DNA from: Pseudomonas aeruginosa
Lineage (GTDB): Bacteria > Pseudomonadota > Gammaproteobacteria > Pseudomonadales > Pseudomonadaceae
Assembly: GCF_001457615.1 (NCBI RefSeq)
Contig: NZ_LN831024.1
Location: 3,480,001 to 3,512,000 of the forward strand
DNA length: 32,000 nucleotides
Reading direction: 5' to 3'
Part shown: piece by piece, positions 1 through 32,000 of the stretch
How positions within the stretch are numbered: the stretch's first letter is position 1
How the letters are laid out: each line of letters starts with the position of its first letter
Notes under the pieces: model-generated
The model's input: only the letters and a program-made list of their open reading frames with translations
What the model was told of the DNA's origin: nothing
The model's database searches: none
Program-made: the position numbers and the translations under genes

Positions 1-1272
1 GCCGAAATCGCGACTGCCGAGGCCGACTATCGCACCGTCGGGCAGCTCTGCCGGCGGCTTGCCGGCCTGCAACGCGCCCAGCAGGGTGCCGATGGACAAC
101 CCGCTGTCGGCGAAGCCAGCGCCGCCGGCGACATGCCCGCTACGCAGCGCCCATTGCACCCCGAGGGCGTCGCCGATCTCGCCGGACAGCTCGACGATCG
201 CCGCCTCCACCAGCAGTTGCGCGCGCGGCACGTCGAGCTGGCGGACGATGTCCTCGAGCAGGCCGACATCCTCCGGGTCGGCGAGGATCACCAGGGCATT
301 CAGCGATTCGTCGGCGCGCACCAGCAGGCCGCGCTTGCCGCTTCCCCGGCCATCCTGGCCTCGCTCGCCGTGCAGCGATTCGCCGATCTCCCCGAGGGTG
401 GCGGCAAGGGTCTTGGCGTCGCCATGGCGCAGGCGGATCACCCGGCTGTTCGCCGACCGCGACGAGGGGACGTCGAGCGACTGCGCCAGCCGCAGCAAGC
501 GCGCTCGCGCCTGCGGCGGACCGAGCAGGACCAGGCGGTTGCTGCGGCTGTCGGCAAGGACCTGGACGGTGGCGGCGCTCTTCCCGGCGGCCGGGGTGAC
601 GCTGCGATCGAGCACCTCGGCGATTTCCGCGACCCAGGCATGGCGCATGTCGTAGATGCTGTAGTCATGTTCGCCGGCCCGGTCGAGGCTGCGCACGATC
701 GCCTCGATGCGCTCGATGTTGGCGCGGCGGTCGCTGACGATCAGCGCGTTGGCCGACGGTACGGCGGCCAGATGGCCATGGGCCGGGACCAGCGGCCGGA
801 TCATCGGGATCAGTTCCGCCACCGAGGTCTGCTGCGCCTGGACCACCCGCGTCTCCAGGCTGCCCGGCCCATCGCGGACGGTCTTCTGCGCGGCGTCCTG
901 GCGTGCCTCCATGTTCGGCACGATACGCGCCTGGTCGCCCTGCGGCAGCACCGCGTAGCCGTGGGTGGCGAGCACCGAAAGGAATAGTTGGTAGACCTCC
1001 GCCAGGCTGAGCCGCGCCTGGGATACCACCGTGACCCGCCCCTTCACCCGCGGATCGACGACGAAGGTCTGGCCGCTGATGCTCGATACCTGCTCGATGA
1101 AGTCGCCGATCTCGGCATCCTTCATGTTGATCGTCCACTGCTCTTCCTCTTGCGCGGCGGCAGTCTCGGCAGGTGCCGGATGGACCGGCGGCGCCAGGCC
1201 GAGGACGGCCAGCGACAGGACCAGGAACAGCGGAGACAGGCGCTGGGCGGAACGGGTACTACAACGTGGCAT
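1..1272 (-). CDS. xqhA: Type II secretion secretin (GspD family), N-terminal 424 codons; the gene runs off the left window edge
   Basis: Absent from the ORF track because it has no in-window stop. Manual minus-strand translation from ATG 1272 gives MPRCSTRSAQRLSPLFLVLSLAVLGLAPP..., a signal peptide. I spot-checked nt 1-240 in the same frame and found no stops; it reads ...RAQLLVEAAIVELSGEIGDALGVQWAL...GKPPAELPDGAIVGLGSRDFG, a typical start of a secretin C-domain. No competing ORF is listed in this frame. The start overlaps the upstream GspC-like stop by 14 nt. The symbol is recalled from the P. aeruginosa xphA-xqhA locus. Confidence 0.85.
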   Translation of the reverse strand, partial: MPRCSTRSAQRLSPLFLVLSLAVLGLAPPVHPAPAETAAAQEEEQWTINMKDAEIGDFIEQVSSISGQTFVVDPRVKGRVTVVSQARLSLAEVYQLFLSVLATHGYAVLPQGDQARIVPNMEARQDAAQKTVRDGPGSLETRVVQAQQTSVAELIPMIRPLVPAHGHLAAVPSANALIVSDRRANIERIEAIVRSLDRAGEHDYSIYDMRHAWVAEIAEVLDRSVTPAAGKSAATVQVLADSRSNRLVLLGPPQARARLLRLAQSLDVPSSRSANSRVIRLRHGDAKTLAATLGEIGESLHGERGQDGRGSGKRGLLVRADESLNALVILADPEDVGLLEDIVRQLDVPRAQLLVEAAIVELSGEIGDALGVQWALRSGHVAGGAGFADSGLSIGTLLGALQAGKPPAELPDGAIVGLGSRDFG

Positions 1273-1750
1273 GGGTGGTTTCTGCCCCTTCGGCTTTGGG
1301 GAAATACAGACGTTCTTCATAACCCTGGTCGCGCAGCACCACATGGTCGCGATGAACCGCCAGCAGCACGGTGCCGGGGCGCACTTCGGCGCCCGGCAGG
1401 AAGCGCTGCGAGCGCCCGGCCACCGCGATCAGCGCCGCCGAGCGGTCCTCGCGACGCGCCAGGAAGCAGGCCAGCAGGCGCAATTGCAGACGCTCGCCCG
1501 CCGTCGCGCCGCGCGGCGACGGAGCGCCACCGAACAAGCCGGCTAACGCCGCGCGCGGGGCCGCTGAAGGGTTGGCTGGCGGCGCCGGGGCCGCTGCGGC
1601 GGGCAATTCCGCCAGCTCGCGGCGCAGCGAGCGCGTCTGGCTGGCCAGGCTGGCGCTGAGCAACGCCAGCAGCAGCACGCAAAGCACAGCGGGCGCATGC
1701 CCGGCCAGGCTGCGCAGGGAAACGAAAGACGATGGAAGGTGACGCGACAT
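1259..1750 (-). CDS. xphA: GspC-like type II secretion inner-membrane component
   Basis: The ORF 1259..1816 (-) has alternative ATGs at 1816, 1786 and 1750. I chose 1750 (MSRHLPSSFVSLRSLAGHAPAVLCVLLLALLSASLA) because it gives a short cytoplasmic N-terminus followed by one TM helix, the GspC topology. The C-terminal part (RLQLRLLACF...AALIAVAGRSQRFLPGAEVRPGTVLLAVHRDHVVLRDQGYEERLYF) resembles the GspC HR domain. It sits directly upstream of, and overlaps, a secretin gene. No start has a clear SD, so the start is uncertain. Confidence 0.75.
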   Translation of the reverse strand: MSRHLPSSFVSLRSLAGHAPAVLCVLLLALLSASLASQTRSLRRELAELPAAAAPAPPANPSAAPRAALAGLFGGAPSPRGATAGERLQLRLLACFLARREDRSAALIAVAGRSQRFLPGAEVRPGTVLLAVHRDHVVLRDQGYEERLYFPKAEGAETTHATL

Positions 1751-1927
1751 GCAGCAGGCGGATTCCGGCAAACGGGCGCGCTGCATCGACGCGGCTCGCC
1801 CAGGGGCGGCGAGCATAAGGGATGGGGCTGCGGCCTACGGCCGCGAAAGGGCAAAACTGTTAAGGCTGCCCGCTTTGATCCTTCGTGGCGGGAACTGGCC
1901 CACAAAACGCCAGGCGCGGGAAAGGCC

Positions 1928-2137
1928 TCAGCGCTTGCCCATCGAACGACGGGTACCGCGCGGCGCCATGCCGGGACGCTGGCCCTTGTCGTGGATCTTC
2001 CGCTGCGGATAGAGCTGGGCCTGGTTCTTCTTCGCCAGGGCGGCCTTCAGCAACGCGCTGGCGTCGCTCGGCGCGGCCTGGGCCGGAGCGTCGTCGGAGG
2101 AAAGGGCCTGGGGAAGAGCGTCGGGAGCGGAAGCCAT
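1928..2137 (-). CDS. Hypothetical small protein (69 aa) with an Ala/Pro/Ser/Asp-rich N-terminus and a strongly basic C-terminus
   Basis: MASAPDALPQALSSDDAPAQAAPSDASALLKAALAKKNQAQLYPQRKIHDKGQRPGMAPRGTRRSMGKR. I counted codon third positions by hand: 58 of 69 are G/C, none are A, and 11 are T, a typical Pseudomonas coding signature. A perfect TATAAT on the same strand (2173-2178) lies about 36 nt upstream of the ATG. I recognise no family. Confidence 0.5.
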   Translation of the reverse strand: MASAPDALPQALSSDDAPAQAAPSDASALLKAALAKKNQAQLYPQRKIHDKGQRPGMAPRGTRRSMGKR

Positions 2138-2172
2138 GGCGTATCCGGATCGGGGGAAATCGTGGGGACGCG

Positions 2173-2178
2173 ATTATA
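2173..2178 (-). promoter_or_regulatory. Candidate sigma-70 -10 hexamer for the small ORF
   Basis: The minus strand reads a perfect TATAAT, with 35 nt between it and ATG 2137. The -35 region is weak (TGCCGG) and overlaps a tandem octamer repeat, CCGGACAG x2 (2183-2198). Confidence 0.3.
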
Positions 2179-2195
2179 CATGGCTGTCCGGCTGT

Positions 2196-2212
2196 CCGGC
2201 AGCACCTGCCGG
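2196..2212 (-). terminator. GC-rich hairpin 15 nt downstream of the helicase stop
   Basis: CCGGCAG-CAC-CTGCCGG forms a perfect 7-bp stem with a 3-nt loop. There is no U-tract. Confidence 0.3.
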
Positions 2213-2226
2213 CGTATCGCCACGGG

Positions 2227-4509
2227 TCAACGCAGTTGCCACCAGCCCGGCAGCAACCGGCGCACCTTGGCCTGGGCGAAACGGTCGTCGATCAGGTGCA
2301 CCACGCCGCGATCGCTGCGGCTGCGGATCACCCTCCCGGCGGCCTGGACCACCTTCTGCAGTCCCGGATACAGGTAGGTGTAGTCGTAGCCGTCACCGAA
2401 CAGGCGCTGCATGCGCAGGCGGATCTGCTCGTTCACCGGATTCACCTGGGGCAACCCGAGGGTGGCGATGAAGGCGCCGATCAGGCGCTCGCCAGGCAGG
2501 TCGATGCCTTCGCCGAAGGCACCGCCGAGCACGGCGAAGCCGATGCCCTCGCCGCCCGCGACGAAGCGCTCGAGGAAGACCCGGCGCTCCGCCTCGTCCA
2601 TCCGTGGCGTCTGGCTCCAGCATGGCACCCACGGGTATGCCTGGCGGAAGACGTCCAGCGCCTGCTGCAAGTAATCGAAGCTGCTGAAGAAGGCCAGGTA
2701 GTTGCCCGGCCGCTGGCGAAACTGCTCGCCGAGAATCGCTGCGATGGGCGCCAGGGATGCCTGGCGCTGCGCATAGCGCGTGGAAACCCGACGCTGTATG
2801 TGCACCTCCAGTTGCTCGGCGCTGAATGGCGAGTCCACTTCCAGCCAGGGCGTGCCCGCCGGCAGGCCGAGCAGGTCGGCGTAATAGTCGCGCGGCCCGA
2901 GGGTAGCGGAGAACAGCACGGTGGAGCGGCTGGCGGCGAAGCGCTCGGCGAGAAACGCCGCCGGCACCACGTTGCGCAGGCACAGCCGGGCCAGGCTGCG
3001 GCCGTTGCGGCCTGGGCGCTTCTCGATGTCGAACAGCGAATGCTCGCCGAACAGTTCGGCGAGACGGCCGAACTGCAGGATCGCGAAGTAGAACTCCTGC
3101 AACGCCGGCTCCAGCGCCTGCGGTTGCTCGGCGAGCAGGTCGTTGATCGCCGCCACCGCGTTCTGCAAGGCCAGGAGCAGCTTCTGCGGAGGCTCGTCGT
3201 AGGCCTGGTAGTCGTCCGCCTGGGTCTTGGCCAGTTCGTTCCAGGCACGCTGGATGCGCTCCAGCGGTTTCCTCAGGGCCTCCGGGGCGGTTTTGCGCAC
3301 ACCGAGGAAATCGCCCTGGTCGAGTTCGGCGGAATACATCCGCCGGCCGCGCTCCACCAGGTTGTGCGCCTCGTCCACCAGTACCGCCACCCGCCACTGG
3401 TTGACCTGGGCCAGGCCATGGAGCATGGCGCCGAGATCGAAGTAGTAGTTGTAGTCGCCCACCGCCAGGTCGCACCAGCGCGCCAGTTCCTGGCCCAGGT
3501 AGTAGGGACAGACCCGGTGCGCCAGCGCCACCTCGCGCAACCGCGCCTGGTCCAGCCAGCGCGCCTCCACGGCGGCGGCGCGGGCCGCCGGCAGGCGTTC
3601 GTAGAAGCCCTGGGCCAGGGGACAGGACTCGCCGTGGCAGGCCTTGTCCGGGTGCTCGCAGGCCTTGTCCCGCGCCACCAGTTCCAGCACCCGCACCGGC
3701 AGTCCGCCGGTCTCCCCTTCCAGGCTACGCAGGGCATGCAGCGCGAGGGCCCGGCCCGGGGTCTTGGCGGCCAGGAAGAACAGCCGGTCCAGGCGCTGCC
3801 CGGGCATCGCCTTGAGTTGCGGGAACAGCGTGCCGATGGTCTTGCCGATCCCGGTCGGCGCCTGGGCCATCAGGCAACAACCGGCGGAGGCGGCCTTGTA
3901 CACCGCCTCCGCCAGTTGCCGCTGGCCGTGGCGGAATTCGGCGTGGGGAAAGCGTAACGCGGCCAGTTCGCGGTCGCGCCGCTGGCGGTGCGCCAGTTCC
4001 TGCTCGGCCCAGGCGAGAAACGCCTGGCACTGGCTCTCGAAGAACAGCCGCAGCTCGTCGGCCCGCACCCGCTCGACGAAGCGGGTCTCCTTCTGGCTGC
4101 CGACCTCCAGGTAGACCAGCGCCAGTTCGACTTCCTCCAGCTTCCGTTCGGCGCAGAGCAGCCAGCCGTAGACCCTGGCCTGGGCCCAGTGCAGGTGCCG
4201 GTGGTTGGCCGGTTGCAGGGCGAGGTCGCCGCGGTGGGTCTTGATTTCCTCCAGGCAGTTCGCCTGCGGATCGTACCCATCCGCCCGGCCGCGCACCTGC
4301 AAGTGACGGTAGCGTCCGTCCAGCGCCACTTCGCGCTGGTAGTGAGCGGGGCGCCGGGAGGTCACCAGGGTATGTCCGGCGATGCCTTCCAGGGCGCTGG
4401 GCGACGGGGTGAAGCGCAGGTCGAGGTCGCCGCGCTTGGCGCTGAACTCGCAAAGCGCGCGCACCGCCACCTGGTACAGCGCCTCGCCGCCCTGCTCAGT
4501 CATCGACAT
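2227..4509 (-). CDS. Fusion protein: N-terminal PD-(D/E)XK nuclease domain plus an XPD/Rad3/DinG-family Fe-S SF2 DNA helicase
   Basis: 760 aa. The N-terminus has RADGYD...CLEEIKT (D...ExK nuclease motif). It carries Walker A AQAPTGIGKT and a DEAH box VLVDEAHNL. A four-Cys cluster lies between them (ACEHPDKACHGESCPLAQGFY...VCPYY), as in XPD/DinG/FANCJ 4Fe-4S helicases. C-terminal helicase motifs are FGEGIDLPG and QAAGRVIRS. ATG 4509 (or 4503) overlaps the stop of the upstream nuclease gene. Confidence 0.9.
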   Translation of the reverse strand: MSMTEQGGEALYQVAVRALCEFSAKRGDLDLRFTPSPSALEGIAGHTLVTSRRPAHYQREVALDGRYRHLQVRGRADGYDPQANCLEEIKTHRGDLALQPANHRHLHWAQARVYGWLLCAERKLEEVELALVYLEVGSQKETRFVERVRADELRLFFESQCQAFLAWAEQELAHRQRRDRELAALRFPHAEFRHGQRQLAEAVYKAASAGCCLMAQAPTGIGKTIGTLFPQLKAMPGQRLDRLFFLAAKTPGRALALHALRSLEGETGGLPVRVLELVARDKACEHPDKACHGESCPLAQGFYERLPAARAAAVEARWLDQARLREVALAHRVCPYYLGQELARWCDLAVGDYNYYFDLGAMLHGLAQVNQWRVAVLVDEAHNLVERGRRMYSAELDQGDFLGVRKTAPEALRKPLERIQRAWNELAKTQADDYQAYDEPPQKLLLALQNAVAAINDLLAEQPQALEPALQEFYFAILQFGRLAELFGEHSLFDIEKRPGRNGRSLARLCLRNVVPAAFLAERFAASRSTVLFSATLGPRDYYADLLGLPAGTPWLEVDSPFSAEQLEVHIQRRVSTRYAQRQASLAPIAAILGEQFRQRPGNYLAFFSSFDYLQQALDVFRQAYPWVPCWSQTPRMDEAERRVFLERFVAGGEGIGFAVLGGAFGEGIDLPGERLIGAFIATLGLPQVNPVNEQIRLRMQRLFGDGYDYTYLYPGLQKVVQAAGRVIRSRSDRGVVHLIDDRFAQAKVRRLLPGWWQLR

Positions 4510-6175
4510 GCCAGCGCACGTAGCAGACCGCCACCGGCATCTCCCGCTCGCGGCAGAATTGCAGCCAGCGCAACTGGTTGTCCTGCAGGCGGTCGCCCGG
4601 TCCCTTGACCTCGACCATCCGGTAGCGCCGCTGCGCCGGCCAGAACTGGATCAGGTCCGGCAGGCCGGCGCGGTTGCCCGGGATATCCTCCAGCAGGCGT
4701 TCGAACCAGGCGCGCAGGTGGGCCGCCGGCAGGCAATCGAGCGCCTGTTCGAGCAGTTCCTCGCCAAGCAGTTCCCAGTAGACGAAGGGCGACTGCAGGC
4801 CGAACTTGTCGCGGTAGCGACAGCGGATCGCGTCGCGGTAGCTGCCGTCCTCCAGCCGTCCCAGGCAGGCCTCGAACAGGGCGGCGCGGCGCTGGCGGAA
4901 GTCGGCGCTGTGCAGGTCCGCCGGCGCGCTGTGGAAGGGATGGAAGAACGCCCCGGGAATGGCGGCGAAGATCGCCTCCCAGCAGAGCAGCCCGAACAGC
5001 GAATTGATCAGGCCGTTCTCGACGTAGTGCACCGCGCAACCGGGCTCTTCCAGGTGCTCGCGGACCGCCCACTCGACGCTACAGGGTTCGCTCGGGAACG
5101 CCAGGCACAGGTCCAGGCGGTCGATTTCCGGAGCCGCCGCCCGCGCCTGTCGCGGCAGGCCGAGCTTGCCTTGCAGGCGCGGCAGCAATCGGGCCAGGCC
5201 CTGGCGTTCGGCGTCGCTTTCCGGCGCACAGCTGGCCTCCCGCGCCAATGCATGGGCTTCGGCGAAGCGCTCGCCGCGTTCCAGGCTGCGAATCGCCCGC
5301 AGGCGCGCGCCGGGGTGGCTGGATTGGCGATAGAGCCGCTGGGCCAGGTCGAAATCCCGCTGCTTTTCGCAGTGCTGGGCGAACTGGAACAGCAGCTTGA
5401 CCCGCCGCCCTTCCAGCCAGGGATTGGCGTAGGGTTCGCCCGGCAGGCCGGCGAGCAGTTCCTCCAGCGGCTCGCCGAGGTCGAAGCGCTGGCGGCAGTC
5501 GAACAGGTGGAGATAGGCGTCGACGTCGGCGCGCAGGCGAAAGCCGCGGGAGTCGGCGGAAAACTCGACGCTTTCGTAACGATAGATACCCAGGTCGGCA
5601 AGGACGAACTCCGACCAGTCCTGCCACAGGTTGCCGAAATACATCAACCGCAAGCGGTCGCAGAGCGCCATGCAGCGCAACTCGTAGACCGGTTCGGCGA
5701 AGTCGGCCTGCCACTCGGCGAGCCGCCGCGCCTCGGGGAACAACGGCTGGAGCCGTTCCAGCAACGCATCCTTGCGCAGGTTCGCGCGCCCGAGATGGTC
5801 CCTGAACAGCTGCGACAATTCGTCCTTCCTCAGCAAGCCGAACAGTTGCGCCAGTTCCAGGGTCGGCTGCGCGTCCACCCAGCCCAATGCCAACAGCGGT
5901 TGCACGGCGGCGCGCGTGTCGCCGATCTCGGCATAGGCCAGCTTGCCTTCGCGGAACAGCGTGCCCTTGCGCATCACCATGCGCACCAGCAGGGCCTGGC
6001 TGGCCTCGGGCAGCTCGGCGAACGCGGCGATGAAGGCACGTTCCTGATCGTCGAGCAGATCGGCATAGCGTTCGCCGATCCAGGCGAGCACCGCGCGGAA
6101 GTTGTGCAGGTAGTAGAAGGGTTCGGGAAGCGCTGGGGAATTCACGGGAAGCGGAGCCTGGTACTGTTCATGCAT
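4496..6175 (-). CDS. FAN1-like structure-specific nuclease with a C-terminal VRR-NUC domain
   Basis: The track ORF is 574 aa. I prefer ATG 6175 (MHEQYQAPLP..., 559 aa). The C-terminus GLPDLIQFWPAQRRYRMVEVKGPGDRLQDNQLRWLQF contains the PD...E-x-K VRR-NUC catalytic core. The N-terminal and central regions look like SAP/TPR-like helical repeats, as in FAN1. I recall that the P. aeruginosa FAN1 homologue (PaFAN1) has been crystallised with 5' flap DNA. Confidence 0.9.
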   Translation of the reverse strand: MHEQYQAPLPVNSPALPEPFYYLHNFRAVLAWIGERYADLLDDQERAFIAAFAELPEASQALLVRMVMRKGTLFREGKLAYAEIGDTRAAVQPLLALGWVDAQPTLELAQLFGLLRKDELSQLFRDHLGRANLRKDALLERLQPLFPEARRLAEWQADFAEPVYELRCMALCDRLRLMYFGNLWQDWSEFVLADLGIYRYESVEFSADSRGFRLRADVDAYLHLFDCRQRFDLGEPLEELLAGLPGEPYANPWLEGRRVKLLFQFAQHCEKQRDFDLAQRLYRQSSHPGARLRAIRSLERGERFAEAHALAREASCAPESDAERQGLARLLPRLQGKLGLPRQARAAAPEIDRLDLCLAFPSEPCSVEWAVREHLEEPGCAVHYVENGLINSLFGLLCWEAIFAAIPGAFFHPFHSAPADLHSADFRQRRAALFEACLGRLEDGSYRDAIRCRYRDKFGLQSPFVYWELLGEELLEQALDCLPAAHLRAWFERLLEDIPGNRAGLPDLIQFWPAQRRYRMVEVKGPGDRLQDNQLRWLQFCREREMPVAVCYVRWHVDD

Positions 6176-6259
6176 ACAGATACCAGCGCCCCCACGGCTT
6201 GGCAATGCGCATCCGATCAAGCGTCGCCGGCCTGACGACGACTATCCAGGCACAAGGCG

Positions 6260-6287
6260 TTCGTTATATAAAAATATTAACAACGAA
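6260..6287. promoter_or_regulatory. AT-rich imperfect inverted repeat in the divergent FAN1-operon / TetR promoter region
   Basis: TTCGTTATATAAAAATATTAACAACGAA has outer arms TTCGTT/AACGAA. It is the only AT-rich stretch in the 133-nt intergenic region and is probably a -10/operator region. Confidence 0.35.
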
Positions 6288-6308
6288 ACCTGCCCCGTAT
6301 CGGTCCCG

Positions 6309-6959
6309 ATGAAGAAGATCCGCCAACGCAACCTGCAACTGATCCTCGACGCCGCCTGCGAAGTCTTCGCCGACTGCGGCTTCAGCGCCGCCCGGCTCAG
6401 CGACGTCGCCGAGCGCGCCGGCGTGGCGAAGGCCAACGTGCTCTATTACTACCGCTCCAAGGCGCAACTCTACGAGGCGGTGCTGGACAGCATCGTCGAG
6501 CCCCTGCTGGAAGCCTCCCGGCCATTCGCCGGCGACCAGCCGCCCGCCGAGGCGCTACGCGCCTACGTCGACAACAAGATGCGCATCGGCGCCGAGCGGC
6601 CGCACGCGGCCAGGGTCTTCTCCTGCGAGATCATGCGCGGCGCGCCGCGCATGCCGGCGCCGCTGCTGGAACGCCTCGACGCCCAGGCGGAACGCAACGC
6701 CGAGCGCATCCGCCAGTGGATCGACGAAGGCCTGCTGGCGCCGCTGGATCCGTACCACCTGCTGCTCAACCTGTGGGCGATGACCGAGTCCTATGCCCTT
6801 GGCGGCTGGCAACTGGCGCGCCTCACCGGCCAGGCCGGGCTGGACGCAAGCGACTACCGGCAGGCGGCGGAAAACATCGTCCGCCTGGTCTGCGCCGGCT
6901 GCCTGGCACTCCCCGGCGAGGCCGCGCCGCGTCGGCGTTTCCGCGCGCTGGCCGGCTGA
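6309..6959 (+). CDS. TetR/AcrR-family transcriptional regulator, RutR-like
   Basis: 216 aa. The N-terminal HTH is ILDAACEVFADCGFSAARLSDVAERAGVAKANVLYYYRSKAQLYEAVL. The C-terminal region (PHAARVFSCEIMRGAP...LAPLDPYHLLLNLWAMTESYA) aligns by eye with E. coli RutR. Confidence 0.9.
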   Translation: MKKIRQRNLQLILDAACEVFADCGFSAARLSDVAERAGVAKANVLYYYRSKAQLYEAVLDSIVEPLLEASRPFAGDQPPAEALRAYVDNKMRIGAERPHAARVFSCEIMRGAPRMPAPLLERLDAQAERNAERIRQWIDEGLLAPLDPYHLLLNLWAMTESYALGGWQLARLTGQAGLDASDYRQAAENIVRLVCAGCLALPGEAAPRRRFRALAG

Positions 6960-6989
6960 GCGACTTGCGCCGGATCAATTTCCGCGTAG

Positions 6990-7013
6990 CGCTATATTCC
7001 AAAAGCCATAGCG
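6990..7013 (+). promoter_or_regulatory. Inverted repeat resembling a ModE-type molybdate operator upstream of modA
   Basis: CGCTATATTCCAAAAGCCATAGCG has arms CGCTAT/ATAGCG around an AT-rich core and lies 61-84 nt upstream of the modA ATG. The E. coli ModE operators have the form cgTTATATA-N-TATATAAcg. Confidence 0.4.
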
Positions 7014-7022
7014 AACCCCTAA

Positions 7023-7829
<807 letters not shown>

Positions 7830-7841
7830 GGCGGGACCTGC

Positions 7842-8528
7842 ATGGCGTTGCCACTCGACAGTACGGACCTGGCGGCCATCTGGCTGACCATCGAGCTGGC
7901 TTCGCTCACCACCCTCCTCCTGCTGCTGATCGGCACGCCCATCGCCTGGTGGCTGGCGCGCACCCGCTCCTGGCTGAAGGGGCCGATCGGCGCGGTGGTG
8001 GCCCTGCCGCTGGTGCTGCCGCCGACGGTGATCGGCTTCTACCTGCTGGTCAGCATGGGTCCCAACGGTTTCATCGGCCAGCTCACCCAGAGCCTCGGTC
8101 TCGGCACCCTGCCCTTCACCTTCGCCGGCCTGGTGGTCGGCTCGGTGTTCTACTCGCTGCCCTTCGTCGTGCAACCGTTGCAGAACGCCTTCGAGGCGAT
8201 CGGCGAGAAACCGCTGGAGGCTGCCGCGACCCTGCGCGCGAGCCCCGTCGACCGTTTCTTCAGCGTGGTCCTGCCGCTGGCCCGGCCGGGTTTCGTCACC
8301 GCCGCGATCCTCGGCTTCGCCCATACCGTCGGCGAGTTCGGCGTGGTGCTGATGATCGGCGGCAACATCCCGGAGAAAACCCGCGTGGTCTCGGTGCAGA
8401 TATTCGATCACGTCGAAGCCATGGAATACGCCCAGGCCCACTGGCTGGCCGGCGGCATGGTGGCGTTCTCCTTCGTCGTCCTCCTCGCCCTCTATTCGGG
8501 CCGGCGCCGCCGGCCGGGCTGGGCCTGA
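7842..8528 (+). CDS. modB: Molybdate ABC transporter permease
   Basis: 228 aa polytopic membrane protein with the ABC permease EAA-loop region ([25 protein letters not shown]). It lies between modA and modC. Confidence 0.95.
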
Positions 8529-8529
8529 G

Positions 8530-9615
8530 ATGGACGGCCTGCGCCTGCGCTTCCGCCGCGCCTACCCCGGCTTCGAACTGGACATCGACCTGGCTCTTCC
8601 CGGTCGTGGCGTGACCGCTCTGTTCGGCCATTCAGGCTCCGGCAAGAGCACTTGCCTGCGCTGTATCGCCGGCCTGGAAAAGGCCGCCGAGGGCGAGGTG
8701 ACGATCAACGGCGAGACCTGGCAGGACAGCCGCCGCAACCTCTTCGTCGCGCCCCACCGGCGTGCCCTCGGCTACGTGTTCCAGGATGCCAACCTGTTCC
8801 GCCACCTGACGGTGCGGCGCAACCTGGCCTTCGGTCTCAAGCGCATCGCCGCCGCCGAACGCCGCGTCGAGCTGGAACAGGCCTGCGCCCTGCTGGGCAT
8901 CGAGCACCTGCTGGAACGCATGCCGGAACGCCTCTCCGGCGGCGAGCAGCAACGCGTCGGCATCGCCCGGGCCCTCCTCACCAGCCCGCGCCTGCTGCTG
9001 ATGGACGAGCCTCTGGCATCCCTCGACCTGAAGCGCAAGGGCGAGATCCTGCCCTATCTCGAGCGCCTGCACGAGGAACTGGACATCCCGGTGCTCTATG
9101 TCAGCCACTCGCCAGACGAAGTGGCGCGCCTGGCCGATCACCTGGTGCTGCTGGAGAACGGCAAGGTCCGCGCCAGCGGGCCGATCGGCGAAACCCTGGC
9201 GCGAGTCGACCTGCCGCTGGCGCTGGACGACGATGCCGGGGTGGTGATCGAGGGCACGGTCAGCGACCACGACCCGGCCTACGGCCTGCTGACCCTGGTC
9301 CTGCCCGGCAGTGCGCTGCAAATGCGCGTCGCCCACGCCCCGCTGGCCCCCGGCAAGCGCCTGCGCTTCAAGGTACAGGCGCGCGACGTCAGCCTGAACC
9401 TGCGCGACGACGCCCAGAGCAGCATCCTCAACCGCCTGCCGGTACGGGTCCTGGAATTGGTCGATACCGACACCGCGGCCCACGTTCTGGTGCGCCTGGA
9501 TGCCGGCGGCAATCCGCTGCTGGCGCGGATCACCCGTTACTCGCGGGACCAGTTGCAACTACGACCCGGCCAGCTGTTGTGGGCGCAGATCAAGTCGGTG
9601 GCGGTGCTCGCCTGA
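8530..9615 (+). CDS. modC: Molybdate ABC transporter ATPase with a C-terminal Mop/TOBE domain
   Basis: 361 aa with Walker [13 protein letters not shown] signature LSGGEQQRV and Walker B LLLMDEP. The C-terminal ~130 aa is TOBE-like. The ATG is 1 nt after the modB stop. Confidence 0.95.
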
Positions 9616-9636
9616 CCCCGGCCTCGCCTGCGGCGC

Positions 9637-10464
9637 CTAGACCCTGGGCCAACGGTAGCGGATCAGCCGGCCCATCCGCCGCAGGAAGGCGAAGCCGTTG
9701 TAGATCGGCAGCATCAGCCGCGACGACTGCGGCAGCTTGGCGACGTCCTGCGGGTCATAGTCGGTGACCTCCTCGATGAAACGCAGGGCCGGATGCCACC
9801 GCTCGAGTTCGCGCGGGTCGTCGATGCTCCAATGCACCTGCGCCCCGGTCTCGCGCAGCGGCGGATACAGGCGCAGCAGCATGATGCCGAGGCGGCCGTA
9901 GCCGTCGAACAGCAGCTCGCCGCTACCCAGGTGGTCGACCAGGCGTTCCACCAGGCGTCGCACCTGGGACTCCCGCAGGTAAGGCATCAGCCCCTCGGCC
10001 AGGACCAGGGCGGGCCGCTCGCGCGGCACCCCTTGCAGCCAGCCGTCGTCGTCCACCGAGTGGCGCAGCGCCCGATAGGCGCCGGCGCGCGGCGGGTAGA
10101 GCCGCTCGCGCAGGTCCATGACTTCCGGATAGTCGAGGTCGAACCAGGGCAGCTCGGCCGGCGGGTCGACCCGGTAGATACGGCTGTCCAGGCCGCAACC
10201 GAGGTTGAGCACCTGCCCCTCGGGATGGTGGTCGAGGAACTCGCGGCAGGCCTGGTCGAAGTAATGCGAGCGCATGGCCAGGGCCCGTTCGTTGCCCTTG
10301 CCGAGGGCGACCCTGGAGAAGTCGAAGTCGATCTGCCGCACCGCCTCCTCGGCGAAACGGTCATGGAGGATGGAATCGTCCAGGCGGCTATCCAGCGCCT
10401 TGGCGTAGAGGGTGATCAGGAGCGTCTGCTTTTCTCCGGTGAGGGTAATGCGGTGGCCGGGCAT
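9637..10464 (-). CDS. Class I SAM-dependent O-methyltransferase (TcmP / leucine carboxyl methyltransferase-like)
   Basis: 275 aa with SAM motif I VLNLGCGLDSR. The N-terminal LITLYAKALDSR and the following region are typical of the polyketide-type O-methyltransferase family. Confidence 0.85.
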   Translation of the reverse strand: MPGHRITLTGEKQTLLITLYAKALDSRLDDSILHDRFAEEAVRQIDFDFSRVALGKGNERALAMRSHYFDQACREFLDHHPEGQVLNLGCGLDSRIYRVDPPAELPWFDLDYPEVMDLRERLYPPRAGAYRALRHSVDDDGWLQGVPRERPALVLAEGLMPYLRESQVRRLVERLVDHLGSGELLFDGYGRLGIMLLRLYPPLRETGAQVHWSIDDPRELERWHPALRFIEEVTDYDPQDVAKLPQSSRLMLPIYNGFAFLRRMGRLIRYRWPRV

Positions 10465-10500
10465 GAAAACCTCCTGCGGGCACGCGTGCCTCTTCAGTCC

Positions 10501-10529
10501 TTGCCGAAAACATCGCTATGCTTCGGCAA
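10501..10529. promoter_or_regulatory. Perfect 8-bp inverted repeat in the divergent methyltransferase / LysR promoter region
   Basis: TTGCCGAA-N13-TTCGGCAA ends 21 nt upstream of the LysR ATG. A second perfect palindrome, GGCACGCGTGCC, lies at 10479-10490. Its position fits a LysR autoregulatory/activation site. Confidence 0.4.
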
Positions 10530-10549
10530 TGATTGCCCTGGAGTCACGA

Positions 10550-11437
10550 ATGAAAGCCAACTCCGATGAACTGCAAAGCTTCGTCAGTGTAGTCGACAGC
10601 GGTTCCATCAGCGCCGCCGCGGAACAGATGGGACTGACCGCCTCGGCCGTCAGCCGGACCCTCTCGCGCCTCGAGCACAAGCTCGGCACCACCCTGCTCA
10701 ACCGCACCACCCGGCGCATGGAGCTGACCGAGGAAGGCCGCTACTTCCTCGACCAGGCACGGCAGATCCTGCAGCAGATGGAGGCGCTCGAGGAACGCCT
10801 GGCCCTGCGCCGGCAGAGCCCCGCCGGGCGCCTGCGGATCAACGCCGCCTCGCCCTTCATGCTGCACGCGGTGGTGCCGCACATCGGCGAGTTCCGCCGG
10901 CTGTACCCGGACATCCAGCTCGAACTCAACACCAACGACCTGATCATCGACCTGTTGGAGCAACGCACCGACGTGGCGATCCGCATCGGCGCGCTCAGCG
11001 ACTCCACCCTGCACGCGCGCCCGCTGGGCGCCAGCCGCCTGCACATCCTCGCCAGCCCGGAGTACCTGGCCCGCCACGGCACGCCGGCGAGCATCGAGGG
11101 GCTGCGAGGGCACACCCTGCTCGGCTTCACCCAGCCCGAGCACCTCAACCGCTGGCCGGTGGTGCACGCCGACGGCGATCGCCTGGAGATCCAGCCGGAT
11201 ATCTCTGCCTCCAGCGGCGAGACGCTCCGCCAACTGGCCCTGAGCCACCAGGGCATCGCCTGCCTGGCCAGCTTCATGACCGACCGCGATATCCAGGACG
11301 GGCGCCTGGTGCCGCTGTTCGCCGAACAGATGAGCGAATACCGGCAACCGATCCACGCCGTCTACTATCGCAACTCGCAACTGGCGCTGCGCATCCAGTG
11401 CTTCCTCGACTTCATCCAGCAGCGCCTGGGCGCCTGA
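10550..11437 (+). CDS. LysR-family transcriptional regulator
   Basis: The track ORF starts at 10412. I prefer ATG 10550, which is preceded by GGAG 8 nt upstream. The HTH is LQSFVSVVDSGSISAAAEQMGLTASAVSRTLSRLEHKLGTTLLNRTTRRMELTEEG, followed by a LysR substrate-binding domain. Confidence 0.9.
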   Translation: MKANSDELQSFVSVVDSGSISAAAEQMGLTASAVSRTLSRLEHKLGTTLLNRTTRRMELTEEGRYFLDQARQILQQMEALEERLALRRQSPAGRLRINAASPFMLHAVVPHIGEFRRLYPDIQLELNTNDLIIDLLEQRTDVAIRIGALSDSTLHARPLGASRLHILASPEYLARHGTPASIEGLRGHTLLGFTQPEHLNRWPVVHADGDRLEIQPDISASSGETLRQLALSHQGIACLASFMTDRDIQDGRLVPLFAEQMSEYRQPIHAVYYRNSQLALRIQCFLDFIQQRLGA

Positions 11438-11445
11438 GACCGACC

Positions 11446-12273
11446 GTGAACGAATCCCTCGATTTCTCGCCCTACCTCGAGCGCTGGGCGTTGCAACCCG
11501 ACGGCGAGCCCTTCGCCACCCACAGCAGCCGCCTGCTGCCGGTGCGCCATCGCGGCGCAGCGGCGATGCTGAAGATATCCAGTGCCGAAGAAGAGCGTTT
11601 CGGCCACGTACTGCTCAACTGGTGGGACGGCCAGGGCGCGGCCAGGGTGCTGGCCTACGACCACCAGGCGCTGCTGATGGAGCGTGCCACCGGCGGGCGC
11701 TCGCTGCTGGAGATGGTCAGGCGCGGCGACGACGACGAGGCTACGCGTATCCTCTGCCAGGCCATCGAACGCATCCATGCCCCGCGCCCGGGTCCGTTGC
11801 CGGAACTGACCCCGCTGGAGCGCTGGTTCGACTCGCTGTATGCCGCCGAGCGCCGCTACGGCGGGCTCTACGTCGACTGCGCGAATGCCGCCCGCTACCT
11901 GCTGGAGACCGCTCGCGAACAGCGCCCGCTGCATGGCGACATCCACCACGGCAATGTGCTCGACTTCGGCGAGCGCGGCTGGCAAGTCATCGACCCCAAG
12001 CGGCTCTACGGCGAGCGCGGCTACGACTACGCCAACCTGTTCACCAATCCCGACGCGAAGACCGCCCAGGCGCCCGGCCGTTTCGAGCGCCAGCTGGAGA
12101 TCGTAATCGCCGCCAGCGGCCTGCAGCGCCGCCGCCTGCTGCAATGGATCCTGGCCTGGACCGGACTCTCGGCGGCCTGGTTCGACGAGGACGGCAGCCG
12201 CGAGGAGACCGAAGCCGAGCTGGCCATCGCCCGCCTGGCCCTGGCAAACCTCGCTCGAACGCCTGCGCAATGA
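11446..12273 (+). CDS. str: Aminoglycoside (streptomycin) phosphotransferase-like kinase, APH(6)/StrB-like
   Basis: It has the kinase catalytic loop [11 protein letters not shown] and a downstream VIDPK, plus the N-terminal [13 protein letters not shown]...LLPV typical of the APH(6)/hydroxyurea-kinase family. The start is ambiguous. GTG 11446 lies 8 nt after the LysR stop, and ATG 11398 would overlap the LysR gene by 40 nt. The symbol is from my recollection of the PAO1 annotation. Confidence 0.8.
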
Positions 12274-12388
12274 ACTGTGCGGCGGCTCCCGCGCTCCAAC
12301 GCGAGGCACTGTTCCGCCGCCGCGATCCGGTGTCAAATACACACCCCGCCAAGATGGCGGTGCCCACCACCCAGTAAGGAAACCCAAG

Positions 12389-13312
12389 ATGGCCGGAGCC
12401 AGCCTCCTCACCCTCCTCGACGATATTGCCGCGGTGCTCGACGACGTCTCGCTGATGACCAAGGTCGCCGCGAAGAAGACCGCCGGTGTCCTCGGCGACG
12501 ACCTGGCCCTCAACGCCCAGCAGGTCACCGGGGTCAACGCCGACCGCGAACTGCCGGTGGTCTGGGCGGTAGCCAAGGGCTCGCTGCGGAACAAGGCGAT
12601 CCTCGTCCCCGCCGCGCTGTTGATCAGCGCCTTCGCGCCCTGGGCGGTGATCCCGCTGCTGATGCTCGGTGGCGCCTACCTGTGCTTCGAAGGCTTCGAG
12701 AAGATCGCCCACAAATACCTGCCCCATGACGACGAGCACGCCGACGAGGCAGCGCTGGCGGCCAATGTCGACGTGGCCGCCCTGGAAAAGCAGAAGATCG
12801 GCGGCGCGATCCGTACCGACTTCATCCTCTCCGCGGAAATCATCGCCATCACCCTGGGTACCGTCGCCGAGTCCAGCTTCACCACCCAGGTACTGGTGCT
12901 GGTCGGCATCGCCCTGGTGATGACCATCGGCGTCTACGGCCTGGTCGCCGGCATCGTCAAGCTGGACGACGCCGGCCTCTACCTGTCCAGGCGCGACAGC
13001 GGCTTTGCCCAAGGGCTCGGCGGCGCCATCCTGCGCACCGCGCCATACCTGATGAAAGGCCTGTCGGTGGTCGGCATGGCGGCGATGTTCATGGTCGGCG
13101 GCGGCATCCTCACCCACGGTATCCCGGTGGTCCACCACGCCATCGAACAGGCCGCGCAGAGCGTCGCCGGCATCGCCACGCTGGGCCCGCTGCTGGCGGC
13201 GATCACCCCGACCCTGCTGAACTTCCTGTTCGGCATCGTCGCCGGCGCCGTGGTCCTGGCGGGGGTGCTGCTGGTCAAGCGCCTGCTGCCGAAGAAGAAA
13301 AAGACTGGCTGA
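12389..13312 (+). CDS. DUF808 (YedI-like) inner-membrane protein
   Basis: 307 aa. [46 protein letters not shown] is the characteristic DUF808 N-terminus. It has several TM helices, and AAGGA lies 9 nt upstream of the ATG. Confidence 0.85.
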
Positions 13313-13658
13313 GCCTGCCATCGCCGGCAGCGCCATCGCGGAGGGCGGATAGCCGCCCTGGCGCACATCCCACGAAGCGGTTGTGCGCCCTGCCCCGGAA
13401 GTCCTCCTCCGTTTCAATTCAATAATTTTGCACTGTAATAGCAACATTATTCGTTGGAGACGAATAAAGCTCCCCTCCTAGAATGGCCACCAGTGCCATG
13501 AGCCGTCTGTTCCGAGCCTTCCAGACGAAGATCCGACCTCCGCACTCCATCGACCCGGCAACGGGATACCCAGAAAAATACCGATAACCCAACGAGGACC
13601 CGAGGGTCGCGCCTGCTCGCCAGCCGGCCGGACCCCGGGGCCCGGCGTGCCAGCGACC

Positions 13659-15101
13659 ATGAACGATACGGATAGCAGAAAAGATCCGGACGGCTACAAC
13701 TACGACGTCGTCCGCCAGTTCACCCTGATGACCCTGGTCTGGGGCATCCTCGGCATGGGCCTGGGGGTGTTCATCGCCGCCCAACTGGTCTGGCCGGCGC
13801 TCAACCTCGACCTGCCCTGGACCAGCTTCGGCCGCATCCGCCCGATCCACACCAGCCTGGTGATCTTCGCCTTCGGCGGCAGCGCGTTGTTCGCCACCTC
13901 CTTCTACGTGGTGCAGCGCACCAGCGGCGTGCGGCTGATCTCCGATGCCCTGGCGCGCTTCGTGTTCTGGGGCTGGCAGGCGGCGATCGTGGGGATGATC
14001 GTCAGCTACCCGCTGGGCTATACCACCTCCAAGGAATACGCCGAGATGGAATGGCCGCTGGCGCTGTGGATGGCGATCGTCTGGGTGGTCTATGCCTACC
14101 TGTTCTTCGGCACCATCGCCCGTCGCAAGGTGAAGCACATCTACGTCGGCAACTGGTTCTACGGCGCCTTCATCATCGTCACCGCGATGGTCCATATCGT
14201 GAACCATGCATTGCTGCCGGTGAGCCTGGGCAAGTCCTACTCGGCCTATTCCGGCGCCACCGACGCGATGATCCAGTGGTGGTACGGGCACAGTGTGGTC
14301 GGCTTCATCCTCTCGGTCGGCTTCCTCGGCATGATGTACTACTTCGTGCCCAAGCAGGCCGGGCGACCGATCTACTCCTATCGCCTGTCCATCGTGCATT
14401 TCTGGGCGATCATCTCGATCTACATCTGGGCCGGTCCGCACCACCTGCACTACACCGCGCTGCCGGACTGGGCGCAGTCGCTGGGCATGGTGATGTCGCT
14501 GATCCTCCTGGCACCGAGCTGGGGCGGCATGATCAACGGCATGATGACCCTCTCCGGCGCCTGGCATAAGCTGCGCACCGACCCGATCCTGCGCTTCCTG
14601 GTGGTGTCCCTGGCCTTCTACGGCATGTCCACCTTCGAAGGCCCGATGATGGCGATCAAGACGGTCAACTCGCTGTCCCACTACACCGACTGGACCATCG
14701 GCCATGTCCACGCCGGCGCCCTCGGCTGGGTGGCGATGATCTCCATCGGCACGCTCTACCACATGATCCCGAAACTCTGGGGCCGCGAGCGGATGCACAG
14801 CGTCGGCCTGATCAACGCGCACTTCTGGCTGGCCACCATCGGCACCGTGCTGTACATCGCCTCGATGTGGGTCAACGGCATCACCCAGGGCCTGATGTGG
14901 CGGGCGGTCAACGAGGACGGCACGCTCACCTACTCGTTCGTCGAGGCGCTGGTGGCCAGCCATCCGGGCTACGTGGTGCGCCTGCTCGGCGGCGCCACCT
15001 TCGCCAGCGGCATGCTGCTGATGGCCTACAACACCTGGCGGACCCTGCGCAGCGCGCAGGACCAGCGGCAGCCGGTCCTGGCGGCCGGCCAGGGGGCCTG
15101 A
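13659..15101 (+). CDS. ccoN4: cbb3-type cytochrome c oxidase catalytic subunit CcoN (orphan isoform)
   Basis: It has 12 or more TM helices and CcoN motifs [20 protein letters not shown] and [10 protein letters not shown] (heme/CuB His ligands). The track starts at GTG 13647; I prefer ATG 13659. No ccoO or ccoP follows. Confidence 0.95.
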
Positions 15102-15103
15102 AC

Positions 15104-15325
15104 ATGCTGTTGTCCCTGCTGTGCCTCTCCACCCTGGCGCTCGGCCTCGCCCTCAGGCTCGCCGGCAGTACCCGCGAGGAACGCGAACAGGCCGCCCTGC
15201 TGCCATTCGCCGACGATCCCGAGGCCGCCCGCCGGGTCGCCCGGGATACCGGCAAGATCTGCCGGCAGGTGGTCCGCCCCCTCGAGGAATCCCGCGAGGC
15301 CGCCGGCCCGCCGTTCCTCGCCTGA
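15104..15325 (+). CDS. ccoQ4: Small single-TM CcoQ-like cbb3 oxidase accessory subunit
   Basis: 73 aa: MLLSLLCLSTLALGLALRLAGSTREEREQAALLPFADDPEAARR.... It has one N-terminal TM helix followed by an acidic LPFADD motif, as in CcoQ. The ATG is 2 nt after the ccoN4 stop. It lies inside a longer track ORF (14867..15325) whose 5' part overlaps ccoN4. Confidence 0.6.
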   Translation: MLLSLLCLSTLALGLALRLAGSTREEREQAALLPFADDPEAARRVARDTGKICRQVVRPLEESREAAGPPFLA

Positions 15326-15416
15326 ACCGACTCCATCATCCAGGGATGGATGCCTCCAGCACGAAAGTGCCTTACGGGGCCGGCAACGGCCCCTTTCTTT
15401 CGCTTCGAAGAGTTCC

Positions 15417-16574
15417 ATGAACGACTCCCCCAGCACCGCCGTACGCACCTGGCTGAAAGGCTTCCGCCCCCTGACCCTGAACGCTCGACCGCGCGACTGC
15501 CTGCGCGCCGGACTCGGTGCCTGCATCGGCGCGCTCGCCGCGGTATTCGCCTGCCAGGCGTTGTTCGGCAGCGAACTGGCGCTGCGCCTGGCAGCGCCGC
15601 TCGGCGCATCCGCCGTACTACTGTTCGCCCTCGCCTCCAGCCCCCTGGCGCAACCCTGGTCGATGCTCGGCGGCAACCTGGTCGCCGCCCTGGCCGGCGG
15701 CCTCAGCGCCTATTGGTTCGGACACGATCTGGCCCCGGCCCTGGTCGGCATGGCCCTCGGCATGCTGCTGATGTTCGCCCTGCGCTGCCTGCATCCGCCG
15801 AGCTGCGCGCTGGCCCTGAGCGTGGCCCTCAACCCGTCCCTGAGCGAACTCGGCATCGACGTGGTCTGGCCGATCCTGCTCTCCACCCTGGTGCTGATCG
15901 GCTGCGCGCTGCTCTACAACAACCTGATGCGCTCTCCCTACCCGCGCCCCTACCAGTCGCCGCGGGCCAATCTCCATGGCACCCGCGACCTGGCGCCGAG
16001 CGCGCGTACGGACTTCTCCGCCCGGGACCTGGACCAGGCGCTGCAGGACTTCGGCGAATACGTCGACATCACCCGCGACGATCTCGAGCGACTGATCCAC
16101 CATACCGAGCGTTACGCCTTGCGCCGGCGCATGGGCGAGCTGACCGCGGCACGGATCATGTCCCGCGACGTGCAGACCGCCAGCACCGAGACCTTCATCG
16201 ACGACGCCTGGAAGCAGTTGCAGGAACACCGTCTGAAGGCCCTGCCGGTGCTCGACGAGCATCGGCGGCTGGCCGGCATCGTCACCCAGAGCGACCTGCT
16301 CAAGCACTTCCGCCCCGACGGCAGCCCGTTCAAGCGCCTGCGCTTCCTGCGCGGGACCAAGCTGAAGACGATCATGACCACCCCGGTGGTCTGCGTACAG
16401 GCCGACACCCACGCCGTCGAACTGGTCTCGCTGCTATCCGACGAAGGCCTGCACTGCCTGCCGGTGCTCAACGAGGCCGGCTACCTGGTCGGCATCGTCA
16501 GCCAGACCGACCTGATCGCCGCGCTCTACCGCAACTGGCTGCAGCACCTGGGCCAGGCCGATCAGATCACGTAG
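15417..16574 (+). CDS. HPP-family membrane protein fused to tandem CBS domains
   Basis: 385 aa. The N-terminal ~180 aa has 4-5 TM helices and the HPP motif (RCLHPPSCALA). The C-terminus has two CBS domains (IMSRDVQTAS...ALPVLDEHRRLAGIVTQSDLL and IMTTPVVCVQ...CLPVLNEAGYLVGIVSQTDLI). Confidence 0.9.
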   Translation: MNDSPSTAVRTWLKGFRPLTLNARPRDCLRAGLGACIGALAAVFACQALFGSELALRLAAPLGASAVLLFALASSPLAQPWSMLGGNLVAALAGGLSAYWFGHDLAPALVGMALGMLLMFALRCLHPPSCALALSVALNPSLSELGIDVVWPILLSTLVLIGCALLYNNLMRSPYPRPYQSPRANLHGTRDLAPSARTDFSARDLDQALQDFGEYVDITRDDLERLIHHTERYALRRRMGELTAARIMSRDVQTASTETFIDDAWKQLQEHRLKALPVLDEHRRLAGIVTQSDLLKHFRPDGSPFKRLRFLRGTKLKTIMTTPVVCVQADTHAVELVSLLSDEGLHCLPVLNEAGYLVGIVSQTDLIAALYRNWLQHLGQADQIT

Positions 16575-17425
16575 TCCCAGCGCTGCGACCAGTCGCTGTC
16601 CTCGCGGACCACTTCGCGCAGCAACTGGAACGCATGGCGCAGGGTCGGCGACAGGCGCTCGCGGGAGTACACCAGGTAGGTCGGGTAGGCGAACTCCGGC
16701 GCCTGCTCGACCCGTTGCAGGGTGCCGCCATCCAGGTAGCTGCTCACCACCCGGGTACGGAAATAACCGCTGCCGCCGTTCTGCATGATGTACTGCAGGG
16801 CCAGCGGACCGAGGTTGCAGGCTAGCGCGGCCTTGGCCCGGTCCGGCAGCGCGGCATCGTGCTGGCTGCGGAAATCCGGGCCCCAGTCGACATACAGATA
16901 AGGCTCCGCGGATAGCACGGAACGCACCATCACCAGCTTTTCCTCCAGCAACTGCTCGACCTGCAGCCCCGGCCAGTATTCCGGCTGGTAGACCAGCGCG
17001 GCATCCAGCGCGCCCTGCTCCAGTTGCTTGAGCAGGTCGGCGCCCTGGCCGATCTCGACCCGCACGGCGTGGCCGGGAATCGCCTCGCGCAGGCGCCGCA
17101 TCCAGTTCAGCAGCAACGGATTGCACAGGCTGACCTCGCCACCGAGGTTGAGCAGGTTGCGGAAGCCGTCCGGCAGCGGCAGGTCGCGTCGCGCCGCATC
17201 CCAGGTCTGCACCAGTTGGCTGGCGTAGCCGAGGAAGTGCTCGCCGTCGGCGGTCAGGCGCGCGCCCGCGCGGTTGCGCACGAACAGCCGGCAGCCGAGT
17301 TGCCCTTCGAGGTTCTGGATGCGCGCGGTGACGGCGGTCTGGGTCAGGTGCAGGCGTTCCGCGGCAGCGACGAAGCTACCGCTGCGTGCGATCTCCAGGA
17401 AGGTACGGGCGAGGTCGATATCCAT
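16562..17425 (-). CDS. LysR-family transcriptional regulator
   Basis: The track ORF extends to 17527. I prefer ATG 17425 (MDIDLARTFLEIARSGSFVAAAERLHLTQTAVTARIQNLEGQLGCRLFVRNRAG), the canonical LysR HTH at the extreme N-terminus. Its 3' end overlaps the convergent HPP-CBS gene by 13 nt. Confidence 0.9.
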   Translation of the reverse strand: MDIDLARTFLEIARSGSFVAAAERLHLTQTAVTARIQNLEGQLGCRLFVRNRAGARLTADGEHFLGYASQLVQTWDAARRDLPLPDGFRNLLNLGGEVSLCNPLLLNWMRRLREAIPGHAVRVEIGQGADLLKQLEQGALDAALVYQPEYWPGLQVEQLLEEKLVMVRSVLSAEPYLYVDWGPDFRSQHDAALPDRAKAALACNLGPLALQYIMQNGGSGYFRTRVVSSYLDGGTLQRVEQAPEFAYPTYLVYSRERLSPTLRHAFQLLREVVREDSDWSQRWDYVI

Positions 17426-17709
17426 GCGAAGCGGTCCGCGGCCACAGGTGGGCCGCCATTCTAGGCTGTGCAGGCGCGGGCGGCGAGCGCAAGGCGGCCT
17501 GGCCGCCCTCCTGGAAATCTGCGACAAAACACCGCGCCTAGCCGCTTCGGCACGCTAAAACCCTTCGAAAAAGCGACAACCTGTTGCACAAACGCGCCAC
17601 GCCGTGACTTTTTCGCTTTCGAAAGCATCAGTTAGCGTGACCGAACACGGTGGAGCCGGGAAGCGCCACCCATGTTCCACACAGACATGAACGAGAGAGA
17701 CCGACTCCC

Positions 17710-17985
17710 ATGAACGCTACGCTCCGTTTCAACGAGGCTTTGCTGATCACCGGGCGCGCCTTCCAGCCATACCAGTGCGTTGCCTGGTCCGAGCTAGGCA
17801 GTGACGGCGGCCTGAGCCTGTCCGTAGTCGATCGCACCGGCACCCGCCTGCTGGGCCGTGCGCGCATTCCGAGCTCCGCCTACTCCGATCCGGAGCAGCT
17901 TGCCGGCCTGCTGCAACAGGCACGCGAAGAACTCAGCCACAACGGCTACAACCTGCAGGACTGGAGTATGCCCAGCCAAGGCTGA
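17710..17985 (+). CDS. Small conserved hypothetical protein (91 aa)
   Basis: MNATLRFNEALLITGRAFQPYQCVAWSELGSDGGLSLSVVDRTGTRLLGRARIPSSAYSDPEQLAGLLQQAREELSHNGYNLQDWSMPSQG. The track uses GTG 17650; ATG 17710 is more conservative. It is followed 17 nt downstream by a strong terminator hairpin. It reminds me of small Pseudomonas-restricted DUF families, but I cannot verify that. Confidence 0.6.
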   Translation: MNATLRFNEALLITGRAFQPYQCVAWSELGSDGGLSLSVVDRTGTRLLGRARIPSSAYSDPEQLAGLLQQAREELSHNGYNLQDWSMPSQG

Positions 17986-18001
17986 GCCGCTCCATACGAC
18001 G

Positions 18002-18025
18002 AAAGGCGCCCATGGGCGCCTTTTT
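18002..18025. terminator. Bidirectional rho-independent terminator between two convergent genes
   Basis: AAAGGCGCCCATGGGCGCCTTTTT forms a perfect 8-bp GC-rich stem flanked by an A-run and a T-run. It lies between the small protein gene (ends 17985, +) and the GGDEF gene (ends 18034, -). Confidence 0.75.
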
Positions 18026-18033
18026 CGTTTCCT

Positions 18034-19239
18034 CTATTCGAGGCGGTCGTGCTGCCGGAACGCCACGCGCACCGCGTTGCGCCCTGCATCCTTGGCCTCG
18101 TAGAGCGCGCGGTCGGCCTCGCGATAGAGCGCGTCCAGGCCCATGCCGGAGGTCGAATAGGCCACCCCCAGGCTGATGGTCAGGCAGGGGCCGGCGCTGG
18201 AGCCCAGGTGCTCGATGCCCAGCGCCTCCACCGCCTGCCGCAGGCGCTCGGCGATGGCCAGGGTGTTGCCCTCCTCGCTGTCGTAGAGCAACACGGCGAA
18301 CTCCTCCCCGCCCAGGCGCGCGGCGATATCCAGCGGCCGCCGCGCGCCCTGCCGGAGCACGACGCCAAGCTGGCGCAGGGCGGCATCGCCGGCCGGATGC
18401 CCGTAGTGGTCGTTGTAGGCCTTGAAGTCGTCGACATCCACCAGGATCAGCGCCACCCCCTTTTCTTCGCGGGCGCCCTGCTCCAGGGCCCGCTGGGCGA
18501 GCAGCTCGTAGTAGCGCCGGTTGACCAGGCCGGTGAGGCTGTCCTGTTCGGCCATCATGCCCAGCAGCCGCCGGCCGAGGAACTGCTCGCGCTGGGCGTA
18601 GTCCTGCAGGTACAGGGCGAACGAACAGATCAGGACCACCAGGCCGTTGTAGAGCGTATTCAGCAGGTTGGTACGCAGGTTCTCTTCGCCGCCGAAAAGC
18701 AGGAATACCGCCAGGTTCAGGGCCAGGCACAGCAACGCCAGGCGCACGCAGGCCCAGAACGCCAGGCCGAGCGGGAAGAACACCGCGAGGATGCCCAGGG
18801 TCGCGCCCAGTTGGGTGAAGCGCGGCACCCCATGCCACTCGAACAGCACGTCGCAGGCCAGCACCGCCAGGTTGATCAGCAGCAGGCAGTAGGGCGCGAT
18901 GGCATCGCCGACCTTGCGCAGGCTGGGCAGGAAGGCCGCCGGCCAGACCACCAGCAGCAGGCCGATCATTCCCAGGCGCACGCCCAGCAGTTGCTCGAAC
19001 AGGCTGGGGTGCAGGCGGATGTCCACCATCATCCAGTCGGCCACGATGAACAGCGCCCAGATCAGGAACGCCACCCCGATGGCAGCGCGCCGCTGCATCA
19101 GCGAGTTCCAGCTGAGAAACTCGCGAAACTCGTTTTCCAGCTCCTTTTCGAACCGCAACCAACGAAAGCCGGTGCGCAACTGGCGCGCATACGGATTATC
19201 CGGCAGACCAGCCTGTACCAGGCTGTCGCGTGCAAGCAT
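18034..19239 (-). CDS. Membrane-anchored diguanylate cyclase (GGDEF domain with I-site)
   Basis: 401 aa. The N-terminal ~210 aa has about 6 TM helices. The C-terminal GGDEF domain has the active site RLGGEEFAVLL and an RxxD I-site (RPLD) five residues upstream. GGGGAG lies 4 nt upstream of the ATG. Confidence 0.9.
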   Translation of the reverse strand: MLARDSLVQAGLPDNPYARQLRTGFRWLRFEKELENEFREFLSWNSLMQRRAAIGVAFLIWALFIVADWMMVDIRLHPSLFEQLLGVRLGMIGLLLVVWPAAFLPSLRKVGDAIAPYCLLLINLAVLACDVLFEWHGVPRFTQLGATLGILAVFFPLGLAFWACVRLALLCLALNLAVFLLFGGEENLRTNLLNTLYNGLVVLICSFALYLQDYAQREQFLGRRLLGMMAEQDSLTGLVNRRYYELLAQRALEQGAREEKGVALILVDVDDFKAYNDHYGHPAGDAALRQLGVVLRQGARRPLDIAARLGGEEFAVLLYDSEEGNTLAIAERLRQAVEALGIEHLGSSAGPCLTISLGVAYSTSGMGLDALYREADRALYEAKDAGRNAVRVAFRQHDRLE

Positions 19240-19488
19240 GCTGACTCCCCTACCTCGGACCGAACGCTGAAACAGGCCTGGACGACAATACCCTGGCGCC
19301 TCTGCAGCGATGAGTCAAAAAGCCATCACCCTTTACCAGACAATAGGGCATGCGGCGTGCCGAGGCGATACCAACCATCGGCGCAGCGGGACGCCCCGGG
19401 CGAGCGAATGGCAAGATCCGTGGGCCGACTGGCATTGCGGCCAGGCCCGAAGGACGCCAGACTGCCGCCATCGCCATGAGGTTGTGCC

Positions 19489-20493
19489 ATGCCCGAACCG
19501 CGCCTGATTGCCTGCCTGATCTATCCCGACGTGATGAGCCTGGACGTGACCGGACCGCTGCAGGTATTCGCCTCGGCCAACGTCGAACGCCAGCGCCAGG
19601 GCCTGCCGCCTTTCTACCGGATACAGGTGCTCGGCGAGCGTAGCGAAGCGGTGCCCAGTTCCGCGGGCATCCGCATCTGCGCCGACCTCGCCTGGCGCGA
19701 CTGTCCGCCGGAAAGCCTGGACACCCTGTTGGTGCCCGGCGGCCTCGGTGTCGAGGCGCAGACCCGCAACGCCGACCTGCTCGCCTGGCTGAAAGCCGCC
19801 GAACCGTGCATACGGCGGCTCGGCTCGGTGTGTTCGGGAGCGCTGATCCTGGCCGCCGCCGGGGTTCTCGACGGGCGCCCGGCGACCACCCACTGGGCCG
19901 ACGTGGCGACGCTGCGCCAGGGGTTTCCCGGCGTCCATGTGCAAGGCGACCGCCTGCACACCTACGACCCGCGGTGCCGCGACGGCGACGCCCACATCTT
20001 CACCTCGGCCGGCGTCACGGCGGGAATCGACCTGGCCCTGGCGCTGGTCGAGGCCGACCTCGGCCGCAGCCTGGCGCTCAGCGTCGCGCGACGCCTGGTG
20101 ATGTTCCTCAAGCGTCCTGGCGGCCAGGCCCAGTTCAGCGCCTGGCTGACCCCGGAACCGAGCCGCACCCCGCGTCTGGCCGCGCTGCTGGAGTGGATTC
20201 CCGCCAACCTCGCCGGCGACCTGTCCCTGGAAGCCCTCGCCGACCAGGCCTGCATGAGCCCGCGTACGCTGTCCCGGGTATTTCTCCAGGAACTGGGCGT
20301 GGCGCCCGGTCGCTACGTCGAGCGGGTTCGCCTGGAGGCCGCGCGCGCCCTGCTGCAGGACGCCCAGGCGTCGATCGCCACGGTGTCCCGGCTGTGCGGC
20401 TTCGGCCATCCGGAAAACCTCCGGCGGACGTTCCACAAGCATCTTTCGGTCAGCCCCCAGGAATACGCCGAACGCTTCGGCATGCTGGCCTGA
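19489..20493 (+). CDS. GlxA-family transcriptional regulator (DJ-1/PfpI domain plus AraC-type HTH)
   Basis: 334 aa. The N-terminal DJ-1/PfpI fold has the nucleophile-elbow GSVCSGALILAAAGVL. The C-terminal AraC HTH is LSLEALADQACMSPRTLSRVFLQELGVAPGRYVERVRLEAARALLQ...GFGHPENLRRTFHKHLSVSPQEYAE. Confidence 0.9.
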   Translation: MPEPRLIACLIYPDVMSLDVTGPLQVFASANVERQRQGLPPFYRIQVLGERSEAVPSSAGIRICADLAWRDCPPESLDTLLVPGGLGVEAQTRNADLLAWLKAAEPCIRRLGSVCSGALILAAAGVLDGRPATTHWADVATLRQGFPGVHVQGDRLHTYDPRCRDGDAHIFTSAGVTAGIDLALALVEADLGRSLALSVARRLVMFLKRPGGQAQFSAWLTPEPSRTPRLAALLEWIPANLAGDLSLEALADQACMSPRTLSRVFLQELGVAPGRYVERVRLEAARALLQDAQASIATVSRLCGFGHPENLRRTFHKHLSVSPQEYAERFGMLA

Positions 20494-20515
20494 CGCTCCC
20501 ACCGAGGACCTTCCC

Positions 20516-20758
20516 ATGCTGGAACTGCGCCCCAACTGCGAGTGCTGCGACCGCGACCTGCCCGGCGACAGCGGCGACGCGCTGATCTGCACCTTCGAGT
20601 GCACCTTCTGCCGCGACTGCGCGACGGTCCGCCTGGGCGGCCAGTGCCCGAACTGCGGCGGCGAACTGCTGGCCCGGCCAAGGCGTCCGCGGGATGCGCT
20701 AGCCCGTCACCCCGCCTCCAGCCGACGCGTCGTCAGGCCCGGCGGTTGTCCGGAGTGA
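20516..20758 (+). CDS. DUF1272-like Cys-rich small protein (putative zinc ribbon)
   Basis: 80 aa: MLELRPNCECCDRDLPGDSGDALICTFECTFCRDCATVRLGGQCPNCGGELLARP.... It has nine Cys in CxCC, CxxxCxxCxxC and CxxC arrangements. It starts 22 nt after the regulator stop and ends 4 nt before the MFS ATG. Confidence 0.75.
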   Translation: MLELRPNCECCDRDLPGDSGDALICTFECTFCRDCATVRLGGQCPNCGGELLARPRRPRDALARHPASSRRVVRPGGCPE

Positions 20759-20762
20759 CGCC

Positions 20763-21932
20763 ATGCTGCTACGCAACCCGACCCTGCTCCTGCTGTTCTG
20801 CGGCCAGGCCCTGTACTGGTCCTGCTCGCTGATCGGCATAACCCTGACCGCCCTGGTCGGCGTCCAGCTGGCGCCGTTGAACAGCCTGGCCACCCTGCCC
20901 CTGGCCCTGCTGGTGCTGGGCAACCTGCTGGCGGTGCAGCCGTTGTCGCACTTCATGCAGCGCCACGGCCGACGTCCCGGGCTGATGCTCGGCGCCGGCG
21001 GCGGCGTGCTCGGCGGCCTGGTCTGCGCCGCCGGTGTCTGGACTGGCGATTTCCTCTGGTTCTGTCTCGGCGCGCTGGGCATCGGGGTCTACCAGGCCTC
21101 GGCCATGTACTACCGGTTCGCCGCGCTGGAGGCGGTGGATGCCGGGCGGAAAGGCCGCGCCAGCGCCTACGTGCTCGCCGGCGGAGTACTCGCCGCGCTG
21201 CTGGCGCCGAGCCTGGCGCTGTGGTCACGCAACGCGCTGGCCCAGCCCTTCGTCGGCGCCTATCTGCTGATCGCCGTGCTGGCCCTCGCCGGCCTGCTGC
21301 TGATGGCCCTGCTCCGCGAAGGCCAGGCGCCACGCCCGGCACGACTCGCCTGGCGCGACATAGGCGGCCTGTTGCGGCGGCCGGTGGTCCGCGCGGCCAT
21401 CGCCTGCACCGCGGCCGGACACGGGTTGATGATCCTGATCATGAACGCCACGCCGCTGGCCATGAGCTTCTGCGGCCTGCCGCTGGAACAGTCGAGTCGG
21501 GTCATCCAATGGCACGTGCTGGGAATGTTCCTTCCGGCGTTCTTCGCCGGACCGCTGGTCGACCGCATCGGCAACCGTCGCGTCGCCCTGCTCGGCGCGT
21601 TCCTGCTCGCCGCAAGTGCCGGCATCGCCCTGGACGGGCAGTCGGTCACGCATTTCCTGCTCAGTTCGCTGGCCCTGGGCAGCGGCTGGAACCTGATGCT
21701 CATCGCCGGCACCACCCTGCTCGGCGAGGGCCACGCCGAAAGCGAGCGCGGCGCCGCGCAAGGATTGATGGAGCAAGGCAACAGCCTGGTGGCGGCGCTG
21801 ATGTCGTTCGGCTCCGGCGCCCTGATCACCAGCCTTGGCTGGAACGCGGTGAACCTGCTGGTCTGGCCGGCGCTGCTGGTGGCGCTGGCACTGCTCTGGC
21901 CGGTACGACGAACGCGGACGCTGTCGCGCTGA
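20763..21932 (+). CDS. Major facilitator superfamily transporter
   Basis: 389 aa and highly hydrophobic, with about 12 predicted TM helices. It has MFS-like loop motifs (MQRHGRRPG between TM2 and TM3; VDRIGNRRV in the second half). Confidence 0.9.
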   Translation: MLLRNPTLLLLFCGQALYWSCSLIGITLTALVGVQLAPLNSLATLPLALLVLGNLLAVQPLSHFMQRHGRRPGLMLGAGGGVLGGLVCAAGVWTGDFLWFCLGALGIGVYQASAMYYRFAALEAVDAGRKGRASAYVLAGGVLAALLAPSLALWSRNALAQPFVGAYLLIAVLALAGLLLMALLREGQAPRPARLAWRDIGGLLRRPVVRAAIACTAAGHGLMILIMNATPLAMSFCGLPLEQSSRVIQWHVLGMFLPAFFAGPLVDRIGNRRVALLGAFLLAASAGIALDGQSVTHFLLSSLALGSGWNLMLIAGTTLLGEGHAESERGAAQGLMEQGNSLVAALMSFGSGALITSLGWNAVNLLVWPALLVALALLWPVRRTRTLSR

Positions 21933-21945
21933 AACGCCGGCAACG

Positions 21946-21980
21946 AAAAAGGCGACCTTGCGGTCGCCTCTTCTGCTTTA
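21946..21980. terminator. Bidirectional terminator between the MFS gene and nfuA
   Basis: GAAAAAGGCGACCTTGCGGTCGCCTCTTCTGCTTT has an 8-bp stem AGGCGACC/GGTCGCCT with a 4-nt loop. An A-run lies 5' and a T-rich tract 3'. It lies between convergent gene ends at 21932 and 21991. Confidence 0.65.
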
Positions 21981-21990
21981 CGGAAACGCC

Positions 21991-22575
21991 TCAGTAGTAG
22001 GCGTTCTCCTTGTTGCTGTGGTCGGTCACGTCACGCACGCCCTTCAGTTCGGGAATACGCTCGATCAGGGTCTTCTCGACGCCATCCTTGAGGGTCATGT
22101 CGACCATCCCGCAGCCCTGGCAACCGCCGCCGAAACGCAACACGGCGATGTTGTCCTCGACCACGTCGACCAGGCTCACCTGTCCGCCGTGGCTGGCCAG
22201 CCCGGGATTGATCTCGGTCTGCAGGTAGTAGTTGATGCGTTCGGTGATCGGGCTGTCCTCGTTGACCATCGGCACCTTGGCGTTCGGCGCCTTGATGGTC
22301 AACTGGCCGCCCATGCGGTCGGTGGCGTAGTCCACCACCGCATCTTCGAGGAAGGGCTCGCTGACCGCATCGATCCAGGCAGTGAAGTCCTTCAGGGCGA
22401 TGGCGGTGTCCTCGACCTTTTCCTCGCCCGGCTTGCAGTAGGCGATGCAGGTTTCCGCGTACTGGGTACCCGGCTGGGTGATGAAGATACGAATGCCGAT
22501 ACCCGGGGTGCTCTGCTTCTCCAGCAACTCGGCCAGATACGCTTGGGCAGCTTCGGTAATGGTGATGGCGCTCAT
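21991..22575 (-). CDS. nfuA: Fe-S cluster carrier/biogenesis protein NfuA
   Basis: I prefer ATG 22575 ([21 protein letters not shown], 194 aa), which is preceded by GAGGAG. It has an N-terminal degenerate A-type domain and a C-terminal Nfu domain with a CxxC motif ([22 protein letters not shown]). Confidence 0.95.
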
Positions 22576-22632
22576 GGCAACTCCTCGCAAATATGCCGAC
22601 AGTTTACGCCAATCGGTACTTGCGGATAAAGC

Positions 22633-22649
22633 CCTAGTAAATTAGTAGG
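22633..22649 (-). promoter_or_regulatory. AT-rich imperfect palindrome upstream of nfuA (candidate IscR-type site)
   Basis: The minus strand reads CCTACTAATTTACTAGG, with CCTA...TAGG arms, 58-74 nt upstream of the nfuA ATG. It loosely resembles the IscR type-1 core GACTRWWWYAGTC. nfuA is reported to be IscR-regulated in P. aeruginosa. Confidence 0.3.
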
Positions 22650-22665
22650 AATAATTCGCGATAAC

Positions 22666-22691
22666 CGACCCGCCCCTTGTGGAGCGGGTCG
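22666..22691 (-). terminator. Hairpin just downstream of the cti stop
   Basis: CGACCCGC-N10-GCGGGTCG forms an 8-bp GC-rich stem. On the minus strand it is followed by GTTATCGCGAATTATT, which is moderately T-rich. Confidence 0.4.
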
Positions 22692-22697
22692 CGAGAC

Positions 22698-24986
22698 TCA
22701 GAGGTTCTCGTAGCGGTTCATGTCCAGTGCGCCCGCCTCGACCGGCTCGGTTTCGCGGATGTACGCCTCGAGATCGTGGAAGTAGCTCCAGAACTGCGGA
22801 TTGCTGCGGCGCACGCCCCAGCGTTCGACCACCTTGTCGAAGTCCTCGCCGCTCTTCGCCGCCTCCAGGGCGCCGACGAAGGCCTCGGCATCCGTCGCCG
22901 GCAGATCGAACATGAAGTTCGGGTAGCTGGACAGCACGCCCGGGTAGATCGTCAGGGTGTCCAGGCCCGGCTGGTAGCGCAGCGACTCGCCGAGCATGAA
23001 GGCGACATTGCTGTGCGCGCGGTTGCGCAGCACGGTATAGACCTCGCGCTTGCCGCTGGACGTACGTATCCGCAGCATGGTCGCCTCGGGGAAGCGCTCG
23101 ATGACCTTGAGGCCGGCCGCCGGCCGGCTCACCAGGCGACTGAAGGCCTGCTCGGCGTCCTGCAGTTCGCGGTCGATGCCCGGTCGATAGCAGTTGCCGT
23201 CCAGGCAGCGGTTGATCGGGTCGGGGCGCGCATTGAGGTCGCCGTAGCGACGCAGCAGTTCTTCGGCGAAGGCCTTCTTCGGCTGCTTCTCCGGCAATCC
23301 CAGCGCGCTCGGCGTGTCATCGTCGAAGGCCTGGTAGTCCATCCACATCTTCAGCTTGCCGCTGTTCTGGTACCAGTCGTCGAGCAACGGCTGGCGCGCG
23401 TCGATCGGCATCAAGCGGAGGAAGTTCTGCTCGGCGCCGTTGCGGATCAGGTCGAAGTACAGGCGCGTCTGCGCCTGGTGCGAGACGTTGCCGAAGACAT
23501 CGAAGTTCACCACCAGCCCGTAGTAGGTTCGCTCGAACAGCGGGTAGTCCATCAGCCACAGGGTCTGCGGTACCTCGCCAAGCAGGCCCTTGCGCACCGA
23601 GGCGCTGTCGAACTGGCGGAAGATGCTCAGCAGGGCGTTGTCGTTGCCGTGCCAGATCGTGTTCCAGGTCGGCGGCGGCGCGTCGGCGTAGACGTCCTGG
23701 CGCAGGTCTTCGTACTCGTTGCGCTTGTCCCGGTAGGCGCTCCACAGGCCGAGCAGGTTCTTCAGCTCGTCGATCTGCCCCGGCAAGGCCAGCAGCGGCT
23801 CGCTCTGCGCGCGGAAGTTGGCGTCGGTGACGAACAGGTCCTGCTCGGGGTCCTGGAATACCACCCAGAAGTTGTCGCGGATCACGTCGGTGGCGATCTG
23901 TCCACGGCACACCGGCCCGCGGATGAAGGTACGGGTGAAGTACTCGGCGTTGTCCAGCATGAACTGGTAGCGCGCCCGTGGCGGGATCGCGGCGAAGGTG
24001 ACGAACGGGTTGGCGCGGCTCTGCACGCCGTAGCCGGGAACCTTGTCGGTGTTCCACTGGGTGCCGAAGAACAGCTCCTGGACGCGTTCCAGCTTCTTCG
24101 CCGTCAGCGGATAGGTGATGTGCGTCTTGTGGACGATCACGCCCTGGATCGGCCAGAGGCGGTAATAGAAGCTGTTGCCCGGATCGTCGTTGGGACGCCG
24201 GGTCGGGATCGGGTCGATCGGCTGGCCGCTGGGCGTGCGTGAACGCACCAGCTGGAAGAAGTGGCCGGGCGCGCCCTGCTCCGGGAAATACAGGTGCGCC
24301 AGGAACAGGTGCTCGTAGAGCCAGCGCGAGACCAGGCTCTGCTTGGCCCCAGGCTGGTTGAGGAAACGCTCCCAGCTGGCCACCTGGCGCGCCTCGGCGG
24401 CGGTCGGCCGCAACGGCTGCTGGTCGACCGGGGCGCCCGCGGCCAGCCACTTCTGCAAGGTGGCGTATTCGTCGTCGCTCAGCCCGGCCACCGCGAAAGG
24501 CATGCCGGAACCTGGGTTCTTGCGGATGAACGCATCGATGCTGGCCGGCGTCGGGCACTGGTTGGCGCGGTTGATCGAAATGTCCAGGCCTTCGGGGATC
24601 TTCGCATTCGGCTGCAACGGCTGGCTGTGGCCAAGCTCGAGCATCCGCGCCATCAGTGCGGCCTGGCCGTCCTGCGGTTCGAGCACCGACCAGAAGTCCT
24701 TGCGCCGCCAGGCGTCGGCACCGTGCGCATCGAGGTACAGGCGGGTGGTTTCCTGCGCCTTGGTCCGCGTGCCGTCGTAGACCGGCAGTTGGTTGGCGCC
24801 GCGCTGCGCGCCCTCGGCGCTGCTCAGGTTGAGCTGGCAGGGCGAATCGTAGCAGGCGTGGCAGGCGACGCACTTGGCGGTAAAGATCGGCTGGACGTCA
24901 CGGCTATAGGAAATTTCAGCAGCGGAAACAGACTGGATAAAAGACGACAAAACGAAGGCCAACCCAACCAACGGTCTTGGCAACAT
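22698..24986 (-). CDS. cti: Periplasmic fatty acid cis/trans isomerase (cytochrome c type)
   Basis: 762 aa. It has a signal peptide MLPRPLVGLAFVLSSFIQSVSA/AE and a heme c binding motif CVACH close to the N-terminus (FTAKCVACHACYDSPCQLNL), which is diagnostic of Cti. Confidence 0.95.
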   Translation of the reverse strand: MLPRPLVGLAFVLSSFIQSVSAAEISYSRDVQPIFTAKCVACHACYDSPCQLNLSSAEGAQRGANQLPVYDGTRTKAQETTRLYLDAHGADAWRRKDFWSVLEPQDGQAALMARMLELGHSQPLQPNAKIPEGLDISINRANQCPTPASIDAFIRKNPGSGMPFAVAGLSDDEYATLQKWLAAGAPVDQQPLRPTAAEARQVASWERFLNQPGAKQSLVSRWLYEHLFLAHLYFPEQGAPGHFFQLVRSRTPSGQPIDPIPTRRPNDDPGNSFYYRLWPIQGVIVHKTHITYPLTAKKLERVQELFFGTQWNTDKVPGYGVQSRANPFVTFAAIPPRARYQFMLDNAEYFTRTFIRGPVCRGQIATDVIRDNFWVVFQDPEQDLFVTDANFRAQSEPLLALPGQIDELKNLLGLWSAYRDKRNEYEDLRQDVYADAPPPTWNTIWHGNDNALLSIFRQFDSASVRKGLLGEVPQTLWLMDYPLFERTYYGLVVNFDVFGNVSHQAQTRLYFDLIRNGAEQNFLRLMPIDARQPLLDDWYQNSGKLKMWMDYQAFDDDTPSALGLPEKQPKKAFAEELLRRYGDLNARPDPINRCLDGNCYRPGIDRELQDAEQAFSRLVSRPAAGLKVIERFPEATMLRIRTSSGKREVYTVLRNRAHSNVAFMLGESLRYQPGLDTLTIYPGVLSSYPNFMFDLPATDAEAFVGALEAAKSGEDFDKVVERWGVRRSNPQFWSYFHDLEAYIRETEPVEAGALDMNRYENL

Positions 24987-25347
24987 GAACCACTCCTCAC
25001 TCGGCGACGGGCGATTCTAGCAAACCCGCCTCTCTGCGCCGCACTTTCACAACGACGGGCGAACGCGCCCCGGGCATGAGCCGCCATTTCGCCAGCATTC
25101 CACCGGCTTCGGCCGCCACGTATGCTAGCCGGGCTCCCAGGCCCGCCCTGGCGATCAAGGACGATGACTTCGAGGAAACAGGGATATGTTTCGACTCGCC
25201 GCGCCCCATCCGCGCCGGTTCGCGTGCGCCCCACGTCCCCTCTTCGCCGCTTTCCGCCTGCTGTCGTCAGGCGGCGCTTCCGTTCGCGCCCGGCGCGGCC
25301 TGGTCCATCCTTTCGCCGCCCTGGCGGCCCAACGGAGAACCCGCCCC

Positions 25348-25866
25348 ATGAAACTGCTCGCCGGCAGCTTCGCCGCTCTCTTCCTGAGCCTTTCGGCCCA
25401 GGCGGCGGACTGTACTTTCACCCAGCTGGAAATCGTGCCCCAGTTCGGCTCGCCGAACATGTTTGGCGGCGAGGACGAGCACGTCCGCGTGATGTTCAGC
25501 AACGAGGATCCCAACGACGACAACCCCGATGCCTTTCCCGAACCGCCGGTCTACCTGGCCGACCGCGACAGCGGCAACGATTGCCGCATAGAGGACGGCG
25601 GCATCTGGTCGCGCGGCGGCGTGTTCCTGAGCCAGGACGGTCGGCGCGTGCTGATGCATGAATTCAGCGGCTCCAGCGCCGAGCTGGTGTCCTACGACAG
25701 CGCCACCTGCAAGGTGGTGCACCGCGAGGACATCTCCGGCCAGCGCTGGGCGGTGGACAAGGACGGGCTGCGCCTGGGTCAGAAATGCTCGGGCGAATCC
25801 GTCGACAGCTGCGCGAAGGTCGTGAAGCGTTCGCTCGCGCCGTTCTGCCAGACCGCAAAGAAATGA
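25348..25866 (+). CDS. tsi1: Periplasmic immunity protein to the Tse1 peptidoglycan amidase
   Basis: 172 aa from ATG 25348 (MKLLAGSFAALFLSLSAQA/ADCTF..., Sec signal peptide). The track ORF starts 54 codons earlier at 25186, but that would bury the signal peptide. It lies immediately upstream of tse1. I recognise the sequence as Tsi1 from memory. Confidence 0.9.
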   Translation: MKLLAGSFAALFLSLSAQAADCTFTQLEIVPQFGSPNMFGGEDEHVRVMFSNEDPNDDNPDAFPEPPVYLADRDSGNDCRIEDGGIWSRGGVFLSQDGRRVLMHEFSGSSAELVSYDSATCKVVHREDISGQRWAVDKDGLRLGQKCSGESVDSCAKVVKRSLAPFCQTAKK

Positions 25867-25907
25867 TCCGGGCCGGAGCGCCCCTTATCGACACGCATAG
25901 GTGATAC

Positions 25908-26372
25908 ATGGACAGTCTCGATCAATGCATCGTCAACGCCTGCAAGAACAGCTGGGACAAGAGCTACCTGGCCGGCACCCCGAACAAGGACAACTGTTCC
26001 GGCTTCGTCCAGTCGGTGGCCGCCGAGCTGGGCGTACCGATGCCCCGCGGCAACGCCAACGCCATGGTCGACGGCCTGGAGCAGAGCTGGACCAAGCTCG
26101 CCTCCGGCGCCGAGGCCGCGCAGAAGGCGGCCCAGGGCTTCCTGGTGATCGCCGGCCTGAAGGGCCGCACCTACGGGCACGTCGCGGTGGTCATCAGCGG
26201 TCCGCTGTATCGGCAGAAGTACCCGATGTGCTGGTGCGGCAGCATCGCCGGCGCGGTCGGCCAGAGCCAGGGCCTGAAGTCGGTCGGCCAGGTGTGGAAT
26301 CGCACCGACCGCGACCGCCTCAACTACTACGTCTACTCCCTGGCCAGTTGCAGCCTGCCCAGGGCCAGTTGA
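25908..26372 (+). CDS. tse1: Type VI secretion exported effector 1, an NlpC/P60-CHAP-like peptidoglycan DL-endopeptidase (amidase)
   Basis: 154 aa. My hand count places the catalytic Cys at residue 30 (KDNCSGFV) and His at residue 91 (RTYGHVAVV), matching the published Tse1 catalytic dyad. There is no signal peptide. AGGTGA lies 5 nt upstream of the ATG. Confidence 0.95.
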   Translation: MDSLDQCIVNACKNSWDKSYLAGTPNKDNCSGFVQSVAAELGVPMPRGNANAMVDGLEQSWTKLASGAEAAQKAAQGFLVIAGLKGRTYGHVAVVISGPLYRQKYPMCWCGSIAGAVGQSQGLKSVGQVWNRTDRDRLNYYVYSLASCSLPRAS

Positions 26373-26380
26373 TTCAGGCC

Positions 26381-26413
26381 GTGCTGCGAATGAGCCAGAC
26401 TCATTCGCAGCAC
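26381..26413 (+). terminator. Strong hairpin 9 nt after the tse1 stop (possible terminator or mRNA stabiliser)
   Basis: GTGCTGCGAATGAG-CCAGA-CTCATTCGCAGCAC forms a perfect 14-bp stem. No U-tract follows, so intrinsic termination is uncertain. Confidence 0.5.
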
Positions 26414-26537
26414 GATTCCCCACGAGCATCCCGACTCCACTCGCCCGTCCCTTCGCCGCCTGCCTGCGCACTCCGACCTCCGCATTCCGCCCGTATACTG
26501 CGACAAAACGGCGCCAGGGATTTTTCCGGCCCGCGAA

Positions 26538-26566
26538 TGAACATCCTTCAACTTGAATGAAATTCA
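26538..26566 (+). promoter_or_regulatory. Two tandem TGAA-N5-TTCA motifs (MetR-box consensus) upstream of metH
   Basis: TGAACATCCTTCA (26538-26550) and TGAATGAAATTCA (26554-26566) are separated by 3 nt and lie 81-109 nt upstream of the metH ATG. Enterobacterial MetR, which activates metH, recognises TGAA-N5-TTCA. Confidence 0.5.
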
Positions 26567-26646
26567 TGGTCCGACCACCCCCGGCCGGAAAGCCCCTGCC
26601 TTTGTTATGCTTTTCACCTTTCCGCCCACTGACGCCAGGTCCATCC

Positions 26647-30351
<3,705 letters not shown>

Positions 30352-30365
30352 CCAGGAAGGCGACG

Positions 30366-30728
30366 ATGAAATTCCTCACTCCCGAGCAGATGGAAAAGCC
30401 GCGCAAGCGCCGCCTGCGCAAGAAACTGCGCCTGGGCGAGTTCCAGGAGTTCGGCTTCAGCTTCGAACTGACCTACGACCGCAACGCCCTCTCCCACGAC
30501 GATGCGCTGGACCATCTGATCGACTTCGTCGAGGCCCAGGGCTGGGTGTTCGGCGGTGGCGGCTCGCCGGAACAGGCGGAGATCAGCGGCTACCTGTGCC
30601 TGGCGCGGGTCGGCAGCCTGGACGAGGCGGACCGGGAAAGCGCCCGCCTGTGGCTGGAAGCCCAACCCTGGTGCAAGACCTTCGAGGTCGGCCCGTTGAG
30701 CGACTGCTGGCACAACTTCTTCGAGTGA
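30366..30728 (+). CDS. yggL: YggL-family (DUF469) 50S ribosome-associated protein
   Basis: 120 aa. RKRRLRKKLRLGEFQEFGFSFELTY...LIDFVEAQGWVFGGGGS is characteristic of YggL. GGAAGG lies upstream of the ATG, which is 14 nt after the metH stop. Confidence 0.85.
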   Translation: MKFLTPEQMEKPRKRRLRKKLRLGEFQEFGFSFELTYDRNALSHDDALDHLIDFVEAQGWVFGGGGSPEQAEISGYLCLARVGSLDEADRESARLWLEAQPWCKTFEVGPLSDCWHNFFE

Positions 30729-30779
30729 AACCGGCGCCGGCACGACCTGGCCTGGCGCCGGCAGGCGCGAAGCTGCGAC

Positions 30780-31277
30780 CTACACCCGGATCAGGCGCGG
30801 TTCATGCCCCGTGTGGGCGAGGAAAGCCAGCAGGTCTGCGTAGCGGATGCACTCGGTGGCGGTATTCACCAACGGGTGGAAACCGAGCAACTGGTCCTGG
30901 CGGATGGCATCGTCGAGCAACACCTCGACCCTGTGCTGCGGATCGTTGACCAGCGCGAAAGGCGTCACGCAGCCCAGTTCGACGCCGAGGTATTCGCGCA
31001 GGCGCTCGACCGAGGCGAACGACAGGCGGCTTTCGCCGATCTGTTCGGCGATGCCCGGCAGGTCGGCCTCCTTGCGCTCGTCGAGCAGCACCAGGTAGTG
31101 GCGAGTACCCTTGCGGTTGCGCAGGAACAGGTTCTTGATGCCCTGGTCGGGCAATTCGATGCCCTGCGCGTAATATTCCTCGATGGAGGCGATCGCGGGA
31201 TGCTCGACCCGCTGGCTGTCGATGGCCAGCTCGCGGAGCAACGCCAGAAGCGCCTGCTCGTCCATTTTCGCACTCAT
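30780..31277 (-). CDS. YbaK/ProX-like aminoacyl-tRNA editing (trans-deacylase) domain protein
   Basis: 165 aa. The pattern ...IKNLFLRNRKGTRHYLVLL...LGVELGCVTPFALVND...FHPLVNTAT is typical of the YbaK/EbsC/ProX INS-like editing fold. Confidence 0.8.
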   Translation of the reverse strand: MSAKMDEQALLALLRELAIDSQRVEHPAIASIEEYYAQGIELPDQGIKNLFLRNRKGTRHYLVLLDERKEADLPGIAEQIGESRLSFASVERLREYLGVELGCVTPFALVNDPQHRVEVLLDDAIRQDQLLGFHPLVNTATECIRYADLLAFLAHTGHEPRLIRV

Positions 31278-31290
31278 GGGACGCGCGCCC

Positions 31291-31593
31291 TCAGGTGAAC
31301 TGCGAACCGGAACGGCGCACGAACTTGATCGACCACTTGAAGTTCGGCTTGCGCGTCACGCTGATCGGGCGCCGGGTCACGGTATCGATGGTGATGTTCC
31401 AGAACCCGGTGCTGGGCACCTTGATCTTCGCCGGGAAGCGGTCGAAGGCGCCGCCATGGTAGCTATGCCGCCCGCCATTCTTGAAACTGCGGAAATTGGC
31501 GTCGTTCATCAGGCGGATATTGCATTGCTGCGAGCACTCGATGACCACGATGTCGTCTTCGTTGAGGTGTTCGCGCTGGTGGACGAATTTCAT
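31291..31593 (-). CDS. DUF1883-like small protein
   Basis: I prefer ATG 31593 (MKFVHQREHLNEDDIVVIECSQQCNIRLMNDANFRSFKNGGRHSYHGGAFDRFPAKIKVPSTGFWNITID, 100 aa). It sits 13 nt upstream of the YbaK-like gene on the same strand. The family assignment is from memory. Confidence 0.7.
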   Translation of the reverse strand: MKFVHQREHLNEDDIVVIECSQQCNIRLMNDANFRSFKNGGRHSYHGGAFDRFPAKIKVPSTGFWNITIDTVTRRPISVTRKPNFKWSIKFVRRSGSQFT

Positions 31594-31690
31594 GGAACGG
31601 TTCCGTTGCTGCGGTGGAGCGGAGCGCAACGATAGCACGTCGGCGCCGGCCATACCGCCTCATGACGGGCAATGGTAGGATGCGCGCCCC

Positions 31691-32000
31691 ATGCGTAGCC
31701 AAGACCTCCACCAGCGCCTCGCCGATCTCGGCGCCAAGCCCCTGCATTGCGGGAGGATCGTCCGCGCCTGGCTGCAGGGCCGCGCCCTCGATGCCTGCAC
31801 CGCCCGCCAGCGGGCCGAGGACTTCCTGCCGCTGGGCGTACGCCATGGTCTGCCCCAGGTAGCAGCGGAACTGGAAGGCATCGCCCGCCTGCACAGCGAG
31901 CATCCGGCGAGCGACGGCTCGTCGCGCCTGCTGGTGGAACTGGCCGACCGTCAGATGGTGGAAAGCGTGCTGCTGCCGCGCGGTGGGCTGTGCGTCTCGA
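31691..32000 (+). CDS. RlmN/Cfr-family radical SAM RNA methyltransferase paralogue, N-terminal 103 codons (runs off the right edge)
   Basis: Not in the ORF track because it has no in-window stop. Manual translation from ATG 31691 gives MRSQDLHQRLADLGAKPLHCGRIVRAWLQGRALD...HPASDGSSRLLVELADRQMVESVLLPRGGLCVS. This matches the RlmN/Cfr N-terminal domain and the lead-in to the CVSSQxGC radical SAM motif. Confidence 0.65.
   Translation, partial: MRSQDLHQRLADLGAKPLHCGRIVRAWLQGRALDACTARQRAEDFLPLGVRHGLPQVAAELEGIARLHSEHPASDGSSRLLVELADRQMVESVLLPRGGLCVS

Follow-up and report, generated by a model that had tools for sequence, protein, structure and literature searches.

In Pseudomonas aeruginosa, the genes PA1865 and PA1866 appear to form a two-gene operon whose parts are already known but whose pairing and SOS control seem not to have been described; the literature searched contained no account of a FAN1-EndoDinG partnership. 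The operon is probably translationally coupled, repressed by LexA and induced by DNA damage, with two enzymes that probably share replication-blocking DNA intermediates as substrates. The pair most likely serves as a repair module that the SOS response induces to deal with crosslinks or fork-blocking lesions. Its features are given below by position in the window, the whole stretch of 32,000 nucleotides that was analysed. Invariance in EndoDinG refers to alignment A2, which holds 22 EndoDinG homologues from proteobacteria and Firmicutes.

2227-4509, minus strand: EndoDinG (PA1866), 760 aa (758 aa from the second ATG), predicted PD-(D/E)XK nuclease plus 4Fe-4S XPD/DinG 5'-3' helicase
3364-3375, minus strand: DEAH box D379-E380-A381-H382; D379, E380 and H382 invariant in A2
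3508-3660, minus strand: Fe-S cysteines C284, C291, C296 and C334, invariant in A2
3838-3861, minus strand: Walker A motif AQAPTGIGKT, residues 217-224 (A217-T224), invariant in A2
3970-4473, minus strand: EndoDinG nuclease domain, about residues 13-180, with H46, E60, R75, D77, E88, K90, Q110 and Y114
4496-4509, minus strand: fan1 stop/EndoDinG start overlap, ATGTCGATGACTGA
4496-6175, minus strand: fan1 (PA1865), 559 aa, ATG at 6175, structure-specific 5' flap endo/exonuclease
4511-4849, minus strand: FAN1 VRR-NUC domain (Pfam)
5711-5860, minus strand: FAN1 SAP domain (Pfam)
5873-6118, minus strand: FAN1 HTH/NTD (Pfam)
6164-6179, minus strand: candidate LexA (SOS) box CTGTATGCATGAACAG, a perfect CTGT-N8-ACAG that overlaps the annotated FAN1 ATG (6175-6173)
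6309-6959, plus strand: PA1864, TetR_N plus TetR_C_3 (YcdC/RutR-like) regulator (Pfam), divergent from fan1

A sequence-only reading of this DNA had already called both genes, their domain architecture and the overlap of their ORFs, all of which proved right on ORF translation, Pfam and PDB matches. The TGA stop of fan1 (4496-4498) falls within the helicase ORF, at the junction GGCATGTCGATGACTGA. The overlap measures 14 nt if EndoDinG starts at the ATG at 4509, or 8 nt with the ATG at 4503, which yields the 758-aa form annotated in an NCBI P. aeruginosa assembly. In nearly all of the 65 paired genome loci, candidate helicase starts overlap the FAN1 stop by 4, 13, 22 or 34 nt or lie no more than 2 nt away, and the distant pairs L174 and L176 also overlap by 4 nt. 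Such an overlap of stop and start suggests that the two genes are translationally coupled. The neighbours of the pair in the window are TetR, modABC and T2SS genes.

The upstream gene encodes a protein that has already been crystallised (PDB 4R89, 4R8A, 5Y7G, 5Y7Q and 5Z6W), and its translation matches the P. aeruginosa FAN1 of 4R89/5Y7G at residues 1-559 (E=0). Pfam places FAN1_HTH at residues 20-101 (1.4e-39), FANC_SAP at 106-155 (1e-14) and VRR_NUC (PF08774) at 443-555 (5.1e-41), while the full-length match to the 4R89 chain points to a TPR segment between SAP and VRR-NUC. The protein thus has the HTH/NTD-SAP-TPR series upstream of a VRR-NUC domain with the D...E-x-K motif expected of the FAN1 family. 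Its D507, E522 and K524, to which a catalytic role has been assigned (PMC9635880), are invariant among 26 homologues (alignment A1). Pfam detects no UBZ domain in it, in agreement with the published description of PaFAN1 (PMC9635880). Biochemical work has established PaFAN1 as a 5' flap endonuclease and 5'-3' exonuclease that unhooks and processes interstrand crosslinks (PMC4201288; Jin 2018).

The downstream protein aligns full-length with the Finegoldia magna structure 9KQH (residues 13-758 against 6-748, E=1.9e-109) at 32% identity to FmaDinG. DEAD_2 and Helicase_C_2 score above the Pfam cut-offs; HBB/Arch stays below threshold at 23.7 bits, but the alignment with 9KQH runs unbroken through the Arch region. 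No Pfam match covers the N-terminal nuclease domain. Nevertheless, its residues H46, E60, R75, D77, E88 and K90 are invariant in 22 of 22 A2 sequences and align with H40, E54, R73, D75, E88 and K90 of FmaDinG, where alanine substitutions abolish nuclease activity (PMC13650095). All the catalytic residues set by mutagenesis of that homologue are therefore retained, and the nuclease proposed by the sequence-only reading is upheld. With a PD-(D/E)XK domain carrying the H, E, D, E and K ligands and an XPD core carrying Walker A, DEAH, the four cysteines and Arch, PA1866 is, as judged from its sequence, a member of the EndoDinG subgroup of DinG-like helicases. This subgroup was named by Cheng 2025 (PMC11981726) and has one structure, 9KQH (Li et al. 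2026, PMC13650095), so the earlier view of the nuclease-DinG fusion as uncharacterised is outdated. For the F. magna homologue only, a Mn2+-preferring endonuclease coupled to a 5'-3' helicase has been demonstrated, as has the need of an Fe-S cluster for stability (PMC13650095).

FAN1 loci were drawn from Pseudomonadaceae, Halomonadaceae, Burkholderiales and metagenomes, and in 142 of the 156 that could be assessed EndoDinG lies directly downstream, nearly always overlapping the FAN1 stop; the co-conservation check set by the sequence-only reading is thereby passed. The pair is present in 65 of 79 assessable species genomes and at all 77 assessable metagenome loci, and Burkholderia multivorans also carries it. 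Pairs in distant lineages show 39%/48% and 35%/31% identity. The FAN1 and EndoDinG distance matrices are correlated (r=0.92, 126 pairs, Mantel p=0.001), a value inflated by common phylogeny. The flanks of the pair change from locus to locus, and no conserved third gene was found among the 172 flank clusters. Exceptions do occur. FAN1 lacks a nearby helicase at 14 loci of one Pseudomonas clade (the syringae/viridiflava/graminis group), and distant solo copies lie in a Vibrio replicon and on further contigs. On one Pseudomonas-like contig, EndoDinG stands without FAN1, which this locus has lost, but keeps the LexA box upstream. The Firmicutes EndoDinGs adjoin a tRNA/rRNA U5-methyltransferase gene, with no FAN1 found beside them and no LexA box. 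Many gamma- and beta-proteobacteria inherit the pair as one unit, yet it is not obligatory. Since both solo FAN1 and solo EndoDinG exist, cooperation would be facultative rather than the work of an obligate complex, and the "self-contained" machine of the sequence-only reading does not hold as an obligatory arrangement.

These exceptions lend themselves to another explanation, which we regard as possible but doubtful. The two proteins could be functionally independent repair enzymes, both induced by SOS, whose genes have a common promoter because this is economical, with FAN1 acting on flaps and crosslinks and EndoDinG on a separate job, such as clearing R-loops, G4 structures or replication-transcription conflicts, or AddAB/Dna2-like end resection. 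Either gene does stand alone in some lineages, the coupled nuclease-helicase mechanism of EndoDinG works in vitro without a partner (FmaDinG, PMC13650095), and canonical DinG-family proteins hold varied stand-alone roles (PMC11981726). However, stop/start-overlapping adjacency at 142 of 156 loci, over roughly 35-60% sequence divergence and with changing flanks, exceeds by far what shared regulation needs. SOS genes are otherwise dispersed around these genomes, which also speaks against independence.

A further line of evidence for a joint repair role is the candidate LexA box. The CTGT-N8-ACAG at 6164-6179 is the single match in the 32-kb window, against 0.22 expected by chance windowwide, and places in the promoter/5' region of fan1 the operator characteristic of the LexA regulon. 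In 157 related loci, a LexA-type box 10-80 nt upstream of FAN1 is perfect in 62 and has at most one mismatch in 127, compared with 1.7% and 9.1%, respectively, of control segments. Published expression data show that PA1865 and PA1866 are induced by UV-C and PA1865 by ciprofloxacin; no regulator was assigned, and LexA regulation of both genes was given as "not known" (PMC12796719). Against SOS control, neither gene is among the LexA-regulon genes of P. aeruginosa SOS studies. The box overlaps the annotated FAN1 start codon, an uncommon position if that start is correctly annotated, and this too counts against SOS control. Judging by where FAN1 homologues begin, translation may in fact initiate at the GTG at 6145-6143 (V11). 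On the sum of these sites, LexA most likely represses the PA1865-PA1866 operon and DNA damage induces it.

Alternatively, as the sequence-only reading had supposed, the divergent TetR/RutR-like regulator (6309-6959), which scores under the RutR equivalog cut-off, could control FAN1-EndoDinG, here with a metabolite as the signal. The divergent layout and the shared intergenic region of 133 nt, with its AT-rich inverted repeat TTCGTT-N16-AACGAA, speak for such control. However, a TetR homologue was found at 0 of 80 related genome loci, the genes that follow beyond the TetR gene are of the modABC transporter type, and the upstream element that is conserved is the LexA box. The TetR neighbour is thus unlikely to be the regulator of the pair.

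With a widely conserved operon and a damage-response box, FAN1 and EndoDinG most likely cooperate in repair, and a division of labour can be proposed. FAN1 binds a nick or 5' flap bearing a 5' phosphate, makes its incision some nucleotides inside the duplex and goes on to digest 5'-3' in steps of about 3 nt past a lesion or crosslink, as shown in vitro with PaFAN1 itself (PMC4201288). The conserved residues and the F. magna homologue suggest that, in P. aeruginosa, EndoDinG would use a 5' single-stranded tail as its loading site, translocate 5'-3' at the expense of ATP and unwind the duplex, while its N-terminal Mn2+-preferring endonuclease would cleave the 3'-ended strand so displaced. Where an interstrand crosslink or bulky adduct has stalled a fork or gap, EndoDinG might open the duplex, making or extending the flapped or splayed DNA on which FAN1 depends and clearing the opposite strand. 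Incision by both nucleases on the flanks of the block could then provide RecA-dependent repair with a gapped or ended intermediate. For bacterial fan1 or EndoDinG mutants, the literature searched gave no in vivo phenotype. Arabidopsis FAN1 and the Fe-S helicase FANCJB lie in one pathway for mitomycin C damage, being epistatic for sensitivity to the drug (PMC6550410); no such epistasis links FAN1 to FANCJ in chicken DT40 cells, which counts against cooperation.

The sequence-only reading had left open whether the pair repairs DNA or processes foreign DNA; repair is favoured, as the conserved LexA box and the induction by UV-C and ciprofloxacin suit it and no phage homologues were found. An anti-phage or anti-plasmid defence pair degrading the replication intermediates of invading DNA is accordingly very improbable: VRR-NUC domains are frequent in mobile elements and toxins (PMC9635880), presence is patchy, flanks are variable and the helicase core matches the PADLOC model "typeIV_DinG, CAS-IV-A associated" (4e-153, 509 bits), but this is a generic "associated" DinG model spanning the helicase core only, FAN1 has no PADLOC match, the two proteins together do not make up a system defined in PADLOC, 2.9 M viral contigs gave one full-length match, the "plasmid" matches are megabase secondary replicons, and the sampled flanking ORFs (an RTX-type secreted protein, sensor kinase, HemN-like enzyme, chemoreceptor and phosphoglucomutase, judged by sequence alone) are mutually unrelated. 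The type IV CRISPR-Cas helicase CasDinG (Csf4) was likewise rejected as an identity for PA1866; the true Csf4 models match it weakly, at 36.7 and 13.1 bits, no CRISPR-like array lies in the window, and the neighbours are those named above.

Among better-known helicases, PA1866 shares the XPD-family Fe-S core and, by prediction, SOS control with the LexA-regulated DinG and YoaA of the E. coli type, but has an extra N-terminal nuclease. It reaches 71.8-73.3 bits against NCBIfam cut-offs of 598 and 789 for canonical DinG, and 90 bits against 680 for YoaA. A LexA-regulated DinG, PA1045, is encoded separately in P. aeruginosa. Like Dna2, AddAB and ExoDinG, PA1866 couples a nuclease, here of the Cas4/Dna2/AddA/MGME1 type, to an ATP-driven motor that feeds DNA. 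In contrast to Dna2 and AddAB, the motor is an SF2 XPD-type one and the Fe-S cluster sits in the helicase rather than the nuclease, while ExoDinG carries a DnaQ-type 3'-5' exonuclease in place of PD-(D/E)XK (PMC11981726). FANCJ, too, is an XPD-family 4Fe-4S 5'-3' helicase functionally paired with FAN1 (Arabidopsis, PMC6550410), although it has no nuclease domain. The "Fanconi-like" label stands at this family level; a specific likeness or orthology to FANCJ/BRIP1 does not, as the FANCJ match (E=7.5e-9) covers only about 70 residues (320-393), against about 1e-22 for archaeal XPD and 1.9e-109 for EndoDinG. Published EndoDinG hosts are Bdellovibrionales, Eubacteriales, Tissierellales and others, mostly strict or facultative anaerobes (PMC11981726, PMC13650095), whereas the host of PA1866 is an aerobic or facultative proteobacterium. 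The proteobacterial EndoDinG clade is in an operon with FAN1 and a LexA box, and the Firmicutes members have neither. The FAN1 of the window shares with human FAN1 the NTD/HTH-SAP-TPR-VRR-NUC layout and the D-E-K triad of catalysis (E about 5e-28 over the VRR-NUC region), but without the UBZ of the eukaryotic module no UBZ/FANCD2-FANCI type of recruitment is indicated. To our knowledge, bacteria have no FANCD2/FANCI pathway for recruiting FAN1; in P. aeruginosa, the operon partner and SOS control may instead supply this recruitment and cooperation.

Two long minus-strand open reading frames (ORFs) were called in the region of interest, at 4496-6175 and 2227-4509, in a window of ~67% G+C. The surrounding features are as follows.

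1259-1816, minus strand: T2SS protein C-like gene (Pfam T2SSC), downstream of the operon and functionally unrelated
2227-4509, minus strand: EndoDinG ORF (PA1866), 760 aa, with DEAD_2, sub-threshold HBB/Arch and Helicase_C_2 (Pfam)
4496-6175, minus strand: fan1 ORF (PA1865), 559 aa with the ATG at 6175 as start
6164-6179: candidate LexA box CTGTATGCATGAACAG, on the FAN1 start; the sole CTGT-N8-ACAG in 32 kb
6309-6959, plus strand: PA1864, divergent TetR/RutR-like regulator gene
7074-9615, plus strand: modABC-type genes for molybdate transport, on the far side of the TetR gene and functionally unrelated

The 559-aa product carries FAN1_HTH, FANC_SAP and VRR_NUC domains (Pfam). It matches the crystallised P. 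aeruginosa FAN1 (PDB 4R89/4R8A, 5Y7G) over residues 1-559 at E=0, so it is PaFAN1 itself. At the junction, which reads ...GGC ATG TCG ATG ACT GA..., the FAN1 stop (4496-4498) falls inside the helicase ORF, giving an overlap of 14 nt with the first ATG and 8 nt with the second. Starting at the second ATG produces a 758-aa helicase, the form in an NCBI P. aeruginosa assembly. The sequence-only reading had described an overlapping FAN1-type nuclease and nuclease-fused Fe-S helicase, and since the ORF, domain and junction data agree, that observation is confirmed in every element. Scanning 1800-6700 for sigma-70 promoters and terminators gave 0 promoters and 1 intragenic terminator-like site. A G+C-rich hairpin without a T-run (CCGGCAG-GTG-CTGCCGG, 2196-2212) lies 15 nt past the EndoDinG stop and could be a non-canonical operon terminator; the terminator scan made no call there. 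In the P. aeruginosa locus L182, a secretin gene follows beyond the T2SSC-like gene.

A search of solved structures can reveal the closest characterised relative of PA1866, which is 9KQH (query 13-758, chain 6-748, E=1.9e-109). The next matches are archaeal XPD (~1e-22), human XPD (~1e-9), FANCJ (7.5e-9, spanning only ~70 residues) and E. coli DinG (1.4e-7). The 9KQH structure is that of Finegoldia magna DinG (FmaDinG), which was characterised before any other member of the EndoDinG subgroup (Li et al. 2026, PMC13650095); the subgroup received its name in 2025, when the DinG-like proteins of bacteria were classified (Cheng 2025, PMC11981726). FmaDinG acts both as an endonuclease that prefers Mn2+ and as a 5'-3' helicase dependent on Mg2+ and ATP, with the motor passing DNA to the N-terminal PD-(D/E)XK nuclease. 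Its cleavage needs H40, E54, R73, D75, E88 and K90, and the protein is destabilised when the Fe-S cluster is broken (PMC13650095). In an alignment of 13 proteobacterial and 9 Firmicutes EndoDinG homologues (A2), the PA1866 nuclease residues (H46, E60, G74-R75-A76-D77-G78, E88, K90, plus Q110 and Y114) are invariant, as are Walker A (A217-T224), the Fe-S cysteines (C284, C291, C296, C334) and the DEAH-box residues D379, E380 and H382. The N-terminal nuclease proposed earlier for this protein thus has its catalytic residues in all 22 homologues and, because those essential in FmaDinG are among the invariant positions, looks active. The FANCJ-type label also given to the helicase did not hold: PA1866 is not specifically FANCJ-like (1.9e-109 for 9KQH versus 7.5e-9), and comparison with PDB sequences rules out a FANCJ orthologue. 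Nor is it a canonical DinG or YoaA, since NCBIfam scores fall far under the equivalog cut-offs. CasDinG was likewise rejected; Csf4-model scores are weak, and the strong PADLOC match is to a generic helicase-core model.

The pairing of the two genes is widely conserved. An alignment of FAN1 was scanned against one genome per species (GTDB set), and the best 80 of at least 556 stretches were kept; these come from Pseudomonas, Metapseudomonas, Stutzerimonas, Halomonas/Modicisalibacter, many Oxalobacteraceae and Eoetvoesiella. Among these best 80 of at least 556, EndoDinG lies directly downstream on the same strand in 65 (59-73% identity, tblastn with PA1866), 14 are without it and 1 is too short for judgement. 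Metagenome contigs gave EndoDinG directly downstream of FAN1 in 76 of 77 assessable loci, with one more ~600 nt away, in a scan that was seeded with distant FAN1s and returned mainly PaFAN1-clade loci (47-61% identity), a diversity below that intended. Co-conservation of the two genes is therefore upheld in 142 of 156 assessable loci (best 80 of at least 556 genome stretches plus metagenome). Candidate start codons of the helicase either overlap the FAN1 stop (by 4, 13, 22 or 34 nt) or lie at most 2 nt from it in nearly all of the 65 pairs from genomes, an arrangement that suggests translational coupling. Distance matrices for FAN1 and EndoDinG correlate at r=0.92 (Mantel p=0.001, 126 full-length pairs), a value of a kind inflated by shared phylogeny but consistent with inheritance as a unit. 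The flanking ORFs fall into 172 clusters, among which no conserved third gene was found; those sampled look unrelated (RTX-type secreted protein, PAS sensor kinase, HemN, chemoreceptor, phosphoglucomutase and LytTR regulator). We hold with very high confidence that fan1 and EndoDinG form an operon and are co-inherited.

Pairing is a universal trait neither of bacterial FAN1, which is solo in one Pseudomonas clade, Vibrio and other distant lineages, nor of EndoDinG, whose Finegoldia, Anaerococcus and Tissierella loci are without VRR-NUC. The 14 solo-FAN1 genome loci (L002, L004, L006, L008, L011, L012, L015, L016, L018, L019, L022, L024, L029 and L030) belong to the P. syringae/viridiflava/graminis group. 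In 13 of them, L012 being the exception, a common small ORF that resembles nucleoside 2-deoxyribosyltransferases lies directly and divergently upstream of FAN1, and past it most carry a putative LysR-type ORF (L012 again excepted). Because this upstream context is held in common, most of these loci represent one loss or relocation event. The full-length (~550 aa) bacterial FAN1 family is large and diverse, with 786 representatives at 50% clustering and E<1e-30 in an exhaustive HMMER search, and reaches down to 35% identity to PaFAN1. Two distant pairs overlap by 4 nt: one FAN1 of 39% identity is followed by an EndoDinG of 48%, and one of 35% by an N-terminal EndoDinG nuclease fragment of 31%. 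Elsewhere in the distant sampling, FAN1 is paired in Burkholderia multivorans and solo in Vibrio campbellii and three other loci.

Sampling from the helicase side gave three proteobacterial EndoDinGs, of which two are paired (including the P. aeruginosa entry) and one is solo. The solo gene, on the Pseudomonas-like contig L181, sits in a GntR and phosphoglucomutase context in which related genomes carry FAN1, so the locus looks like a clean FAN1 deletion. Three Tissierellia EndoDinGs, including that of F. magna, have no VRR-NUC neighbour. Downstream of EndoDinG in Finegoldia, Anaerococcus and Tissierella there is consistently a tRNA/rRNA U5-methyltransferase family gene, overlapping it in Anaerococcus (L081 7586-8914; L082/L083 7333-8703; L084 7476-8831). 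Since solo and paired members were both sampled, the helicase-nuclease family extends beyond the pairing, which is ancient and prevails in one large clade of gamma- and beta-proteobacteria; each partner can persist alone. The EndoDinG hosts described in print, for the most part strict or facultative anaerobes, belong to Bdellovibrionales, Eubacteriales, Tissierellales and similar orders (PMC11981726, PMC13650095). The thousands of homologues in Pseudomonas, Halomonas and Burkholderiales widen this range well past the anaerobe-rich lineages described so far.

The existence of solo genes fits the main alternative to a joint role, that FAN1 and EndoDinG have independent functions under one promoter. 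However, the stop/start overlap is kept across 35-60% divergence and shifting gene contexts, which argues for more than shared regulation. A defence system is unlikely: FAN1 has no PADLOC match, the helicase matches the generic DinG model with CasDinG models weak, no phage homologue was found, the window holds no CRISPR array, plasmid-collection matches are megabase secondary replicons (chromids) bar a distant Bradyrhizobium variant, and viral contigs gave one full-length FAN1 match. In that sole match (L168, IMGVR_UViG_3300011222_000038; 64% G+C), EndoDinG follows FAN1 directly (58%/68% identity); the contig was classed as viral but probably consists of host DNA rather than carrying a phage-borne copy.

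Other FAN1 neighbourhoods were also seen. On the conjugative plasmid p172_1 of Bradyrhizobium sp. 172 (L179 5989-8145), a 718-aa FAN1-like protein of 27% identity joins FAN1_HTH and VRR_NUC to a C-terminal RNase_T/DnaQ-type 3'-5' exonuclease, and so has a second nuclease in cis instead of an EndoDinG partner. Directly upstream (5164-5913) is an SRAP/YedK-like (SOS-response-associated peptidase) gene. Locus L173, too, has an SRAP gene (274-1200), divergent from and upstream of a solo FAN1 that is 45% identical to PaFAN1. This recurrent FAN1-SRAP neighbourhood hints at abasic-site or DNA-protein crosslink processing.

Upstream sequence can also indicate how the pair is regulated. Between 10 and 80 nt upstream of the predicted FAN1 start, a perfect CTGT-N8-ACAG occurs in 62/157 loci versus 1.7% of random same-locus segments, and one with at most one mismatch in 127/157 versus 9.1%. 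Many of these boxes are near-consensus, for example CTGTATATAAATACAG, and by its sequence the conserved element is the canonical gamma/beta-proteobacterial LexA operator. The chance expectation for CTGT-N8-ACAG is ~0.22 per window. Perfect boxes are kept in at least 4 of the 14 solo-FAN1 loci, and a one-mismatch box (CTGTACGCCCATCCAG; region L181 2376-2470) lies 44 nt upstream of the solo EndoDinG. The distant FAN1 loci showed no LexA box in their upstream sequence, nor did Firmicutes EndoDinGs show a Cheo box. PA1865 and PA1866 are both UV-C induced at 1 h, and both changed also in a study sampled immediately after UV-C, by which time, of the three damage regulons known, the LexA regulon alone had reacted; ciprofloxacin induces PA1865 as well (PMC12796719). 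The conserved box would explain the UV-C induction simply: PA1865 and PA1866, as predicted from the box and in agreement with the published transcriptomics, would be unrecognised LexA targets. We regard SOS control of the operon as highly probable.

The LexA box (6143-6179 region) overlaps the annotated PaFAN1 ATG. In relatives, FAN1 begins 6-8 residues ahead of a conserved (D/E)DPFYYL(H/N)NF motif, and in ten relatives examined the box lies ~13-45 nt 5' of the predicted start. By this geometry, translation in P. aeruginosa may in fact begin at the GTG at 6145-6143 (V11), in which case residues 1-10 of the crystallised construct (MHEQYQAPLP) might be untranslated in vivo. Control of the pair by the divergent TetR gene PA1864, suggested earlier, is not supported by conservation, as tblastn found no TetR homologue in any of the best 80 of at least 556 genome loci and it is the LexA operator that is conserved instead. 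An AT-rich inverted repeat near the TetR gene start in the intergenic region (TTCGTT-N16-AACGAA; region 6235-6290), unreported by a repeat finder at minimum length 8, may be an operator for PA1864.

FAN1 and EndoDinG are both known kinds of protein, and PaFAN1 itself has been crystallised; what appears new is their conserved combination and its probable regulation. No mention of a conserved bacterial FAN1-EndoDinG operon or its LexA box was found in the searched literature, including Gwon 2014, Pennell 2014, Cheng 2025, Li 2026 and the TseV VRR-Nuc phylogeny paper; an earlier remark elsewhere is possible. The same literature gave no report on the role of PaFAN1 in the bacterium; so far its sole use has been as a structural substitute for the human enzyme. 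The EndoDinG papers note that genetic manipulation of F. magna is difficult (PMC11981726, PMC13650095). With a conserved operon of overlapping genes and a LexA box in P. aeruginosa, a tractable organism, both proteins gain a candidate partner and a candidate regulator. Unsurprising in principle, the finding makes the in vivo roles of bacterial FAN1 and EndoDinG directly testable. If true, it would enlarge the P. aeruginosa SOS regulon by two genes and account for UV-induced genes to which a 2026 study (PMC12796719) assigned no regulator, and it would provide a simple bacterial model for how FAN1 nucleases and Fe-S helicases of the XPD family cooperate.

Published activities outline how such cooperation could work. 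PaFAN1 favours 5' flaps, cutting a few nucleotides past the junction, and has served as a model of interstrand-crosslink unhooking (PMC4201288); the EndoDinG homologue FmaDinG couples 5'-3' unwinding to cleavage of the DNA fed to its own nuclease (PMC13650095). In the mechanism we propose, DNA damage would lead to LexA cleavage and induction of both proteins. Where a fork or gap is blocked, the helicase would load on 5' single-stranded DNA and open the duplex, creating or enlarging a flap or splayed substrate for FAN1, while the EndoDinG nuclease would trim the opposite, 3'-ended strand. Together they would free the block for recombinational repair. We lean towards the view that FAN1 and EndoDinG act in one pathway, and hold more tentatively, with doubt slightly prevailing, that crosslinks are the specific lesion. 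It is rather unlikely that the two form a physical, SOS-induced complex for complete, UvrABC-independent unhooking of interstrand (or DNA-protein/abasic-site) crosslinks at stalled forks, in which the helicase verifies and opens the lesion and the two nucleases incise both strands. Were that so, the complex would be a prokaryotic counterpart, and possibly an evolutionary source, of the way FAN1 and an Fe-S helicase work together in eukaryotes. In chicken DT40 cells FAN1 and FANCJ are not epistatic, whereas in Arabidopsis FAN1 and the XPD-family Fe-S helicase FANCJB show epistasis in sensitivity to mitomycin C, a eukaryotic parallel to the bacterial pair (PMC6550410).

What the first reader, a model, noticed from the sequence alone, without database searches (positions are those of the whole stretch)
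25155..26413. Orphan type VI effector/immunity pair (Tsi1 then Tse1) wedged between housekeeping genes, with a GGA-motif-rich leader
A periplasmic immunity protein (Sec signal peptide, 172 aa) is followed 41 nt later by a 154-aa signal-less NlpC/P60-type amidase with Cys30 and His91. This is the Tse1/Tsi1 toxin-immunity pair of the H1-T6SS. The sequence shows no vgrG, hcp, PAAR or other T6SS structural gene anywhere in the window; the pair sits between cti and metH. The immunity gene comes first, which would ensure immunity is made before toxin. The leader carries clustered A(N)GGA motifs: AAGGA 25157, GAGGA 25172, AGGGA 25180, and ACGGAG across the tsi1 SD at 25332. This fits RsmA/CsrA-type translational repression, consistent with the known Gac/Rsm control of H1-T6SS substrates. 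A perfect 14-bp hairpin (26381-26413) closes the unit. The pair is already described, but it is the clearest interbacterial weapon module in this window.
Basis: partly seen in the sequence, partly recalled or inferred. Interest (0 to 1): 0.75.

Follow-up and report, generated by a model that had tools for sequence, protein, structure and literature searches.

The report
Known Tsi1–Tse1 toxin-immunity gene pair
This is the well-studied Pseudomonas aeruginosa gene pair for the cell-wall-cutting toxin Tse1 and its antidote Tsi1, so the finding is correct but ordinary.

Summary
tse1 (25908-26372) is 100% identical to crystallised P. aeruginosa Tse1. tsi1 (25348-25866) is 171/172 identical to crystallised Tsi1. 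They correspond to PA1844 and PA1845.

cti and metH flank the pair, and no T6SS structural gene was found in the window. This fits published work showing that Tse1 is Hcp1 cargo.

Related Pseudomonas species have metH and cti directly adjacent. The pair, its leader and its 3' hairpin are therefore a ~1.5-kb insertion. Immunity-first order holds in 19 of 27 related loci.

"GGA-rich leader" fails as a raw count: 4 GGA against about 5 expected. The stricter RsmA core CANGGA is enriched in four orthologous leaders, with 7 found against 0.94 expected. Published RIP-seq, ChIPPAR-seq and proteomics already tie this transcript and Tse1 protein to RsmA/RsmF. The exact binding sites and the transcription start remain unmapped.

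The hairpin is real: 15 bp, conserved in five loci, with compensatory changes. It has no U-tract, so it is not a canonical terminator.

Verdict: already known, low interest.

The parts
25021..26542 (+). Approximate extent of the inserted cassette (leader, tsi1, tse1, hairpin and trailing spacer) relative to species with an empty metH|cti site
   Evidence: P. citronellolis, M. resinovorans and a P. sihuiensis-type contig have metH and cti 152-175 bp apart. The shared flanks are GATTCTAG on the cti side and CAAC(A/T)TGAA...TTCATG on the metH side. No terminal repeats were found.
25095..25200 (+). Conserved block of the leader. It holds a weak sigma-70-like candidate (TTCCAC 25098-25103, 17-nt spacer, TATGCT 25121-25126; inferred only) and the GGA cluster.
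   Evidence: 98% identical to P. paraeruginosa (2 differences in 106 nt). Neighbouring 25021-25094 is 79.7% identical, and third-codon positions of the flanking genes are about 92-94% identical. The promoter scan found nothing, and the transcription start is not known.
25155..25164 (+). TCAAGGACGA, a full match to the RsmA/RsmE optimum (A/U)CANGGANG(U/A). It is candidate Rsm site 1.
   Evidence: the pattern occurs 3 times in the window against 1.96 expected, so alone it is not significant. A similar ..GGCG..CA(A/G)GGACG element occurs in the P. mangrovi, M. otitidis and zfem005 leaders.
25175..25193 (+). Small hairpin GAAACA/UGUUUC that presents GGGAUA (the AGGGA motif, CAGGGA at 25179-25184) in its loop. 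It is candidate Rsm site 2. GAGGA at 25172-25176 abuts it.
   Evidence: This is the only one of the four GGA predicted to be unpaired, with P(unpaired) 0.58-0.98 for this sequence depending on the stretch folded. In the P. paraeruginosa leader the same motif scores only 0.04.
25334..25337 (+). tsi1 Shine-Dalgarno GGAG, 10 nt before the ATG
   Evidence: Read from the sequence. The preceding AC is TT in P. paraeruginosa, so the A(N)GGA form is not conserved.
25348..25866 (+). tsi1 (PA1845), the periplasmic immunity protein, 172 aa. The signal peptide is about 25348-25404.
   Evidence: 171/172 identical to PDB 3vpj_E. Pfam Tsi1 PF21565, E = 1e-79.
25899..25912 (+). tse1 ribosome-binding region: AGGTGA (25899-25904), plus CATGGA (25907-12) overlapping the start codon
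   Evidence: Read from the sequence. CANGGA match. A published thermodynamic model lists PA14_40660 (tse1) as a predicted RsmA target with repression.
25908..26372 (+). tse1 (PA1844), a peptidoglycan amidase effector of 154 aa with catalytic Cys30 and His91
   Evidence: 100% identical to PDB 4eob_A and others. C30 and H91 are invariant in 17 homologues. The CHAP and NlpC/P60 Pfam hits fall just below their cut-offs.
26380..26414 (+). Perfect 15-bp hairpin with a 5-nt loop, 8 nt after the tse1 stop codon and with no U-tract
   Evidence: It is conserved after tse1 in 5 Pseudomonas-lineage loci, and 3 pairs show compensatory changes.

Best explanation
The locus is the tsi1-tse1 operon of Pseudomonas aeruginosa (PA1845-PA1844).

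What the proteins do (published work on the identical proteins): Tse1 is a small papain-like amidase with a Cys30/His91 dyad. It is loaded into Hcp1 rings and fired by the H1-T6SS into neighbouring Gram-negative cells, where it cuts peptidoglycan peptide cross-links. Tsi1 is exported to the producer's periplasm by its Sec signal peptide. There it binds and blocks Tse1 arriving from sister cells.

Why it sits alone: Tse1 travels as Hcp1 cargo, so it needs no adjacent vgrG or PAAR gene.

How it got here (shown here): the pair lies on a ~1.5-kb cassette inserted into the ancestral divergent metH|cti intergenic region. The cassette consists of its own leader, tsi1, a 41-nt spacer, tse1 and a 3' hairpin.

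How it is controlled (inferred, consistent with published omics): both genes are co-transcribed from a promoter in the conserved block around 25095-25135. RsmA and RsmF bind CANGGA-type sites in the leader (25155-25193) and possibly at the tse1 start (CAUGGA). This keeps Tse1 production off until GacS/GacA-induced RsmY/Z titrate the Rsm proteins.

The 3' hairpin (inferred): it most likely marks or stabilises the 3' end of the transcript.
For: - Identity: Tse1 is 100% and Tsi1 99.4% identical to solved structures. Pfam Tsi1 E = 1e-79. C30 and H91 are invariant.
- Hcp1 cargo and PA1844/PA14_40660 naming: PMC12133291 and PMC8262886.
- No T6SS genes in the window.
- Insertion: empty metH|cti sites in three species. 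The same slot is occupied in P. paraeruginosa, M. otitidis and Pseudomonas sp. zfem005.
- Operon order: a Tsi1 homologue lies directly upstream on the same strand in 19 of 27 loci.
- Rsm, from supplements of PMC11882435: PA14_40650 is enriched in RsmA (L2FC 2.9, padj 6e-4) and RsmF (4.1, padj 2e-7) pulldowns. PA1844 and PA1845 are listed as ChIPPAR-seq hits. Tse1 protein has L2FC -6.2 in WT versus delta-rsmAF only.
- Rsm, from sequence: CANGGA occurs 7 times in four orthologous leaders against 0.94 expected, reached by 0 of 2000 shuffles. The block 25095-25200 is 98% conserved.
- Hairpin: z = -6.3, with covariation in 3 pairs.
Against: - The transcription start is unknown. If it lies downstream of 25184, the GGA cluster is not in the mRNA.
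- Raw GGA count is below the window average, and CANGGA is not enriched window-wide.
- The cluster lies 150-190 nt from the tsi1 SD, which from my own knowledge is far for direct occlusion by a bridging RsmA dimer.
- Three of the four GGA are predicted to be paired, and the leader fold is no better than shuffles.
- The published model predicts tse1, not tsi1, as the RsmA target.
- Two of the four leaders in the CANGGA test (M. otitidis, zfem005) are related to each other, so they are not independent.
- Equating PA14_40650 with tsi1 rests on locus-tag adjacency.
- The hairpin lacks a U-tract.
Confidence: 0.85

Rival explanations
1. The upstream GGA cluster is not an Rsm site. It is chance sequence, or part of the promoter or untranscribed DNA. 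On this view Rsm control of Tse1 is indirect (for example through AmrZ or other regulators), or acts only at the tsi1 and tse1 ribosome-binding sites.
For: - GGA count is below the window mean, and triplets of GGA are common.
- The full consensus WCANGGANGW occurs 3 times against 1.96 expected.
- The leader fold is not special.
- The cluster lies 150-190 nt from the SD.
- The published model flags tse1 rather than tsi1.
- The review PMC12133291 notes an indirect route through AmrZ.
Against: - CANGGA recurs in four otherwise diverged leaders, 7 against 0.94 expected.
- The block holding the cluster is more conserved than third-codon positions of the flanking genes.
- The tsi1 transcript co-purifies with RsmA and RsmF.
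Confidence: 0.3
2. Tsi1 is made as a longer 226-aa protein from the in-frame ATG at 25186. That ATG has GAGGA 9 nt upstream as a good Shine-Dalgarno, so the 'GGA cluster' would simply be that ribosome-binding site.
For: The ORF 25186-25866 is open and in frame. GAGGA (25172-25176) is well spaced from ATG 25186.
Against: - P. paraeruginosa has a 1-nt deletion at 25251 that shifts this ORF out of frame with tsi1.
- GC3 is 0.70-0.79 in all three frames here, against 0.84-0.93 in real genes of the window.
- The crystallised and Pfam-matched protein begins at the 172-aa form.
- The extension would bury the signal peptide.
Confidence: 0.03
3. The 3' hairpin is not an RNA element of the operon. It would instead be a REP-like or recombination-related DNA palindrome marking the cassette edge.
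For: It has no U-tract in any of the five loci. It lies near the right side of the inserted segment and travels with tse1 into a different left-hand context in P. mangrovi.
Against: There is no second copy in the window and no matching element at the left edge. Compensatory changes keep the pairing, which fits either reading. It starts 8 nt after the stop codon, as transcript-end hairpins usually do.
Confidence: 0.12

Closest known systems
Tse1-Tsi1 (PA1844-PA1845; tse1 = PA14_40660) of the P. aeruginosa H1-T6SS
   Same: Protein sequences are identical or nearly so (154/154 and 171/172). Gene order, the 41-nt spacer and the cti/metH neighbours all match. This is that locus.
   Different: Nothing of substance. 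One conservative residue differs in Tsi1 (V for I near the C-terminus) relative to the crystallised PAO1 protein.
Tae1/Tai1 family cassettes in other proteobacteria
   Same: The Cys/His amidase is preceded by a Tsi1-family immunity gene on the same strand in 19 of 27 loci. They are small two-gene units, and no T6SS genes lay within 8 kb in the three loci where neighbours were inspected.
   Different: The neighbours differ. In one metagenomic contig the pair sits between atpD and atpC. The Pseudomonas-lineage leader motifs and 3' hairpin are not seen in the distant loci.
RsmA-repressed leaders of the H1-T6SS genes tssA1 and fha1
   Same: The transcript co-purifies with RsmA/RsmF. CANGGA motifs are present, one of them in a predicted hairpin loop. 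The protein is de-repressed when the Rsm proteins are removed.
   Different: For tssA1, binding at the 5' UTR hairpins is described (CLIP-seq preprint). Here the sites are unmapped, the candidate cluster is far from the SD, and de-repression in PA103 needed loss of both RsmA and RsmF.

Membership tests
Tse1 / Tae1 amidase effector | Sequence identity to the founding, structurally solved protein | tested here: met
   154/154 identical to 4eob_A, E = 6e-104
Tse1 / Tae1 amidase effector | Catalytic Cys30-His91 dyad conserved | tested here: met
   C30 and H91 are invariant in a 17-sequence alignment. C30A is the inactive mutant used in PMC8262886.
Tse1 / Tae1 amidase effector | Recognised by NlpC/P60 or CHAP profile models | tested here: inconclusive
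   CHAP scores 23.5 bits against a cut-off of 26. NLPC_P60 scores 19.8 against 23. No NCBIfam model matches. The fold is nonetheless known from the identical crystal structures.
Tse1 / Tae1 amidase effector | Adjacent cognate immunity gene | tested here: met
   tsi1 lies 41 nt upstream on the same strand
Tse1 / Tae1 amidase effector | Hcp1/H1-T6SS-dependent export and peptidoglycan amidase activity | not testable with these tools
   Published for the identical protein (PMC8262886, PMC12133291)
Tsi1 immunity protein (PF21565) | Profile match over the full domain | tested here: met
   E = 1.1e-79, profile positions 1-146 of 146. 171/172 identical to 3vpj_E.
Tsi1 immunity protein (PF21565) | N-terminal Sec signal peptide for periplasmic location | tested here: met
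   MKLLAGSFAALFLSLSAQA|AD, read from the sequence. Crystallised constructs start at residues 20-23. No signal-peptide predictor was available.
RsmA/CsrA-repressed leader | GGA motifs more frequent than chance | tested here: not met
   4 in 361 nt against a window mean of 5.1. Across four leaders, 16 against 12.3 expected, p = 0.13.
RsmA/CsrA-repressed leader | Extended core CANGGA present and enriched | tested here: met
   2 in this leader (25156, 25179). 7 in four orthologous leaders against 0.94 expected, reached by 0 of 2000 shuffles, with 1 on the antisense strand. Two of the leaders are related to each other.
RsmA/CsrA-repressed leader | GGA presented in hairpin loops, one overlapping the SD | tested here: inconclusive
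   Only GGA 25182 is predicted to be in a loop, and the SD GGA is predicted to be paired. The SD motif is not distinguishable from an ordinary SD and changes to TTGGAG in P. paraeruginosa.
RsmA/CsrA-repressed leader | Physical association with RsmA and Rsm-dependent protein level | not testable with these tools
   Published omics: RIP-seq, the ChIPPAR-seq listing and proteomics in supplements of PMC11882435. I found no site-level mapping.
Intrinsic (Rho-independent) terminator | GC-rich stem-loop | tested here: met
   15-bp perfect stem, dG about -29 kcal/mol, z = -6.3
Intrinsic (Rho-independent) terminator | U-tract directly after the stem | tested here: not met
   The stem is followed by AUUCCCCACGAG. 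The scan does not call it, and no U-tract occurs in any of the 5 orthologous hairpins.

The most novel reading that the evidence does not exclude
The tsi1-tse1 unit may be a self-contained portable cassette that carries its own Rsm-responsive leader and a conserved U-tract-less 3' hairpin wherever it lands. Examples are the metH|cti intergenic region in the P. aeruginosa lineage and atpD|atpC in one metagenomic contig.

Within the cassette, RsmA/RsmF may gate the toxin separately from the immunity protein, through the CAUGGA that overlaps the tse1 start codon. Immunity would then stay on while toxin synthesis is tied to T6SS activation.
Probability: 0.25. Interest if true: 0.35.

Novelty: already known. 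Interest (0 to 1): 0.12.

Why it matters
It matters little. The pair, its structures, its Hcp1-dependent delivery and its Gac/Rsm dependence are all published.

This check adds three modest points:
- It gives a cleaner definition of the unit, as a 1.5-kb insertion into an ancestral metH|cti site with a conserved 3' hairpin.
- It corrects the 'GGA-rich' claim.
- It names specific candidate Rsm sites (25155-25193 and 25907-25912) that could be tested, should anyone want to know whether toxin and immunity are regulated separately.

Tried and rejected
- **Extended 226-aa Tsi1 from ATG 25186.** Rejected: the ORF is frameshifted in P. paraeruginosa and shows no coding GC3 signal.
- **Known RNA family in the leader or spacer.** Rfam gave no hit at gathering score anywhere in the window.
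- **Stable overall leader structure.** z = +0.31.
- **Sigma-70 promoter by consensus scan.** None found. The TTCCAC-17-TATGCT candidate is my own weak reading.
- **Terminal repeats or a target duplication flanking the insertion.** Only short chance-level matches were found. The best local alignment of the two ends was matched or beaten by 18 of 300 shuffles.
- **'Long' 201-216-aa Tse1 variants in the protein database.** I considered these as a real C-terminal polymorphism. The DNA of two of them shows a run of purine-to-pyrimidine changes, or a deletion, exactly in the 5' arm of the hairpin. I judge them probably to be assembly errors.
- **Direct reading of Hood 2010, Gebhardt 2020 and Allsopp 2017.** These papers are not held. 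The CLIP-seq preprint has no held supplements.
- **NCBIfam.** No model matches either protein.

Full report
**Observation**

- An ORF at 25348-25866 encodes 172 aa beginning MKLLAGSFAALFLSLSAQA|ADC.
- A 41-nt spacer follows.
- An ORF at 25908-26372 encodes 154 aa with no hydrophobic N-terminus.
- The GGA motifs are at 25159, 25174, 25182 and 25334.
- The inverted repeat is a perfect 15-bp stem with a 5-nt loop at 26380-26414, one pair longer than stated. Its dG is about -29 kcal/mol and its z-score against shuffles is -6.3.

**Identity**

The 154-aa protein is identical over all 154 residues to several PDB entries named Tse1, such as 4eob, 4fgd and 3vpi (E about 1e-103). The 172-aa protein is identical at 171 of 172 residues to the Tse1-specific immunity protein 3vpj_E. 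It matches Pfam Tsi1 (PF21565) end to end with E = 1e-79.

The CHAP and NlpC/P60 Pfam models hit Tse1 just under their cut-offs, and no NCBIfam model hits either protein. Cys30 and His91 are invariant in an alignment of 17 homologues down to 52% identity.

The literature gives the locus tags PA1844 (tse1, PA14_40660) and PA1845 (tsi1), and lists Tse1 as an Hcp1-delivered H1-T6SS effector (PMC10281587, PMC12133291, PMC8262886). The organism is therefore P. aeruginosa and the locus is a textbook one.

**Surroundings**

Pfam scans of about 33 ORFs covering the window found the following near the pair: nfuA (NifU/Fe-S domains), cti at 22698-24986 on the minus strand, metH (conserved start 26647, end 30351) and a YggL gene. 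Further away lie transporters, regulators, a cytochrome oxidase subunit, a FAN1-like nuclease with a DinG-like helicase, and a type II secretion protein C-like ORF. No Hcp, VgrG, PAAR or other T6SS structural domain appeared.

This 'orphan' state is expected. Tse1 rides inside Hcp1 rings and needs no dedicated spike gene (PMC8262886).

**Origin of the arrangement**

A scan of one genome per species found 27 loci encoding Tse1 relatives.
- In 19 of them a Tsi1 homologue lies directly upstream on the same strand. These span gamma-, beta- and alphaproteobacteria. Immunity-first is therefore a family trait, not a local curiosity.
- The order nfuA-cti-tsi1-tse1-metH recurs in P. paraeruginosa and Metapseudomonas otitidis. 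In Pseudomonas sp. zfem005 it recurs with one extra gene between cti and tsi1.
- In P. mangrovi the pair lies just upstream of metH but without cti.
- In P. citronellolis, M. resinovorans and a P. sihuiensis-type contig, metH and cti are directly adjacent and divergent, 152-175 bp apart, with no pair.

Comparing the empty and filled sites places the insertion between a conserved GATTCTAG next to cti (25013-25020) and a conserved CAAC(A/T)TGAA...TTCATG box before metH (from 26549). The insertion is therefore about 1.5 kb, from roughly 25021 to 26542. The whole tsi1 leader and the 3' hairpin belong to the inserted DNA.

I found no terminal repeats or target duplication. Base composition does not differ from the neighbours.

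In one metagenomic contig the pair sits between atpD and atpC of the ATP synthase operon. In the three loci whose neighbours I inspected, no T6SS gene lay within 8 kb.

**The RsmA claim: sequence evidence**

As worded, 'GGA-rich' does not survive.
- The 361-nt leader has 4 GGA, while the window averages 5.1 per 361 nt. Three GGA within 26 nt occurs 27 times on this strand of the window.
- The leader folds no better than shuffles.
- Three of the four GGA are predicted to be paired. Only AGGGA at 25180 sits in a predicted loop, that of a small hairpin at 25175-25193.
- The 'ACGGAG' at the SD reads TTGGAG in P. paraeruginosa.

Three observations still favour an Rsm-type leader.
- The site at 25155-25164 (TCAAGGACGA) fits the full RsmA/RsmE optimum. 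On its own this is not significant, with 3 in the window against 1.96 expected.
- The block 25095-25200, which holds the cluster, is 98% identical to P. paraeruginosa. The adjacent 74 nt are 79.7% identical, and third-codon positions of cti, tsi1 and metH are about 92-94% identical.
- The longer core CANGGA occurs 7 times in the 260-nt tsi1 leaders of P. aeruginosa, M. otitidis, zfem005 and P. mangrovi. The expectation is 0.94, none of 2000 dinucleotide shuffles reach 7, and the antisense strand has 1. These leaders otherwise barely align. Two of them are related to each other, so the true number of independent observations is nearer three. CANGGA is not enriched over the window as a whole.

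A further CATGGA overlaps the tse1 start codon (25907-25912).

**The RsmA claim: published data**

Supplementary tables of PMC11882435 record four relevant results.
- PA14_40650, which I take to be tsi1 from its tag next to PA14_40660, is enriched in RsmA (L2FC 2.93, padj 6e-4) and RsmF (L2FC 4.11, padj 1.7e-7) co-purifications.
- PA1844 and PA1845 are listed among the ChIPPAR-seq hits of Gebhardt et al. 2020, and PA1844 among the rsmA-mutant microarray genes of Brencic and Lory 2009.
- The paper's thermodynamic model lists PA14_40660 (tse1) as a predicted RsmA target with repression. tsi1 is not in the part of that list I read.
- Tse1 protein is unchanged in single rsmA or rsmF mutants of PA103 but has L2FC -6.2 (padj 7.5e-4) for wild type against the double mutant.

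The link between this operon and the Rsm proteins is thus already in the literature at the omics level. The exact sites and the transcription start are what remain unmapped. I could not read the original Gebhardt, Hood or Allsopp papers.

**The hairpin**

A strong stem-loop follows the tse1 stop codon by 8-11 nt in all five Pseudomonas-lineage loci. The inner stem is homologous (GCGAAUGAG/CUCAUUCGC against GUGGAUGA/UCAUCCAC), and three pairs keep pairing through changes on both sides. None of the five has a U-tract, and the terminator scan does not call it.

It is a conserved part of the cassette. I infer that it is a 3'-end or stability element rather than a canonical intrinsic terminator.

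**Alternatives considered**

The in-frame ATG at 25186, with GAGGA well placed as an SD, would give a 226-aa Tsi1. It is rejected on three grounds. A 1-nt deletion frameshifts it in P. paraeruginosa. All three frames show non-coding GC3 of 0.70-0.79, against 0.84-0.93 in real genes. The extension would also bury the signal peptide.

Database 'Tse1' proteins of 201-216 aa read through the stop codon. The DNA of two of them shows clustered purine-to-pyrimidine changes, or a deletion, confined to the 5' arm of the hairpin. I judge this to look like assembly error at a strong palindrome.

**Verdict**

- The immunity-first order and the orphan position are real, and both are typical of the family.
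- The Rsm idea is reasonable and already supported by published omics, though not by raw GGA richness.
- The hairpin is real but is not a textbook terminator.

Novelty: already known. Interest is low.

Noticed in passing
window 26554-26566 (within 26549-26568): The palindrome TGAATGAAATTCA (form TGAA-N5-TTCA) lies about 80 nt before the metH start. It is conserved upstream of metH in all seven Pseudomonas-lineage species compared, including those without the tsi1-tse1 insertion. From my own knowledge it resembles a MetR operator.
   Followed up: partly
L030 7441-8468 (JGI metagenome 3300081632, 473-kb contig): A tsi1-tse1 homologue pair sits inside an ATP synthase operon, between atpD and atpC. 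The tsi1 stop and tse1 start overlap (ATGA). None of the other 34 loci held shows this context.
   Followed up: partly
window 26350-26414; proteins P0001, P0002, P0005, P0009, P0013, P0015; loci L028, L029: Many database 'Tse1' entries are 201-216 aa because they read through the stop codon. In the DNA of two of them the changes are clustered purine-to-pyrimidine substitutions, or a deletion, confined to the 5' arm of the hairpin. These are probably assembly errors at a strong palindrome rather than real variants.
   Followed up: partly
window 25021-25094: The 74 nt at the left edge of the inserted segment are only 79.7% identical to P. paraeruginosa. This is well below third-codon-position identity in the flanking genes (about 92-94%), and it lies next to a 98%-conserved block.
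   Followed up: no
L002 5350-5375 and L032 about 7295-7320: P. mangrovi and Pseudomonas sp. zfem005 share an identical 24-nt stretch (GCTGCAGACGTGAACGCCGTCATC) upstream of their tsi1 leaders, and M. otitidis has a related sequence. It may be a promoter or regulator site. P. aeruginosa lacks it.
   Followed up: no
window 1259-1816 (-): An ORF with a Type II secretion system protein C domain (PF11356, E = 4e-12) lies away from any visible T2SS cluster in the window.
   Followed up: no
window 2227-6220 (-): Adjacent genes encode a FAN1-like nuclease (FAN1_HTH, SAP and VRR-NUC domains) and a DinG/Rad3-type helicase (DEAD_2, Helicase_C_2).
   Followed up: no
window 26557-26646: The mechanical metH ORF starts at 26557. 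Alignment with four other species supports the ATG at 26647 (ATGTCCAGC...) as the real start.
   Followed up: yes
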